Source: an uncultured bacterium (lineage in GTDB: Bacteria; Chlamydiota; Chlamydiia; Chlamydiales; SM23-39). Taken from it: a stretch of 64,000 nucleotides of DNA. Shown in pieces: positions 1 to 64,000 of this stretch; within the stretch, counting starts at the first letter, position 1, and every line of letters begins with the position of its first letter. Under the pieces are notes generated by a model. That model saw nothing but the letters and a program-made list of their open reading frames with translations. It searched no databases and was not told the origin of the DNA. The position numbers and the translations under genes are program-made. The stretch is taken from positions 13,404 through 77,403 of the forward strand of contig CAZVXF010000003.1 of the NCBI GenBank assembly GCA_964630875.1, written 5' to 3'.

Positions 1-2
1 TT

Positions 3-365
3 TTACAAAATAACCCCACAGTACCCTGTGTATTAGAAGCATTTGAAAAAGGTGTTCCTCTAAAAGATATGTTGGTTGTTTCTCTTGGAACTGGGCAAGC
101 AAAAGGCCCTCTAGATCCTGTTTCAACATTTTTTGAAATGACGCAACCACAGCATAGAGATGATCAGGCTCTCGGCAAACTAGGAGTTTGTAATTTTCGT
201 TTTCAACATTTTTTCGAGAATGATCCTCCCCATTTAGATGATTGTCGTGAGGAGACAATTGCACGTCTCAAAGAAGCTGGCAAAGCAGTCGTAGATAAAG
301 CTCATGAAAATGATCTCTTAAGAGAGTTATGTAAACTGATATCTCCAGAAATGGGCCGAGAGTGA
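3..365 (+). CDS. patatin-like phospholipase, C-terminal part (5' end lies outside the window)
   Basis: The frame is open from the window edge. The translation ...LQNNPTVPCVLEAFEKGVPLKDMLVVSLGTGQ... carries the NNP and SLGTG blocks typical of patatin-family lipases. Confidence 0.55.
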   Translation, partial: LQNNPTVPCVLEAFEKGVPLKDMLVVSLGTGQAKGPLDPVSTFFEMTQPQHRDDQALGKLGVCNFRFQHFFENDPPHLDDCREETIARLKEAGKAVVDKAHENDLLRELCKLISPEMGRE

Positions 366-533
366 TTCAAAAATCGAGAAATGACTAGAGGCTTGCCCAA
401 ATTTTTTGTTCGCGCTCAACCATTGCGAGATGCAGGGGAAGTGAGAAAAACATCCAGTGAATGCGGCTATTTAAGGTGCTTTTCGACTTCTTCCTTTCTA
501 AAAAGTGATCATAGCATGGTATAATGCAATCGT

Positions 534-2204
534 ATGATGCGACGGCTTCTGAAAACCAATTTACGTTCCTTTTATTTTTTAAACGTCGCTCAATTTTTAG
601 GAGCATTAAACGACAATCTTTTTAAATTTCTCGTAATCTATCTCCTCATCGCGGTGAAAGGGCAAGCATTTGCAAATATTATTTTATCTTTGGCAGGTGC
701 CATTTTCGTGATTCCTTTTCTATTGTTTTCTTCTGCAGCAGGTGTTCTTGCGGATCGGTTGAGCAAAAGAAATATTATTGTTTTTTGCAAGATTTTAGAA
801 GTGAGCATCATGCTCTTTGCATGCATCGCTGTTTACACTGTGTGGGAAATAGGGCTTTACACTGCACTCTTTTTACTCGCTACACATAGTGCAATTTTTG
901 GTCCATCGAAGTATGGGATCATTCCGGAAATTGTCGAACAAAAAATGGTTTCGCGAGTCAACGGCTCATTGTCATCGATGACCTATCTTGCCATGATCAT
1001 CGGTACATTCCTGGTTTCTCTATTAACCTTACTGACAAACAAAAACTTTCTTCTGATTGCCTTCTTCTGCACGCTGGTTGCAGTCACTGGTTTGATCATT
1101 TCTTTTGGCATTCAACGGACAAACGCCGGAAAATCTCACAAAAAAATTAATCCATTTTTCTTTTATGAGATCTATCAAACATTAAAAATTTGTTGGAAAA
1201 TTCCTCATACGTTGCCGTGTATATTCGGTTCTTCCTTCTTTCTTTTCGTGGCTGCTTTTACACAATTGAATATGATCCCTTTTGCCATGGAGTCGCTGAA
1301 CCTCAGTGAAGTCGGTGGAGGATTTCTCTTCCCTGCGGCCGCAATTGGCATTGCGATTGGTTCGATGTTATCTGGGAGAGTGTCAAAAGACACAGTTGAG
1401 CCCGGGATTACCTGCATAGCAGGCTTCTTTTTGGGCATTCTTTTCATTTTGCTCTTCTTATTTTCATCCTCCTTAATTGCTGTCGTAATTCTGCTTGTTC
1501 TCCTTGGAATCGCAGGTGGGTTTTATCTTGTTCCTTGTGATGCATTTTTACAAGTTTATAGTCCGAATGAAAAACGGGGTCAAATCATTGCAGCAGCTAA
1601 TTTTTTAAGCTTTGTTGGCGTTTTGATGGCTGCAGTATACTTGTATATCGTTAGCCAAAATTTTGGCTTTTCTGCGGCAAGCGGATTTGGAATCCTTGGC
1701 ATCCTATGTTTGCTTGTGAATATTGCAATGGTAGGAAGACTTTCTGCGACTTTTTTCCCATTTTTTGCAAATCGCATCTTGAAAAAGTTTCGAAAAGCAC
1801 ATCTTCTTTCAACAATTCCAAATGCCGTCCTTGTTTTAAGAAGCAATTCCTGGTTAGATGCAATCCTTCTTTTTATGTATCTCCCTAATTTAAAAATACT
1901 TACACCCGGGAAATCGTTTCCTCATTTTCCATGGTTTAACCAACTATTTGATACGATCAGAATCCTTCCTCAAGAAGCTAGCTCTAAAAAATTAGCTCAT
2001 GAAATACATGTATGCCAAAAAAAAGACCAGCCCGTTTGTCTTTTTTTCCATCGTGAAGGTGATCCTACAGTGATCGAAGGATATGCTGAAGCCTTAGAGA
2101 ACCTTGATTTGAAAGTCGCTGTTGCACGGATCCAAAAAAGCTCTCATACGAAAAGTTTCTTTGGCTTTAAATACAAGCAAAAGCAGATCAATATTCTATT
2201 CTAA
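534..2204 (+). CDS. MFS transporter, lysophospholipid-transporter (LplT)-like, with a C-terminal PlsC-like domain lacking the HX4D histidine
   Basis: 556-aa ORF. The N-terminus RSFYFLNVAQFLGALNDNLFKFLVIYLL and ~12 hydrophobic helices resemble LplT/Aas-type MFS proteins. The C-terminal ~130 aa has VLVLRSNSWLDAILL where acyltransferases have NHxSxxD. Confidence 0.55.
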   Translation: MMRRLLKTNLRSFYFLNVAQFLGALNDNLFKFLVIYLLIAVKGQAFANIILSLAGAIFVIPFLLFSSAAGVLADRLSKRNIIVFCKILEVSIMLFACIAVYTVWEIGLYTALFLLATHSAIFGPSKYGIIPEIVEQKMVSRVNGSLSSMTYLAMIIGTFLVSLLTLLTNKNFLLIAFFCTLVAVTGLIISFGIQRTNAGKSHKKINPFFFYEIYQTLKICWKIPHTLPCIFGSSFFLFVAAFTQLNMIPFAMESLNLSEVGGGFLFPAAAIGIAIGSMLSGRVSKDTVEPGITCIAGFFLGILFILLFLFSSSLIAVVILLVLLGIAGGFYLVPCDAFLQVYSPNEKRGQIIAAANFLSFVGVLMAAVYLYIVSQNFGFSAASGFGILGILCLLVNIAMVGRLSATFFPFFANRILKKFRKAHLLSTIPNAVLVLRSNSWLDAILLFMYLPNLKILTPGKSFPHFPWFNQLFDTIRILPQEASSKKLAHEIHVCQKKDQPVCLFFHREGDPTVIEGYAEALENLDLKVAVARIQKSSHTKSFFGFKYKQKQINILF

Positions 2205-2217
2205 ATTCCTTTCTGAT

Positions 2218-3027
2218 TTAATCGACTAAAAGTGTACGAAAAAAACGGAAGGGATAAGCAGCATTTGGACCACAATTCCATACTGAATCGGAAAGCCGAC
2301 TGATTCTTATCCATGGTTGTTGCTCTTTTGTTGATGCATGAATGAATTGGTCGTTACCTAACGATACTGCGACATGCGATATTGTTTCGCGAGATTCTCC
2401 CCAAAAAATTAAGTCGCCGAGTTGAGGATGTTCAACCTCTTGAAAACGTGAATCTTGAGATTGCGGTAAAGAATCCCGAGGAATCTGAATTCCCATTTTG
2501 AAGTAGATCATTTGGGAAAATCCAGAACAATCAGAGCCGATACTTGATCGCCCTCCCCAAAGATAAGGAATTCCAAGAAATTGAAAACAAAAAGGAAGAA
2601 GATCTTCTTTGTTCAGTTTGTGATGAAATATTAGATTTCCTCTTTGAATATAACAGATTTCTTTGCTAGGCAATTCGATTGTGTGCCACCTAGAATCCGA
2701 TTCGATCACTCTGATTTCGACACCATAAGGCAAATAGAAAAGGGGTGCATAGAGAATTGACTGTTGATGGTAGACTGGAACGCTAAGCCGACATGTCACC
2801 ATTGTTGGCTGATAGAGTTCAGAAATGAGAGCATCTGAATAGACCCATCCTTCATACCCATCAGCTGTTCGGATAAGAGAATCGGATTCTAATTCTTGAA
2901 TCAAAGTGACTTTTTCTGCGAAAAGCACTTGTGAGACGATTTCTGCATCTCTAACAGGTGTTTTTCGCATGTTTACGACAGGCAAGCCACATATTTTCTT
3001 AGAAAGCGTAAATGAACTCCACTTCAA
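2218..3027 (-). CDS. NlpC/P60 family cell-wall peptidase with an N-terminal SH3-like region
   Basis: LGIPYLWGGRSSIGSDCSGFSQMIY...GDLIFWGE...ISHVAVSLGNDQFIHAS matches the catalytic Cys/His layout of NlpC/P60. The start may be the internal Met at 2970, which would avoid overlap with the upstream gene. Confidence 0.85.
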   Translation of the reverse strand: MKWSSFTLSKKICGLPVVNMRKTPVRDAEIVSQVLFAEKVTLIQELESDSLIRTADGYEGWVYSDALISELYQPTMVTCRLSVPVYHQQSILYAPLFYLPYGVEIRVIESDSRWHTIELPSKEICYIQRGNLIFHHKLNKEDLLPFCFQFLGIPYLWGGRSSIGSDCSGFSQMIYFKMGIQIPRDSLPQSQDSRFQEVEHPQLGDLIFWGESRETISHVAVSLGNDQFIHASTKEQQPWIRISRLSDSVWNCGPNAAYPFRFFRTLLVD

Positions 3028-4330
3028 ATTGCTTGTACATGAGGTTTGGTCCGATGTCGTGGTCTAGAGTCCATGAGCATTGAAGAAGCGGATTAATTGT
3101 CATATTATCAGTGAAAAGGTATGAACCGTCCAGAGAAAACCCGTAAAAATTGGTGCTACCAACTGCCTGATCTCTGAAAACAGGTCCACCAGATCCATCT
3201 GCTTTTTTAGTATAGAGTCCAACACCACCTGCATTTCCTCTTCCAATCCCGGAACAATCGAAACCAGGCACAGCTTGCGCTTGCACCCATTGAAAGTTTG
3301 CGTCAACCGCCCAATCGTACTTCTTTTTTAATGTTCCAAGAGAGACCCCTGTATACCATCCCCAATTTTGTTTGCCAAATGGCTGGTTTTCAATTCCAAC
3401 TGTCGCTAAAGGGTTGGATAGCGCTAAATGATTCACGAGCGCAGCTCCATAAAATTTAACAAGCTTTTTCCCCATCCAGCCTGGGTAAAATTGATAAGAG
3501 GCAAGAAACTGAGAGACTAGATAGCGAAATCTTAAATTGGTCAGCTGGGTTTCAATGATGGTGTTATCTTTCTCATTTTCCCCACCTGGACGATCCCAAT
3601 CAATGATCGAATACTTTAAATTCAGTCCAACATTCGCAATCCGCAAAGCCCCAATTTCAACAACAAATCCGTAGTGATTGGTTCGATCATTGACTACAAA
3701 AGCGCCGAGCTGGGTAATAAAGTCACCCACGGAAGGAGCCGCTTTACTGAAACGGAGTAGCGCACCATCGAAAACAGAAGAAAATTCAATCTTGGACTCA
3801 AACACGTTACTTAAATAACGACGGCCGATCTCTCCATCCATTGTAAAAGTATCACCCGGAACAAGGCGAGCTCCTAAATAAGCCTTCTCGAGTCGGATTT
3901 TATTGAATGTACCCGAGCGGATACCCATATCGTTATCATATTCAATTTTGATTGCAGCCCAAGTACGATCAGCGCGATAATCGAGCATTAAATTAAATTC
4001 CACATCCCAAGCAAACATCGGTCTTGGACCTCCGCCGCCACGCACTTGATTCCCATTTCTCTCTTCGCTCGTGGCTTGAAATTCTGTGCGAACTTCACCA
4101 CTTAAAGAAAGATCTCCACCGATTTCTCTCATTGTGACAAGTCGTTTGTCTTGCAACCAACGACGTAGAGCATCCATGTCCTTCGCATCAGGTTCTCTTC
4201 TTTGTGAAATACCATCTGCGGATTGAGCAAATGCGGGAAGTGTAAAAATAGATAAACAGAAAATGAATATTATGTAGATACGTGTTGCCATAAGGCAGGA
4301 CATTATAATGAAAATGGAATTTCCTGACAA
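2999..4330 (-). CDS. outer-membrane beta-barrel porin (putative)
   Basis: Signal peptide (likely start at Met 4291: MATRIYIIFIFCLSIFTLPAFA/QS), alternating beta-strand pattern and a C-terminal ...EFIYAF aromatic terminus. It lies in a run of OMP genes. Confidence 0.6.
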   Translation of the reverse strand: MSGNSIFIIMSCLMATRIYIIFIFCLSIFTLPAFAQSADGISQRREPDAKDMDALRRWLQDKRLVTMREIGGDLSLSGEVRTEFQATSEERNGNQVRGGGGPRPMFAWDVEFNLMLDYRADRTWAAIKIEYDNDMGIRSGTFNKIRLEKAYLGARLVPGDTFTMDGEIGRRYLSNVFESKIEFSSVFDGALLRFSKAAPSVGDFITQLGAFVVNDRTNHYGFVVEIGALRIANVGLNLKYSIIDWDRPGGENEKDNTIIETQLTNLRFRYLVSQFLASYQFYPGWMGKKLVKFYGAALVNHLALSNPLATVGIENQPFGKQNWGWYTGVSLGTLKKKYDWAVDANFQWVQAQAVPGFDCSGIGRGNAGGVGLYTKKADGSGGPVFRDQAVGSTNFYGFSLDGSYLFTDNMTINPLLQCSWTLDHDIGPNLMYKQFEVEFIYAF

Positions 4331-4343
4331 CTAGTGTCTAGAA

Positions 4344-5027
4344 TCAAAAACGAACCTGTGCTGCAACGGACAAACCGTCTTCGAATAGACCACGCCATTC
4401 AAAATTAGCGAGAAAGCAATTTCCTTTTGAATAGCTGATCCCGACAAAAGGTCCTAGATGTTGATCTTCATGAATCCAGATTGTTTTTTCAATTTTTGAC
4501 AATTTTCCATCGGTACGATTGATCGCACAACCAGCGTATGGGGTAAATTTTCCCATTCGATATGTGATAGCAGGAGATACTTGCCAATATCGTAAAAGAG
4601 CGCGTGTTGCATTCCAACCGCCTACTTGCCCGTCAATACAAAAGTTAAAATCACGCACGTTAAAGATGATGAGCTTCGCATCTCCAGACCAAAGTGTTCC
4701 GTGTAATTTTAGGCTCATTTTTGACAATTTCCATGTATAATGACCTGAACCAATTTGCCCCTGAAGATTGAATCTTTCCCGAATACTCCAAATCATTGCA
4801 CCTGACTCTGTAACGCCAGTAATCAGTACTTTCTTGGAATGCTTATGCATTTTCTTTTCCAGTAAGCAATCCCCGATCAATGCGCCTTGTGGATTTGTCC
4901 AATGAGTATCAGGAAAAGCAAACCCTTCTTCGATCAGCGCTGGCATTGCGGGATTAATAATTGGAGCCGCATATAGACAAGAAAATATACCATTCAAGAG
5001 AAATAACTTCATAAGACGACTGCACAA
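4344..5027 (-). CDS. MOMP-like outer-membrane beta-barrel protein
   Basis: Signal peptide followed by APIINPAMPALIEEGF, which resembles the chlamydial MOMP N-terminus (NPAEPSLMIDG, recalled from memory). C-terminal ...AAQVRF. Confidence 0.55.
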   Translation of the reverse strand: MCSRLMKLFLLNGIFSCLYAAPIINPAMPALIEEGFAFPDTHWTNPQGALIGDCLLEKKMHKHSKKVLITGVTESGAMIWSIRERFNLQGQIGSGHYTWKLSKMSLKLHGTLWSGDAKLIIFNVRDFNFCIDGQVGGWNATRALLRYWQVSPAITYRMGKFTPYAGCAINRTDGKLSKIEKTIWIHEDQHLGPFVGISYSKGNCFLANFEWRGLFEDGLSVAAQVRF

Positions 5028-5038
5028 ATTTTTGTAGA

Positions 5039-5821
5039 TTAGAAGCGAAAGTCTACAGTAACGGATAAAGCCTCCTCAGAAATCAATCGACTCTCCACAT
5101 TGACCATAAAAAATTGCCCGTTTGAGAGTGTACATCCAAGATACATACCGACAGGACAACGATTTCTTAAATGATCGCTGTGCGCTCCAAAATCGGCAAA
5201 GGAGGATGCAAGCCCCTTAATCACAGTAAGTTCATCCATATATAATGCACCAATATAAGGAGTCAGAATACAAATATGATACGAGAGCCCTAAATTCGCT
5301 TGCCAACCTCTCCATTCACATTTCCCACCTTGTAAAGAAACTGAATCGCCATCAATTGTAAATGTGGAAAGATGATGATGAGAGGCTCCGTACCGAGCGC
5401 CAAGACCAATATCCAATTGATCATATGAATATAGAATGGCTCTTCCTCCGATCGACCACAAAAAATTTCTTGCAGCAGTCAACTGAACATAGCGTATCCG
5501 ATCCGCGAGATCTGTAAAGCGCCAATTGGCATTGACTTTTGAATATCCAAAAACACCATAAAGATCGAGTCTTTCCAAAATATCTAAAGTGGCGGTTCCT
5601 GAGTGTGTGCTGCGCGTATACTTATCGACAAGCCCTGAACCTTTTTCTGCTTGTTCCATATTTCCGTCAAAAACAAAATCGCCCTCATACCCACCCCGAA
5701 TATTCACCCAACATTCGGTTGGAATCATAAAACCCCGACAAAGAATTCTTGGAGAAGAGGGATTCCCAACTGGTGCTGCATGTAAAGAACAGCAAAGCAA
5801 AAGGATCAAAAAGGTTTTCAT
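5039..5821 (-). CDS. MOMP-like outer-membrane beta-barrel protein
   Basis: Signal peptide followed by AAPVGNPSSPRILCRGFMIP...IRGGYEGDFVFDG, collinear with the MOMP LPVGNPAEPSLMIDG...GYYGDFVFDRV (from memory). C-terminal TVDFRF. ATGA overlap with psd. Confidence 0.65.
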   Translation of the reverse strand: MKTFLILLLCCSLHAAPVGNPSSPRILCRGFMIPTECWVNIRGGYEGDFVFDGNMEQAEKGSGLVDKYTRSTHSGTATLDILERLDLYGVFGYSKVNANWRFTDLADRIRYVQLTAARNFLWSIGGRAILYSYDQLDIGLGARYGASHHHLSTFTIDGDSVSLQGGKCEWRGWQANLGLSYHICILTPYIGALYMDELTVIKGLASSFADFGAHSDHLRNRCPVGMYLGCTLSNGQFFMVNVESRLISEEALSVTVDFRF

Positions 5822-6717
5822 GTTGCCATCCCTAGCGACTCTCCGTAATTGGCTTTCGTTTCAAAACCCTTTTGGGAATTCATGACTAAATCTTTATCAA
5901 AGGTCATGCTTCCTTTTTCAAATAAAAGAACAATACATGACCCGCCAAAGGAAAAGTATCCTTTTTCATCACCTTTGGATACTTTTTTCTCCGGCGTATA
6001 TGTTTGATGAATAGTGCCTACACAAATTGCCCCAACTTCCACATAAAGTATTTTCCCAAAGGCTTCTGTATCTATATCCGTAACGACACGTTTATTGGTC
6101 CAAAGAATAGAAAAATTTTTCCTCAGCGCAATCGGACTTACAGAATGATAATCTCCATCGATTGGCTGAGACCTTGCTGGAATTCCATCAGCCACAAAAT
6201 GAAATCGATGATAATCTGTCGGACAAAGACGCGCGATGACCATGGAGCCTTCATGATATCTTCTTGCATAGGCGCCATTTTGCAGAAATGTCACTAAATC
6301 AAACGGTCTTCCTTTCACATAAAAAAGGTCTTCTTGTTGAAGGGAGGGGAACACTAAATATCTTCCATCTGCCGGTAAAACAGCGCGCCTCGGATCCTGC
6401 ACAATAGGCCTTACTTCTTTTTTTAATTTGCGGGTGAAAAAGTCATTAAAAGAATTGAAATTCGTATTTGCAAATTCAGATCGATCAATCCCATATGTAT
6501 TAATAAAAGGATCTATCTTTTTCGCGCTCTTGGGTCTTTTCTGAAAATAACCATAAATTTTCGAGAAAATCGGGATTCTCGAAAGAAGAGGGGTAAATAA
6601 AAAAGAAAAAAGACGAGAGGTCCAGCTATCCCCGTAGAAAAGCGATAAAGCTCGATGGCCGTAGATTTTCTCCACCTCTACTGTATTTGTCTTTCGATGA
6701 ATATAGCGAATTTCCAT
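5818..6717 (-). CDS. psd: phosphatidylserine decarboxylase proenzyme
   Basis: 299 aa. DYHRFHFVADG and the C-terminal self-cleavage-like block GYFSFGGSCIVLLFEKG are typical of Psd. Confidence 0.85.
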   Translation of the reverse strand: MEIRYIHRKTNTVEVEKIYGHRALSLFYGDSWTSRLFSFLFTPLLSRIPIFSKIYGYFQKRPKSAKKIDPFINTYGIDRSEFANTNFNSFNDFFTRKLKKEVRPIVQDPRRAVLPADGRYLVFPSLQQEDLFYVKGRPFDLVTFLQNGAYARRYHEGSMVIARLCPTDYHRFHFVADGIPARSQPIDGDYHSVSPIALRKNFSILWTNKRVVTDIDTEAFGKILYVEVGAICVGTIHQTYTPEKKVSKGDEKGYFSFGGSCIVLLFEKGSMTFDKDLVMNSQKGFETKANYGESLGMAT

Positions 6718-6720
6718 CTG

Positions 6721-7749
6721 TTAGATATTATAGAGTTTTCCGAGCTCAGTCAAAATTTTTCTATGTCCAGAGGAAAAAGGAAGCTCACGTAATCGTGAAA
6801 TTTCGATCCAATCGTAACGACTTTCAAATCGACAGGTTTTAATTAAATAAGGAAATAAATTTGCTTTATACTTTGTAAATGTATGATTGCATGGTTGTAA
6901 TTTTATTAACAAATTATCTGCTTCATTTAAGAAATATTCTAATGAATTGTGTATCTGAATATAAGGAAATTCATAAAGATCGGCCATGATCTTTCCTTTT
7001 TCTCCTTTTCGAACAAGAATATACCCATCACTTTCAAAAACAAATACGAGACGATCGATTTGACTGATGCGCTGTTCTTTTGTTTTTATCGGCAAATACT
7101 CTGCTCGGTTTTTTTGCCTCGCTAAACAGGCGTTTTTGAGTGGGCACACTTCACAACGCGGTTTTGGTGTGCAAATGGTTGCTCCAAGCTCAATCAACGC
7201 TTCCGCGGTGACCCAAGGAATCTTTGGATCTAATAGAACTTCAGTTTTCTCATGTATTTTTTTTCTTGTCGTACTTTTTTGAATATCTTCTTCAATACAA
7301 AAAAAACGAGACACAACCCTCATTACATTTCCATCGACAGCAGGAGCTCTTTGTTGAAAAGCAAAACTTCGGATTGCTCCGACTGTATATGGGCCGAAAC
7401 CATGAATCGATAAAAGCTCATTTTCAGAGGTTGGAATTTCACCACCAAATCGTTCAACGAGCTCTTTTGCAGCTCGATGTAAATTTCTGGCTCTAGAATA
7501 ATAACCTAAGCCTTCCCAAGCCTTAATGACTTGTTCAAGCGGAGCGCTGTAAAGCGCTTTTACATCTGGGAAAAGCTCCATAAAACGTTGAAAATAGGGA
7601 ATCACAACAGACGCCCGTGTCTGTTGGAGCATGACTTCAGAAATCCATACCCGGTAAGGAGTCCGGTTTTTTCTCCAGGGAAAATCTCTTTTGTTCTCTT
7701 CGAACCACTTTTCTAGTAAAGTCTCACTCATGCGCCGCTGTGCTTTCAA
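6721..7749 (-). CDS. mutY: A/G-specific adenine DNA glycosylase
   Basis: FPWRKNRTPYRVWISEVMLQQTRASVVIPYFQRF, a HhH-GPD region and a Cys cluster (CTPKPRCEVCPLKNAC), followed by a NUDIX-like C-terminus. Confidence 0.9.
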   Translation of the reverse strand: MKAQRRMSETLLEKWFEENKRDFPWRKNRTPYRVWISEVMLQQTRASVVIPYFQRFMELFPDVKALYSAPLEQVIKAWEGLGYYSRARNLHRAAKELVERFGGEIPTSENELLSIHGFGPYTVGAIRSFAFQQRAPAVDGNVMRVVSRFFCIEEDIQKSTTRKKIHEKTEVLLDPKIPWVTAEALIELGATICTPKPRCEVCPLKNACLARQKNRAEYLPIKTKEQRISQIDRLVFVFESDGYILVRKGEKGKIMADLYEFPYIQIHNSLEYFLNEADNLLIKLQPCNHTFTKYKANLFPYLIKTCRFESRYDWIEISRLRELPFSSGHRKILTELGKLYNI

Positions 7750-8755
7750 TACTGGATCCGATTTTCATCTCCTCGATCATATTGGTCCTTTTGCTCATGC
7801 CCATAAAATGCCTTTATTCATTGAAGAGGAAAAGAATTTTACACTCTTCAAACATTATTATCCTATGGCGGAAAGTATTCATTTTCCAGAAATGGCATCA
7901 GATCTTTCATTTTTTGCCAAAAATTTTGACGAACTTTATGAGTGCAAATTTTGGCTTCCCCATTTAAAAAAACTCTTTGCAGATCTTTATCAAAAAGAAA
8001 TGCGCTTAATTTTTTGTGCTCATGGGCAATCCGATAAAGGATTTGGTGCACCTCTTTTACATCCTTACGCATCACAAGATTGCTGCATGATTTATGGAAA
8101 GCTCTTTAAAGAAATGCTTCAAGAACTCAAAATCTCAGCAAACTGTAAAGAGACTGGAAATTATAGACTATCCCACTATCTAAAGTATCAAGAGTTTTAT
8201 GATTCAATCGCCAAAAAAGAAATCCTCTCCAAATTTCCAAACCCACAGTTCACCCTTCTCTATGCTCCTACTTGGAAAGATGCTGACGGGGCTACGAGTT
8301 TTTTTCAGAATATCTCATCACTTTGTGAAACATTGCCTAGCAGCATAAATCTCATTGTAAAAGTTCATCCGCTTCTTGAACAAAGGGATCCTGCGCAATA
8401 TTACCACATTGCGCACATCATCGAACAAATGCCAAACAGACTTCTTTTAGAGACTTTCTTGCCCATCTATCCTTTACTTGCTTGCGCTGACGCATATCTC
8501 GGGGATTACTCTTCGGTTGGCTATGATTTTCTGTATTTCCAGAAACCGATGTTCTTTTTGTTGAATGAAAGTTTACCGAAAGGAAAAATTCATCACTGCG
8601 GACTTGTCTTAAAAAGTATTGATGAACTGTTCGAAAACCTAGCTGAGAATCCATATCGCGATCAACAAGAAGCCCTTTATAGAAAAGCCTTTTGTGTTAG
8701 TCGGCGCGAGGGGGGAGAACAAACAAAGCATCTAGATCGCTCATCGTATCTATGA
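7730..8755 (+). CDS. CDP-glycerol glycerophosphotransferase (TagB/TagF) family protein
   Basis: YAPTWKD, IVKVHPLL and DYSSVGYDFLYFQKPMFF blocks match the Glyphos_transf family layout. The start is set at Met 7730 rather than the track start 7691, which overlaps mutY. Confidence 0.5.
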   Translation: MRRCAFNTGSDFHLLDHIGPFAHAHKMPLFIEEEKNFTLFKHYYPMAESIHFPEMASDLSFFAKNFDELYECKFWLPHLKKLFADLYQKEMRLIFCAHGQSDKGFGAPLLHPYASQDCCMIYGKLFKEMLQELKISANCKETGNYRLSHYLKYQEFYDSIAKKEILSKFPNPQFTLLYAPTWKDADGATSFFQNISSLCETLPSSINLIVKVHPLLEQRDPAQYYHIAHIIEQMPNRLLLETFLPIYPLLACADAYLGDYSSVGYDFLYFQKPMFFLLNESLPKGKIHHCGLVLKSIDELFENLAENPYRDQQEALYRKAFCVSRREGGEQTKHLDRSSYL

Positions 8756-9767
8756 TTGGATGGACTTCGATTTCATACGAAAATCCACCCGGTTTTGGCT
8801 CTTTCACATATTTGACAATACCCACTCTTAAATCAGGAGGAAAAACGCCGTCAAAACCAGTCGTTACGAGCAGATCTCCTTTTTTTAAAAGGGCAATTTT
8901 TTTTGGAGCGGAGCCCTCTTCATCTACATAGTCAAAATTAAATCCGATTCCTTTCAGAGAGGAGCTGCGCGCTCGCCATAAAGGGGAACTGCTTCCATGA
9001 AGTTCTCCTTTTGCTAGATAAGCCTCTTTGTTTTCTAGCTCCGATCTGACTTCTTGAAGTTGACTAACTAACGATTCTTTATCGGGCAGCAACTCGATTA
9101 ATGCGCTCATCTTTGAAAGAATTTCTTCATTGCGAATACTCCCACGAATCGCTCGAACAGCAGGGGAAAGGCCTGAATCTGAAATCAGCCTAACGCGAGA
9201 CTGTCGATTGCCTACATAATCGACAACACCAACAAGAGCGCACCCTGAAACAACTGGACTATTCTTTGCAATGACTTGCTTCCCTAATACTTGATTATCT
9301 TCTTCTCCTACATTGACCCACAAACTACTTCCCCAAGATGATGGATCCCGATAGATCACTTCTGCTGGCATTGCCATTAACTCTGACTGAAGAATATTTT
9401 GCAGATGTCGTGCCCGCCTTTCAAAAAAAGGTTTATCTGTCGCTTCCGTTTTAAATTTCTCATAAAGAGTGAGTTGCTCCAGGATTCTTTTTTCATCGCC
9501 AAGCCATTGAGAAATGCGTTCGATTTGCGATCGTAACATTGCATTTTCTAATTCGAGCTGCGCAATTTCTTTCTCATTTTTATGAAGCGAAGCAAAAGTG
9601 GGGCGACCAGGTAGATATTTTTTAATGCCTCTTGCACCATCCCAAACAGGTCCAAGCGAGGCTACAGAAAAAGATCGCAATTGATCAGAAATGTGTAAGG
9701 GAATATTGATCCAGCAAAAAAGAAGCGCTGCAAGAGTGATATAAAACGGTGATAATCCTTTACGCAT
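8697..9767 (-). CDS. mreC: rod shape-determining protein MreC
   Basis: N-terminal TM and coiled coil, then PVVSGCALVGVVDYVGNRQSRVRLISDSG and GDLLVTTGFDGVFPPDLRVGIV, characteristic of MreC. Confidence 0.8.
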   Translation of the reverse strand: MRKGLSPFYITLAALLFCWINIPLHISDQLRSFSVASLGPVWDGARGIKKYLPGRPTFASLHKNEKEIAQLELENAMLRSQIERISQWLGDEKRILEQLTLYEKFKTEATDKPFFERRARHLQNILQSELMAMPAEVIYRDPSSWGSSLWVNVGEEDNQVLGKQVIAKNSPVVSGCALVGVVDYVGNRQSRVRLISDSGLSPAVRAIRGSIRNEEILSKMSALIELLPDKESLVSQLQEVRSELENKEAYLAKGELHGSSSPLWRARSSSLKGIGFNFDYVDEEGSAPKKIALLKKGDLLVTTGFDGVFPPDLRVGIVKYVKEPKPGGFSYEIEVHPIIDTMSDLDALFVLPPRAD

Positions 9768-9818
9768 ACTTTTCCTCGCAGATTAAACCAAAAGAAGCTA
9801 TAATTAAAGCTTATTTTG

Positions 9819-9891
9819 GGGGCGTTAGCTCAGTTGGTAGAGCGCTACGATGGCATTGTAGAGGTCATCGGTTCGAATCCGATACGCTCCA
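9819..9891 (+). tRNA. tRNA-Ala (anticodon GGC)
   Basis: Hand-folded cloverleaf. Acceptor GGGGCGT/ACGCTCC includes the G3:U70 alanine identity pair. D arm TAGCTCAGTTGGTAGAGC, anticodon loop ATGGCAT, T arm GGTTCGAATCC. No encoded CCA. Confidence 0.9.
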
Positions 9892-9917
9892 ATCATAATG
9901 GCTTGATGAACTGCCTC

Positions 9918-10985
9918 TTATTTCTTTCGAGCAACGATATAATGGCTTGTTGTGAATAGCCGCATACGATCTGCTTCGACAAATGCTTCGCCATCTTTGA
10001 CAAGCCTGTCAAACAGCGGCTTAAAATGTGCTGGCAGAATTTTGTAGCGAACGCAATAATGAATGAGTTTTGTGACGCGAGTGAAGAATTTGTCAGCATT
10101 TTGAATCAAAGGCGCTTGCAATCCGTCAATACTCGCATTTTCATTTTTGAGAATTTCAAAGCCGGCGTCTTCAAGAAGTCGAATGCAATTTTCGATGGAA
10201 TGTGTTCCAATAGCCCCGATTAAAGGTTTGACTCGTTTCATCAAGTCTGCATGATGAGGATTTTTTGCATCATAGGCACTTAAACTTACCCAGTCCAAAG
10301 AACCAAATTTACCACCTGGTTTTAATAGACGATGAATTTCCTTAAAGGTTTTTCCTAGATCTTTTGCAAGGCTAAAAAGACATTGAATTTGATATACATT
10401 GTCAAAAGAAGCATCTGGAAAGGCATAAGGAATTTGATTCACGTCACCTTGAACAAATTCAACTTTTTTTGAAAGACCATTTCCTGCAGCAAATTTACGT
10501 GCTTGTTGAAGTTGATCATTGTCGATATTCATTCCCGTTACATGCGCGCCTGACATTTGCGCCATGTGACTTGCAACACGCCCTCTTCCACAACCAAGAT
10601 CTAACACCTTCTGAGAGCGCGCAAGTCCCAAATCTTCACACATCATTTTTTCGAAGAGTTTCTGGTTTGTAATGATGCTTGCAGACAGATCCATTGCTGG
10701 AGGAATATACATTTTTTCTACTTGCCCAACAGAGCAAAGGTGATTGAGAACCGAGTAGTAGTCGACGATTTTTTTCTGCATCACTTTCTGGTAATCGTGC
10801 CCAAGCTCTGCAATGAGTCTTTCTTCATCTGCCCAATCATGATCGTAAATCACGTACGAATCGAGGAATGCGTCTACTTTTGCAGGGGGTAACGTGTAAA
10901 GAGTTTTCAACGACTTCAAAATGACTGTCAATCGATAAAGCCAGAATTGCGTTTTCGAAGAAACAGAAGAAATCAGTGTACTCAT
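9918..10985 (-). CDS. SAM-dependent methyltransferase of the sterol C-24 methyltransferase (Erg6/SMT) family
   Basis: Collinear with yeast Erg6 as I recall it: VLDLGCGRG, VTGMNI, FVQGD, FDNVYQIQ, LKPGGKF, DWV..YDAKNPHH and a C-terminal LFTTSHYIVARKK (Erg6 has LFTPMMLFVARKP). The YEYGWG sterol block is absent. Confidence 0.65.
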   Translation of the reverse strand: MSTLISSVSSKTQFWLYRLTVILKSLKTLYTLPPAKVDAFLDSYVIYDHDWADEERLIAELGHDYQKVMQKKIVDYYSVLNHLCSVGQVEKMYIPPAMDLSASIITNQKLFEKMMCEDLGLARSQKVLDLGCGRGRVASHMAQMSGAHVTGMNIDNDQLQQARKFAAGNGLSKKVEFVQGDVNQIPYAFPDASFDNVYQIQCLFSLAKDLGKTFKEIHRLLKPGGKFGSLDWVSLSAYDAKNPHHADLMKRVKPLIGAIGTHSIENCIRLLEDAGFEILKNENASIDGLQAPLIQNADKFFTRVTKLIHYCVRYKILPAHFKPLFDRLVKDGEAFVEADRMRLFTTSHYIVARKK

Positions 10986-11065
10986 GTTGAAGCCCTTTTA
11001 GCACAATACTATCAACGAAAATTTTCGATGTCTAGAAAATATTCAATTCTTGATAAACTGCTTTT

Positions 11066-12937
11066 ATGTCCGAAATTTTGAATCCCGAACAATCACAAGC
11101 CGTTCACTTTGGAGAAGGGCCCTTGCTTGTACTTGCAGGTGCAGGTTCTGGAAAAACGCGCGTCATTACATTTCGTATTGCCCATTTAATTGAAAGCGGA
11201 ATTGATCCTGAACAAATTCTCGCAGTCACTTTTACCAATAAAGCAGCCGAAGAGATGCGATCTAGAATTCATGCATTAACAAACAAACGCGTTTTAGCAA
11301 CAACATTCCATAGTCTAGGCGCACGCATTTTACGCGGATCCATTCATCAATTGGGCTATCAAAATACGTTTGCTATTTACGATGAGGATGATAGTGAAAA
11401 ACTACTGAAAAGTTGCTTAGATCAACTAGGATTTAGTGGCGTCGATAAAGGATTTGTCAAAGAAACGAAAACCTCGATGAGTGAGGCAAAAAACAATCTG
11501 TCCGAAATCAATGACCATGTACTTGCTCAAGTATATCACCTTTATAATCAGAAGCTTAAAGAATGTAATGCAGTTGACTTTGATGATCTTCTTTATTTAA
11601 CAGTGCAACTTTTACAAAATCATCCAGATATTCGAACCTACTATCAAAATAGATGGCGTTATGTCCTGATCGATGAATATCAAGATACCAATATTGCGCA
11701 GTATACAATCGCAAAAATTTTGAGTGAAAAAAACAAAAATATTTTTGTTGTGGGAGATCCCGACCAATCCATTTACTCTTGGCGTGGAGCTCGCTTTCAA
11801 AACATTTTGAATTTTGAGCGCGATTTTCCGGGCGCTGTTGTCATTACGCTTGATCAAAACTATCGAAGTACAAATACAATTCTAGAAGCAGCGAACGCAC
11901 TGATTGAACATAATTCGAATCGTTTTGAAAAGAAATTATGGAGTGAACTAGGCGTTGGTTCAAAAATTGGCCTCTATATCGGTTATAGCGAAAGACAAGA
12001 GGCAGACTTTGTCGCATCGCGTATCAATCAACATTTGCACTACGATTGCTCCTTGGATTCGATCGCGATTTTTTATCGAACAAATGCACAATCGCGCCCC
12101 TTTGAAGATGCGCTTCTTTCTCGAAGAATTCCTTATACAATCATTGGAGGCGTTTCTTTTTACGAAAGAAAAGAAGTTAAAGACATCCTTGCCTATTTGC
12201 GCATGCTCATCTCAAATTCCGATTTAATTTCATTTTTACGTACGATGAATGCTCCGAAAAGAGGCATTGGTCTTACATCTCTTGATAAGTTGGTCAATGC
12301 GGCCTCTAGTCACCAAATTCCCATTCTTACTTTTTGCGATGAGCATTTAGATACAGTTAAACTCGGCGCAAAACAAAGAGAAAGTCTTAAGAATTATATT
12401 CGTATGATTCATCATTTACGCTTGGCAACGCCTCAAATGAGTATCCATGAAGTCATTCAAGAAATCATTACGCAGACTGGATATCTTGCCTTTTTGCAAC
12501 AAGATCCAGACACTGCACAAGAAAGAAAAGAAAATATTGATGAGTTAATGGGAAAAGCAGCGGAATGGGAGGAGGAACAAGAAAATCCATCCATTCAACT
12601 CTTTTTAGAAGAGCTCGCTCTTCGATCGACGATCATCAAAGAAAACCCTGACGCACCATCCATCAAGATGATGACGCTTCACAATAGTAAAGGGCTTGAG
12701 TTTCCAATCGTCTTTTTAGCAGGCCTTGAAGAGGATTTGCTGCCTCATATTAATTCCAAAATGGACCCAGCTGCAATCGAGGAAGAGAGAAGACTTTGCT
12801 ACGTCGGCATTACAAGAGCTAAAAAAACCCTCTATCTCACAGCCTCAACCTACCGCTACACATGGGGGACAGAACGACTCATGGCCCCCTCACGCTTCTT
12901 ACGAGAGCTCCCGGAAGATCTGATTCTCCGATTGTAA
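11066..12937 (+). CDS. uvrD: ATP-dependent DNA helicase UvrD/PcrA family
   Basis: LVLAGAGSGKTRVITFRIAHLI (Walker A), VLIDEYQDTN, VGDPDQSIYSWRGA, LDQNYRST, MTLHNSKGLEFP and RLCYVGITRAK. Confidence 0.9.
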   Translation: MSEILNPEQSQAVHFGEGPLLVLAGAGSGKTRVITFRIAHLIESGIDPEQILAVTFTNKAAEEMRSRIHALTNKRVLATTFHSLGARILRGSIHQLGYQNTFAIYDEDDSEKLLKSCLDQLGFSGVDKGFVKETKTSMSEAKNNLSEINDHVLAQVYHLYNQKLKECNAVDFDDLLYLTVQLLQNHPDIRTYYQNRWRYVLIDEYQDTNIAQYTIAKILSEKNKNIFVVGDPDQSIYSWRGARFQNILNFERDFPGAVVITLDQNYRSTNTILEAANALIEHNSNRFEKKLWSELGVGSKIGLYIGYSERQEADFVASRINQHLHYDCSLDSIAIFYRTNAQSRPFEDALLSRRIPYTIIGGVSFYERKEVKDILAYLRMLISNSDLISFLRTMNAPKRGIGLTSLDKLVNAASSHQIPILTFCDEHLDTVKLGAKQRESLKNYIRMIHHLRLATPQMSIHEVIQEIITQTGYLAFLQQDPDTAQERKENIDELMGKAAEWEEEQENPSIQLFLEELALRSTIIKENPDAPSIKMMTLHNSKGLEFPIVFLAGLEEDLLPHINSKMDPAAIEEERRLCYVGITRAKKTLYLTASTYRYTWGTERLMAPSRFLRELPEDLILRL

Positions 12938-13567
12938 TTGCGAGGAAGCAGAAATATTTATCTTTTCTGGAAATCGAGATGCAATCTCCGGATCAACATT
13001 ACTTAATGATCTAAAACCCAAGCAAAGGAGTAAAGTTTTACTAAGAGATCCTGTATAAAATAATATAGTCGGTATTTGACTATTCGCTGGACTCGCATGA
13101 TACAGTTCATCGGCATGAGAAATAAAGACAAACTCTGCCCTCTTAGAATAGGCAATGCGTTGCAACAACTCAGGCCAACCAATTTTTGTCCTATAGTCGT
13201 TATCTCTAAGCTTGCGTGCGTCAAAACAATGAAATTTTAAGCCCAATTCATTTGCCATTTTCTTAGCTTGGGCCTCCTGCTCAGATTGAGAGCCATAAAA
13301 AAGAACTCGGGTTAGATTAGATTTATTCTGAATTGCATTTTGATTTTTCTTATTTAGTTTTTCAAGAGCTCCTGTTTCTATAGGCATTGGGGATGGTTTC
13401 GAAAAAGGGCGATTCAGAATTACAAATAAAAGGCCAATGCCAGAAAGCGCAAGCAGAACAATTGCGACTATAGGATTGGAAACTGTCTTCCGAATCTCAC
13501 AAAAAAGACGAGGAACACTACTTATGTTTCCAATATTCTCAGCATTCAATTGCATAAAAATCCTCAT
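12899..13567 (-). CDS. membrane-anchored degenerate AAA-like protein (P-loop lost)
   Basis: N-terminal TM (IVAIVLLALSGIGLLFVIL), then an AAA-collinear region. VLFYGSQSEQEAQAKKMANELGLKF stands where VLxYGPPGTGKT would be, EFVFISHADELY at Walker B, and ILFYTGSL...VDPEIASRFPEKINI. 4-nt overlap with the upstream AAA gene. Confidence 0.45.
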   Translation of the reverse strand: MRIFMQLNAENIGNISSVPRLFCEIRKTVSNPIVAIVLLALSGIGLLFVILNRPFSKPSPMPIETGALEKLNKKNQNAIQNKSNLTRVLFYGSQSEQEAQAKKMANELGLKFHCFDARKLRDNDYRTKIGWPELLQRIAYSKRAEFVFISHADELYHASPANSQIPTILFYTGSLSKTLLLCLGFRSLSNVDPEIASRFPEKINISASSQLQSENQIFRELS

Positions 13568-14544
13568 TCTGTTTCAGCGTGGGTTTTAAAGTATGTAATA
13601 ATGCTGTCCTTAATCGCTTCTTTAGTACTAACTGATCCTAATCTAACAGTATCACTCAGCGCATCAAGAGCATCCGATACTTGCCGACCTGATCTACCTA
13701 CAAATGCTTTGCTATTCACCAGAAAATTGGCCATATCCTGATTTAATAAATCTTTTATGCCCGGAATATTCCTGGCATGCGCAAGAAGAATGTCCTTCAT
13801 TGTTTTTGAATCTGGATTCCCAAGCTTCAGCTTATAGGTCATACGATCTAAAAGATTGGGATCAAGACCTTTCTCCTCCTTTGTATTGAAAAGAAACATG
13901 ATCTTATTTTTCTTTTCGGAGTACGTTAAAAATGCATCAAAGGCTCTGCTCACCTCTGGATCGTCTTTATATTTCAATACTAAATGTTTAGCATTATCGA
14001 TCACTAAAATAGTGGGACAAGACAGTTCGCAAAGAGACTTAAAGAATGTAGCTATTTTCACTGGATCCTGTGCTAAGGCAATAAATAAAGGTTCTGGAAA
14101 AAGAAAATAATTAGCGTTTGAATTACGTGCAATTACTTGGCATGCTGTTGTTTTTCCAGTTCCTATCGGTCCAATAAAAATTGCATGATTTAATCTTGTA
14201 TTTTTCTCAACCGCATCTTTACATGTCCTCTGAATTTTTGTATAAATATCAGTAATTTCAGAATTAAAAATTGGGGGTACTATTGGTACCTCGTTACGTG
14301 GATCTGTCCACCATTTTGTAGAATACATTTCCGGACATTTCACCATTTTAAAGGGATCTGTTTCTGTAGACGAAATGCATAGATTACAGAGATCGTATAT
14401 AGTGCGGATATGCCCACCCACGTTGACCGTAAAGGAGAGAGCCTTTTCCCATGTCACATCTGACCAATCAACATCTTTAAGTTGCTCCCATAACTTTCCT
14501 AAATCTATTTTATCCCAAAGCCAGTCAAGCCCTAAAAATCCCAT
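13564..14544 (-). CDS. AAA+ ATPase (classic AAA clade-like) with Walker B DN instead of DE
   Basis: AIFIGPIGTGKTTACQVIARN (Walker A), CPTILVIDNAKHL (Walker B position) and IMFLFNTKEEKGLDPNLLDRM...LGNPD (sensor-1 and arginine region). The reading frame continues upstream through one TAG into ORF 14560..14703. Confidence 0.75.
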   Translation of the reverse strand: MGFLGLDWLWDKIDLGKLWEQLKDVDWSDVTWEKALSFTVNVGGHIRTIYDLCNLCISSTETDPFKMVKCPEMYSTKWWTDPRNEVPIVPPIFNSEITDIYTKIQRTCKDAVEKNTRLNHAIFIGPIGTGKTTACQVIARNSNANYFLFPEPLFIALAQDPVKIATFFKSLCELSCPTILVIDNAKHLVLKYKDDPEVSRAFDAFLTYSEKKNKIMFLFNTKEEKGLDPNLLDRMTYKLKLGNPDSKTMKDILLAHARNIPGIKDLLNQDMANFLVNSKAFVGRSGRQVSDALDALSDTVRLGSVSTKEAIKDSIITYFKTHAETE

Positions 14545-14841
14545 AGTCGGTATTGAAGACTAAGTTTTTCGCGCCAAAACAGACGTGTTAATATTTGTAT
14601 CAGATAAACATGTATTCGTATCAATAGTCTTTGATTCTTGATTTCGTTGAATGTTTTCTTTAGGACATTGGGGATTCGTATTAAAAAAATTTCCTATTCT
14701 CATATAAGCCCTCCTTTTTAAAATTAGCTCTTTTTTTCAGACTTCTCGTCATTATTTCCTGTTATCCATTGATAAAGCCGTTTCACAGACATAACTCCTG
14801 CACTAACTACTGCGCTACCAATGACTACCTTTGTGACACCT
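14407..14841. repeat. segmental duplication, copy A (AAA 5' end + 47-aa ORF + 3' end of the 92-aa gene)
   Basis: Aligned by eye to 15625..16048 at offset 1218. There are 3 substitutions over the first ~300 nt, then a 1-nt indel, a short diverged patch and a 12-nt indel. Confidence 0.85.
14560..14703 (-). CDS. 47-aa ORF encoding the shared N-terminal module (MRIGNFF...TSVLARKT), in frame with the AAA+ gene
   Basis: Not in the ORF track (<60 aa). ATG 14703 is preceded by AAAGGAGGGCTTAT (strong SD). Hand translation: MRIGNFFNTNPQCPKENIQRNQESKTIDTNTCLSDTNINTSVLARKT*. It is a paralog of the N-termini of the 92-aa and ANK proteins. Confidence 0.5.
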   Translation of the reverse strand: MRIGNFFNTNPQCPKENIQRNQESKTIDTNTCLSDTNINTSVLARKT

Positions 14842-15002
14842 GCTAAAACTGCGCCTATTGTCCAACTGCATGGGTCGATGATCCCCATCGTGGGAAGTGA
14901 TGCAAAAACATCTCTAGCGACAACTTTTGTTTTGTCTTCTTGAGCTTGTTCAACGCGCTTTTCTCCTGATTGCTTAGGAAGAGAAATATTTTCAACTCTC
15001 AT
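14724..15002 (-). CDS. small membrane protein: N-module + VVARDVFASLPTMGIIDP motif + TM + basic tail
   Basis: 92-aa ORF starting 13 nt downstream of the CPBP gene. The hydrophobic segment CSWTIGAVLAGVTKVVIGSAVVSAGVMSV is followed by KR. Confidence 0.6.
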   Translation of the reverse strand: MRVENISLPKQSGEKRVEQAQEDKTKVVARDVFASLPTMGIIDPCSWTIGAVLAGVTKVVIGSAVVSAGVMSVKRLYQWITGNNDEKSEKKS

Positions 15003-15015
15003 AGTTTTTTTTCCT

Positions 15016-15465
15016 TTATAAAAATAGGGGTTTCAATGCCTGACAGTTATTCGCCATATGGGCTCCTATACTGCCTGCGATTTTAAGCTGAGATTCCTTA
15101 ATCATTCCAAGTTGTAGCCCAAGCAAAAATGCATATTCTTGATTCTGATGCGGGAAAGCAAAGAGAAAGGACGAAATGATAATTTGTGCGCTTTTCGCAA
15201 ATAACGGGGCAAATATTCTTTGCGAGGCCTTTTGTAAAATCACACCTTGGAGTAGACCTCGATAAAGGATTTCTTCATAAATAGGCGCAAAAAGAATTCC
15301 CAGACAAAGACATTGTATTTTTACGTCTCGATCTACTCGAGAAATATCTAGTGACTCTTTAGGTTTTTTGCAAATGATCAATTGAGAGAGCTTTTCAAGC
15401 GGGAAATATCCTAAAGCTCCAAGACCCAATCCGAAACAAAAACGCTTTGCAATATCTTGCATCAT
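15016..15465 (-). CDS. CPBP family intramembrane glutamic endopeptidase (CAAX protease/bacteriocin-processing family)
   Basis: All three family motifs are present: PIYEEILYRGLLQG (EExxxR), FLFAFPHQ (FxxxH) and GAHMANN (HxxxN). The protein is multi-pass hydrophobic. Confidence 0.8.
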   Translation of the reverse strand: MMQDIAKRFCFGLGLGALGYFPLEKLSQLIICKKPKESLDISRVDRDVKIQCLCLGILFAPIYEEILYRGLLQGVILQKASQRIFAPLFAKSAQIIISSFLFAFPHQNQEYAFLLGLQLGMIKESQLKIAGSIGAHMANNCQALKPLFL

Positions 15466-15619
15466 ATTTTAGCGGCAAAGATTAAGGAGTAAGTAATTTT
15501 TTTATCAATACTTTTTTGTTGCATTCTCTATCTTTGATTTTTTAAGATTGCTGATCTGAAAAATGGAGAACTTGTAAACAACTCTCGCGTAAACGCGAAA
15601 GCTTTATCGTCCGTTTATA

Positions 15620-15921
15620 GCGGCGATATGCCCACCCACGTTGACAGTAAAGGAGAGAGCCTTTTCCCATGTCACATCTGACCAATCAACATCTTTAAGT
15701 TGCTCCCATAACTTTCCTAAATCTATTTTATCCCAAAGCCAGTCAAGCCCTAAAAATCCCATAGTCGGTATTGAAGACTAAGTTTTTCGCGCCAAAACAG
15801 ACGTGTTAATATTTGTATCAGATAAACATGTATTCGTATCAATAGTCTTTGATTCTTGATTTCGTTGAATGTTTTCTTTAGGACATTGGAGATTCGTATC
15901 AAAAAAATTTCCTATTCTCAT
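15620..15921 (-). pseudogene. duplicated 47-aa N-module ORF plus a truncated 5' remnant (~46 codons) of the AAA+ gene
   Basis: Second copy of ATG/SD/47-aa ORF (two amino-acid differences, N8D and P11L), the same TAG, then MGFLGLDWLWDK...VNVGGHI. Homology stops at ~15625, so the ATPase domain is missing. Confidence 0.7.
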
Positions 15922-16048
15922 ATAAGCCCTCCTTTTTTAAAATCACTTATTCTCTTCTGCCTTATCGTCATTATTTCCTGTTATCCATTGATAAAGCCCT
16001 TTCACAGACATAACTACTGCGCTACCAATGACAACCTTTGTGTCACCT
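15625..16048. repeat. segmental duplication, copy B
   Basis: Near-identical to 14407..14841. See copy A. Confidence 0.85.
15943..16042 (-). pseudogene. orphan 3' remnant of a 92-aa-type small membrane protein gene
   Basis: Encodes ...GDTKVVIGSAVVMSVKGLYQWITGNNDDKAEENK*, compared with ...GVTKVVIGSAVVSAGVMSVKRLYQWITGNNDEKSEKKS* in the intact copy. It is out of frame with, and immediately downstream of, the ANK gene stop. Confidence 0.55.
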
Positions 16049-16498
16049 CTTGGAACGAGCACCGTACGACTTTAATAATGAAATCAACTCTTTATCATTT
16101 TTCTTTTTCGCTGTATCTAAAGGCGTATTGCCTTCATTATCAGGAATATTTGGATCGGCTCCATTTTCTAATAATAACTTACATATTCTAACACTATCAC
16201 CATCGCTTGGCAGTTTTACTTGAAAATGTAACGCTGTATTCCCATCATTGCTCCGGTGATTTATCATTGCTTTTTTAGATTTGATGTTCTGACGGTTCAT
16301 TTCTTGATTGTCTCCTTTCCAAGAAAAATAACCGATTACTAAAGCAGCGACCAATCCAACACTTAATGGATCAATGATCCCCATCGTAGGAAGTGATGCA
16401 AATACATCTCTAGCAACAACACTTGTTTTCCCTTTACTATCTTGTTCAGCACAAGATTGTATTGATTGACTTGATCTATAAAAATTTTCAATTCTCAT
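16043..16498 (-). CDS. N-module + VVARDVFASLPTMGIIDP + TM + ankyrin-repeat protein
   Basis: Start set at ATG 16498 (SD GGAGAAAGAGC). The track start 16561 is out-of-frame read-through of the CPBP2 tail. The C-terminus NDGNTALHF...LLENGADPNIPDNEGNTPLDTAKKKNDKELISLLKSYGA gives two ANK repeats. Confidence 0.75.
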   Translation of the reverse strand: MRIENFYRSSQSIQSCAEQDSKGKTSVVARDVFASLPTMGIIDPLSVGLVAALVIGYFSWKGDNQEMNRQNIKSKKAMINHRSNDGNTALHFQVKLPSDGDSVRICKLLLENGADPNIPDNEGNTPLDTAKKKNDKELISLLKSYGARSKR

Positions 16499-16954
16499 GC
16501 TCTTTCTCCATGATAAATAGTGATCTTTGCGCAAGACAGTTATTGGCCATATGAGCGCCAATACTACCTGCTAATTTTAGCTTCGATTCCTTGATCATCC
16601 CAAGTTCAAGCCTAGTAAAAGAGCATATTCCTTATGCCAATGCAACGATGCAAACAGGCACGAGACACTCAGTACTTGCATTCCACAAGCTAGAATAGAA
16701 GAGAAACACTTCTGGCAGACTTTTTGTAAAATAACTCCTTGAAGAAACCCTCGATAAATCGCCTCTTCATATACAGGAGCTAACAAAACACCACGACAAA
16801 CACATTCAATTTTTACATCAAGATCAATGGATGAATAATCGATTGATTTTTTACTCACTTCTCTTTGCATTAAGCAAGATACAAATTCATTTGGGAAATA
16901 CCCGACAACTCCAAGACACGCCCCGAAACCAAAACGCTTTGCAATGTTCATCAA
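16488..16954 (-). pseudogene. CPBP family protease paralog disrupted by a 1-nt deletion
   Basis: EEAIYRGFLQG and FASLH are present. At ~16597 the sequence reads gga tga where copy 1 has gga atg a. The shifted frame restores MIKESKLKLAGSIGAHMANNC (copy 1 has MIKESQLKIAGSIGAHMANNC), so the HxxxN motif is downstream of the frameshift. Confidence 0.7.
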
Positions 16955-17088
16955 AAACTCTGAAAGTGAGAAGCGATAGGTTTAAAACTATTTACAAGTC
17001 AATTTTTTTTAGTACTTCCTAAAAAATCTTTAATAAGCCATCATTTTATGATGTTTATTTTTTCAATCCAATAATAGGGAGGGATGCT

Positions 17089-25785: not shown

Positions 25786-26287
25786 GAAATATCAAATGTT
25801 TCGGAGGATTAAATAATTCTAAGAATGCAAGCACTCCAACTGCGATGAAAGCACTAAAAGCAAGCCATGAGAAAGTCACTTGCAAAACAAGACCAAACAA
25901 GACACAAAATTGGAGCGCGGTTGCCACCTTACCAGCTCTGAGAGAGCGAAAAATAATGGATCTTGCCCCTCTTGTTAGAACTATGAGCACCCCATATCCA
26001 AAGATCACAATATCACGAGAGATCATCGCAAACATTTGAAGAAGCTGAATCTTCCCTTCGAAAAAAAGAACAAGAAGGGCAAAATAAACAAAAAATTTGT
26101 CAGCGACAGGGTCTAAAAACGCTCCAAATCGCGAAACGGACTGATTTTTACGTGCGATGTATCCATCAACGCTGTCTGTGAACATCGCAATGAGGATTGC
26201 GAAGCAACGCAAAGTCACGCTTTCACTCAAAAATACAAAAGCAAGAGGAATGCGTAGGAACGATAATCCATTTGATACGCTAATCAT
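25775..26287 (-). CDS. CDP-alcohol phosphatidyltransferase (PgsA-like)
   Basis: DSVDGYIARKNQSVSRFGAFLDPVADK matches D(x)2DG(x)2AR(x)8G(x)3D(x)3D. The protein is multi-pass. Confidence 0.8.
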   Translation of the reverse strand: MISVSNGLSFLRIPLAFVFLSESVTLRCFAILIAMFTDSVDGYIARKNQSVSRFGAFLDPVADKFFVYFALLVLFFEGKIQLLQMFAMISRDIVIFGYGVLIVLTRGARSIIFRSLRAGKVATALQFCVLFGLVLQVTFSWLAFSAFIAVGVLAFLELFNPPKHLIFHDR

Positions 26288-26366
26288 GGTACGAAGCTTA
26301 TCAAACCGAGAGTTTAATCTCTATGAAAACATTGAACAAAAGAATTTGATTGACTAATCTTAATTC

Positions 26367-27476
26367 ATGAAAAGTGTAATTATCCACGATTGGCTCACTT
26401 CGCCTGTTGGCGGAAGCGAAAATGTCCTGGAAGAAATTCATCGCCTTCTCCCGTCACCCATTTGCACGCTCGTTTCAGATCCGAAAAAAATGGAGGGGAG
26501 CTATTTTCAAGATTTAGATATCCAAACTTCGTTTATTCAAAGACTCCCCTTTGCAAAGACAAAGCATCGCAATTATCTTCCTCTGTTTCCTCTTGCCATT
26601 GAACATTTTGATTTACACAAATATGACCTCATTTTGTCCTCCTCTCATTGTGTGGCAAAAGGTGTCATTACTCATCCAGAACAACTGCATATTTGTTATT
26701 GTCATACCCCTGTGCGATATGCATGGGATTTGATGCATTCCTATCTGAAAGAAGCAAAATTGGACCGCGGTATCAAGGGGATGCTTACCCGTTTAACTTT
26801 GCAATACCTCCGCACTTGGGACGTCCATTCCTCTCACAGAGTGGACTACTTCATTGCAAATTCTCAATTTGTCGCGTCGCGCATTAAAAAATTTTACCGG
26901 CGAAAAGCAGCCGTCATCTACCCGCCTGTTAACACGACTTTTTTTGAAATGAAGGAAAAAAAGGAAGATTTTTATGTGACCGCTTCACGTTTAGTCGGCA
27001 ATAAACGGATCGATCTGATCGTAGATGCTTTCTCACAAATGCCCGATAAAAAGCTCATTGTGATTGGGGATGGGCCGGAAAAAGAGCATTTAAAATCGCG
27101 CGCCAAGAAAAATATCGAATTCTTAAGCAATCAATCCAACGAGCAATTGAGAACATATTTACAGAATGCCAAAGCCTTTGTCTTTGCAGCCGTAGAAGAT
27201 TTTGGAATTCTTCCAGTTGAAGCGATGGCTACAGGAACGCCGATCATTGGACTTGAAAAAGGGGGCCTTTTAGAAACAGTGATTCCTTACTCAACAGGAC
27301 TTTTTTTTCAAGAACAGACGGTGAAATCGCTTCAAAATGGAATTAAAGAATTTGAAAATCTCGAATTTGATCCGAAAAAATGTCGCGAGAGAGCTCTCGA
27401 GTTTTCTCAAGAAAAATTTAGAAAAAGATTCCAATCTTTTGTCCTTGATAAGTATTTCGAGTTCAAAAACAACTAG
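26367..27476 (+). CDS. glycosyltransferase family 4 (GT-B, group 1)
   Basis: The C-terminal half has FVFAAVEDFGILPVEAMATGTPIIGLEKGG, the typical EX7E region. Confidence 0.8.
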   Translation: MKSVIIHDWLTSPVGGSENVLEEIHRLLPSPICTLVSDPKKMEGSYFQDLDIQTSFIQRLPFAKTKHRNYLPLFPLAIEHFDLHKYDLILSSSHCVAKGVITHPEQLHICYCHTPVRYAWDLMHSYLKEAKLDRGIKGMLTRLTLQYLRTWDVHSSHRVDYFIANSQFVASRIKKFYRRKAAVIYPPVNTTFFEMKEKKEDFYVTASRLVGNKRIDLIVDAFSQMPDKKLIVIGDGPEKEHLKSRAKKNIEFLSNQSNEQLRTYLQNAKAFVFAAVEDFGILPVEAMATGTPIIGLEKGGLLETVIPYSTGLFFQEQTVKSLQNGIKEFENLEFDPKKCRERALEFSQEKFRKRFQSFVLDKYFEFKNN

Positions 27477-27510
27477 CAGTTTTGTAAAGAATTAGCTATT
27501 ATGACCTTCT

Positions 27511-30069
27511 ATGACCAAATCGCTTGTCATTGTAGAATCTCCTGCAAAAATTAAGACCCTGCGCAAATTTTTAGGCCCTCGCTTTGCTTTTGAGTCATCC
27601 GTTGGCCATATTCGCGATCTTCCAGCGAAAGAGTTCGGAATCGATATTGATCACGACTTTGAGCCGAAATATGTGACCATGCCCGATAAAAAAGAGGTCA
27701 TTAAGAAGCTGCAGGAAGCGGCCAAGAAAGCAGATGTTGTTTATCTCTCCCCCGATCCGGATAGAGAAGGAGAGGCCATTGCATGGCACATCGCGTCCAT
27801 TTTGCCGAAAGGAACGAAAATTAAACGAGCCGCGTTCCAATCGATCACCAAAACAGCAGTCCAAGATTCTCTTGCTCACCCGCGCGATATCGATATGGAC
27901 TTGGTCAATGCTCAGCAAACAAGACGTCTACTCGATCGCATTGTAGGTTATAAAATTTCTCCGATACTCACTCGGAAAGTCAAAAGAGGACGCAGCGGGA
28001 CTTCTGCTGGCCGTGTTCAGTCTGTTGCTCTCAAACTGGTTGTCGATCGAGAGAAGGCAATTGAGGCGTTTAAGCCTGTTGAATATTGGACGCTTGCTTC
28101 TCTTTTACAGCCAGTTGATAATCCAACGCCCTTTACAGCCACTCTTCACTCAGTCGATGGGTTAAAAGTTGAAAAAGAGCAGACCGATAAAAAATGTTTT
28201 TTAATTCCCGATAAAAAAACGGCAGATGCTCTTGTCGCTCGCCTAAAAAAAGCAAAGTATAAAGTAGGCGAAGTCGATCGAAAAGAGAAGAAACGGCAAC
28301 CGGTACCTCCTTTTATCACATCCACACTGCAACAAGAAGCTAGCCGCCATTACGGATTCTCCGTTTCTCGCACAATGAGCATTGCGCAAGGGCTTTATGA
28401 AGGGATAGATATCGGAGAGGAGACTGAAGGTCTGATTACGTACATGCGTACCGACGCAGTCAGCGTAGCGCCTGAAGCCATTGCTGCCTCTCGGGGGTAT
28501 ATTCAATCCACATTTGGTCCAGACTATTTGCCTGCCGAACCGCGAATCTATGCTTCTAAAAAAAGTGCACAAGAAGCACATGAAGCGATTCGCCCAACAT
28601 CTTTAGCAAGAGACCCCGAAAAAATTCGACAATATCTTTCTGCCGACGAATACAAAATTTACTTACTCATTTGGCGCAGATTTATCGCTTCCCAAATGAA
28701 TCCTGCAATCTATGATACTGTTTCTGCAGACATCCTGACTGATCAAAATCTTGTCTTGCGCGCATCCGGTTCTGTCATTAAATTTAAAGGCTATTTAGCA
28801 GCATACGAAGAAAAAAAAGACCCTACTTCTACTCTGGATGAAGAGGATAGTGAAAAATTATTGCCTCCTCTAGTGGAAAACACTTCACTTGATCTTAAAA
28901 AAGTAGATTCCACGCAATCTTTTACAAAAGCGCCTCCACGATTTACTGAAGCATCTTTAGTCAAAGAATTAGAACGTTTAGGGATTGGTCGCCCTTCAAC
29001 TTATGCTTCGATCATGAATAAGATTCAAAGCCGTGAGTACACAATTAAGGAAAATCAATCGTTAAAACCGACAGAGCTAGGACAAGTGATCTGCCAAATG
29101 TTGGAGGAAAATTTTGCTCCGATTATGGACGTCACATTTACGGCTCAAATGGAAGATCAACTTGAGCAGGTAGCTGAGCACAATAAGGATTGGAAAGGGA
29201 TCATAAAAGACTTTTGGAAAGACTTTATTCCTCTTGTTGATAAGGCCGAAAAAGAGGCTCTTGTCCCACGCGTTTTAACTGAAATTGATTGCCCAAATTG
29301 CGGTCATAAACTCCAAAAAATCTGGTCTCGAAATAAATATTTTTACGGCTGCTCCAATTACCCAGATTGCGCCTATACAGCACCGATTGAGGCATTGTCT
29401 TTCAATAAAGAAGACTACGATCCAAACTTTGATTGGGATCAAAAATGTCCGAATTGCAGCTCCCCAATGACTTTGAGACATGGACGATTTGGCGCATTCC
29501 TTGGCTGTTCGAAATATCCCGATTGTAAAGGGATCGTCAATATCCCTAAAAAAGGGGAGAAAGTTTATCAAGCAGGAGACTTACCTGCATGCCCAGCTCT
29601 GGGTTGTGATGGTCGGATGACTGCAAGAAAGTCCCGTTTTGGCAAAACATTTTTCTCTTGCTCAAACTTTCCTGACTGCGATGTGATCGTAAACCAGCTC
29701 GAACAACTCGAGGAAAAATACGACGCGCATCATCCAAAAACCCCTTACGTTAAAAAAGCTGGCAAGGGTTTTAAAAAGGGTGCTAAAAAAACAAGCGAGA
29801 AACCGGCTGCGAAAGGAGCTAAGAAAGCCTCTCGTACGCAAGCAACATATCAACCTTCTCCTGAGCTCTCAGAAATCGTTGGCTCTGACTCTTTAAGTCG
29901 CCCTGAAACGACCAAAAAAGTCTGGGAATATATCAAAAAGCATAAACTTCAAGATCCTAAAAACAAAAGATTAATCAAGCCTGATGCAAAACTGGCAAAA
30001 GTCTTTGGCTCAAAAGAAGCCATCGATATGATGAAACTTGCAGGTGTTTTAGGAAAACATTTTAAATGA
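27511..30069 (+). CDS. topA: DNA topoisomerase I with a C-terminal SWIB/MDM2 domain
   Basis: TOPRIM (LVIVESPAKIKT, DPDREGEAIAWH), catalytic region (RPSTYASI), four Cys4 zinc ribbons and a lysine-rich linker. The final ~80 aa (LSEIVGSDSLSRPETTKKVWEYIKKHKLQDPKNKRLIKPDAKLAKVFG) is a SWIB domain. Confidence 0.92.
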   Translation: MTKSLVIVESPAKIKTLRKFLGPRFAFESSVGHIRDLPAKEFGIDIDHDFEPKYVTMPDKKEVIKKLQEAAKKADVVYLSPDPDREGEAIAWHIASILPKGTKIKRAAFQSITKTAVQDSLAHPRDIDMDLVNAQQTRRLLDRIVGYKISPILTRKVKRGRSGTSAGRVQSVALKLVVDREKAIEAFKPVEYWTLASLLQPVDNPTPFTATLHSVDGLKVEKEQTDKKCFLIPDKKTADALVARLKKAKYKVGEVDRKEKKRQPVPPFITSTLQQEASRHYGFSVSRTMSIAQGLYEGIDIGEETEGLITYMRTDAVSVAPEAIAASRGYIQSTFGPDYLPAEPRIYASKKSAQEAHEAIRPTSLARDPEKIRQYLSADEYKIYLLIWRRFIASQMNPAIYDTVSADILTDQNLVLRASGSVIKFKGYLAAYEEKKDPTSTLDEEDSEKLLPPLVENTSLDLKKVDSTQSFTKAPPRFTEASLVKELERLGIGRPSTYASIMNKIQSREYTIKENQSLKPTELGQVICQMLEENFAPIMDVTFTAQMEDQLEQVAEHNKDWKGIIKDFWKDFIPLVDKAEKEALVPRVLTEIDCPNCGHKLQKIWSRNKYFYGCSNYPDCAYTAPIEALSFNKEDYDPNFDWDQKCPNCSSPMTLRHGRFGAFLGCSKYPDCKGIVNIPKKGEKVYQAGDLPACPALGCDGRMTARKSRFGKTFFSCSNFPDCDVIVNQLEQLEEKYDAHHPKTPYVKKAGKGFKKGAKKTSEKPAAKGAKKASRTQATYQPSPELSEIVGSDSLSRPETTKKVWEYIKKHKLQDPKNKRLIKPDAKLAKVFGSKEAIDMMKLAGVLGKHFK

Positions 30070-30875
30070 TCTATCTAACTGAACTCCAATGGATTCAGAA
30101 TTTACAAGATGTGATAAGAGGTCCCTTCTTAGATCGTTTTTTTATTCTCTGGAACCGTGTCGATTCGCTCCCTTTTTACTTATTGATCATTAGTATTGTT
30201 TGGTATTTGATCAATCGAACAATTGGCATTCGCCTTTTTTACATCATGATCATTAGTGCCATCGTCAATGAATTATTAAAGTCCTTATTCCACTTACCGC
30301 GACCCTGCCAAATGGATCCATCCGTTGGAATTCTTTGCATTAAGACGTATGGTTTCCCAAGTGGCGCCGCGCAAGCCTCAATCCTTCTTTCAGGTGTATT
30401 AATCATTGAATGCAAACAGAGAATCCTTCAAATTCTTGGCATTTTTTTTGCTCTATTTCTCTGTTTTTCACGCATTTATCTGGGCGTCCATTTTTTTACA
30501 GACATCCTAGGAGGACTATTCGTTGGAGGTCTCTTACTGCTCCTTTACGCGAAAGTCTTTCCTATTGCCACACCCTACCATCGACTCTTGAGCTTTGTCT
30601 TGCCTTTGGTTCCTTTGATTAAAGGAAACTTTTTTCTATTTGGAATCTTAATCGGCGTAGCCATTGGTCTTATGTTTAGCGAATTTAAAAATATACAGAT
30701 GCCAAAACAATGGGTCTATCGTATTGTTGGCGCTGTATGTGCAATTGTAGGGTCATTTTTAATTATAGAAGAGAGAGTGTTCCTTCCTCATTTAAAAACT
30801 TTATTCGCCATAGCTGCAGGTCTTTGGTTTAGCACAGTCGAAATCTGGTGCAGAAGACCTTCATTCCGCGCGTAA
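30066..30875 (+). CDS. PAP2 family lipid phosphatase
   Basis: KSLFHLPRP, GFPSGAAQ and SRIYLGVHFFTDILGG match KxxxxxxRP / PSG(H) / SRxxxxxHxxxD, with H replaced by A in motif 2. Confidence 0.75.
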   Translation: MIYLTELQWIQNLQDVIRGPFLDRFFILWNRVDSLPFYLLIISIVWYLINRTIGIRLFYIMIISAIVNELLKSLFHLPRPCQMDPSVGILCIKTYGFPSGAAQASILLSGVLIIECKQRILQILGIFFALFLCFSRIYLGVHFFTDILGGLFVGGLLLLLYAKVFPIATPYHRLLSFVLPLVPLIKGNFFLFGILIGVAIGLMFSEFKNIQMPKQWVYRIVGAVCAIVGSFLIIEERVFLPHLKTLFAIAAGLWFSTVEIWCRRPSFRA

Positions 30876-31027
30876 AAAATCTTATCAGATCGAATCTCGC
30901 CGACTTTTGAACATGTAAACTTTGATTTTATCCCTAGGACTTTTACTTACAACAAAAACCAAATAGCAGACTCCAAAAATACAAACTCCCTTGATCATTT
31001 CAACCTCTATCTGGCAAGCTGTTGTTT

Positions 31028-32587
31028 ATGGAAGAATTCACAGAGCAACAGATTCAAACGCTCATGCGTTTTGTGACAAATACTACGGGGCATATTTTTG
31101 CCTTGAAGAATCTACCCGAAGTGATCAAGGGAGCACTTTTTTCTCGTTATTCTCGATCGACTTTGGGGCTGAAATCGCTTCTTTTAAAAGAATTTATTCA
31201 AAATCAAGACTCTGGATTTTCAAGCGTTGAAATGGAAGAGCAAGTCGCAGGCATTCAAAAAGCGCAAAACTTCTATGATCGCATTCTGGATGGTTATGGC
31301 GATGATTCCATTGGAGAACTTGGAGGAGCACACTTGGCTTTAGAAAATATTTCCATGCTTGCTGCAAAAGCTATAGAAGATTGCAGGCTAGGTGGTTCGC
31401 CTCTTGAAAAATCAACCCGGTATATCTATTTTGATCAGAGGGTTGATGGCGAGTATCTTTTCTATAAAGAGCCCGTTTTATTGACTTCTGCATATCGAGA
31501 TATCTATTTAAAGACGTGTACAAATCTCTTCGAAGTTTATGGCAAACTGATTCCTCCTTTGACTGCACATATTGAGAAAGGTTTTCCACACGATCCTGCG
31601 ATTTCTAAAACAGCCTATACTGCTGCGTTGCGTGCGAAGGTTCTCGATTGCTTAAGAGGATTACTGCCCGCAAGCACGTTCACAAATATGGGTGTCTTTG
31701 GCAATGGACGTTTTTTTGAAACATTATTGCAAAAATTCAATTGCAATTCGCTGCAAGAAATGCAAGAGATAGGAAAAAAATCATATGAAGAATTAGCGAA
31801 AGTGATCCCCTCTTTTGTTCGAAGGGCTGAAAGCGCGCATAAACATAATTTATCGTATGCCAAATTTGCCGAATCAATGCGTAAAGAGTTATCTCAGTTT
31901 GGTGTACAAGAAACAGGTGCTCATTCAGGTGTACGATTGGTAGACTTTGATAAAGATGGCGCGCAAAGAGTGGCAAGTCACCTCTTATTTGCTCATTCTA
32001 ATAGTGAATTATCGAGAAATTTCTCTGAAGAAGAGATGGAACAAATTCTCGATGCTGCTTGTAAGTACAGAGAAAACCGCCGCCATAAATCGCCTCGCGC
32101 ATTAGAGGCCGCAAGCTTCACATTTGAGATTGTGGCAGATTTCGGCGTCTATCGCGATCTTCACCGCCATCGCATGCTCACTCAAGAAAGACAACTTCTT
32201 TCTTGTGATTTGGGATACTACGTACCGCCAGAAATTGTGGGGACAGAAATGGAAGAGGTGTACATAAAGGCATTAGACGAAGCAAAAATTGCTTTTGATA
32301 TGATTGCAAAAGAGTTCCCAGAAGAAGCGCAGTATATTGTTCCGATGGCTTACAACGTCCGATGGTATTTCCATGTCAATTTGCGGGCTCTGCAATGGCT
32401 CTGCGAATTGCGATCACAAGCAGCTGGCCATCCAAGTTATCGCCTGATTGCCCAAGAAATGGCGCATCAAGTAAGCCAGGCTATCCCTCAATTCGAAAGA
32501 TTTTTTAAATTTGTCGATTACAATGGTTATGAACTTGGTAGGTTAAGCTCAGAAATCCGCCAAGAACAGAAAAAATGTTTCAATTAA
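31028..32587 (+). CDS. thyX: FAD-dependent thymidylate synthase, long (tandem) form
   Basis: YRDLHRHRMLTQERQ (ThyX RHR motif) in the C-terminal half and ALFSRYSRS in the N-terminal half. The ~520-aa size matches chlamydial ThyX. Confidence 0.8.
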   Translation: MEEFTEQQIQTLMRFVTNTTGHIFALKNLPEVIKGALFSRYSRSTLGLKSLLLKEFIQNQDSGFSSVEMEEQVAGIQKAQNFYDRILDGYGDDSIGELGGAHLALENISMLAAKAIEDCRLGGSPLEKSTRYIYFDQRVDGEYLFYKEPVLLTSAYRDIYLKTCTNLFEVYGKLIPPLTAHIEKGFPHDPAISKTAYTAALRAKVLDCLRGLLPASTFTNMGVFGNGRFFETLLQKFNCNSLQEMQEIGKKSYEELAKVIPSFVRRAESAHKHNLSYAKFAESMRKELSQFGVQETGAHSGVRLVDFDKDGAQRVASHLLFAHSNSELSRNFSEEEMEQILDAACKYRENRRHKSPRALEAASFTFEIVADFGVYRDLHRHRMLTQERQLLSCDLGYYVPPEIVGTEMEEVYIKALDEAKIAFDMIAKEFPEEAQYIVPMAYNVRWYFHVNLRALQWLCELRSQAAGHPSYRLIAQEMAHQVSQAIPQFERFFKFVDYNGYELGRLSSEIRQEQKKCFN

Positions 32588-34560
32588 AAAGCGATCTTTC
32601 TCCATCGGGCGATCAGCCGAAAGCCATCGAACAACTGGTCGCAGGAATTAATCAGCGCAAAAGTGCGCAAGTTCTACTTGGAATTACAGGTTCTGGCAAA
32701 ACATTCACCATGGCAAACGTCATTGCCAGAGTGCAAAAGCCAACGCTTGTACTTGCCCATAATAAAACACTCGCGGCGCAACTGTTTCAGGAATTTAAAT
32801 CTTTTTTTCCCGATAACGCTGTTGAATACTTTGTTTCTTATTACGATTATTACCAGCCAGAAGCCTATATAGCGCGAACAGACACCTATATCGAAAAAGA
32901 TCTCGCGATTAACGATCGAATCGAAAAAATGCGCCTTAGCGCTACGCGTTCATTGATTGAGCGATCCGATGTTCTTGTCGTTTCTTCGATTTCCTGCATT
33001 TACGGCTTGGGTACTCCAGAATATTACAGCCAGATGCTTTTGACCCTAACAAAAGATCAACAAGTTCGGCGAGACAATGTTCTTTTGCATCTTGTTGAGC
33101 TACACTATACAAGAAACGATTATGAACTTGCGCGAGCAACATTTCGCGCTCGTGGCGATGTTCTCGAGATTGTTCCAGCATACGAGGATAACATTGCCTA
33201 TCGAGTCGAATTCTTCGGCGATGTTGTCGAACGATTAAGCGAAATTGAGCCGTTGACAGGCAGGGTTCTTAAACGACTCGATAAAATTACAATCTATCCT
33301 GGATCCCACCACGTGACCCCAGAAAATGTGCGTCAAGATGCTGTCGTGACGATTCGCCAAGAACTTGATGAGCGCATTGCATACTTCGAACAAAACAATC
33401 GATTGATTGAAGCTCAGCGCATTCGAGAAAGAACCAATTACGATCTAGAAATGATGCGGGAGATTGGTTTTTGCAAAGGCGTTGAAAACTATTCTCGACA
33501 TTTTAGCAAAAGAAGTCCTGGCGATCCACCACCATGCCTCATTGACTATTTTCCTGATGATTTTCTCTTTATCATCGATGAATCACATCAAACTCTACCG
33601 CAAATGCATGCCATGTACAATGGGGATCGCGCGCGCAAAGAAGCTCTTGTCGAATTTGGGTTCAGACTCCCTTCTGCATTTGATAATCGCCCTTTAAAGT
33701 TCGAAGAAAGCTATCGAAAGTTTCAACAAGTGATTTACGTTTCTGCCACGCCTTCAAGGTGGGAAGTGGAAGAATCAAAAGGCGAAATCATTGAACAGAT
33801 TATACGTCCTACAGGTCTTCTTGATCCTTTTATTGAGAAAAGACCTGCAAAGGGACAAGTAGATGATTGCCTAGAGGAAATTCGCATTGAAACTGAAAAA
33901 GGGGGACGCGTTCTTGTCACAACGCTGACCAAGAAACTCTCGGAAGATCTCTCTAAATACCTCAATGAAATTGGCGTAAAAGCAAAATATCTACACTCTG
34001 AAATCGATACTCTTGAACGCCTCCATATTCTAAAAGCTTTAAGAGCTGGAGAATTTGACGTGCTTGTAGGCATTAACCTCCTTCGCGAAGGTCTTGATCT
34101 TCCCGAAGTGACGCTCGTCGTCATTCTTGACGCAGATAAAGAGGGCTTTTTGCGATCTGAAACATCGCTTATCCAAACATGTGGTAGAGCAGCACGAAAT
34201 GCGTCTGGCCGAGTCATTCTTTACGCCGACAAAGATACGACCGCTATTCAAAATACAATGGCCATCACCCAAAAAAGACGCAAAAACCAACAAGAGTACA
34301 ATGAAAAACATGGGATTATTCCGCGCACAGTAAAGCGCGAACAAGGAAGATCGCTTGAAGAAATCTTTGGATTTGCCGAAGGGCCTCCTTCTGAAGTCAA
34401 GAAAACGGAAATGCCTGACCTTTCAAATCTCGAATCAAAAATCAAACACTACGAAGCCGAAATGCGCAAAGCTTCCAAAGAAATGCGCTTCGAAGATGCA
34501 GCCAAGGCGCGCGATCTGATGCGTTACTATCAAAATCTAGAAATGCTAAAGTCCAATTAA
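32575..34560 (+). CDS. uvrB: excinuclease ABC subunit B
   Basis: GDQPKAIEQL, LGITGSGKTFTMA, FVSYYDYYQPEAY, IIDESHQT, the helicase C-terminal motifs and a C-terminal UVR domain (MRFEDAAKARDLM). Confidence 0.95.
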   Translation: MFQLKSDLSPSGDQPKAIEQLVAGINQRKSAQVLLGITGSGKTFTMANVIARVQKPTLVLAHNKTLAAQLFQEFKSFFPDNAVEYFVSYYDYYQPEAYIARTDTYIEKDLAINDRIEKMRLSATRSLIERSDVLVVSSISCIYGLGTPEYYSQMLLTLTKDQQVRRDNVLLHLVELHYTRNDYELARATFRARGDVLEIVPAYEDNIAYRVEFFGDVVERLSEIEPLTGRVLKRLDKITIYPGSHHVTPENVRQDAVVTIRQELDERIAYFEQNNRLIEAQRIRERTNYDLEMMREIGFCKGVENYSRHFSKRSPGDPPPCLIDYFPDDFLFIIDESHQTLPQMHAMYNGDRARKEALVEFGFRLPSAFDNRPLKFEESYRKFQQVIYVSATPSRWEVEESKGEIIEQIIRPTGLLDPFIEKRPAKGQVDDCLEEIRIETEKGGRVLVTTLTKKLSEDLSKYLNEIGVKAKYLHSEIDTLERLHILKALRAGEFDVLVGINLLREGLDLPEVTLVVILDADKEGFLRSETSLIQTCGRAARNASGRVILYADKDTTAIQNTMAITQKRRKNQQEYNEKHGIIPRTVKREQGRSLEEIFGFAEGPPSEVKKTEMPDLSNLESKIKHYEAEMRKASKEMRFEDAAKARDLMRYYQNLEMLKSN

Positions 34561-34920
34561 AAAAGTAATAAGAAATACGACCATTACAATAATAAGTAAC
34601 GTTAACGCAAAAGTTAATCTATTTGATTTATGAGTTTGGTTTTTTTCAATTTGCTTTTCTGTTTTTAAGAATTCAATATAGGAAAGCACTCCAATCAGAG
34701 CACCAATTCCAACCAGGATCATGCCAAAAATGGAAGAATGATCATTCGTTGCCTTTTGCAAATTCTCTTTTCCTAAAAAGAAAGCGATTTCTTTCAGGAA
34801 AAGAGAAAACTTTTCTATGACAAAGCCAAAGGCCATTACGCCAATACTCGTTCTGATCCAAGCGAGAAACGTCCTTTCATTCGCCAGATGATCTCTGCGC
34901 TTATTTGATAAATCTTTCAT
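34546..34920 (-). CDS. YidH/DUF202 family inner-membrane protein
   Basis: RDHLANERTFLAWIRTSIGVMAFGF signature plus three TM helices. Confidence 0.7.
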   Translation of the reverse strand: MKDLSNKRRDHLANERTFLAWIRTSIGVMAFGFVIEKFSLFLKEIAFFLGKENLQKATNDHSSIFGMILVGIGALIGVLSYIEFLKTEKQIEKNQTHKSNRLTFALTLLIIVMVVFLITFLIGL

Positions 34921-35016
34921 TTCTTAGCCTTTGTATTATTCATTCTAAATGTAATAAATAATACTATTTATCAAAACTTAATTTTGGGTTCGTTTTCCTC
35001 GAAGTTCATGAGATTT

Positions 35017-36222
35017 TTAGGAATTTAATTCTTGAAGTGTTGCGACATAAATATGTCGAATACAAAATCGGGACATATCGGGATTGCTGCATCCAGCAAT
35101 AGTGAGTAAAAAATCGTATTCTCGTTTTAGCTCTGAGTTTTTAAGGCCGAGTTCCTCCCAATGAATTTCTACATCATTGGTAAATTGGGCGTGTTGAGCA
35201 CAATTTGCTAAAACGATTTCTTCAATATTTTCGAGCTCAGAATGCGTTGTTGGATCAGAGCATGTGCAGGGCCTGAAGTATAGCGGATCGATACAGGGGT
35301 CAGCAGGTGGTATCTGAAGGAGCTCTTTAAGCTGAGTAAATGCACCAGGAAACACATCACCTTTAATCACCGTCACGGCTTCATTTGATGGGAGGAATTC
35401 TTTTTTTAGAAAACGGCCATCTTCCCATCGATATAACGTAAGCGTTTGCTTCTGCATGCCACCGCATGCGCAAAAATAGGTGGTTTTTTGAACAAATGCT
35501 CTTTTTTTCTCTTTCATTTTCTGCCAGATTGGCTTAAAACTTGGAAAAAATGGTGTCATTTGAACAAAACCCTTTGTTTCGATCTGTCTTAAAGAAAGCT
35601 CTTCTTCTTTAAGTCCCAACTGTTTAGTTAATTCAATCTCATAATCCACAGACATTTTATTTAATGGAATTTTCCCATAAGTCTGCAGATTTCGAAGATA
35701 AGAAGACCTTCTCTGCTTGTGAATCATCGATTGCATGGACTCATCAGTTGCAGTGAGAAGATAAAAAATTCCAAGAACTCTTTCTATGATTCCTAATTGT
35801 AAAAGCAAATGATTGGATTGAAGGTATTCCCACATTGTTGTTTTACAAACAGCAAGTTGTCTTTTGACAAGGATTCTCTCTTCGATGTTATTGACATGCA
35901 TTTTCTGCAAAAACGCGTTTACATCTTCAATGAACAATCTCGAGTTTTGTAAGCTTAGTTCTAAAGATTCCTTTATCTCTTCAAAATGCTCTATGTAATC
36001 GAGAAGCATTGAAACACGCACTTGACACTTACAATCCCCGACAAGAGGATCAAGAACCAAAAACTTTCGATTGAGAAATGCATCAAGCGCTAAAGAGACT
36101 ACATTTGCTTCCAGCAAATGCAGGCGAAGCGTCGCTTCTACTTCTTTTATGTTATGAGTAGGAAAATCATCTCTTTGGAATAAAGGCCCGATTTTTTTTA
36201 ATTGATCAACGCATGCGCTCAT
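35017..36222 (-). CDS. hypothetical protein, third gene of the nfeD-flotillin operon
   Basis: 401-aa ORF starting 8 nt after the flotillin stop. It is Cys-containing (CACGGM, CTCSD) with no motif recognised. Confidence 0.5.
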   Translation of the reverse strand: MSACVDQLKKIGPLFQRDDFPTHNIKEVEATLRLHLLEANVVSLALDAFLNRKFLVLDPLVGDCKCQVRVSMLLDYIEHFEEIKESLELSLQNSRLFIEDVNAFLQKMHVNNIEERILVKRQLAVCKTTMWEYLQSNHLLLQLGIIERVLGIFYLLTATDESMQSMIHKQRRSSYLRNLQTYGKIPLNKMSVDYEIELTKQLGLKEEELSLRQIETKGFVQMTPFFPSFKPIWQKMKEKKRAFVQKTTYFCACGGMQKQTLTLYRWEDGRFLKKEFLPSNEAVTVIKGDVFPGAFTQLKELLQIPPADPCIDPLYFRPCTCSDPTTHSELENIEEIVLANCAQHAQFTNDVEIHWEELGLKNSELKREYDFLLTIAGCSNPDMSRFCIRHIYVATLQELNS

Positions 36223-36230
36223 ATTCTGTT

Positions 36231-37571
36231 TTATTGTCTTGGCTGAACGCTTTTACTGAGTTGACCTAAAAATTGAGGCAACTCAAGTCCGGCGGTTGCT
36301 GCAACGTCATGCAATGCTGGTAACGATTTCGAGAACTGACTGATGAAGTTCGCTGTTGACGATCCTTTGCCATCAGCGCCGCCTCCACTATCCCAGACAG
36401 TGATCTTATCAATCTTAATGTTTTTGATCGCTTCGACCTGAAGTTTGACGATCTCTTCTAATTTTTCGATAAGAAGCATAGTTGCTGCGCTTTTGGCATC
36501 TTCTCCACACGCTTCAAAAAGCTGCTTGTAACCCGCTGCTTTCGCATCAAGAAGCTTTTGAATCCCTTCAGCTTCCGCTTGGCGAATAGAGAGAATCGCC
36601 TCCGCTTCTCCGCGTGCAATAATTGCTTTTTTTTCTGCCTCTGCTTCGGCTTCGATTTGGATTTTTCTGCGTTGGATTTCTTGTGGAACGATTTGTTCTG
36701 CTTCTAGCAATTGTGTTTGTGCTAGTGCGCGAGCTTTTTGGATAAGAGCTTCTGCGTTTTGCTTTGCAATTTCACTGCGCTGGCTTGCTTCTGCCTCTTT
36801 TTCCGCCAAAATCGCATTGGTCAATGCCATTTGGGCCTTCGAGTCGTTTTCGCCCTTCACAGCATCCGCATGATAGGATGCAACCATGACTCGACGATCT
36901 CTTTCCGCCAAAGACTTCCCGATATCCCCTTGCTTTTCTTGCTCAGCGACATCCACCTTCGCCTGATTGACAGCCATAGAGGAAGCTTTCATTCCAATGC
37001 TCTCAATATAATTCGATTCATCGGTAATGTCGGTAATATTGACGTTGAGAAGCGTTAAACCAATCTTGTGTAATTCTGGTTCAATATTTTTCTTAATCGA
37101 CTCTAAAAATCTTTCACGGTCTTGATTAATTTCTTCAATGCGTAGCGAGGCGACTGTCAATCGGAGCTGACCGATAATAATTTCCGTTGCCATGGACTCA
37201 ATTTCTCTTGGGCCCAAATCAAGCATACGAACCGCTGCGTTATTCATGATTTCAGACATGGTACCGACAGCCACTGTAAATGTGCTTGGCACGTTTACAC
37301 GAATATTTTGATGAGAAAGCGCCCCTTTTAACGGAATGTGGATTGTGCGTGGAGTCAAATCAAGAAAAGCATATCCCTGAATGAGCGGCCAAATAAACGT
37401 TCCTCCGCCATGATAGCATTGAACTGTTTTGCTTCCGGCAACTCTTCCATAGACAACCAACACTTTATTTGAAGGACATCTGCGATACAATTTTGCCAAA
37501 AAATATAAAGTCGAGAAAATAAACAGTAGGAAACCTATCACTGTCATGTTTAAGTAGGAAAAATTGAGCAT
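36231..37571 (-). CDS. flotillin-like SPFH/band-7 protein (YqiK-like)
   Basis: N-terminal TM, SPFH domain and a long Ala/Glu-rich flotillin repeat region (EAEAEAEKKAIIARGEAEAILSIRQAEAEG). Confidence 0.85.
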   Translation of the reverse strand: MLNFSYLNMTVIGFLLFIFSTLYFLAKLYRRCPSNKVLVVYGRVAGSKTVQCYHGGGTFIWPLIQGYAFLDLTPRTIHIPLKGALSHQNIRVNVPSTFTVAVGTMSEIMNNAAVRMLDLGPREIESMATEIIIGQLRLTVASLRIEEINQDRERFLESIKKNIEPELHKIGLTLLNVNITDITDESNYIESIGMKASSMAVNQAKVDVAEQEKQGDIGKSLAERDRRVMVASYHADAVKGENDSKAQMALTNAILAEKEAEASQRSEIAKQNAEALIQKARALAQTQLLEAEQIVPQEIQRRKIQIEAEAEAEKKAIIARGEAEAILSIRQAEAEGIQKLLDAKAAGYKQLFEACGEDAKSAATMLLIEKLEEIVKLQVEAIKNIKIDKITVWDSGGGADGKGSSTANFISQFSKSLPALHDVAATAGLELPQFLGQLSKSVQPRQ

Positions 37572-37580
37572 AATAACCTC

Positions 37581-38087
37581 CTAAATAGATTTAACGACGA
37601 CCGTATTTGCGTCGGCTTTTTCAATTACTTTTACTCTGCTAAAAGATGGTAATTCCACGTCTGACAAAGAAATCGCATCAATTTCATGAGTAAAATTCTG
37701 CAACGATACTGAAATTTTTCCGGTACCGCCACTAGGTATACGTTGGTAAACAGTTGCTTCTTTTCCAATCGCTTCTTCGATCCTGTAGATGCTTCCATCG
37801 CTATGAATCTTCTTCGTGAGCCCATAGAGATAGCGAATCACAAAGATAGCGCCAAAACCCACAGGCAAAGAAATTGCAAGAGTTGGCGCCATTCCTAACA
37901 GAAACTCAATTTGACATGTGAGAGCAGCCCAACCAAACATCATGAGGAACCCGGTAATCGCCTGTAAAGAAAGCCATTTAAACTGCTTGCTTTCGGAGTC
38001 ACCTAACCCAAGAACATTAATCAGGAATTGAATCAAAAATAAACCGGAACCTGCGAGAGCGCAAAACCAAAAAGCTGAATTGTTCAT
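37581..38087 (-). CDS. NfeD/YqiJ-like membrane protein
   Basis: Three N-terminal TM helices and a C-terminal OB-like tail (GKEATVYQRIPSGGTGKISVSL...VKVIEKADANTVVVKSI). It lies 9 nt upstream of the flotillin gene, the classic NfeD-SPFH pairing. Confidence 0.7.
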   Translation of the reverse strand: MNNSAFWFCALAGSGLFLIQFLINVLGLGDSESKQFKWLSLQAITGFLMMFGWAALTCQIEFLLGMAPTLAISLPVGFGAIFVIRYLYGLTKKIHSDGSIYRIEEAIGKEATVYQRIPSGGTGKISVSLQNFTHEIDAISLSDVELPSFSRVKVIEKADANTVVVKSI

Positions 38088-38177
38088 ACCAACTCCAAGT
38101 TTTTGCGACTACGATACACAAAAATCGATAAATTTCATAGCAAAAACTGAGAATTCTATCGCGAGGAAAAAAGGGGG

Positions 38178-38753
38178 TTAAGAATTCGCTTTTTTGATCA
38201 GTTTTGTCTTCAAAATGAGAAAATGGGTGAGTAGAATCACTAATGTCAATCCAATCAGCAATAAGGATAAATAGAGGGTGGGATCCATCCCAAACTTTAG
38301 ATAACTAAAGACAAAATTGATGTCGGTTTTTGGATTTGTCACAGCCCATGTTAAAAGAATCACAAACCAACAGATTCCTATTTGAATCGGAAGTGCTTTC
38401 CTTGTATACCCAAAGCGAACGAGAAGCCAGGCGAAATAAATTGGCAAAATCATATGAAAGAGCGATAAGCATCGAATCCATAATGGGATCGATACATTAC
38501 TCATGTATCCTGTCAGTTCTGTATTCCATGGAAAAATTCGGGAAGCTAAAAAAATAATGACCCACAAAGATTCAAAAATAAAACCCTGCAATGCAGCCAT
38601 ACTTGCTAAGAAACGAGACTCAAAAATTGTCGCAAAATAAGCCAAAAGCAATGAGACATCTGAAATCCAGAGAATATTTGCTGGACCATAAGTGATCCAA
38701 TTCATAGGAAGTAGAATGAGCAAGAATATAGAGAATAATATTTTTAACATCAT
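38178..38753 (-). CDS. multi-pass membrane protein, unknown function
   Basis: 191-aa ORF with ~6 hydrophobic helices. Confidence 0.5.
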   Translation of the reverse strand: MMLKILFSIFLLILLPMNWITYGPANILWISDVSLLLAYFATIFESRFLASMAALQGFIFESLWVIIFLASRIFPWNTELTGYMSNVSIPLWIRCLSLFHMILPIYFAWLLVRFGYTRKALPIQIGICWFVILLTWAVTNPKTDINFVFSYLKFGMDPTLYLSLLLIGLTLVILLTHFLILKTKLIKKANS

Positions 38754-38929
38754 GATAATACATACATAATGTATTACCCTAATTAATTAAAGAGGCAGTT
38801 AAAACTAGTTCTTTTCTGAGGGAATTGCAAAACATCTTTAAAAAATTGAGAAGTGTCCAAAAAAGAATCTTTAAGAAGAAAGAACCTAGATTGTTATTTA
38901 ATAATAAATTTCTGTAAACTTAACGATCT

Positions 38930-39982
38930 ATGATTCAAAATCATGATCTTTCTGAGGAAGATTCAAAAATTCGAGAACGCTGGCTATTTGTTAGCGTTTT
39001 TTGTCTCTTACTGTATTTTGTAATTATATCGTTTTTCGAACTAGATCAGTTGTTAGGATTCATAATTACTCGATCGATCATATTTTATCTTCTTTATCGA
39101 TGTGCTTATAAAAATCCAGGTACAATATGGCTTACATTAAATATCATTCTCATTCCTCCTGTAATGATTTCTCAAACATACGAAATGAGAACATTTATTC
39201 TAGAAGACCCGATCTTTTTTATTATATACACAATAAACACAATCATTGTAATTTTTTATTACTATCTTACTTATAAACTCATAGATATAAATAAAAAGAT
39301 TCGGTTTCAGCAATTAGAAAATGAGGCGCATTTTTGCCCAGAATATCATGAAAAGTTTCTTCTCATGCAACAAAGTAAAACTTTAGAGAGTTTAGAAAAC
39401 ATCTATCTTTCGATTTCTGTGAAATGGCCATTATGGGCCTTTATCTCTGAAAAAGAATATATAAGAAAAAAATGTGAGATTTCTGGCTTTGAAAATAAAA
39501 ATCATTTACTTCAGAAAATTCAGTCCAAACTATATAAAGCGATTTTTCCGATATTTTTAATTGCATTTTTTTTATTATTTTCAATTTATTTAATTGTAAA
39601 TTACAATAATTGTAAATTAGAAATTCAAAATATTGCATATTATAAAAAACATCTTCCTGGTGAGCTCTATCATTCATTCCTAGAGCAAAAGCTGTTTGGC
39701 AACAATCTCAGAGAGCAACATAATCCAAAAGGGGGCTATCGATTGATTGTTGAAAAAACAAACGATCCTAAAATTGGAGAATTTGTTGCCATTCATTATC
39801 AAGCCCGTCATTCTGGAAGTATCTCATTAGGATATCAAAATCAGAATCTTACGAACTATGTATTGATTGATCAGTGGGGATCTGATTACGTATCTTCAAC
39901 TCCGTGTTCTAAAAACGAGGAAGACAAAATTGTAAATTTTTTGGTTAATGATGTTGTCCCTATTTTCAAAAATAAATTTTGA
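38930..39982 (+). CDS. hypothetical membrane protein in an AT-rich segment
   Basis: 350-aa ORF with several N-terminal TM helices and a soluble C-terminal part. It is visibly more AT-rich than its neighbours. Confidence 0.45.
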   Translation: MIQNHDLSEEDSKIRERWLFVSVFCLLLYFVIISFFELDQLLGFIITRSIIFYLLYRCAYKNPGTIWLTLNIILIPPVMISQTYEMRTFILEDPIFFIIYTINTIIVIFYYYLTYKLIDINKKIRFQQLENEAHFCPEYHEKFLLMQQSKTLESLENIYLSISVKWPLWAFISEKEYIRKKCEISGFENKNHLLQKIQSKLYKAIFPIFLIAFFLLFSIYLIVNYNNCKLEIQNIAYYKKHLPGELYHSFLEQKLFGNNLREQHNPKGGYRLIVEKTNDPKIGEFVAIHYQARHSGSISLGYQNQNLTNYVLIDQWGSDYVSSTPCSKNEEDKIVNFLVNDVVPIFKNKF

Positions 39983-39988
39983 AAAGAA

Positions 39989-40063
39989 TCTGGGTGATAG
40001 GATTCGAACCTACGACCTCTTGCACCCCATGCAAACGCGCTAGCCAAGCTGCGCTACACCCAG
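39989..40063 (-). tRNA. tRNA-Pro (anticodon GGG)
   Basis: Hand-folded cloverleaf. Acceptor CTGGGTG/CACCCAG includes the C1:G72 pair typical of bacterial tRNA-Pro. D arm TAGCGCAGCTTGGCTAGCGC, anticodon loop ATGGGGT, T arm GGTTCGAATCC, discriminator A. Confidence 0.9.
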
Positions 40064-40318
40064 ATAGTCAGAAGGAAGCTCTTCGAATTGGAATTCAGAT
40101 TTTTTGAATTCTTTGAGGCCATGTCGAGCACAATTTTCGATAATTTTTTCTAAAGTATCGCCTTGATTGAGATCTAGAGAACTAATATCTACAGATAATG
40201 AAGCGCTAAGGATAACCCCATTGCGCAATCCTTGTACTTTGAAATTGGCAAAGATTGCCCCTTTTTTTCGGGTTACATTCACAAATCGTATTAAATTATT
40301 TTCAGCTAAATCTTTCAT
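40040..40318 (-). CDS. small hypothetical protein whose last 8 codons (including the stop) lie inside tRNA-Pro
   Basis: ATG 40318 is preceded by GGAGAAACATACC. The 92-aa product ends ...SDYLGVAQLG*, where LGVAQLG* is the translation of tRNA positions 1-24. Confidence 0.45.
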   Translation of the reverse strand: MKDLAENNLIRFVNVTRKKGAIFANFKVQGLRNGVILSASLSVDISSLDLNQGDTLEKIIENCARHGLKEFKKSEFQFEELPSDYLGVAQLG

Positions 40319-40395
40319 GGTATGTTTCTCCAAAACGCTGATTTTAGTCGTATGTATTTCTTTCTGTCAATGCAGGAATTTGTTAAAATTAATCC

Positions 40396-41085
40396 ATGAA
40401 TTTTACCGAGATTCCCATGGATCCATCCTGGAAAGAGCAATTGAAAGATGAGTTTGAAAAACCGTACATGTTGGAATTGAAACAATTTCTTCAACAAGAA
40501 TTGGCTTCGAAAACAGTAATTTATCCTCCAATGAAACAAGTCTTTCATGCGTTTAATTGTACACCTTTTGACAAAGTAAAAGTAGTCATTGTGGGTCAAG
40601 ATCCCTATCACGGACCTGGACAGGCAGAGGGTCTTTGCTTTAGCGTTCCAAAAGGCGTTCCCGTTCCACCGTCTCTGCAAAACATTTTTAAAGAGCTTCA
40701 TTCAGAGTTTAAGATTCCAAAACCCAATCACGGTTCTTTAGTTTCGTGGGCAGAGCAAGGCGTACTTTTGCTGAATGCCACCTTAACTGTAAGGGAAAAT
40801 CAGCCGAAATCACATTATGGTAAGGGCTGGGAGACATTTACGGATCGAGTCATTGAAATTTTAGCAGAAAAAACAGATCCAATTGTTTTTCTTTTATGGG
40901 GACGATCTGCAATTGAAAAGTTCGAACATTTTCATAAAAAACCGATTCCTCATCTTGTTTTAACAGCTCCACACCCATCTCCATTGTCTGCTTATTCTGG
41001 TTTTTTTGGCTGCGCCCATTTCTCTAAAACCAATGCTTTTCTAAAAGAGCATCACAAAAAAGAAATTCATTGGAATTTGCCATGA
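40396..41085 (+). CDS. ung: uracil-DNA glycosylase
   Basis: VVIVGQDPYHGPGQAEGLCFSV, LLLNATLTV and HPSPLSA motifs. Confidence 0.92.
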   Translation: MNFTEIPMDPSWKEQLKDEFEKPYMLELKQFLQQELASKTVIYPPMKQVFHAFNCTPFDKVKVVIVGQDPYHGPGQAEGLCFSVPKGVPVPPSLQNIFKELHSEFKIPKPNHGSLVSWAEQGVLLLNATLTVRENQPKSHYGKGWETFTDRVIEILAEKTDPIVFLLWGRSAIEKFEHFHKKPIPHLVLTAPHPSPLSAYSGFFGCAHFSKTNAFLKEHHKKEIHWNLP

Positions 41086-41984
41086 ATTGGCAAGAAAAAA
41101 TTGAACAAATTTTAGGCGCAATTCCTGCAAATATTTTGCGCAAAGCACGCGCTGAATTATCTTCCAGTTATCGAGAAAAAAATTCATCACAATCGGTCTT
41201 TGCAGACCAAGCAAAGCGATTGGCATATCTTGCAACGCGCTTTCCTGCGACATTTGCAGCTGTACAAGAAGTCTGCAAGAGATTGCCAACACCTCAAACA
41301 ATCCTTGATTTGGGAGCAGGTCCCGCAACAGCGACTCTTGCGCTTGTCGATCTATTTCCAAACATTCAAGCGACTCTTGTTGAAAAAAGTTCAGAGGCGA
41401 TCTCGCTTGGCAAGGAGTTGCTGGAAGGTCATACCTGGATCTGTAAGGACATGAAAGAATTGAAAGAGATCCCAAAAGCCGATCTTTGTATTCTTTCTTA
41501 CTCATTAGGCGAAATAAAGCCCTTAGGAACGTTTTTAGAACGACTTTGGCAATCGGAAGTAGCAACAATTGCGATCATTGAGCCCGGAACTCCGTCTGGA
41601 TATCAAACCATTTTGGACGCGCGCGATTTTTTCATCACCGTGAACGCAAAGATTGTTGCGCCGTGTCCACACGCACTTCAATGTCCGTTGAAAGGAAATG
41701 ATTGGTGTCACTTTTCAATCCGTCTCGAGAGGACAAAACTTCATCGCCTACTCAAAGAAGGCACTCTTGGTTACGAAGATGAAAAATTCTCCTATCTCAT
41801 CGTTTCTAAAAAAATATCTCCGACCGGAGGTGACCGTATCCTTCGTCACCCATTCAAGGGATCGGGTTTTGTCCGCTTTAATCTTTGCACAGAAGAGGGG
41901 ACAAATCGAGAACGGGTTGTATCCCGAAAAGATAAAGAGCTGTACCGTTTGGCACGCGATGCTAAATGGGGAGATTTATTGTGA
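41070..41984 (+). CDS. Rsm22-like SAM-dependent methyltransferase
   Basis: ILDLGAGPATATLA (SAM motif I) and CPHALQCPLKGNDWCHFSIRLERTKLHR, the Cys-rich block characteristic of the Rsm22 family. Confidence 0.6.
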   Translation: MEFAMNWQEKIEQILGAIPANILRKARAELSSSYREKNSSQSVFADQAKRLAYLATRFPATFAAVQEVCKRLPTPQTILDLGAGPATATLALVDLFPNIQATLVEKSSEAISLGKELLEGHTWICKDMKELKEIPKADLCILSYSLGEIKPLGTFLERLWQSEVATIAIIEPGTPSGYQTILDARDFFITVNAKIVAPCPHALQCPLKGNDWCHFSIRLERTKLHRLLKEGTLGYEDEKFSYLIVSKKISPTGGDRILRHPFKGSGFVRFNLCTEEGTNRERVVSRKDKELYRLARDAKWGDLL

Positions 41985-42037
41985 TAAAACATAAAATATC
42001 TTGCTCATTATTAATCAGAGAAAGTAATTGGAGATTA

Positions 42038-42071
42038 TATAGTCGTTTAAAATATATTTTAAGCGACTATA
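42038..42071. other. 34-nt near-perfect palindrome (17-bp arms, one G:T position)
   Basis: TATAGTCGTTTAAAATA|TATTTTAAGCGACTATA, lying between the Rsm22-like stop and the SD of the small ORF at 42096. It could be a terminator hairpin or an operator. Confidence 0.5.
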
Positions 42072-42095
42072 ACTTTTAATTTAGGAGAAGACCAA

Positions 42096-42275
42096 ATGGC
42101 GAAAAAAGATGGAAGTAGCAACACAGCAATTGTTGCAGTTGTTGTCATCGTTGTTATCGTACTGATTGCTGGCATATCTTATTGGGGCGGCTGGTGGGGT
42201 CACGGTGGGAAAAAAAGCGGTGGCGTAGACAAAACGAAAATCGTAACCCCTCCAAACGTTCATATGAAACATTAA
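42096..42275 (+). CDS. 59-aa single-pass membrane protein (not in the ORF track)
   Basis: SD TTAGGAGAAGACCAA precedes the ATG. Hand translation: MAKKDGSSNTAIVAVVVIVVIVLIAGISYWGGWWGHGGKKSGGVDKTKIVTPPNVHMKH*. The track instead lists an antisense ORF (42081..42272). Confidence 0.55.
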   Translation: MAKKDGSSNTAIVAVVVIVVIVLIAGISYWGGWWGHGGKKSGGVDKTKIVTPPNVHMKH

Positions 42276-42506
42276 ACTCGAAAGAGGTCTATTGTGGGAA
42301 AGTCGTTCAGAACCTGTTTGTAAGTGGCGTTTAGATTGTTTATGAAAATTCAGATTGTTCAGAACTGACGAGAAATCAACAGTATTTCGACAAGTTATGG
42401 ACGGTTTTTTTCTATTGAAGCGCCTTTATAGGTTACGAACATTTCCACAGCCACTAAAGAAGAAGAGAATTCTATACATATATTCTTATTCTAATATAAT
42501 CAGGCC

Positions 42507-43217
42507 ATGTTTTTGCTGAGTGAATTCTTTCCTTTAAATGGTTTTGCTCATGAGTCACTTTGGAAAACGGATGGTGTCTTATGGGATCCTCTCTTCTCTT
42601 TAGAAGATTATCTAAAAAACTACAAACACCATATCGAAATTATTCTACCTGAGAATGTTACACTTAAATACCCACATCTTATTTCCATTGGACAAGGAAC
42701 AACAATTGAGCCCAATGTCTATATAGAGGGACCTTGTATCATCGGTAAAAATTGCACAATTCGTCATGGAGCTTATCTCCGGAGCAATGTCATTTTAGGA
42801 GATCGTGTCACTGTTGGGCATGGTTCTGAAGTAAAAAACTCAGTGATGATGAATCAAGCTGTGGCAGCTCACCTTTGCTACGTCGGTGATAGTATTCTCG
42901 GACCTAATGCCAATTTAGGTGCGGGAGTCAAATGTTCCAACTTAAGACTGGATCGACAAGAAATCTATGTGAAATATCAAGAACAGAAGATCCATACAGG
43001 TCTTGTGAAGCTAGGTTCAATCCTAGGAAGCGGCGTTCAAGTGGGCTGTAATGCGGTATTAAATCCAGGAACTTTTGTTGGTAAAGACAGTTTCATTTGT
43101 CCTTTAATGAATATCGGAGGATATATTCCTTCTGGAGTTCACATTCGGCCCTCTCAAAATTGGGTTGTAGAAACCAGACCTGAAAAAATCCTCCAAAATT
43201 TAAAAAAATATGTTTGA
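42507..43217 (+). CDS. left-handed beta-helix (hexapeptide repeat) transferase family protein
   Basis: Repeated [LIV]-G-x-x-x-x hexads (IGKNCTIRHGAYLRSNVILGDRVTVGHGSEVKNSVMM...). Confidence 0.6.
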   Translation: MFLLSEFFPLNGFAHESLWKTDGVLWDPLFSLEDYLKNYKHHIEIILPENVTLKYPHLISIGQGTTIEPNVYIEGPCIIGKNCTIRHGAYLRSNVILGDRVTVGHGSEVKNSVMMNQAVAAHLCYVGDSILGPNANLGAGVKCSNLRLDRQEIYVKYQEQKIHTGLVKLGSILGSGVQVGCNAVLNPGTFVGKDSFICPLMNIGGYIPSGVHIRPSQNWVVETRPEKILQNLKKYV

Positions 43218-44061
43218 AAAATATAAAGCTCGTGTCGAAAGTGCGTTGCTGCAATACATTGATGGGATGGGAGAAAAGAGTCCTTTGCGCGATGCATGTG
43301 CATATTCTCTAACCAATGGAGGAAAAAGACTTCGTCCTATTTTGGTATTAATGATCGGGGAAGCGCTTGGGAAAAATGATGTGATGCCGGCCGCACTGAG
43401 TGTCGAATTTTTTCATACAGCGTCTTTAATTGCGGATGATCTTCCCTCAATGGACAATGATGCGATGCGCAGAGGTGTTCCTTCTCTTCACGTTGCGTTT
43501 GGAGAGACGGCTGCCATATTGGCGAGCTACACATTAATGGCTGCAGGTTATGGCGGGATTCATGAAAATGGAAGAATCATCGGAAATGACAAAAGGGCCA
43601 TGGAATGCTTGAAGTATGCTGTAAAATGTGCTGGAATTCAAGGGGCCACGCAAGGCCAGTATGATGATCTTTTCCCACCTGATTTAAGTTTAAAGACCAT
43701 TCAAGCGATTATTTACAAGAAAACGGTCACGCTCTTTGAAATTTCTTTTCTCTTTGGTTGGATTTTCGGCGGAGGTGATTTATCGAAGATTCCTCTTTTG
43801 AAAAAAAGTGCCTATCACTTGGGAATGGCCTTCCAAATTGGTGATGATTTAGAAGATAGTCTTCAAGATGCTGGACATATTCGAGGATTGAATATTGCTG
43901 CTGCGTTAGGCAGAGAAAATGCGATCTCTCATCTAGAACAAGAGATTGCTTCTTTTGAAGAAAAATTGAAGGAACTCTCGTTATGGAGTTCACCCTTTCA
44001 AGCGCTGGTTAAAACGTTACAAAAACCCCTATTTGTCTCGAACTTTTGCGCTGTCCGTTAA
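43210..44061 (+). CDS. ispA: polyprenyl (farnesyl/geranylgeranyl) diphosphate synthase
   Basis: GGKRLRP, first DDxxxxD (ASLIADDLPSMDNDAMRRG) and second DDxxD (FQIGDDLED). Confidence 0.8.
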   Translation: MFEKYKARVESALLQYIDGMGEKSPLRDACAYSLTNGGKRLRPILVLMIGEALGKNDVMPAALSVEFFHTASLIADDLPSMDNDAMRRGVPSLHVAFGETAAILASYTLMAAGYGGIHENGRIIGNDKRAMECLKYAVKCAGIQGATQGQYDDLFPPDLSLKTIQAIIYKKTVTLFEISFLFGWIFGGGDLSKIPLLKKSAYHLGMAFQIGDDLEDSLQDAGHIRGLNIAAALGRENAISHLEQEIASFEEKLKELSLWSSPFQALVKTLQKPLFVSNFCAVR

Positions 44062-44088
44062 CGCAAACGTTCGAGATATAGCTCGGCT

Positions 44089-44517
44089 TTAATGCATCAA
44101 GGTTTCGTTGATTTTTTGCTCAAAATCTTGTTTTGACATATAGCCTACTTGTCTATAGACAGGATTGTTGTTTCCTGGTCTAAAAAAGAGAAGTGTTGGC
44201 ATGCCAGTGACTTGAAATCTTTGAACAAACGAAGGTTGAGAATCAACATCCACTTTTGCAAATAACACTCTACCCGCATATTGCTGGTTCAGTTCGTCAA
44301 TGACTGGACTGACCATTTTACATGCCCCACACCATGTTGCATAGATATCAACAACAACTGGAACCTTTGACGTCTGAATTGTTCGATCGAAATCGCCATC
44401 TGTAAGATGAACAATATTCGCATTAGAATTCATTGTCTGGCTACGCGGGTAGTTTGCAATCTCCTCGCCTTGAACGAAGGCGAAACTGAAAATCAATAAT
44501 GCAATTATTTTTTTCAT
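44089..44517 (-). CDS. exported thioredoxin-fold protein
   Basis: Signal peptide MKKIIALLIFSFAFVQG plus the WCGACK active site. Confidence 0.8.
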   Translation of the reverse strand: MKKIIALLIFSFAFVQGEEIANYPRSQTMNSNANIVHLTDGDFDRTIQTSKVPVVVDIYATWCGACKMVSPVIDELNQQYAGRVLFAKVDVDSQPSFVQRFQVTGMPTLLFFRPGNNNPVYRQVGYMSKQDFEQKINETLMH

Positions 44518-44558
44518 ACTGAATCCTATAATTAGCCTTTTTGACTTCCATATACGAA

Positions 44559-45599
44559 TTAAGATTGTTTTTCAACCGGCTCTACATTTTTTTTCAATTT
44601 AGCATGGATTTGTTTTTCAATTTCCTCTGCTACTTTTGGATTGTTTTTGAGCTCTTCTTTCGCAGCTTCTCTTCCCTGTCCGAGTCGATGATTTTGGAAG
44701 CTAAACCAAGTTCCCTTCTTCTCTACAACACCTGTGTCTACGCCCACATCGACGAGAGATCCGGTGTGAGAAATACCTTCATTAAACATCACATCAAATT
44801 CGGCAGATTGAAAAGGAGGCGCGCATTTATTTTTCACAATCTTAACGCGAACGCGAGATCCAATGTCTGATGAATTGTCCGCATTTTTGATCCCACCGAT
44901 TCGGCGAATATCTAGGCGAATCGATGCATAGAATTTCAACGCTTTACCGCCTGTTGTTGTTTCTGGATTTCCAAACATTACGCCAATTTTATCGCGAATT
45001 TGGTTAATAAAAATCGCGCAGGTATTGCTTTTGGAAAGAGTTGCTGTCAGTTTTCGAAGCGCCTGAGACATCATGCGAGCTTGTAAGCCCATGTGCTGAT
45101 CTCCAATTTCTCCTTCAAGTTCAGTTTTTGGAACAAGCGCTGCAACCGAGTCAATCACGATCACATCCACTGCATTCGAACGAGCGAGCATTTCTGCAAT
45201 ATTTAAGGCCTCTTCTCCATTATCAGGTTGTGAAATCATCAAGTCATCGATATTGACACCGATTTTGGCAGCATACGCAGGATCGAGGGCGTGCTCTGCA
45301 TCAATGTATGCAGCAAGGCCACCATTTCGTTGAGCCGACGCAACGATATGGAGAGCGAGCGTTGATTTACCAGAAGATTCTGGGCCATAGATTTCAACAA
45401 TTCGGCCTCTAGGTACACCCCCAATTCCAAGTGCGAGATCAAGAGAAATCGCGCCTGTTTTAATGACGCTTAAGCCATTACTGGAAGCGTGCTTTCCTAA
45501 AGTCATAATGGCGCCATCTCCAAATTGCTTTTGGATATGGGAAATTGCAAGTTCTAATGCTTTCTTCTTATTTGTATCTTGAGTGAGTTGTTGAGACAT
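44559..45599 (-). CDS. recA: recombinase A
   Basis: [44 protein letters not shown] and [22 protein letters not shown]. Start set at Met 45599 (SD GGAG). Confidence 0.95.
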
Positions 45600-45749
45600 A
45601 AGTTTCTCCATTTTTATAACAGTATACACAAAAACCCCTGATTTCTATATGAAGAAAATAAAGTAGGCGAAACATCTTCAATGTGAGCAAGCGCGTGACT
45701 GTTTCCGAGAATCGAAAACGCTAACGTTAACGGGGAATTAGGTATTTAA

Positions 45750-46715
45750 ATGATTTTAGCAGGAGATATCGGCGGAACAAATACGCGCCTGGCATTTTTT
45801 GAAGGCAACACGATGATCGTTGAACAAAAATTTCGCAGTAAAAATTATCAAAGCCTTGAAGAGATCATTCACGTTTTTCTAGAACAACAAAAAAAAGAAT
45901 TTTCAAGTGCCTGTTTTGGTGTTGCAGGTCCTGTAGTGAATGGAAAATGCATCGCCACGAACTTGCCTTGGGTCATTGATGTTGCGAACCTACGCAGCGT
46001 ATGTAAAATTTCTTCCGTTTCCTTATTAAATGATCTAGAAACGAAATCGTACGGTATTCGTGTTTTAAGAAAAGATGAGCTATACGTTCTGCAAGAGGGT
46101 AAAAAACAATCAGGCAACCAGGCTTTAATTGCAGCAGGTACGGGCCTTGGAGAAGCGGGTCTGTATTGGGATGGAAAAGATCACCATCCATTTGCTTGTG
46201 AAGGTGGGCATACAGATTTTGCTCCCAGAAATGATCTTGAAATCGAGTTATTGATTTACTTACAGAAAAAATATCAGCACGTATCTTATGAACGGGTTGT
46301 GTCTGGACCTGGAATTCCCCTTCTTTATCAGTTTCTCATTGAAACTGGAAAAGAGATCCATTCAAAAGAAATAGAGAATGCGATGAAAGTAAAAGATGCT
46401 CCTTTTGTCATTGCTGAATGGGCACTAAAACATCAAGATCCTGCTTGTTTACGAACGATCCATTGGTTTTTATCCTTATATGGCGCGGAAACTGGAAATT
46501 TGGCACTCAAATTTTTATCGCTTGGAGGCATATATATAGGTGGTGGAATTGCCCCTAGCATGATTCAGCAAATGAGGGACGGTGAATTTCTCTCTTCATT
46601 TAGAAGTAAAGGAAGATTTCAAGAATTATTAGAATCGATCCCTGTTTTTGTCATCTTAAATGACGACGCTTCTCTTCTCGGTGCTGCTTACTACGCAAGC
46701 AAAGCGATCGTTTAG
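45750..46715 (+). CDS. glk: glucokinase
   Basis: ILAGDIGGTNTRLAFF, AAGTGLGEA, EGGH and GGIYIGGGIAP blocks. Confidence 0.88.
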   Translation: MILAGDIGGTNTRLAFFEGNTMIVEQKFRSKNYQSLEEIIHVFLEQQKKEFSSACFGVAGPVVNGKCIATNLPWVIDVANLRSVCKISSVSLLNDLETKSYGIRVLRKDELYVLQEGKKQSGNQALIAAGTGLGEAGLYWDGKDHHPFACEGGHTDFAPRNDLEIELLIYLQKKYQHVSYERVVSGPGIPLLYQFLIETGKEIHSKEIENAMKVKDAPFVIAEWALKHQDPACLRTIHWFLSLYGAETGNLALKFLSLGGIYIGGGIAPSMIQQMRDGEFLSSFRSKGRFQELLESIPVFVILNDDASLLGAAYYASKAIV

Positions 46716-46730
46716 AACAAAAAATCGCTG

Positions 46731-46768
46731 AAAATAAAAAACCAGGTTAAGCTTTTGGCCTAACCTGG
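46731..46768 (-). terminator. rho-independent terminator for the porin gene 46797..47909
   Basis: Stem CCAGGTTA/TAACCTGG with an 11-nt loop. On the minus strand it is followed by TTTTTTATTTT. Confidence 0.6.
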
Positions 46769-46796
46769 CAGAATTTCGATCAATTAAGATCTTCGA

Positions 46797-47909
46797 TTAG
46801 AAATCGACTCGTACTGTAAGAGTTAATCCTTGCATGTAGAGATTTCCATTCGGTGATACGCTGTTTACTACGAGCGCATCATTAAAGTGTCTAAACATGT
46901 TTTGATCAAAGAACACTTGGAATGAATAACCAGCTGAGAAATCAAGATACCAGTTATAGCAATCTAAGTAAGTACCCCAGCCAAAGCCAAGTTCAAGTTC
47001 CATATGTGGTCTGATCGCATTGTAGTCGTGTTGTCTAACAGCGAATGTTGCTGGGAAAAGACCGCCTCTTTCATCTGTTGATCTTAGCGATGTGTAACGT
47101 GTGAAAAGAATATCAGCAGCGCCGTTTCCGAAGATTCTAAAATCGTCACAGAAGATCCAGTTTGTAGCAAGACCCATGCGAGGACCTACAGCCCATGAAT
47201 GTGATTTTTTATGTACATCCAAGTCACCTGCTGCAGCAACAACTGGTACATCGTAATCTACATTAACGCTCTGACGGATCCATGCGCCTCTAACAGCGAT
47301 AAATGGACGGAAAGTAAGTTGTCTACCTACGTAGTAGCTTCTTCCCAATTCCCAATCCAGCAAGTCCATATGGAGTTTCCATCTTTCAGAAGCAGAACCG
47401 AACGCATCGTCAGATGAAGGCACACTCCAAAGAGGGAGAATGGAAGAATGATCATCTGCTTTAACAGACTCACTTGTATTTCCTCTGAACCATGTATATA
47501 CGATTTGAGAATCCCAGCTGTCATGATCAAAGTTCATGCCAATGCCAACTTTAAAGCCAGGCTCGAAATCTGCATTGAAATTTTTAACATGTCCATCAAT
47601 TGCAAGTCCTGAAGCTGTAGCAATTACGCCGATTTCCATATTGTTTTGTATTGGTTGCCAGTAAGTAAAGCTCGCTGAAACGTAAAGGTCCCAAGGGCAT
47701 TTTACTTCGATTCTTGCAGGAGCATTGTACGCGCAAGGAAGTTGCAGTTTTGGCATTTCTTCGCAGCATGGTTTAGGTGGGCAGCACATTTGTGGTACGC
47801 ATCTGTTGCCACAATCAGCAACCGCTTTACCATTTTGACCGAATACTGGTGTTGCAGCTATAACTAGCAGAGCAACAATCCATGATCCTGTTTTAGCAAG
47901 TAGATTCAT
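46797..47909 (-). CDS. outer-membrane beta-barrel porin with a short Cys-rich N-terminal segment
   Basis: Signal peptide, CGNRCVPQMCCPPKPCCEEMPKLQLPCAYNAPARIEVKCPWDLYVSASFTYWQP and C-terminal LTLTVRVDF. It is a paralog of 48430..50028. Start set at Met 47909 (SD GGAG). Confidence 0.7.
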   Translation of the reverse strand: MNLLAKTGSWIVALLVIAATPVFGQNGKAVADCGNRCVPQMCCPPKPCCEEMPKLQLPCAYNAPARIEVKCPWDLYVSASFTYWQPIQNNMEIGVIATASGLAIDGHVKNFNADFEPGFKVGIGMNFDHDSWDSQIVYTWFRGNTSESVKADDHSSILPLWSVPSSDDAFGSASERWKLHMDLLDWELGRSYYVGRQLTFRPFIAVRGAWIRQSVNVDYDVPVVAAAGDLDVHKKSHSWAVGPRMGLATNWIFCDDFRIFGNGAADILFTRYTSLRSTDERGGLFPATFAVRQHDYNAIRPHMELELGFGWGTYLDCYNWYLDFSAGYSFQVFFDQNMFRHFNDALVVNSVSPNGNLYMQGLTLTVRVDF

Positions 47910-48429
47910 TGTTATCTCCATTTTGGATTCTTTTTCATACGAGTCAGGGACTACGTATGAGATTTATGTTCACTTTTTGAATTTCTCAAGTTGAACAGCG
48001 GTTCACGAGTTCGTCACGAACAAATTCAATTTATAAATGGGATGTTAAAACCAAATTGAAAATTAAATCAAGCAGGAAATTTCTGGATTCGACGATTTGT
48101 CAATGGAAAAATGATTTTTTTTTCAGAGAAAGAATTCCTTATTCTGCTTTAACGATCGATTTTTTGCGCATTTAAGAGGCCTTATTTTTGGATATATAAT
48201 TGGCTCTTTTTGCCTTTTTCTTTCGATTTTCTGACCTTTTTTTTAGTTTTTTTAATGCCTAAAAATTGTTCATAAACTCTTGTAATGGAGTGCATTAATG
48301 ATGTAAAAAAAAATTTTGATGGAAAAATTATTTTTAATTGGTACTGTAGGGCTATGCCACACTCGGTCACAAAGTCCAAGCTTTATGACCCAGTGTGGTA
48401 TAGCTTAACTGTCCTAAAGGAGAATCAAA

Positions 48430-50028
48430 GTGAGTAAATTATTTTCACTAATCGCAGCTACTGTATTCGTCTCTTCGACGTTTTATGGTCAGCAGTATAA
48501 TAATGGACGCGATGCGAACGCATGTCCAGCACCGTGCCCTCCTCCAAGAGTAGAGTGCCCGGCACCAAAACCATGTCCGCCGCCACCATGTTGTCCTAAA
48601 GTGGAGTGCCCGGCACCAAAACCATGTCCACCATGTCCGGTCCCGTGCCCTCCACCGCCGTGCCCACCATGCCCACCATGCCCACCATGCCCACCATGCC
48701 CGGTACCTTGCCCACCGCCACCTTGCCCTCCATGTCCAAAAGTGGAATGTCCAAGACCGATGCCATGCCCAGTGCCATGCCCACCGCCACCTTGCCCTCC
48801 ATGTCCAAAAATGGAATGTCCAAGACCGATGCCATGCCCACCACCACCATGTGCGAAACCATGTCCTGCACCGTGCCCAGCACCAAAACCTGCGTGTCCA
48901 TGTGCTCCAAATCCGTGCAAAAAAACATGCCCATGTCCAAAACCTTGCCCATGCCCATGTCCTAAACAGTCATGTGCACAACCTTGTGCAAGACCTTGCC
49001 CAACACCATGTGCACCGGCTTGTCCAGTACCATGTGAGTGCTTAGAGCGCGGTTTGGAATTACCATTGGATACAACATGTTTCATGCCAGCTTATAACGC
49101 ACCAGCGAACATCTTTTTAAAAGATTGTCCTTGGGACGTTAGCGTTTGGGCAAGTTTCATCTACTGGCACGTCTCTGAAGAGGGATTGTCTGTTGCTAGA
49201 AGATTGCCTACAGCGTCAACAAATGGTGGACTAGTACAACCACATTTCCAATATAAGCCTGGTTTTAAAGTAGGGATTGGATTCAACACAGATTATGATG
49301 ATTGGGTTGTTGCATTAGAATATACATGGATGCACCAAACAACACATTCTCATACATCAACAGCATCAGTTGCGGCTCCTTTGAGCACACTCAACTGGAC
49401 AATTCCAAATAGTCTAGCTTTCCCGCTGACTGAGTCATCAGTTAGCTCACGTTGGAAAATGCATTTTGATCGTTTAGATTTTACAGTGGCACGTCCTTTC
49501 TATCAAGGAAAACGACTCACAGTCACTCCTTTCACAGGCTTAAGAGGCCAGTGGATTCGTCAAAGTCTTACAATCGATGGAGATGCTGACTTGTTAGGTA
49601 TCCTCTCATTTGATGATGATGTTCGCGTTCGTTCACATAGCTGGGCAGTTGGTCCTGTTGTTGGAGCAAACACACATTATCTCTTAGGTGCTGGATTCAG
49701 ATTTGAAGGGGTTGCTGCAGGTTCTATTGTATACACAAAATATACAAAAGTTCGTCAAAGCGAAACTTTCGGAGACTCAAGTTTTGGCTCACGTGTTGGC
49801 CATTTAGGTTTCTTGAGACCTACTGCTGAATTAGGACTTGGTTTCGGTTGGGGTTCATATCTTGGCTGCCAAGACTATTATATTGATTTGTCAGCACGTT
49901 ATGACTTCCACGTACTATGGGACCAAAACGTAATGGTTGAGTTCGTCAATGCAATGAATGGAGTTCCTGGAACAAATGGGAACCTCTATATGCACGGACT
50001 TACACTCACATTGCTCTTTGCATTCTAA
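48430..50028 (+). CDS. outer-membrane beta-barrel porin with a ~170-aa Cys-Pro repeat N-terminal extension
   Basis: GTG start after AAGGAG, then a signal peptide. Residues ~31-200 are almost entirely C/P (CPPCPPCPPCPPCPVPCPPPPC...). The barrel domain follows (MPAYNAPANIFLKDCPWDVSVWASFIYWH ... LTLTLLFAF). Confidence 0.75.
   Translation: MSKLFSLIAATVFVSSTFYGQQYNNGRDANACPAPCPPPRVECPAPKPCPPPPCCPKVECPAPKPCPPCPVPCPPPPCPPCPPCPPCPPCPVPCPPPPCPPCPKVECPRPMPCPVPCPPPPCPPCPKMECPRPMPCPPPPCAKPCPAPCPAPKPACPCAPNPCKKTCPCPKPCPCPCPKQSCAQPCARPCPTPCAPACPVPCECLERGLELPLDTTCFMPAYNAPANIFLKDCPWDVSVWASFIYWHVSEEGLSVARRLPTASTNGGLVQPHFQYKPGFKVGIGFNTDYDDWVVALEYTWMHQTTHSHTSTASVAAPLSTLNWTIPNSLAFPLTESSVSSRWKMHFDRLDFTVARPFYQGKRLTVTPFTGLRGQWIRQSLTIDGDADLLGILSFDDDVRVRSHSWAVGPVVGANTHYLLGAGFRFEGVAAGSIVYTKYTKVRQSETFGDSSFGSRVGHLGFLRPTAELGLGFGWGSYLGCQDYYIDLSARYDFHVLWDQNVMVEFVNAMNGVPGTNGNLYMHGLTLTLLFAF
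48550..48839. repeat. in-frame tandem repeats encoding Cys-Pro units (51-nt x2, 9-nt x4, 69-nt x2)
   Basis: gt(a/g)gagtgcccggcaccaaaaccatgtcc occurs at 48550 and 48601. tgcccacca x4 starts at 48661. A 62-nt block at 48709 repeats at 48778 with one mismatch. Confidence 0.85.
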
Positions 50029-50044
50029 TTAGTTAAGTTCGTTT

Positions 50045-50081
50045 AGGACCGCTTTTTCGGAGGCGGTCCTTTCTTTTTTTC
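50045..50081 (+). terminator. rho-independent terminator
   Basis: AGGACCGC-tttttcggag-GCGGTCCT followed by TTCTTTTTTTC, 17 nt after the porin stop. Confidence 0.8.
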
Positions 50082-50106
50082 TGTTGTTTCTCTATTCTCT
50101 TTGTTC

Positions 50107-51639
50107 ATGAAATACTTGATTATTTTTTCCCTGCTTCTTGTAGGATGTACTAAAAAAGAACCACCTGTCTCTCAACAGACAGTGCATTTAAGCATTCAAG
50201 CTGAACCCTCTTCTTTAGATCCAAGAAAAGCGCGTGATCTAGATAGCAATGTGATTTTGCGTATGCTTTTTGAAGGGCTTGTTCGAGAAAACAAATACGG
50301 AACAATTGAGCCCGCTCTTGCTGAAAAGATTGAAACCAATGAAGATGGAACACAGTTTATTTTTCATCTTAGAAATGCGAATTGGTCGAATGGGACGTCA
50401 ATTACGGCCAAAGATGTTGTTTTTACATGGACTTCCATCTTAGATCCTAAATTTCCAAGCGATGTTGCGTATCATCTTTATTCGATTAAAAATGCAAAAA
50501 AAGTGAAATTAGGCGAACTGCCTGCTTCAATGCTAGGGGTTACAGCGATCGATGATCATACACTTTCTGTGCAGCTCGAACAGACAACACCATACTTTTT
50601 AGAGCTTTTGACTTTGCCTGTTTTTTTCCCAGTATCTGAAGAGATTGTGAAATCAAATCCAAACTGGGCGCTTCAATCCAGTACTTTTGTTTCGAATGGC
50701 CCTTTTAAAGTCGGTCACTGGGTTCATGCTGACCAAATCCAATTGGTTAAAAATGAACAGTACTGGGAATCAAATATCGTCCAATTAAATCGCATAGATT
50801 TATGTGTTGTCACCTCGGATACGGGCTTAAGAATGTTTGAGGAGAATAAACTGGATTGGATGGGCTCTCCTCTTTCTACACTTCCGGTCGATGCGATAAC
50901 AACTCTCAAGGACGTGCAAAAAAGTCCATTTCTAGCGACAGGCTTTTGTCGCTTGAATGTATTAAGTGGTCCTTTATCGGACCGACAATTTAGACGTGCC
51001 TTGGCATTGAGTGTTGATCGAAAAGCGATTGTAGAGCATTTGTTGAGAGGCGGCCAAACCGTTGCGACAAGCCTTGTTCCGAAAGAGATGGGTATCAGCG
51101 AAGGTTACTTCGAGCCTTGTTTGGTTGAAGCAAGAGCGATCATCAGTGAAATCGAAGAACCCATTGCTCCGGTTGTGATTAGCTATTATAACAACGAAAG
51201 AAATACTCTGATCGCTCAGACTTTACAAAGACAGTGGCAAGAGAATTTAAATATCAAAGTTGAGATAGAAGCAGTTGAGCCAAAAGTATTTTTCCAAAAA
51301 ATCTCTCAGAAAAATTATCAAATAGCCATTGGATCTTGGACCGCTGATTTTAATGATCCGATTAATTTTCTTGAGGTCTTTAAGTCGAAAGACAATGGAA
51401 CCAATAATACGGGGTGGGAAAATCTCGATTATATCGATCTCTTAAATCGATCTGCGATATGCACCGATAAAGAGGAAAGAAAGCGAATTTTACATAGTGC
51501 AGAAAAGATATTAATGGATGAAATGCCAATCATTCCAATCTATCATTTCGCATTAAACTATGTAAAAAATGAGGCTCTCACAGGAGTCTATTTGTCTCCG
51601 CAAGGGCATTTAGACCTTCGCACAGCTTCCTTACGGTAA
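50107..51639 (+). CDS. oppA: ABC transporter substrate-binding lipoprotein, peptide/nickel (family 5, OppA-like)
   Basis: Lipobox LLLVGC and family-5 SBP blocks (LDPRKARDLDS, LFEGLVR, ITAKDVVFTW, GPFKV..W). ATG at 50107. Confidence 0.8.
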   Translation: MKYLIIFSLLLVGCTKKEPPVSQQTVHLSIQAEPSSLDPRKARDLDSNVILRMLFEGLVRENKYGTIEPALAEKIETNEDGTQFIFHLRNANWSNGTSITAKDVVFTWTSILDPKFPSDVAYHLYSIKNAKKVKLGELPASMLGVTAIDDHTLSVQLEQTTPYFLELLTLPVFFPVSEEIVKSNPNWALQSSTFVSNGPFKVGHWVHADQIQLVKNEQYWESNIVQLNRIDLCVVTSDTGLRMFEENKLDWMGSPLSTLPVDAITTLKDVQKSPFLATGFCRLNVLSGPLSDRQFRRALALSVDRKAIVEHLLRGGQTVATSLVPKEMGISEGYFEPCLVEARAIISEIEEPIAPVVISYYNNERNTLIAQTLQRQWQENLNIKVEIEAVEPKVFFQKISQKNYQIAIGSWTADFNDPINFLEVFKSKDNGTNNTGWENLDYIDLLNRSAICTDKEERKRILHSAEKILMDEMPIIPIYHFALNYVKNEALTGVYLSPQGHLDLRTASLR

Positions 51640-51648
51640 TTCTAGAGG

Positions 51649-51676
51649 GAACAGGATAAGAAAAATTATCCTGTTC
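51649..51676 (+). terminator. hairpin downstream of oppA (possible terminator)
   Basis: GAACAGGATA-agaaaaat-TATCCTGTTC. There is no clear T-tract afterwards. Confidence 0.4.
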
Positions 51677-51719
51677 TATGCTTCTTGCAAAAATTCGGCT
51701 TATTAATTAATTTGCGGAT

Positions 51720-52121
51720 ATGTACAAACTATGGATATTCCTTCTTCCATTTTTTCTTTTTGCTGGTACTGAAAACGGTACAGTACTTTTATATAATGAT
51801 TCTCCGTTTATTCTGACTGCAATTATTCAGGCTTCCGATGGTACTTATTTGGGAGAAATGACCCTACAGCCAAATGAGCAGAAAAATTTTACACAGCATC
51901 TTGCTCCAACACAATATATTCACCCAGGCAGACCAGATGTCTCTTTAACCCCTTATGTAGTGATTTGGCAATGTCCATCTCAAGGATTTTATTCAATGTG
52001 TAATCGAGTATCTCCGGGAGCTATGGTGCGTGCAAATGATTGCCAAGGTCTTCAATATTGTAGCCCGAAGCAGGAAAGAGAACAAAAGCCTGCCTCTACG
52101 TTGAAGCGAAAGCCTCAGTAG
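51720..52121 (+). CDS. secreted hypothetical protein
   Basis: 133-aa ORF with signal peptide MYKLWIFLLPFFLFAG. Confidence 0.45.
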   Translation: MYKLWIFLLPFFLFAGTENGTVLLYNDSPFILTAIIQASDGTYLGEMTLQPNEQKNFTQHLAPTQYIHPGRPDVSLTPYVVIWQCPSQGFYSMCNRVSPGAMVRANDCQGLQYCSPKQEREQKPASTLKRKPQ

Positions 52122-52140
52122 AGAGGGATGAGAATTGGTA

Positions 52141-53394
52141 TTATTCGACGGCTTCGCCTTTTGCGTAATTTGTCTTACGTAAAAAGACTCCATTCTCATC
52201 ATATAGAGTGGCAATTCCATTGCCGTTCAGAACCGATGAGATCGAATCGAGCGCATTTTTCTTATAATATTGCCCTTTGACGAGCTTATCTTCATCGTAT
52301 TCTTCGACGAGCATCAGCGAGCCATCGCGGTACCAAGATAGAGAGGGGCCCATTTTTTTGTTATGGCAATAATCTCTTTGGCTTTGAAGTTGGCCATTAT
52401 CATACCAAGTTTTGACTGTTCCATGAATGCCATTATCATGCCAATTCACAGACAATTTAGGGACAGGGACTTTGCTGTTGGTTTCAGATAAACGATAGTA
52501 CATTGTCTCGGTTCCTGTTTTTTTCTCATTTTTAATCGTGTACGTAGAGATCAAGTCCCCTTTTGGGCTAAACTGTTTAACCCCTCCTTGCGCAAATCCT
52601 TGTTGAATTTGGACAAGATGAGTGAGATTGTCGCCTTCAAAAATGGCACGAGAACCATTTCCATCTAATACGTCACAAATTGTTTCTTTAGAGAGATTAA
52701 AATAGGTTCCGTTAATGAGAAGATTCTCTCGATATTCTTCCTCCCAGGCAATGTCTTTAGTGGAGTAAAAACCTTGAGATTTTCCCTCCAACATTCCCTT
52801 TTTATAGGATGTTTTTGAACGGATTTCTCCATTAGGGAAGTATTCAAAAGAGATTCCATCGAGTAGGTGATTTGTGTAGGGTTGCTCTTTTTGAAGAGAG
52901 CCAGAAGGATAATAGTGAAAACTTTTCCCCTCAAGCGCTCCATTTCTGTATGGCAAGCTTGCCAATAATTGACCTTGATCAGTCCAAACTTGGCAAATGC
53001 CCTCAAATAACCACTCTTTTTGTGCAGCTTGAGTCACATCAGCAGGCCCGCCGATAACAATTGCTTCAATTCTTTGCTGCCCATTTGGATACCATTCACG
53101 GTAGCAACCATTGGCTCTTAATTCTTCAGCCTCTAAGTACTGCCATACAGTCCCATTGGGGTGATAAGTCGTAATTTTAGATTGGCTTTTCCCATTATTT
53201 CGATACACTCTAAGTACTTTTTTATACGGCTGAGCAGAGAGAAAATTTGTCCTGCAATACGTTTCAAGCTTATCGCTTGAATTGATTGTTTCTGTCAGGC
53301 CATTCCTGTCTTGGATCTGAATGGCAACCATTGTTTCTTCTTTGGCTCGATAACAACTAGAAAAAAGCAGGATGAATACAATGAATATTCTCAT
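52141..53394 (-). CDS. MORN-variant (YwqK-type) repeat protein, exported, possibly a lipoprotein
   Basis: The signal peptide ends LLFSSC. There are many repeats of the type Y(Y/H)PNG.....(Y/F)..G...G (e.g. TYHPNGTVWQY, EWYPNGQQRIE, YYPSGSLQKEQ, EYFPNGEIRSK). Confidence 0.7.
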   Translation of the reverse strand: MRIFIVFILLFSSCYRAKEETMVAIQIQDRNGLTETINSSDKLETYCRTNFLSAQPYKKVLRVYRNNGKSQSKITTYHPNGTVWQYLEAEELRANGCYREWYPNGQQRIEAIVIGGPADVTQAAQKEWLFEGICQVWTDQGQLLASLPYRNGALEGKSFHYYPSGSLQKEQPYTNHLLDGISFEYFPNGEIRSKTSYKKGMLEGKSQGFYSTKDIAWEEEYRENLLINGTYFNLSKETICDVLDGNGSRAIFEGDNLTHLVQIQQGFAQGGVKQFSPKGDLISTYTIKNEKKTGTETMYYRLSETNSKVPVPKLSVNWHDNGIHGTVKTWYDNGQLQSQRDYCHNKKMGPSLSWYRDGSLMLVEEYDEDKLVKGQYYKKNALDSISSVLNGNGIATLYDENGVFLRKTNYAKGEAVE

Positions 53395-54038
53395 GGTTCA
53401 AATTCTCGTTTTAGGAATTGCATGTCAACTTCAAGAGTGTTTGTTTTTAAAGGTGTCTGTTTTGTTTCAATTCGAAAGTCAGTAATGATGATTTGAGGGC
53501 GGCTTTCCTCTTTCCAATCACTTACGATGGGTATATCTTCCACGATTGCCAAAAGATTTTTAATGTCTTCTTCATTCATTTGAACTGGATGACGCTGTTT
53601 TTCTTCTGTTTCTTTGATGGATCCATTGGAACGAATGGCCTCTTCTGTAAAGCTTAAACGATTGGCTCCTTTCGTTAAAAAATCAAGTCTCGCTTCAATT
53701 GGTTTTTTGTCAGATAAAGCTGGATGATGAAGGATTTTCCTTAACTCTTCAATTTCCGGTTTTGAAAACGTGAAAGACTCAATATATTCGTCTAAAAAGT
53801 ACGGATCTGCGTTTGTATGTCGTTTGATAAAGCGTTCTTTTTTCTGCTTTCTTTTTAAAGCCACTTTCCCTTTTTTACAGGTAGCTGAAAAAAGTTCCTC
53901 AAAATTTTTCATTTTATTGTACTGAATGAAGGAATACAACGAGCCTAAGATGATCGGAAGAGCTAGAGCAATATAAAAAAGCAAAGGCCTTTTTTGAGAA
54001 AAGCAAAATTTACCAAGGCGCTCAAGCATTTTTTTCAT
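53391..54038 (-). CDS. single-pass membrane protein (GspM/PilO-like position)
   Basis: 215 aa with an N-terminal TM (LLFYIALALPIILGSLYSFI). It overlaps both neighbours, by 17 nt on one side and by ATGA on the other. Confidence 0.35.
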   Translation of the reverse strand: MKKMLERLGKFCFSQKRPLLFYIALALPIILGSLYSFIQYNKMKNFEELFSATCKKGKVALKRKQKKERFIKRHTNADPYFLDEYIESFTFSKPEIEELRKILHHPALSDKKPIEARLDFLTKGANRLSFTEEAIRSNGSIKETEEKQRHPVQMNEEDIKNLLAIVEDIPIVSDWKEESRPQIIITDFRIETKQTPLKTNTLEVDMQFLKREFEP

Positions 54039-55599
54039 TCCTTAAGTGAAAAGAGATACGATATAAATTCTCTGTCGCTTCCCATTGAATATCTTGAGAA
54101 TTATCTGCCCAACCTTCTCCTTGATAAATCGACTCGTGAAATTTACGCGCATTGAGAGGGCTTGCGGTTTTGAATTCCATTTCAATCTTCGCTAGATAGG
54201 GTTCTTTTGGCGAATCAATATTTGGGTAAGATACGAGCTGGTATCTGATCGTATGAATCTCGATCGGGTCTTGATCTTTCTCCGTTCCTGATATGCAAGG
54301 ATGTTGGTAAATCCAAGAAAGAATTTCTGCAACTTTTGGATTTTGCATAATATACGCATACTCTTTAGAGTTCCTTCGGATGGCTTTATTCCATCGCTCT
54401 AAAATTTCTTCTTCTTGGTTTGTGGCAAACATGTCTCGCGCAAGAGATCGATCCCAATCATTCAAAGTAGACTTTAGACTCGAGATCATTTTCTGGTTGT
54501 TTGAATGAAGAGTATAATTTGAAAAACCAACTAGACCTAAAGAGAACAACAAAGAAGCTGCACCTAAATAAAGAGAGGCAAGTCCCAATTTTCTCCAATT
54601 TTTTTTAGGAAAGAATTCATCTTGGAGGAACTGTACCGATTTTTGACCATATCCAATTGTAAGACCAATTGAAATTGCATGCTTTTGTTCATCTTTTGTC
54701 ATCTCTTCTGTGAGATTTGGACTCACAACATCTGCGATCGATTCTTCCAAAAATTCCTGTAGTTGCCCAAAGGCATCGATTCGACCCGTGAAAAAAATGG
54801 GTTTTTGTCCATAGTGACTCGAAAAAGAGTAAATGACGCGGGCGAATTCCTTTCTGAATTCGAAAACCAAAGCAGAGAGCTGCGAATTCAGGCCGAGCTG
54901 TAGCTGAAGAAGATCGATTTGTTTTGCGATCCCTGTAATTTCTTTTGGAATTAAAATTTTCTTTCGATCTTCCCATAGAGCTTCTAGGAGCGATTCGATC
55001 CCTCCGGGAATCGAATGAAACTTTTTCAAATTTCCTTTATCGATGCAGACGCATGTCCATTCTTCCGAACCAAGATCTACGAGAATTGCATCTTTCAAAT
55101 GCGGAAATTTCCATTTCAGAAAATGAATCAGAGCCACCGGAGTTGCAGTAATCGAATCGGGATCTATTTGAATTTTTTTGAGGACCTCTAACTGCTCACG
55201 AATCCCGGATCGGGCAGCTGTGAACAAGAGGGCGGTTGTTTTTTCTTTTGTTTGCTCGATTATATAAGGAATCGACAGGACATCTGTTTCGCTCAAGTGA
55301 CTTGTAGCATCTGCTTGAAATGCAATGATTTGCTCTAGATGTTTACTGGAATTTGATTGAAACTCAAGCTCTCGCATCAAAAGATTTTTTGCAGATAAAC
55401 TGGAACAAATTTTTCCTTTGAACGCTGTTTTGTAAAGCTGCTTTACACCATCTACATCACTCATTGGCAACGATTTCAAATAAAGAATACTAGATCGCTT
55501 TTTAGTTTTCTCTATAAGCGCGAGTCTGAAGAAGGGTCGATCTATTGTGATCCCGAGAATTTGCATAGCCGTTGATTCTATCATATGAGAGAATACCAT
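54022..55599 (-). CDS. GspL/PilM-like protein: degenerate actin-like ATPase fold + TM + periplasmic domain
   Basis: ILGITIDRPFFRLALIE, AILVDLGSEEWTCVCIDKG, IPGGIESL and IFFTGRIDAFGQLQEFL are collinear with PilM/GspL-cyto blocks. A TM follows (LGLASLYLGAASLLFSLGLVGF) and then a ~165-aa C-terminal domain. Confidence 0.4.
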   Translation of the reverse strand: MVFSHMIESTAMQILGITIDRPFFRLALIEKTKKRSSILYLKSLPMSDVDGVKQLYKTAFKGKICSSLSAKNLLMRELEFQSNSSKHLEQIIAFQADATSHLSETDVLSIPYIIEQTKEKTTALLFTAARSGIREQLEVLKKIQIDPDSITATPVALIHFLKWKFPHLKDAILVDLGSEEWTCVCIDKGNLKKFHSIPGGIESLLEALWEDRKKILIPKEITGIAKQIDLLQLQLGLNSQLSALVFEFRKEFARVIYSFSSHYGQKPIFFTGRIDAFGQLQEFLEESIADVVSPNLTEEMTKDEQKHAISIGLTIGYGQKSVQFLQDEFFPKKNWRKLGLASLYLGAASLLFSLGLVGFSNYTLHSNNQKMISSLKSTLNDWDRSLARDMFATNQEEEILERWNKAIRRNSKEYAYIMQNPKVAEILSWIYQHPCISGTEKDQDPIEIHTIRYQLVSYPNIDSPKEPYLAKIEMEFKTASPLNARKFHESIYQGEGWADNSQDIQWEATENLYRISFHLRNEKNA

Positions 55600-55638
55600 T
55601 CGCGAAAAAAAAATTTGTGCTACTAACTTGTTAAATGA

Positions 55639-55935
55639 ATGAAGTTATTTATCTTAAATGGTATAATCCCACGCATGTTTGCTTATTCCCTTTACCAGAT
55701 CGTTCACTATCTTTTTGTCGCCTACACCCTGTTGTTGACTGTGCGCATTCTTGCATCCTGGGTTCCTTCTTGGCGCTACCAAACTTGGTTTCGATTCATT
55801 GCATTTTACACAGATCCGTATCTTCGTATTTTTCAGCGAATCATTCCTCCAATCGGCGGGATAGATCTGAGTCCTATTTTTGCTTTCTTTGCGCTCCGGA
55901 TCTTTGAAGCGATTATCCTTGCAATAATTCGATGA
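55639..55935 (+). CDS. yggT: YggT family membrane protein
   Basis: LLLTVRILASWV...DPYLRIFQRIIPPIGGIDLSPIFAFFAL, the typical YggT signature. Confidence 0.8.
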   Translation: MKLFILNGIIPRMFAYSLYQIVHYLFVAYTLLLTVRILASWVPSWRYQTWFRFIAFYTDPYLRIFQRIIPPIGGIDLSPIFAFFALRIFEAIILAIIR

Positions 55936-56951
55936 AAAATACCCCATTTAATTTAGGTTCCGTTCGGCTAAAAAATCGCGTTCTTTATGCTCCGCTTGCT
56001 GGCTGTTCAGATTATCCATTTCGACAAATGTCTGCACGCTATCAGCCCGCTATGACGTATTGTGAAATGATTAAAATGGATGCGCTGATTCGCAATGATT
56101 CACACACCTATCGGATGATGGATTTCGAAGCAGCCATGCATCCGATTGGTGTCCAGCTTTGTGGAAGTAAACCCAAGCTTGCGGCCCCTACCGCTCGAAT
56201 CGCAGAGGATTTTGGTTTTGATGCGATCGATTTTAATTGCGGGTGCCCTGTTGATAAAGTGACAAAAGATGGCAGTGGATCTGGAATGTTAAAAAATCCC
56301 GACCTGATCGGTGAAATGCTTGCAAATATGATTGCGGCTGTGAAAATTCCCGTGACCGTAAAAATCCGTGCCGGATGGGATGAACAATCTATTAATGCAC
56401 CACTGATCACACAAATTGCAGAAAGAGTCGGAGCAAAAGCCATTACCATTCATGGAAGAACACGCGCGCAAGGGTATAAAGGCCCTGCAAATTGGGATTA
56501 TATAAAAGCTTGCAAGCAAGTCGCAAAAAGTATTCAAGTCATTGGGAATGGAGATGTCTTTGATGCAGACGCCGCGCTTCGTATGTTTGCCCATACAGGC
56601 TGCGATGCCGTTCTTGTTTCGCGCGGAACGCTTGGCCGCCCCTGGATTGTAGAAGACATCCTCAGAGCCATGGATGGTCTACCTCCTATTCACAGAACTC
56701 CGTTAGACGTTCGCGATACACTCCTTGAACATTTTTATCTCATTATTCGGTATCGCAATGAAAAGCAATCGCTGCTCGATTTTCGAAGAGTTGGGTGCTG
56801 GTATTTGAAGCAGTTAGAGGGAGTCAAAGAACTTCGAATCGGGTTAAATAGAGCGCAAACATCGGCAGAAGCTCTCCGTCTTATCGAATATTTTCCTTGG
56901 CAGGATGTCTCTCTATCGCAAGCTCTTGCGTTTGCTGAAAGCGAAGCATAA
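55932..56951 (+). CDS. dus: tRNA-dihydrouridine synthase
   Basis: LAPLAGCSDYPFRQ, IDFNCGCP, KIRAGWD and ITIHGRTRAQGY blocks. Confidence 0.9.
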   Translation: MKNTPFNLGSVRLKNRVLYAPLAGCSDYPFRQMSARYQPAMTYCEMIKMDALIRNDSHTYRMMDFEAAMHPIGVQLCGSKPKLAAPTARIAEDFGFDAIDFNCGCPVDKVTKDGSGSGMLKNPDLIGEMLANMIAAVKIPVTVKIRAGWDEQSINAPLITQIAERVGAKAITIHGRTRAQGYKGPANWDYIKACKQVAKSIQVIGNGDVFDADAALRMFAHTGCDAVLVSRGTLGRPWIVEDILRAMDGLPPIHRTPLDVRDTLLEHFYLIIRYRNEKQSLLDFRRVGCWYLKQLEGVKELRIGLNRAQTSAEALRLIEYFPWQDVSLSQALAFAESEA

Positions 56952-57042
56952 GCATCTTATAAACAAGCACTTATCATCTAATCGAAGTTTCCTTTCGCAT
57001 CAATTCGAAGTAAATGATAACATCAATTCGAAGTAAATATAA

Positions 57043-57352
57043 GATTATATTCGCGGGTCTCGACATATTCCTTTTCCTCGTGAAGCCATTCATGCAGCAA
57101 TGGGCGCATTTTTCAAATGCCTTCACAGTGAGTCTTCTTCTGTTGTACGTGCAATATTAGGGCATTTTCTGTTTGTCTATATACATCCATATATGGACGG
57201 GAATGGGCGCACGGCAAGATTTCTGATGAATGTTATGCTTGCATCAGAAGGCATTCCTTGGGCAATCATTCGGGTGAGTCAACGCGATCGTTATTAGGCG
57301 CTGGAATTGAACCATTTGTGAAGTTTATCGCAGAAGAAATGGGTTATCAATG
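57043..57352 (+). pseudogene. Fic (filamentation induced by cAMP) domain gene remnant
   Basis: The frame reads ...RHIPFPREAIHAAMGAFFKCLH...FLFVYIHPYMDGNGRTARFLMNVML (HPFxDGNGRxxR motif) ...SQRDRY* then ALE...GIEPFVKFIAEEMGYQ in shifted frames. The N-terminal ~150 aa is missing, and stops lie just upstream at ~57034. Confidence 0.7.
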
Positions 57353-58519
57353 AACGAGTACCCAATCAGGATTTTTAGGGGTCTTTTTAAGATCCTTAAG
57401 AACGCTTTCATCTAAACATTTTGCATAGTTTGAGAGCGCAAGATAAAGATATAAATAGACATCCTCAAACAGTAAATTTCCCAAGACAAATTCTTTTGCA
57501 TTTTTTGAAATTTGTTTGCACAAAGGATCATTATTTCTTGCCAAATCAACTTGAGCAACTAAGTCGGATAGATCGTTTTTTATGGGTACATAATGAACAA
57601 ATGGCTTGAGTGCCCTGTAAAACCACTGTATTTGATCAGACTCTTGTTTCATCGTTAAACAGCCAGATAACAATCTCCATTGAAATCCAGGATATGAACA
57701 CATGATTCCATCTAGAACGGGTAAGTATTTGAATTCCATATGCTCTTCATACGATGCACCTGGTTTTACAAATGTGATTAAATGTTGATCATGAGGCAAA
57801 AAAAAGCCCGTTAATCCAGCATCAACTGAGTCACCAAATTCTTTCGAGATTTGGCAAATTTGTTTACGATGAACAGGTTCAGTGTATGTGCCTCTCCAAA
57901 ATGCTTTTTGATTCTTTTCAGCCCATTGCTTGTTTACCCCAGAAAAGTTTTTCCCTTGGATGAGTTTATGAAGATCATCGAACCAAAGAGTGGATACGCT
58001 GCGATAATCAGGAACAAGAATTAAAAAAGGAGTTGTTTTTAACTTGGCCCAACCAAAAATAGGAGCTTGATCTTCTACTAAATAGAAGGGATGATCAGTT
58101 CCATCTTCATGATTCATGATAAAGTCAACATTTGGAACTTTGGTTAGACGACAAAGTGTGAGCAATGCATTTTGAAACCGATCGCAAGGCTCAAACCCTT
58201 CTTTTTGTCTATTGCTAGAAAGATAGACTTGATTATTCACGATACGATAGCGCAGTACCGCTTTCTCATTCTTGGGAATCTTTGCATCAGTCTGATTCAA
58301 AGCATTCAGTGAGATGTTCATTTTCTTGAAAGGGAATAGATCCTCTTTAATTTGCTGAAGCATCCACTGGGGAGGATCATTACGTACTTTCTCTTGAAAC
58401 TTTTTCGTAAGAAATCCTTTTTCCGCTTTAAAGTGTCGATAGTATAGCTTACGGGAATTGTTTTCCTGAGAGCAGGAAAAACATAAGAAAACCAAGAATA
58501 TGAGCCAAAAAAATCGCAT
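57347..58519 (-). CDS. glycosyltransferase family 90 (CAP10/Poglut-like) protein
   Basis: KAFWRGTYTEP, DAGLTG, EFKYLPVLDGIMCSYPGFQWRLLSGCLTMKQES and FYRALKPFVHYVPIKNDLSDL are collinear with the CAP10 domain as I recall it. Start set at Met 58519 (signal peptide MRFFWLIFLVFLCFSC). Confidence 0.6.
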   Translation of the reverse strand: MRFFWLIFLVFLCFSCSQENNSRKLYYRHFKAEKGFLTKKFQEKVRNDPPQWMLQQIKEDLFPFKKMNISLNALNQTDAKIPKNEKAVLRYRIVNNQVYLSSNRQKEGFEPCDRFQNALLTLCRLTKVPNVDFIMNHEDGTDHPFYLVEDQAPIFGWAKLKTTPFLILVPDYRSVSTLWFDDLHKLIQGKNFSGVNKQWAEKNQKAFWRGTYTEPVHRKQICQISKEFGDSVDAGLTGFFLPHDQHLITFVKPGASYEEHMEFKYLPVLDGIMCSYPGFQWRLLSGCLTMKQESDQIQWFYRALKPFVHYVPIKNDLSDLVAQVDLARNNDPLCKQISKNAKEFVLGNLLFEDVYLYLYLALSNYAKCLDESVLKDLKKTPKNPDWVLVH

Positions 58520-58535
58520 TGAAAAATAGACCTTT

Positions 58536-59018
58536 TTAGAGTGTATTATCGTCTTGATGTTCATGATTTTCGAAAATTTCCTGCAGGCGATCTTTATTTT
58601 TTTTGCTTTCAATCATCAATTTTTCGGGAGGGCTTTTTTTCTTTCCTTTGAGATAAGCGATGAAGATGTGATTTGTTTGAACATGTGCACCAAGAGCTCT
58701 TGCTTGTCTTGTGAGCCCTGCGTCATTGGTGACAACTTTGACATCCTTGCTGTTTTTTGCAAGAGTTACTTGTTCTAAGATAAAGGAATCGGCATTCAGT
58801 CCTTTGGGTGTAAAAACGACCTCTAAAGGTGATTCGTATCCTCTACCGCTTTCTTCATCTTCTCTGTGAAAGCCATCAAATACAAGCATTCCTGAAAGTT
58901 TGAGTAATGCAAATTGCGTTTGAAGATAATGAATGATCTCCTGTCTTTGTGAAGAAAAAGGTTTTGCAGAGTCTACAAGAGAAAAAAGAATATTGTAACC
59001 ATCAAGCAGGAAGAACAA
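58536..59018 (-). CDS. YacP/Rae1-like NYN (PIN-like) domain RNase
   Basis: MFFLLDGYNILFS N-terminus, VVFD, VVFT and TNDAGL blocks are typical of the YacP family. Confidence 0.65.
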   Translation of the reverse strand: MFFLLDGYNILFSLVDSAKPFSSQRQEIIHYLQTQFALLKLSGMLVFDGFHREDEESGRGYESPLEVVFTPKGLNADSFILEQVTLAKNSKDVKVVTNDAGLTRQARALGAHVQTNHIFIAYLKGKKKSPPEKLMIESKKNKDRLQEIFENHEHQDDNTL

Positions 59019-59616
59019 GCAAACTCTCGATCGTAGGGATGAGTTTATCTAAGGACTTTCGACGGTGGGAAATGCGGTTTTTTATCTCATCCCCGAGCTC
59101 TGAGAAAGACTTATGGTAACTATCTTTGATAAAGATCGGATCGTATCCAAAACCACTTCCTCCTTTATCTTGAATCGCAATGGTTCCAACGCATATTCCC
59201 GTTGCCGTTTTGATGAGGCCATCAGGTGACGCTAATGCAATGCAACACTCATAATAGGCATTGCGCTCCTCATCGACAAGACTTGCCATCTCTGAGAGAA
59301 GTTTTTTTCGGTTCTCAAAATCAGTGGCTTGATTTCCTGCATAACGGGCAGAAAAAATTCCAGGAGCTCCTTTCAGAGCAGGGACTGTCAACCCAGAATC
59401 GTCAGCTAGAACGAATCTTTGGAGAGTTTTTGCTGCATGCACCGCTTTTACGATCGCATTTTCCTCAAAAGTTTTGCCATTTTCTTCTGGCGCTACATAC
59501 TCGGGAAAATCGGCTAAACTGCGGATATCGAGATTTAAAAAGCCTTTCAACATGGCTTTAAATTCTCTGATTTTGTGCATGTTATGGCTTGCGATTACAA
59601 TTTCAAATTCTTTCAT
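59002..59616 (-). CDS. rdgB: dITP/XTP pyrophosphatase (Ham1/RdgB)
   Basis: IVIASHNMHKIREF, DDSGLTVPALKGAPGIFSARYAG, GFGYDPIF and ISHR. Confidence 0.88.
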   Translation of the reverse strand: MKEFEIVIASHNMHKIREFKAMLKGFLNLDIRSLADFPEYVAPEENGKTFEENAIVKAVHAAKTLQRFVLADDSGLTVPALKGAPGIFSARYAGNQATDFENRKKLLSEMASLVDEERNAYYECCIALASPDGLIKTATGICVGTIAIQDKGGSGFGYDPIFIKDSYHKSFSELGDEIKNRISHRRKSLDKLIPTIESLLVLPA

Positions 59617-61799
59617 TTTTTTTGATCAAAATAACTATTTATATCTAAAATTGTAAACTCTTCCCCTTGAAATGTAAATTTTTCACCGACAGTTCGCCCT
59701 TTCATCGCTTGCGCGATTTTTGATTGGAATGAAAGAATTCTCTTTTCAGGATCTGCATCCCAGGGGCCCAGGAGAGTAAATTTTAAGTGTTCACCTTTAG
59801 AGTCGCGAACAGAAACAACAGAACCCACTCCCACTTCATCAGGAGCGATATCTTCCGGTGTCAGGATTCGCGCTTGCGCGATTTGATCTGAGAAGAATTT
59901 CAACTCAGACTGCAATCGATCCCGTCTTTCAAGAGCTGCTTTAAACTCTGCGTTTTCTCGCAGATCTCCGAGCGCTCGAGCTGCTTCAATTTCTTTCGCG
60001 TTCTGTACCGTTTCAACGGTTGCGATTTGTTGAATTCGGCTTTGCGCTTTTTGGTACCCTTCTTGCGTTGTCCAAATGATATTTTCGGGTGTTTTTCCTT
60101 GATCTTTATCTTTTCGTAGACGCGATAGAGATGGATGGACAACTTCTGCAAGAGAGTGAAGAATTTTAATATCATGATCTGCAAAAGATCCACATTTTGA
60201 AGCGAGGAGAAGATATTCTTTCACCTCTTCGATTTTGGATTGTTGCAAAATTTCTCTTACAATCGCATATCGATCATCGATGATGAGATTCAGCACTTTT
60301 TTTGTCAGGTCTTTGCTTTGTGGTTTTTGCTCTAGATGATCAAGCAAGATCAGCAATCCTTCGAAAAATAGATTTTTCCCTTCCTTGTCGCTGAATGGGA
60401 GTTTTGATTTTTTATCCATCACTTTCTGGAAATACCAAATAAATGCTTCAGGATAAGAAATTGGATGGATCAGTAGATCGTTGATCTTTTTCTTTAATGC
60501 ATCTTTTGTTTCAGAACCGTTCAGCTCTGTGACAAGATAGTCACGAATCGAGTTTTGATCGATCGTTAGTAAAAGATCTAAGAAAATATTTGCCCAATCT
60601 TTTCTTGCCTCTGCAGCAATCTGGAGGATTCGCTTTTGATGTCCCGCGATATCAATCGAACGCACTAAGTCCGCAATTTTAGGCATTTGGGAGAGTATTT
60701 CTCGAATTGTATTCTCACTTTGAGCTACATCTAAATCTGAGAGTAATAAGAGAAGACTTAGTCTTTGAGCATCATTCATGTGCTCATGCTGCAGCATTTC
60801 GCTGATTTTACTGACTAAAGATGCTTTAAACTCACTATTTTTTAACGTCTCAGTGAAATCGCGGAGAAATGCATAGGTCATTTGAATGGTTGAATGAACT
60901 CCTGGATTTTCTTCTAATGCCTTATGAAAAGCCATTTCGTGGGGAAGCTCTTTTTCTCTTAAGTGAAAAGGGTCCTTCAGATCTTTTGGACATTCAATTT
61001 TTGTGTCTTTTTTGAGTTTGGCTCTGGTTGTTTGCCACCAACGATTCCATTCGTCTGCCGGAATGACTAAATCAATCATCTCTTCTTTAATTTCTGCTGC
61101 ATTCTTTGGCCCTAAATCATGCAGGAGCTTTCGAATCACTTCCGTTGGGTTTTCTCTTGCGGTTTTTTCTAGGTCATCTGGATTTCCAAAACGTTTGGAG
61201 TAAAAGTGAGTTTTTTCTAAAGGGATTAATGTTTTAAACGCTTTATCAAACGATAGCGTTTGAATGCCAAGCACATGTTCAAATTCAAGAGAAAGTTCTT
61301 CACGAACTAAAGAAACGCTTGTGATTTCTCCTGTTCCCCATCCGGCGGAGTGAAACACGAAATTCCCTTCTTTAAGATGGGTGAGAAGTTCGTAATCGCG
61401 AATGCAACCTTGAAATCTTTCTCGATTTCGAAGACCCACAAGTCTCAATTTTTCATTGAATAGAGGATCCTCTGGATTGCGTTCTTTTAGGTATTCTGTA
61501 GCCAGATCCGCTAATTGTTCGCTATTTGTTGTTTGTAAATCTAAGATTAAGCGAAGAACAGCATGCGAAAACTCTCCAATTGGCAAAAGTCTCCAAATTG
61601 GGATGGCTCTTTCTACCTGCAAGCCGAAAGGTTTCGCAAGTTCAGATTTTTTAACGCTTTCGAGAATGGCCACCATTTCTTCGCCATCTGGTTGATCTCC
61701 GTGGCAGTATTCTTCCCAGATTTTCAAAAAACCAGGATAATCATTATTTTGTATTCTTCCACGAAAATCTTTTAAATAAGCCATTGAATCCATTCTCAA
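59613..61799 (-). CDS. greA: transcription elongation factor GreA with a long chlamydial-type N-terminal extension
   Basis: The C-terminal ~150 aa (EIEAARALGDLRENAEFKAALERRDRLQSELKFFSDQIAQARIL...VGVGSVVSV...FTLLGPWDADPEKRILSFQSKIAQAMKGRTVGEKF) is GreA. It is preceded by ~570 aa of unknown function. Confidence 0.85.
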   Translation of the reverse strand: MRMDSMAYLKDFRGRIQNNDYPGFLKIWEEYCHGDQPDGEEMVAILESVKKSELAKPFGLQVERAIPIWRLLPIGEFSHAVLRLILDLQTTNSEQLADLATEYLKERNPEDPLFNEKLRLVGLRNRERFQGCIRDYELLTHLKEGNFVFHSAGWGTGEITSVSLVREELSLEFEHVLGIQTLSFDKAFKTLIPLEKTHFYSKRFGNPDDLEKTARENPTEVIRKLLHDLGPKNAAEIKEEMIDLVIPADEWNRWWQTTRAKLKKDTKIECPKDLKDPFHLREKELPHEMAFHKALEENPGVHSTIQMTYAFLRDFTETLKNSEFKASLVSKISEMLQHEHMNDAQRLSLLLLLSDLDVAQSENTIREILSQMPKIADLVRSIDIAGHQKRILQIAAEARKDWANIFLDLLLTIDQNSIRDYLVTELNGSETKDALKKKINDLLIHPISYPEAFIWYFQKVMDKKSKLPFSDKEGKNLFFEGLLILLDHLEQKPQSKDLTKKVLNLIIDDRYAIVREILQQSKIEEVKEYLLLASKCGSFADHDIKILHSLAEVVHPSLSRLRKDKDQGKTPENIIWTTQEGYQKAQSRIQQIATVETVQNAKEIEAARALGDLRENAEFKAALERRDRLQSELKFFSDQIAQARILTPEDIAPDEVGVGSVVSVRDSKGEHLKFTLLGPWDADPEKRILSFQSKIAQAMKGRTVGEKFTFQGEEFTILDINSYFDQKK

Positions 61800-62007
61800 G
61801 CGATATTCCTTTTAAGGTTTTTGATTGAGTATAGAATCAACCAAGATAATCTTCAATGCGTTTAAAAAGAAAAATTTGTGATGCGGAAATTGCAATTCCC
61901 TCCAAAGCCGACTTTGATCAATGGTATAAAGAGTTCGTTTGTAAAATTTTTTATCATGTTTTTGTGTGTTTATTAATATCTATATTATGTTATAATAATT
62001 GAAAATT

Positions 62008-62379
62008 ATGGATAAACAAGTAGCAATTCCATTTCTAGGAAAGATAAAAATTGATTTTGATAGTTCGAAAAAGGTGTTTTTTCTAACTTGTCCAATCTTT
62101 AGCGTGACTGGTATCCTGCCAAGAACAGTACATAATTATGTAAAGGCAAGGGAAAATACCTCCTTTAATCCGTATAAAACTTTTTTTAAAATGAGCTCCT
62201 CTAAACAGGTGGATCTCATTCAAGAACTTCCTTTCCAATGGGGATTCCAGCCGAGCTTTCGAGAGCATATTCATGCATTTAGAAAACTTGCTGCCCACTG
62301 TCATCATACGCTTGTTGAAATCGCAATTGAGGAAAAGCTCAATCAGATCGAAGAAGTTTATATAGAAACTTTATTTTAA
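62008..62379 (+). CDS. hypothetical protein
   Basis: ORF of 123 aa from ATG 62008 (the track uses TTG 61999). No motif recognised. Confidence 0.4.
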   Translation: MDKQVAIPFLGKIKIDFDSSKKVFFLTCPIFSVTGILPRTVHNYVKARENTSFNPYKTFFKMSSSKQVDLIQELPFQWGFQPSFREHIHAFRKLAAHCHHTLVEIAIEEKLNQIEEVYIETLF

Positions 62380-63116
62380 TGCTTCTGGATCAGAAAATGC
62401 AATTGAGCGATGAGCTTTTGCAGGATCATTTTTTCAGCTTCACTTGGAACGCAGAGAGGTTTTTTTAAGAGCTCTCTTGCTTTTTTCATAAAGGTAATCG
62501 ACTGCGCTGCGAGGTTTGGAAGGCGCTTGTCGAATTCATTGAGTGGAAATTCTGTTCGGATCAGTGCGAGTAATTCTTGCTTTGTTTGTCCACTGTAGTT
62601 TTTGACGATTTCTTCTTTTTTCGTGGTGTCTCCATTGCGGCTTGCAAGAGTATAGATGACTTGTCTAGGCATTTGATCAATTTTTGCATGGAGAGCTTGG
62701 GGCATTTGTGCGTAGAATTCGTAGTATTGCAAAAAGTTGTAAGGAGTTTGGCGGTTTCCGTACGTTGCATAAAGCCAGGCGGTGAAAGCGCCATCGAGAT
62801 AATTTTTTAAAATTTCTTGGGCTTTTTTAATGCGCTCGCCATGCAAGATCACGGCTTGGTTCGTGATGGCTTTCACTTCGGATGTAATTGTTCCAAGTGA
62901 GCGAAGATCAGCTGAAATATCAAAAGATTCGTCTGCGCGGAAGTTTTTTAAGATCGCTTCAAGAACGGAGGTTTCTTCGGGATTCAGGGATGTAACGCGA
63001 AATATTCCAGAAAAACTTGAAAGATTTCCGCTATTTGATTTTTCGACAAGCGCCGTCATTTTTGTGCTATCTTTTTGACGGAATCTTAAATTCAAAAGAT
63101 CGTTGAATTTGGACAT
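62376..63116 (-). CDS. chlamydial plasmid protein pGP6-D-related protein (chromosomal copy)
   Basis: VILHGERIKKAQEILKNY..FTAWL...TPYNFLQYYEFYAQMP...MPRQVIYTLASRNGD is collinear with pGP6-D (LLLGEKIYNARKIL..FSSWI..SAYNALAYYELFINLP..IPYKSAYILAARKGD, from memory). Confidence 0.6.
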   Translation of the reverse strand: MSKFNDLLNLRFRQKDSTKMTALVEKSNSGNLSSFSGIFRVTSLNPEETSVLEAILKNFRADESFDISADLRSLGTITSEVKAITNQAVILHGERIKKAQEILKNYLDGAFTAWLYATYGNRQTPYNFLQYYEFYAQMPQALHAKIDQMPRQVIYTLASRNGDTTKKEEIVKNYSGQTKQELLALIRTEFPLNEFDKRLPNLAAQSITFMKKARELLKKPLCVPSEAEKMILQKLIAQLHFLIQKH

Positions 63117-63139
63117 GAGACCTCTTACGTAACTAAGGT

Positions 63140-63892
63140 TTAGACCCTATTTAAAATTTCTGAAGTGAGGGATCGATAATCTAGGGATGCCCTGGATGTT
63201 GGAGCTGTCTCAAAAATCGGCTTCCCGTATATTGTCGCTTCAGATACCGCAATATCGCGTCTCACTTTTGTTTGCAAGAGCTTTCCAGGGAAAGTGGTCT
63301 CTGTGACATTCAGGAATGCTTGGTTGCTTTTCCCTCTTGGATTCCAAAATGAGAGGGCAACGCCGAGCACTTTCGTTCCGTGTCTTTCTGAGATGTTATT
63401 AATGAATAGAGAAAGTCTTTGTAGACCTTTCACGCTATAAAATTCGGGTGTCGCGCAGACCAATGAGTATTGTGAAGCAATCAGAGAGGATTCTGTAAGC
63501 CAACAAAGCGAGGGCGGTGTATCGATAAGAATAAAGTCATAGTCGAGATCTTTGAGGATTTCTTTCAACCGTTCATGGGAGTATCGATCTGCGGCGAGTG
63601 ATCCGGAGACTTCGACTCTCTCCAGCCATGTATCTGCTGGAATTAAATACATATTTGGAATGCAGGTAGGTAGGATGACTTCCTCAAGTGTTTTCTCACC
63701 TTGAAGGATCGGTGCGATACTGTCTTGCTCGTCAGGATCGAATCCAAGTCCTGTTGTCAAATTGGCCTGCGCATCAAAATCAATGAGCAGGACTTTTTTC
63801 TTGTGAAATTTACAAAGCGCTGACCCAATATGCAGGGTGGTGGAGGTTTTTGCGGTGCCTCCTTTAAACGAACTAACAGAAATTATGACCAT
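63140..63892 (-). CDS. parA: ParA/MinD-family partition ATPase (pGP5-D-related)
   Basis: Deviant Walker A VSSFKGGTAKTSTT, LLIDFDAQANLT and ILIDTPPSL. Confidence 0.85.
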   Translation of the reverse strand: MVIISVSSFKGGTAKTSTTLHIGSALCKFHKKKVLLIDFDAQANLTTGLGFDPDEQDSIAPILQGEKTLEEVILPTCIPNMYLIPADTWLERVEVSGSLAADRYSHERLKEILKDLDYDFILIDTPPSLCWLTESSLIASQYSLVCATPEFYSVKGLQRLSLFINNISERHGTKVLGVALSFWNPRGKSNQAFLNVTETTFPGKLLQTKVRRDIAVSEATIYGKPIFETAPTSRASLDYRSLTSEILNRV

Positions 63893-63895
63893 ATC

Positions 63896-64000
63896 TTAAG
63901 TCGTTGTTGAAAATGGTGACATCAATGCTTTTGTTTCTCTTTCATGGATGATTTTAGAGAGGAAATCATTCAACACGATTTCTCCATGTACTACGTTGTC
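63896..64000 (-). CDS. 3' end of an unidentified gene (5' end outside the window)
   Basis: The frame is open on the minus strand from the window edge, ending ...DNVVHGEIVLNDFLSKIIHERETKALMSPFSTTT*. The stop lies 3 nt before the parA start. Confidence 0.3.
   Translation of the reverse strand, partial: DNVVHGEIVLNDFLSKIIHERETKALMSPFSTTT

Follow-up and report, generated by a model that had tools for sequence, protein, structure and literature searches.

In the textbook case of human CYP21A1P and CYP21A2, a functional paralogue is inactivated by gene conversion with a pseudogene as template. In bacteria, the silent-cassette gene conversion systems pilS to pilE of Neisseria and vls of Borrelia draw on numerous diverse cassettes and on dedicated cis elements, and generate antigenic diversity. 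Among proteases of the CPBP family, sorting enzymes (MrtX/MrtC/MrtP, MrtJ and MrtS) with tripartite signals have been described (PMC11980579; bioRxiv 10.1101/2023.06.07.544157), and the myxosortases cleave a C-terminal signal with three parts, namely a motif that contains Cys, a transmembrane helix and a tail rich in Arg (PMC11980579). Here, we describe a locus in a 64,000-nt stretch of DNA from an uncultured bacterium of the Chlamydiales (the window; positions 13,404 to 77,403 of contig CAZVXF010000003.1, assembly GCA_964630875.1), in which the gene for an AAA ATPase with an N-terminal module (the N-module) is interrupted by an in-frame TAG, and an adjacent truncated duplicate of the start of that gene holds the same TAG. 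The TAG in the gene (copy A) is either a recent import from the adjacent truncated duplicate (copy B) or an assembly chimera of both copies. Gene conversion from copy B is, on the comparisons given below, the reading we favour, at a probability of about 0.55.

The features of the locus, compared where stated with a nearly identical second assembly (the sister, GCA_035480255.1), are as follows:

16488..16954, minus strand: CPBP-1, a frameshifted CPBP paralogue with its third catalytic motif in another frame, identical in the sister assembly
16043..16498, minus strand: 151-aa paralogue with an N-module, a transmembrane (TM) segment and ankyrin repeats
15934..16024, minus strand: remnant of a duplicated small N-module-TM gene, from its 3' end, with 87% identity to 14715..14805
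15612..15921, minus strand: copy B, a truncated duplicate with the N-module and the first 52 AAA codons, the presumed donor
15016..15465, minus strand: CPBP-2, an Rce1-like intramembrane glutamic endopeptidase with EEILYR, FPH and HMANN intact (Pfam PF02517, E 2.7e-13)
14724..15002, minus strand: 92-aa paralogue with an N-module and a TM segment
13564..14703, minus strand: copy A, the full N-module-AAA frame of 379 sense positions with one TAG here (from translation and the 379-aa protein of the sister)
14560..14703, minus strand: 47-codon N-module ORF with a strong Shine-Dalgarno (from translation and alignment)
14560..14562, minus strand: in-frame TAG; TTG (Leu) in the sister, ATC (Ile) or TTT (Phe) in homologues (from alignment)
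14542..14544, minus strand: ATG that opens the annotated 326-aa ORF, without a Shine-Dalgarno; ATT (Ile) in the sister
13564..14544, minus strand: 326-aa classical AAA ATPase ORF (from Pfam, PDB profiles, alignment and AlphaFold2)
12899..13555, minus strand: 218-aa downstream partner with an N-terminal transmembrane helix, found after the AAA gene in syntenic loci

Translation of the minus strand over 13564-14703 reads MRIGNFFNTNPQCPKENIQRNQESKTIDTNTCLSDTNINTSVLARKT, the stop, and then SSIPTMGFLGLDWLWDK and onward, which bears out exactly, with no frame error, the hand translation from ATG 14703 with a TAG at 14560-14562 on which an earlier note on this DNA was built. AGGAGG lies 6 nt upstream of ATG 14703, the strong Shine-Dalgarno that the same note had described, and the 47-aa ORF that opens there ends one residue ahead of a conserved [AS]S[LI]PTxG motif. 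Five codons (SSIPT) separate the TAG (14562..14560) from ATG 14544, which lies 15 nt past the stop and in frame with ATG 14703 (offset 159 nt, or 53 codons), so that the 326-aa ORF starts within that motif, its annotated Met being the M of SSIPTMG in the frame of the TAG, as claimed previously. Inspection of the approximately 25 nt ahead of ATG 14544 revealed neither GGAG nor GAGG, in agreement with the previous statement that the internal ATG has no obvious Shine-Dalgarno. Translation of the AAA ORF downstream of the TAG shows no further lesions, and promoter and terminator consensus scans over 12800-17100 returned matches at chance level only.

The sister was found by exact-sequence look-up, which placed the 326-aa protein in one cluster with HSX13861.1 (P0002), a Chlamydiales MAG protein of 379 aa that carries the annotation AAA family ATPase and is encoded on contig DATIHY010000082.1 (L001) of GCA_035480255.1. 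Compared with positions 24704..6110 of the window, this contig has 4 mismatches and 1 indel in 18,594 nt (99.97% DNA identity), with all five differences located within the repeat formed by copies A and B and none in approximately 17.7 kb of unique DNA:

14561, copy A: TAG in the window, TTG (Leu) in the sister; base A/T
14542, copy A: ATG in the window, ATT (Ile) in the sister; base G/T
14518, copy A: CTT in the window, CTC in the sister; base T/C
14485, copy A: GAG in the window, GAA in the sister; base G/A
15651, copy B: TTT in the window, TT in the sister (1-nt deletion)

In the sister, copy A is read without interruption into one protein of 379 aa, in which Leu (TTG) takes the place of the stop. 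A four-way alignment shows copy B to read TAG/ATG/CTT/GAG in both assemblies; all four window copy-A substitutions, which fall within 77 nt, equal copy B, and the copy A of the sister differs at each. Were the four SNPs random, the chance that every one landed in the repeat and matched copy B would be approximately 1e-9. Copy-A markers are kept on both flanks (14682 A and 14672 C on one side, 14428 G on the other), which delimits the patch of copy-B sequence in copy A as follows:

14485..14561: minimal patch, 77 nt
14429..14671: maximal patch, 243 nt

The longest exact identity between copies A and B is correspondingly 243 nt in the window and 110 nt in the sister. Copy B has gained no A alleles; its unchanged state and the retained flanking markers mark the exchange as both non-reciprocal and internal, which is what conversion predicts. 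With the TAG of the sister confined to copy B, TTG in its copy A, and four linked B-type substitutions in copy A of the window, the data point to a recent move from B to A. Two origins had been proposed for the shared TAG in the earlier note; a mutation older than the duplication is not supported, since the sister has the TAG only in the truncated copy and TTG in copy A, and spread by gene conversion fits, with all four linked copy-A substitutions equal to copy B. Repair of an ancestral TAG by four point mutations in the sister lineage was rejected as both improbable (approximately 1e-9) and contrary to the polarity given by the orthologues. The private 1-nt deletion in copy B of the sister (window position 15651) is missing from the window assembly, indicating that the genotypes behind the two assemblies differ slightly, as opposed to a single genotype having been assembled two times.

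A HMMER search with the 326-aa ORF through the full set of 1.84 billion representative proteins yielded only seven family members (P0011-P0016 and P0018) of 347-388 aa that share 28-42% identity. All seven are full-length, with no break between the N-terminal region and the ATPase, and none starts at the MGFLG position. The N-module, of the form M[RK][IV], about 25 polar residues and VA[RK]xVxAS[LI]PTxG, is fused and unbroken in at least four of them (P0011, P0012, P0014 and P0016), and is divergent or only partly recognisable in P0013, P0015 and P0018. In the four members with an alignable motif, the residue at the stop position is I/L/L/F and that at the position of the restart Met is L/A/I/I, none being Met; the stop, placed previously at a conserved Phe, falls in a column that reads F/F/I/I/L/F in paralogues and homologues. 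At the codon level, the related loci have sense codons throughout (TTG in the sister, ATC for Ile in L011 and TTT for Phe in L012). Two loci, L012 and L016, are syntenic with the window and each consists of a single undisrupted unit, with the order sigma-54, GT9, further genes, CPBP, small N-module-TM gene, N-module-AAA gene, 183-aa partner, UvrD and CMAS in L012, and the same order minus the small gene in L016, which makes the fused gene ancestral. The proposal that the AAA protein was once an N-module fusion is thus upheld by the 379-aa protein of the sister and by at least four of seven fused relatives, including the two syntenic orthologous loci. The TAG appears to have arisen in the dead copy B and is present in copy A only in the window assembly. 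A word-indexed protein search with the fused sequence matched only the protein itself, and an N-module profile search matched two window proteins only. No relative was found in GTDB species-representative genomes scanned with the AAA-family and N-module alignments; in JGI metagenome contigs, the patch had no match in an exact scan that allowed degenerate bases at the variant positions, and a family-pattern scan gave generic AAA matches at 25% identity only.

Copy B lies approximately 1.2 kb upstream of copy A, is 98% identical to 14394..14693, and has the same landmarks in both assemblies, with ATG 15921, the TAG at 15778..15780 (15780..15778 on the coding strand), as reported previously for the duplicate, and an ATG at 15760..15762. 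Its translation runs through ARKT, the stop and SSIPTMGFLG, and ends at a further stop after 52 residues of the AAA N-terminus. Two tandem units can be delineated. Unit 1 (16954 to approximately 15604) holds, in this order, the frameshifted CPBP-1, the N-module-TM-ankyrin gene, the 3' remnant of the small gene and the truncated copy B; unit 2 (15465 to 12899) is intact in the sister assembly and ends with the 218-aa partner, which may be a degenerate AAA-like fold. Identity between the units rises from 69% (CPBP and the N-module of the small gene) through 87% (3' end of the small gene) to 98% (N-module-AAA start), which fits a recent exchange in exactly the N-module-AAA start segment; the same gradient would arise from a later, separate duplication of that segment. 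In the sister, the differences between copies A and B (3 non-synonymous, 1 nonsense and 3 synonymous) suggest that copy B is under neutral decay.

Copy A is ancestrally a single N-module-AAA gene of 379 codons. Under gene conversion from copy B, this decaying duplicate of the first 100 or so codons of copy A would have been first to gain the TTG to TAG and the ATT to ATG (Ile to Met) changes. A short non-reciprocal tract of at least 77 and at most 243 nt would then have been copied from B to A in the sampled lineage or population, carrying TAG and ATG together and leaving a very young null or hypomorphic allele. From such an allele, the strong ribosome-binding site would drive synthesis of a 47-aa leader fragment, and the leaderless 326-aa ATPase would be made in small amounts at most, through termination-reinitiation at the ATG that follows 15 nt after the stop and has no Shine-Dalgarno; some termination-reinitiation at ATG 14544 is conceivable. 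We infer that the patch arose in vivo rather than in the assembler, that it moved in the direction B to A, and that it caused loss of function. If the TAG is real, the allele is most likely null or strongly hypomorphic, that is, a very young pseudogene.

It is possible, if doubtful, that the TAG is instead an assembly or consensus artefact, the real copy A reading TTG/ATT/CTC/GAA and having been collapsed or mis-polished onto the copy-B path. All five differences between two otherwise identical assemblies fall in a 98% repeat, which is error-prone for assemblers and polishers, the variants are spaced so closely (19-33 nt apart) that they form one de Bruijn bubble, and an exact repeat of 243 nt has to be bridged by the assembler in the window versus 110 nt in the sister. 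In addition, the gene that the TAG disrupts is whole in the sister assembly and in all homologues, and the A alleles of the sister have no other template in the sequence examined and hence must exist in real reads. In unique DNA, Logan contigs of two runs (SRR9179560 and SRR9179562) show no difference from the window (100% identity over approximately 22.8 kb of contig) and, at k=31, end exactly at the repeat edges, at 31-mers common to the copies, as in a tangled graph; among the Logan contigs of these runs, sought via neighbouring proteins and the 52-aa copy-B ORF, none spans the TAG. However, a collapse should hit the other A/B bubbles as well, yet 14672/14682 and 14428 stay copy-specific; the copy-B indel at 15651 is a real genotype difference between the assemblies, and the identity gradient between the units indicates biological exchange here.

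Three further explanations accept the TAG as real and differ in what it does. Programmed readthrough or reassignment of TAG to give the full-length fusion would account for an in-frame stop with an intact ORF downstream, but the stop is not conserved, with sense codons in the sister and in the four alignable homologues, TAG ends 5 of the 48 window ORFs of at least 200 codons, conserved genes included, the same TAG stands in the truncated dead copy, and the window holds no suppressor tRNA (tRNA-Ala and tRNA-Pro only). We give this explanation almost no credence, and recoding was rejected on the grounds that the stop is unconserved in orthologues and TAG is in ordinary use. It seems unlikely, too, that the gene has undergone a functional split, in which the TAG is tolerated and both a 47-aa peptide and a leaderless 326-aa AAA protein are made through coupling or reinitiation at ATG 14544. 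That ATG is merely 15 nt past the stop and in the same frame, the AAA ORF lacks further lesions, and the new start lies within [AS]S[LI]PTxG, near where a leader might normally be removed; against this, it has no Shine-Dalgarno, it is one of the imported copy-B bases and so a linked passenger from a pseudogene that was not selected, all seven family members are unsplit and start elsewhere, and the allele is present in only one of two near-identical assemblies. The third, a switching akin to phase variation with copy B as a silent donor cassette that toggles the ATPase between ON (TTG) and OFF (TAG) in a clonal population, draws on the tandem arrangement of donor and recipient and on the occurrence of both states in genomes with zero point differences across approximately 17.7 kb of unique DNA, which implies that exchange at the TAG site is faster than point mutation. 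We consider it very unlikely, because there is one donor and two observed states, no ON-state template exists after conversion in the sequence examined, and copy B, next to the frameshifted CPBP-1 and a gene remnant, resembles debris of a decaying unit. Among the three outcomes listed in the earlier note, a young null allele or pseudogene thus fits best, and readthrough falls away with a TAG that is unconserved at this site and is a normal stop.

The 326-aa ORF matches PF00004 with 52.7 bits (cut-off 21.2, E 7.9e-14) over residues 122-241, and the family profile matches a VCP-like ATPase (Cdc48; E 1e-20), FtsH and Msp1 (E 7e-11) in the PDB. Walker A (GxxGxGK[ST]) is present as GPIGTGKT, with G178, G181, G183 and K184 invariant in the family alignment. 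At Walker B, the window protein (LVIDNA) and P0011 (MIDNV) have Asn for the catalytic Glu, and most other family members have the D-E pair (IDEA), which suggests that ATP hydrolysis is weak or absent in the sub-branch of the window protein and P0011. AlphaFold2, run with the family alignment, gives a confident AAA core at 140-376, with pLDDT below 50 for most of 1-139. One hydrophobic helix lies between the N-module and the AAA domain in most family members. A hydropathy scan revealed no convincing transmembrane helix after the motif in the window protein and P0011, with best 19-residue values of 0.97 and 1.34, respectively, versus 1.8-1.9 for paralogues and homologues with a clear TM helix; consequently, the N-module may be the only targeting element of these two proteins. 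Nothing indicates a role in a defence system, PADLOC having returned weak, generic AAA and ankyrin matches only.

In five of five loci (the window and the sister, counted as one, L011, L012, L015 and L016), the N-module-AAA gene is immediately preceded by a CPBP gene, with the small N-module-TM gene between them in some, and the [AS]S[LI]PTxG motif is confined to this CPBP/N-module cassette in the window and the four other loci. With 50.5 bits, CPBP-2 exceeds the PF02517 threshold of 22.4, and it has the EExxxR, FxxxH and HxxxN/D motifs (EEILYR, FAFPH and HMANN), and CPBP-1 is frameshifted ahead of motif 3. It is a reasonable hypothesis that the CPBP protein is the protease and the N-module proteins are its substrates. 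A stronger version, in which the N-module is a cleavable leader that the CPBP protease recognises at [AS]S[LI]PTxG and the copy-B patch of TAG and ATG switches the ATPase to a leaderless form, strikes us as improbable. Were it true, the leader would represent a new kind of CPBP-dependent signal, N-terminal and used in processing or sorting, that is restricted to one clade of environmental chlamydiae; the leaderless ATPase would start almost at the presumed mature N-terminus, and the conversion would be a switch and not a knock-out. Scans of GTDB representative genomes and JGI metagenome contigs did not find the cassette family, and literature searches on CPBP in chlamydiae and on the run and assembly identifiers returned nothing.

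Annotators should take the 326-aa 'AAA family ATPase' and both 47-aa ORFs of the window assembly neither for a natural two-gene arrangement nor for a recoding site, the native gene being a 379-aa fusion. More generally, a conversion tract of less than 250 nt can suffice for a truncated tandem duplicate to inactivate its functional parent, and such repeats can imitate this outcome in MAGs. The conserved cassette of CPBP, small N-module-TM, N-module-AAA and partner genes is the more durable and original lead. It occurs in all five loci examined, with the small gene in some of them, is missing from reference genomes, and offers a testable protease-substrate hypothesis in uncultured chlamydiae.

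The ATPase and the cassette each resemble known systems in part. With the N-terminally anchored, single-domain classical AAA ATPases (Msp1/ATAD1, the AAA module of FtsH and the domains of VCP/Cdc48), the ATPase family has in common the AAA profile and, in most members, a hydrophobic helix ahead of the AAA domain, but identity to these is only about 25-30%, they have no counterpart of the N-module or of the CPBP gene partner, and, unlike them, the window protein and P0011 lack a clear TM helix and have Asn for the Walker B Glu. The cassette shares with the myxosortases the linkage of a CPBP gene to proteins with a short signature motif directly before a hydrophobic helix; unlike the myxosortase signal, the motif here is N-terminal (30-50 residues in), with no invariant Cys and no Arg-rich tail. 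The best NCBIfam matches of CPBP-2 are MrtJ (41.3 bits, cut-off 75), Mrt_core (29.9 bits, cut-off 100) and MrtS, all below cut-off, and with these scores and an N-terminal, Cys-less motif, membership of the cassette in the myxosortase family was rejected.

The putative conversion of copy A by copy B has its closest parallel in CYP21A1P and CYP21A2, with which it has in common a nearby dead duplicate that donates a short tract with linked substitutions and a nonsense codon, in a non-reciprocal exchange that retains the flanking markers; it differs in being bacterial (an environmental Chlamydiales MAG), in having a tandem donor of approximately 310 nt, and in being known from two assemblies alone. 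As in pilS/pilE and vls, a promoterless or truncated copy near an expressed gene would donate short tracts that alter or abolish the product, whereas the window has a single degenerate donor, two states and no sign of a dedicated mechanism. The proposed event from copy B to copy A is one of a known kind in a new place.

A gene for a CPBP (Rce1-like) intramembrane protease lies immediately 5' of the N-module-AAA gene in all five loci examined (the window, L011, L012, L015 and L016); a small N-module-TM gene often separates the two. The protease gene is part of a conserved cassette located as follows:

window 12899-16954, minus strand, conserved cassette
L011 167-2435, conserved cassette
L012 5573-8011, conserved cassette
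L015 2-2740, conserved cassette
L016 5544-7597, conserved cassette

The partner gene 3' of the N-module-AAA gene encodes a product of 183-218 aa (385 aa in L015). Within the five loci, the motif [AS]S[LI]PTxG has no occurrence outside the cassette. The cassette may represent a protease-substrate or leader-processing system.

In the window AAA ORF (13564-14544, minus strand), Asn stands in place of the catalytic Glu of Walker B (D-N; residues VIDNAK), a change shared with P0011, the closest homologue of the window protein; D-E is retained in most other family members. The sub-branch of the window protein and P0011 also has no transmembrane helix after the N-module, and may be a hydrolysis-deficient ATPase. 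Directly following the AAA gene is:

window 12899-13555, minus strand, 218-aa partner, 3' of the AAA gene

The partner has a strong transmembrane helix at its N-terminus and no family match in Pfam, NCBIfam or PADLOC. Its alignment to the AAA family is collinear and very weak (hhalign probability 3%, E 0.013), with FYGSQSEQEA placed at the Walker A position, and the partner could be a degenerate AAA-like subunit.

The 5' part of the window cassette, unit 1, includes:

window 16488-16954, minus strand, CPBP-1, frameshifted
window 15934-16498, minus strand, N-module-TM-ankyrin gene and the remnant 3' of its stop codon

A stop closes the N-terminal part of CPBP-1 after 119 aa, and the third catalytic motif (GSIGAHMANN) lies in the tail, which is read in a different frame. 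CPBP-1 is without difference between the window and the sister assembly (GCA_035480255.1); because the frameshift is identical in both, unit 1 is a duplicate in decay. The N-module-TM-ankyrin gene seems to be a copy of the small N-module-TM gene with ankyrin repeats in place of its middle, and the non-coding remnant directly past the ankyrin stop codon (15934-16024; 87% identical to 14715-14805) is the former 3' end of that duplicated gene. Besides the differences in copy A (the N-module-AAA gene), the sole sister-assembly difference is a 1-nt indel at window 15651 (TTT in the window, TT in the sister) within copy B, its dead, truncated duplicate; the two assemblies are therefore not one genotype assembled twice.

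Outside the cassette, the following features were identified:

window 17411-18925, minus strand, 504-aa ORF
window 9819-9891, plus strand, tRNA-Ala(GGC)
window 39988-40064, minus strand, tRNA-Pro(GGG)

The 504-aa ORF has no Pfam family, and its counterpart in the sister contig is called at 446 aa. Within the ORF, a stretch of 173 nt is directly repeated (17766-17938 and 17976-18148; 73% identity), so that a segment of ~70 aa occurs twice in the protein. The two tRNA genes are the only ones within the window, and neither is a suppressor.

The N-module-AAA family (proteins P0011-P0018; loci L011, L012, L015 and L016) was not found in GTDB species representatives, and its members fall into only ~8 clusters (50% identity) in a set of 1.84 billion representative proteins. 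Its range seems confined to a handful of chlamydia-like lineages, all uncultured and known only via metagenome runs.

Follow-up and report, generated by a model that had tools for sequence, protein, structure and literature searches.

The window analyzed here, a stretch of 64,000 nt from an uncultured bacterium, contains an operon in which a CPBP intramembrane protease gene is linked to a short juxtamembrane motif borne by its neighbors, and this linkage is supported beyond the window. The operon is specific to a lineage of an uncultured Chlamydiales clade, according to sequence and comparative data. Its core comprises a minimal CPBP, an AAA+ ATPase, and an AAA paralogue with a degenerate Walker A and an N-terminal TM helix. 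The native carrier of the motif is one lineage-specific AAA+ ATPase. Duplication and reshuffling have altered this locus in the window, where two small proteins, small1 and small2, each represent a stub copy of the N-terminal module of the ATPase, fused in small2 to ANK repeats (Table 1).

Table 1. Features of the operon and of its duplicated parts, in window positions.
Feature	Position	Strand	Match
p222, membrane-anchored AAA-like paralogue, degenerate Walker A (FYGSQSEQEA), TM 28-56	12899..13567	-	
AAA+ ATPase gene with its own N-module	13564..14703	-	PF00004, E 7.9e-14
Motif variant VLARKT*SSIPTMGFLGLD at the orf47a/AAA+ junction	14524..14580	-	
small1, 92 aa: leader 1-26, motif 27-44, hydrophobic helix ~47-73, KR and charged tail	14724..15002	-	
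Motif VVARDVFASLPTMGIIDP in small1, codons 27-44	14871..14924	-	
CPBP1, intact minimal CPBP/Rce1-like glutamic intramembrane protease, 149 aa	15016..15465	-	PF02517
Decayed AAA+ 5'-end duplicate: orf47b 15921-15778, TAG, 52-aa AAA+ stub 15762-15604	15604..15921	-	
Remnant of a small1-like 3' end, non-coding, just past the small2 stop	15943..16047	-	nt repeats
small2, 151 aa: leader, motif, short hydrophobic helix, basic stretch, ANK repeats	16043..16498	-	
Motif VVARDVFASLPTMGIIDP in small2, codons 27-44	16367..16420	-	
CPBP2 C-terminal part, shifted frame (…GMIKESKLKLAGSIGAHMANN…), overlapping the small2 start	16488..16610	-	tblastn
CPBP2 N-terminal part, EExxxR and FxxxH, 118 aa from ATG 16951	16595..16951	-	PF02517

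The two minus-strand cassettes of the preliminary description, each with a CPBP gene and a small gene next downstream, are present, and small1 begins 13 nt past the end of CPBP1. The CPBP1 protein matches PF02517 with an E-value of 2.7e-13 and 50.5 bits (gathering cut-off 22.4), and in a sister assembly that is 99.94% identical to the window (L073) it is annotated as a CPBP family intramembrane glutamic endopeptidase (HSX13859.1). Its residues E64-E65-x3-R69, F102-x3-H106, and H136-x3-N140 form the catalytic motifs EExxxR, FxxxH, and HxxxN, which are invariant across 7 and 6 relatives (alignments A6 and A7). The best NCBIfam matches of CPBP1 are CPBPs of the sorting type, all below their cut-offs, with MrtJ at the top (41.3 bits, cut-off 75), together with the VPEID-CTERM exosortase/protease, the Mrt core (29.9 bits, cut-off 100), and MrtS (27.3 bits, cut-off 130). 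The MroQ model NF046050 gave 25 bits (cut-off 270). An AF2 model from a 6-sequence alignment was all-helical with a mean pLDDT of only 49, and a sequence-profile search with CPBP1 matched no PDB chain.

The three catalytic motifs, described as intact, are so in CPBP1 but not in CPBP2, whose ORF ends after 118-119 aa because a 1-nt deletion near position 16600 brings a premature TGA into frame. The N-terminal part matches PF02517 at profile positions 10-59 only (E 1.2e-6, 29.1 bits) and shares 53% identity with residues 2-120 of CPBP1. The HMANN helix, which carries HxxxN, is encoded out of frame (16610-16488) in a C-terminal part that is 76% identical to CPBP1 residues 117-149 by tblastn. This frameshift is common to both assemblies, and the low pN/pS (~0.17) and dN/dS (~0.06) of the C-terminal part indicate that it is recent.

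Over residues 1-53, small1 and small2 share 58% identity, and the identity of residues 27-44 is complete (18/18), the five nucleotide differences (codons 28, 32, 37, 42, and 43) being all synonymous, exactly as first described. By NG86, the motif has a pS of 0.36 and a pN of 0, whereas pN reaches 0.37 in codons 1-26 and 0.49 in codons 45-53, with a pS of ~0.30 in both flanks (Fisher P = 1.6e-7) and a flank dN/dS of 1 or more. In all pairs among six module copies the core shows a pN of 0-0.13 against a pS of 0.26-0.74, i.e., purifying selection; in the 14 codons just 5' of the core pN is close to pS, in line with near-neutral evolution. Since the motif is conserved between small1 and small2, selection on it persists in stubs lacking the ATPase. 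Hydropathy profiles also bear out the described succession of motif, hydrophobic helix, and basic residues in both small proteins (KR in small1, K…KSKK in small2), the module having a single hydrophobic stretch of 16-29 aa.

The AAA+ N-terminus consists of a fast-evolving leader of ~26 aa, the conserved juxtamembrane motif, and a helix or amphipathic segment. Across these N-termini the motif takes the form [IV]VA[KR][DE]VFAS[LF]PT[IML]G, with the core [AS]S[LIF]PTxG, which occurs four times in the 13.5-16.5 kb region and nowhere else in the 64 kb window, and has a single occurrence in the 321 kb of CPBP loci used as controls. It lies at residues ~26-44 of proteins of 86-379 aa, with the large domain C-terminal of the helix. 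No Cys is found inside the motif; Cys residues appear at variable downstream positions in some copies, and there are none in small2 and P0009. The likeness to a sortase (LPXTG) signal noted in the preliminary description proved superficial, and we have rejected it: the T is misplaced in the LPTMG of the window, the orthologues carry FPTIG, LPTIG, LPTLG, IPTLG, or IPTAG, and the signal is N-terminal and not C-terminal.

What had been taken for a third copy of the module preceding the AAA+ gene is in fact the N-terminus of that gene, split in the window by an in-frame TAG (14562-14560) into orf47a (14703-14560) and a 326-aa ORF from ATG 14544, whose initiator Met coincides with the M of the motif variant. 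In the sister assembly, TTG replaces the TAG and ATT replaces the ATG, yielding a single intact ORF of 379 aa (HSX13861.1), and in the relative P0008 this stretch reads through uninterrupted (MKIGNFF...ARKVIASIPTLGFLGID). The segment after the motif is a TM helix in the L003/L004/L005/L008 type and a W-rich amphipathic stretch with no clear TM in the window/L007 type. The AAA+ orthologues usually have one K after the helix and no Arg cluster, and the complete tripartite layout of motif, TM helix, and basic cluster is that of small1 and small2. The third conserved gene of the operon, p222, whose Walker A was read from the sequence, has homologues (33-46% identity) directly 3' of the AAA+ gene in L003, L004, L005, L008, L009, L010, and L011, a Walker-A-degenerate AAA paralogue following the AAA+ gene wherever the contig reaches that far. 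PADLOC models gave weak generic AAA matches for the AAA+ protein and no match for CPBP1, small1, or p222.

Because the AAA+ N-termini of related contigs carry the leader and the motif, the small proteins are recognized as copies of that region, either truncated or chimeric. In agreement with this, small1 is 40-47% identical to the N-termini of the AAA+ proteins in L003, L004, and L005; searched against 5.8e9 proteins, it matched only itself. The small2 protein (HSX13858.1 in the sister assembly) has Pfam matches to ANK repeats. Therefore, small1 and small2 are not a family of sorted payloads but by-products of local duplication. The whole region is a mosaic of tandem duplications that includes decayed pieces. 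The statement that the small proteins are unrelated after residue ~45 has to be qualified by one of them, the remnant past the small2 stop, which shares 75% amino acid identity with small1 residues 55-90 and shows 87-95% nucleotide identity in repeats D6 and D10. Another, orf47b with its 52-aa stub, is a fourth partial copy of the module, ~98% identical to 14394-14693 over 300 nt and also recovered by tblastn; a 1-nt indel at 15651 differs between the window and the sister assembly. Many unrelated ORFs at this locus begin with MR[IV].

In six related chlamydial contigs (L001, L003, L004, L005, L007, and L008) a CPBP gene lies directly upstream of the AAA+ gene, the two lying up to 40 nt apart or overlapping by as much as 38 nt; in one contig the AAA+ gene is decayed. 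The AAA+ N-termini encoded there have the leader and the core, and most of them the TM helix. The adjacency of CPBP and motif is kept while CPBP identity drops to 41-44% and AAA+ identity to 31-39%, and every duplicated module copy (small1, small2, and an 86-aa protein of L005) stands immediately 3' of a CPBP gene. Thus, the proposed pairing of CPBP and motif extends to six more loci, but the idea of a portable signal on variable payloads does not hold, the carrier being one AAA+ family. The motif is absent from the AAA+ relatives at the CPBP-less loci L009 (P0012) and L074 (a triple AAA array), and at the CPBP-less locus L010 it is degraded to a partial SLSIPTAVLG in P0015, a paralogue encoded in the genome of the sister assembly. 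Neither the AAA+ family nor the module is present at any of the 61 distant CPBP loci that make up the 321-kb control. The family is tiny and limited to one uncultured lineage, with ~8 clusters at 50% identity among 1.84e9 representatives; the profile search with the module overlooked known AAA+ carriers, so its coverage is incomplete. The linked contigs are relatives with shared synteny, so part of the adjacency reflects inheritance and the loci do not count as independent cases.

The view that no comparable pairing was known is outdated, since MrtJ/JDVT-CTERM and myxosortase have been described (10.1101/2023.06.07.544157; PMC11980579), though outside Chlamydiae and not with an N-terminal signal. 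MrtJ adjoins its JDVT-CTERM target in 16 of 17 cases (Haft 2023, 10.1101/2023.06.07.544157; NCBIfam NF033192). As in that system, a very small CPBP glutamic protease is encoded here directly beside its presumed target, whose short signature immediately precedes a TM helix, with basic residues behind it in small1 and small2 and a D/E-P pair at the helix. In contrast, CPBP1 scores below the MrtJ cut-off, the host belongs to Chlamydiales and not to Pseudomonadota, the signal is N-terminal instead of at the extreme C-terminus, the invariant Cys is absent, and the target lacks an N-terminal export signal. With the AAA+ domain presumably on the cytoplasmic side, a cut would take off a short leader and would not set free a surface protein. 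The myxosortase MrtX has been shown experimentally to cleave the tripartite TM-adjacent MYXO-CTERM signal, which establishes that a bacterial CPBP can serve as a dedicated processing enzyme (PMC11980579). Unlike here, that system has dozens of targets per genome and performs a C-terminal, Cys-dependent, probably lipid-linked surface sorting coupled to T2SS. Since its signal is N-terminal and has neither an invariant Cys nor, in the AAA+ orthologues, an Arg cluster, the system described here falls outside the definition of the known CPBP sorting signals.

Leader removal by a CPBP has a precedent in MroQ of Staphylococcus aureus, which takes off the N-terminal leader of AgrD (10.1101/2021.12.29.473670; PMC9388083). 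Both cases would involve a CPBP-family protease, an N-terminal membrane-associated leader, and a small precursor, putative in ours, although the AgrD substrate is a thiolactone pheromone intermediate and CPBP1 scores far below the MroQ cut-off. The MroQ and AgrD genes are not known to be neighbors in one operon. CPBP1 also shares PF02517 and the EExxxR/FxxxH/HxxxN signature with the type II CAAX prenyl protease Rce1, which is however much larger (MmRce1 has 8 TM helices) and cuts after the prenylated Cys of a C-terminal CAAX box. A functional analogy for the removal of a leader from a cytoplasmic payload is provided by SpoIVFB, which cuts a short N-terminal pro-sequence off the membrane-associated cytoplasmic pro-sigma-K and thereby activates it (PMC11486902), although this enzyme is an S2P metalloprotease and the substrates are unrelated.

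From the conserved adjacency, the selection on the motif, its absence or degradation at CPBP-less loci, the catalytic motifs of the protease, and the analogy with these systems, we tentatively propose as quite possible that the minimal CPBP recognizes the juxtamembrane motif of its operon partners and probably clips there. The recognized element would be S-x-P-T-x-G, a helix-breaking stretch located where the membrane begins, and a cut at this stretch would probably remove the variable N-terminal leader. This might mature or regulate the ATPase, or free a leader peptide. The logic of MrtJ/JDVT-CTERM and myxosortase would then have been moved to the N-terminus, where the large domain must remain cytoplasmic. 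Counter to this reading, the AAA+ of the window/L007 type retains the motif without a clear TM helix, and P0015 keeps part of it at a locus lacking CPBP; the relatedness of the linked contigs and the departure from the known CPBP sorting signals also weigh against it.

The adjacency and co-restriction data would also fit a stable complex of the CPBP with the membrane-anchored AAA+ pair, split FtsH-like or rhomboid/p97-like, which would extract and cut other membrane proteins. The motif would then be a docking interface that tethers the ATPase to the protease and is not cleaved, and the stubs would be remnants or competitive regulators. We consider this somewhat unlikely. The second, Walker-A-degenerate AAA paralogue always present in the operon suggests a hetero-oligomeric machine, the AAA+ is placed in the classic clade with CDC48/p97, FtsH, and Msp1, and eukaryotic RHBDL4 recruits p97. 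However, while the Walker A of the window protein reads GPIGTGKT, the Walker B Glu is replaced by Asn in this protein and P0008, by Gln in P0013, and by Asp in P0010, being Glu in the others, and no canonical aromatic pore loop is evident on reading the alignment, which argues against a processive unfoldase. Moreover, the strict selection on the motif in ATPase-less stubs suits a substrate or decoy at least as well.

It is unlikely that the CPBP and the motif have no direct link, the motif being a membrane-insertion, anchoring, or oligomerization element of the AAA+ and the CPBP an inherited neighbor with another substrate. Such a reading could account for the origin of all CPBP-linked loci in one narrow clade with shared synteny, for the few clusters of the family, and for the partial motif of the paralogue at a CPBP-less locus. 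Nevertheless, the adjacency (gaps of 8-40 nt or overlaps) outlasts the reshuffling of the rest of this hypervariable locus, and it is kept among five CPBP-linked loci where UvrD is 85% identical but the AAA+ only 31-35%. In addition, CPBP1 and CPBP2 are anciently diverged paralogues (dS ~2), each followed by a motif gene, and the motif is selected even without the ATPase.

The fusion of the module to ANK repeats and the fast evolution, duplication, and decay of the locus might also evoke an effector family, in which the N-module would be a secretion (e.g., type III) signal or chaperone-binding region, reassorted onto a TM stub, ANK repeats, and AAA+ acting in the host or inclusion membrane, with the CPBP unrelated or itself host-directed. 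An ANK protein of L009 starts with MRIGNII, resembling the MRIGNFF of orf47 among the many MR[IV] starts, a gene for a chaperone of the CesT family is found ~5 kb away from L010, the paralogous locus, and an Rce1-like T3SS effector is reported in Lawsonia (PMC11796264). We regard this possibility as improbable, given that the conserved part is residues 27-44 beside the TM helix and not the extreme N-terminus, whose first 26 residues are neutral, that the single short hydrophobic stretch differs from a bilobed Inc-type domain of ~40 aa, that one AAA+ family is the sole recurrent payload, and that the L009 protein lacks both the motif and a neighboring CPBP. Finally, small1, being small with a leader and a G/A/V-rich hydrophobic segment, could be read as a membrane-active bacteriocin-like peptide with the CPBP as its immunity protein, a role that, as Kjos and co-workers reportedly found in 2010, Firmicutes CPBP ("Abi") proteins play; this is highly improbable and largely excluded by the orthologue architecture, as the relatives have this leader, motif, and helix at the start of an ATPase of 347-379 aa, we noticed no C39-peptidase ABC exporter in the gene calls or Pfam matches of the loci, neither the CPBP nor the small protein matched a PADLOC or other system, and the host belongs to an obligate intracellular lineage.

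Taken as recognition, and probable clipping, of the motif by its neighboring CPBP, the arrangement looks like a dedicated protease-target pair of a kind so far known only for tail-end sorting signals.

The locus, in a window that comes from a "Chlamydiales bacterium" MAG, encodes two CPBP (Rce1-like glutamic intramembrane) proteases, CPBP1 and CPBP2, each followed by the gene of a small protein, small1 and small2, respectively, and an ATPase of the AAA+ family. CPBP1 is a clear member of PF02517 (E = 2.7e-13), with EExxxR, FxxxH and HxxxN. The preliminary description took these motifs to be intact in both proteases, which holds for CPBP1 but not for CPBP2, where a 1-nt deletion near position 16600 stops the ORF at 118-119 aa and leaves the HMANN helix, which bears HxxxN, in a different frame. 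This frameshift is found in two assemblies. The out-of-frame part shows a dN/dS of ~0.06 against CPBP1, and thus the lesion is recent. The region is a mosaic tandem duplication, in which nucleotide identity between the pieces is 98% over orf47 and the AAA+ 5' end, 87-95% where the small1 3' end is repeated, and ~70-80% in the 5' ends of the small genes and in the CPBP genes.

Features of the window locus, and position of the AAA-like paralogue on the contigs compared with it (L003, L004, L005 and L008)
Feature	Sequence	Position	Strand	Remarks
p465	window	19364-20761	plus	extra gene in window
p504	window	17411-18925	minus	extra gene in window
p106	window	17089-17409	plus	extra gene in window
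CPBP2	window	16951-16595	minus	
small2	window	16498-16043	minus	151 aa; ANK repeats
Remnant of small1-like 3' end	window	16047-15943	minus	
orf47b	window	15921-15778	minus	
AAA+ N-terminus stub	window	15762-15604	minus	52 aa
CPBP1	window	15465-15016	minus	149 aa
small1	window	15002-14724	minus	92 aa
orf47a	window	14703-14560	minus	
AAA+ ORF	window	14544-13564	minus	326 aa; classic AAA
p222 (AAA-like paralogue)	window	13567-12899	minus	222-aa ORF
AAA-like paralogue	L003	7503-8060		
AAA-like paralogue	L004	7497-8054		
AAA-like paralogue	L005	7460-8011		
AAA-like paralogue	L008	1583-2740		

CPBP2 is an outgroup to all the orthologues (51-57% identity; dS ~2 against CPBP1) and small1 and small2 are mutually closest relatives, so that two anciently separated proteases each retain a motif gene directly downstream. 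Contig L007 has two divergently oriented CPBP genes, at 167-655 (minus) and 778-1341 (plus), which are 32% identical to each other and lie upstream of the gene of the AAA+ protein P0008; CPBP genes have therefore been duplicated repeatedly at this locus. The best NCBIfam matches of CPBP1 are sorting-type CPBPs, every one of them below the cut-off, and thus CPBP1 is not a member of those families. A PDB profile search with the CPBP alignment gave no meaningful match, PADLOC matched no system, and the AF2 model of CPBP1, built from a six-sequence alignment, had a pLDDT of 49, too low for use.

The motif shared by the small proteins is real and under selection. As first described, codons 27-44 of small1 and small2 specify the same residues (18/18) with five differences, all synonymous, and in both proteins a hydrophobic stretch and then basic residues follow. 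Between the two genes pN drops to 0 in the motif, against 0.37 for codons 1-26 and 0.49 for codons 45-53 (Fisher P = 1.6e-7), while pS is 0.36 in the motif and ~0.30 in the flanks. Because synonymous divergence in the motif equals that of the flanks, a recent copy or a gene conversion tract is ruled out as the source of the identity, which reflects selection on the peptide, as had been proposed. In the 14-codon motif core, six type-I copies show a pN of 0-0.13 and a pS of 0.26-0.74, whereas in the 14 codons directly upstream pN (0.17-0.63) is similar to pS; the leader thus varies freely and the motif is held, even in stubs that carry no ATPase. The core, [AS]S[LIF]PTxG, occurs four times within 2.4 kb here versus once in the 321 kb of 61 distant CPBP loci. 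An LPXTG/sortase reading of it was rejected because of the motif register and the orthologue variants.

CPBP1 has five relatives with 55-75% identity. Four of them are on contigs long enough to show neighbours (L001, L003, L004 and L005), and all four are syntenic with the window, sharing the order heptosyltransferase, 141-aa ORF, 116-aa ORF, CPBP, AAA+, 185-aa ORF and, on the opposite strand, UvrD; the fifth (L006) is a 1.3-kb contig that stops just past the CPBP gene. Directly after CPBP, with a 10-nt gap or an overlap, L003, L004 and L005 encode a 347-351-aa AAA+ protein whose N-terminus is the module itself: MRIENHFRPPQS…, then IVAKDVFASFPTIGMDP, then a TM helix. L005 has in addition an 86-aa stub (leader, IVARDVFASLPTLGFDP, helix) between the two genes, and in L001 the AAA+ gene is decayed. 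The more distant AAA+ proteins P0008 (L007) and P0009 (L008) lie 8 nt and 40 nt, respectively, downstream of CPBP genes whose products are 41-44% identical to CPBP1, and carry the motifs ASIPTLG and SSIPTAG.

The AAA+ family is tiny, with ~8 clusters at E<1e-18 in an exhaustive HMMER search of 1.84e9 representatives, and known from metagenomic contigs only. All the evidence is comparative and drawn from ~10 such contigs of one clade. P0012 (L009) has the same syntenic neighbourhood without CPBP and without motif; P0015 (L010/L011), from a second locus of the sister-assembly genome, also without CPBP, has only a degraded SLSIPTAVLG; and the more distant TM-anchored relative P0019 (L074) belongs to a tandem array of three AAA paralogues (3528-7435; 460, 403 and 370 aa), where both CPBP and motif are absent. 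None of the 61 distant metagenome CPBP loci collected by a CPBP-alignment scan, all with CPBPs of <=41% identity and used as negative controls, had the AAA+ gene or the module. A search with the small1 protein returned only itself at E<=10 among 5.8e9 clusters. The module profile search found three small proteins only and missed the known AAA+ carriers, and thus does not test exhaustively for further payloads. The GTDB species-representative genomes, scanned with the module and AAA+ patterns, gave no relative; this lineage is absent from that collection.

A third copy of the module had been reported in front of the window AAA+ gene, but this copy turned out to be the N-terminus of the AAA+ protein itself: orf47a is in frame with the AAA+ ORF and broken from it by a single TAG, and the start Met of the latter is the M of the motif variant VLARKT*SSIPTMGFLGLD. 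The gene small1 is also present on contig DATIHY010000082.1 of assembly GCA_035480255.1 (L073, the sister assembly), which is 99.94% identical to window positions 19003-10724. The two sequences have only five differences, four of them within 77 nt (window 14485-14561; L073 4442-4518). Two of these four, TTG (Leu) in L073 for TAG in the window and ATT (Ile) for ATG, split the 379-aa AAA+ gene into orf47a and the 326-aa ORF in the window; the other two are synonymous. In L073 one ORF of 379 aa encodes an AAA family ATPase (HSX13861.1), with the leader and the SSIPTIG motif ahead of AAA+. All four window variants match copy B, the truncated AAA+ 5' end (15612-15911), and therefore the window allele comes either from gene conversion by this pseudogene or from an assembly chimera of 95%-identical repeats.

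In the Walker B of the AAA+ proteins (window ~13990-14010, PTILVIDNAKHL; alignment A4), the catalytic Glu is replaced by Asn in the window protein and P0008, by Gln in P0013 and by Asp in P0010, and kept in the other members; judging from these residues, several members of the family may bind ATP without hydrolysing it. The AAA+ gene is always followed, on contigs that reach far enough, by the gene of a TM-anchored AAA-like paralogue, often overlapping the AAA+ stop. This paralogue has a degenerate Walker A (FYGSQSEQEA / FRGALDKQEA) but keeps FVF[IV]SHADE, which resembles Walker B. The paralogue has no match in Pfam or NCBIfam.

The window locus is a hypervariable island, in which UvrD is 85% identical between genomes versus 31-56% for the AAA+ proteins. 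Comparison of window 17089-21206 with L003 4072-6000 reveals extra window genes between the 140-aa/116-aa ORFs and the CPBP genes. p504 and the convergent p106 have similar C-termini (~58 residues in p504; 38% identity, E = 5e-9), a direct repeat within p504 recurs at ~210-nt spacing (17766-17938 and 17976-18148, 73%), and p106 has a homologue in L005 (5033-5350). Genes of 92-93 aa with ANK repeats adjoin the CPBP-less AAA+ loci (L010 5566-5847; L009 5109-5387); their similarity to the ANK part of small2 is only generic (35% over 40 aa), which gives no basis for deriving that part from them. Many unrelated ORFs at the locus (window 12899-21206; L001/L003 4939-5899; L009 5109-5387) start with MR[IV], e.g., p222 (MRIFMQ), small1 (MRVENI), small2 (MRIENF), orf47 (MRIGNF), p116 (MRIQGS), p140 (MRISST) and the L009 ANK protein (MRIGNII), which could reflect a common translation-start context or a secretion-related N-terminus. 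Promoter and terminator counts were not above the shuffled expectation, which says nothing either way on an operon, and Rfam gave two tRNAs only, both distant from the locus.

As these data show, what is conserved is an operon with three components: a minimal CPBP, an AAA+ protein whose N-terminus is the leader-motif-anchor module, and an AAA paralogue with a degenerate Walker A. They also show that small1 and small2 arose from the module by duplication and are truncated or chimeric. The dedicated pairing of CPBP and motif proposed initially is supported by adjacency and selection, but not the idea of a sorting signal for variable payloads, since the module is ATPase-borne and the stubs are its duplicates. 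We propose that CPBP would recognise the S-x-P-T-x-G segment, a helix breaker at the membrane boundary, and would probably remove the leader. There is precedent for a CPBP removing an N-terminal leader in MroQ (10.1101/2021.12.29.473670), and the proposed mechanism matches the logic experimentally shown for the myxosortase MrtX (PMC11980579). It also matches the logic that Haft derived for MrtJ/JDVT-CTERM, where the protease adjoins its target in 16/17 cases (10.1101/2023.06.07.544157). Unlike the defining signals of the sorting-type CPBP families, the signal here lies away from the C-terminus and lacks an invariant Cys, and the locus would be best classed as an N-terminal, ATPase-borne form of CPBP-plus-adjacent-target systems.

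The same genomic data also fit a non-cleaving docking interface within a protease-ATPase machine. That the module is a secretion signal or an effector has some appeal, given the fusion to ANK repeats, the fast evolution and the many ORFs that start with MR[IV], but the conserved element is an internal, juxtamembrane one and does not lie at the extreme N-terminus. Inherited synteny alone is weakened as an explanation by the stable adjacency of the genes, although the rest of the locus has been reshuffled, and by the selection on the motif in the stubs too. It is also conceivable, but improbable in our view, that the AAA+ protein inserts N-out/C-in and places the motif in the periplasm, exactly as in C-terminal sorting signals, where CPBP would act as an "N-terminal sortase" clipping S-x-P-T-x-G between T and x. 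The fast-evolving leader (30-40 aa, dN/dS of 1 or more) would then be freed as a periplasmic or secreted peptide with a role as signal, effector or decoy, the ATPase would stay behind, mature and anchored, and small1, small2 and the L005 86-aa protein would be dedicated peptide-precursor genes and not debris; if true, this would define a new class of system for the release of ribosomal peptides in Chlamydiae. A bacteriocin/immunity reading is excluded by the orthologue architecture.

To our knowledge, bacterial CPBP proteases are abundant and substrates are known for very few of them, and a small CPBP adjoining a target whose signature motif lies next to a TM helix has been recognised recently, only for C-terminal, Cys-containing sorting signals. 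In the literature, no paper that connects PF02517 with Chlamydia came to our attention. The locus clearly exemplifies how a region of an obligate intracellular lineage can be hypervariable and duplicating, and offers a compact, testable candidate pair of protease and substrate in a 149-aa enzyme and a 92-aa protein. Under the proposed recognition of the motif by CPBP, it would widen the CPBP-target rule so as to include an N-terminal signal, a carrier that is a cytoplasmic ATPase, and the Chlamydiae.
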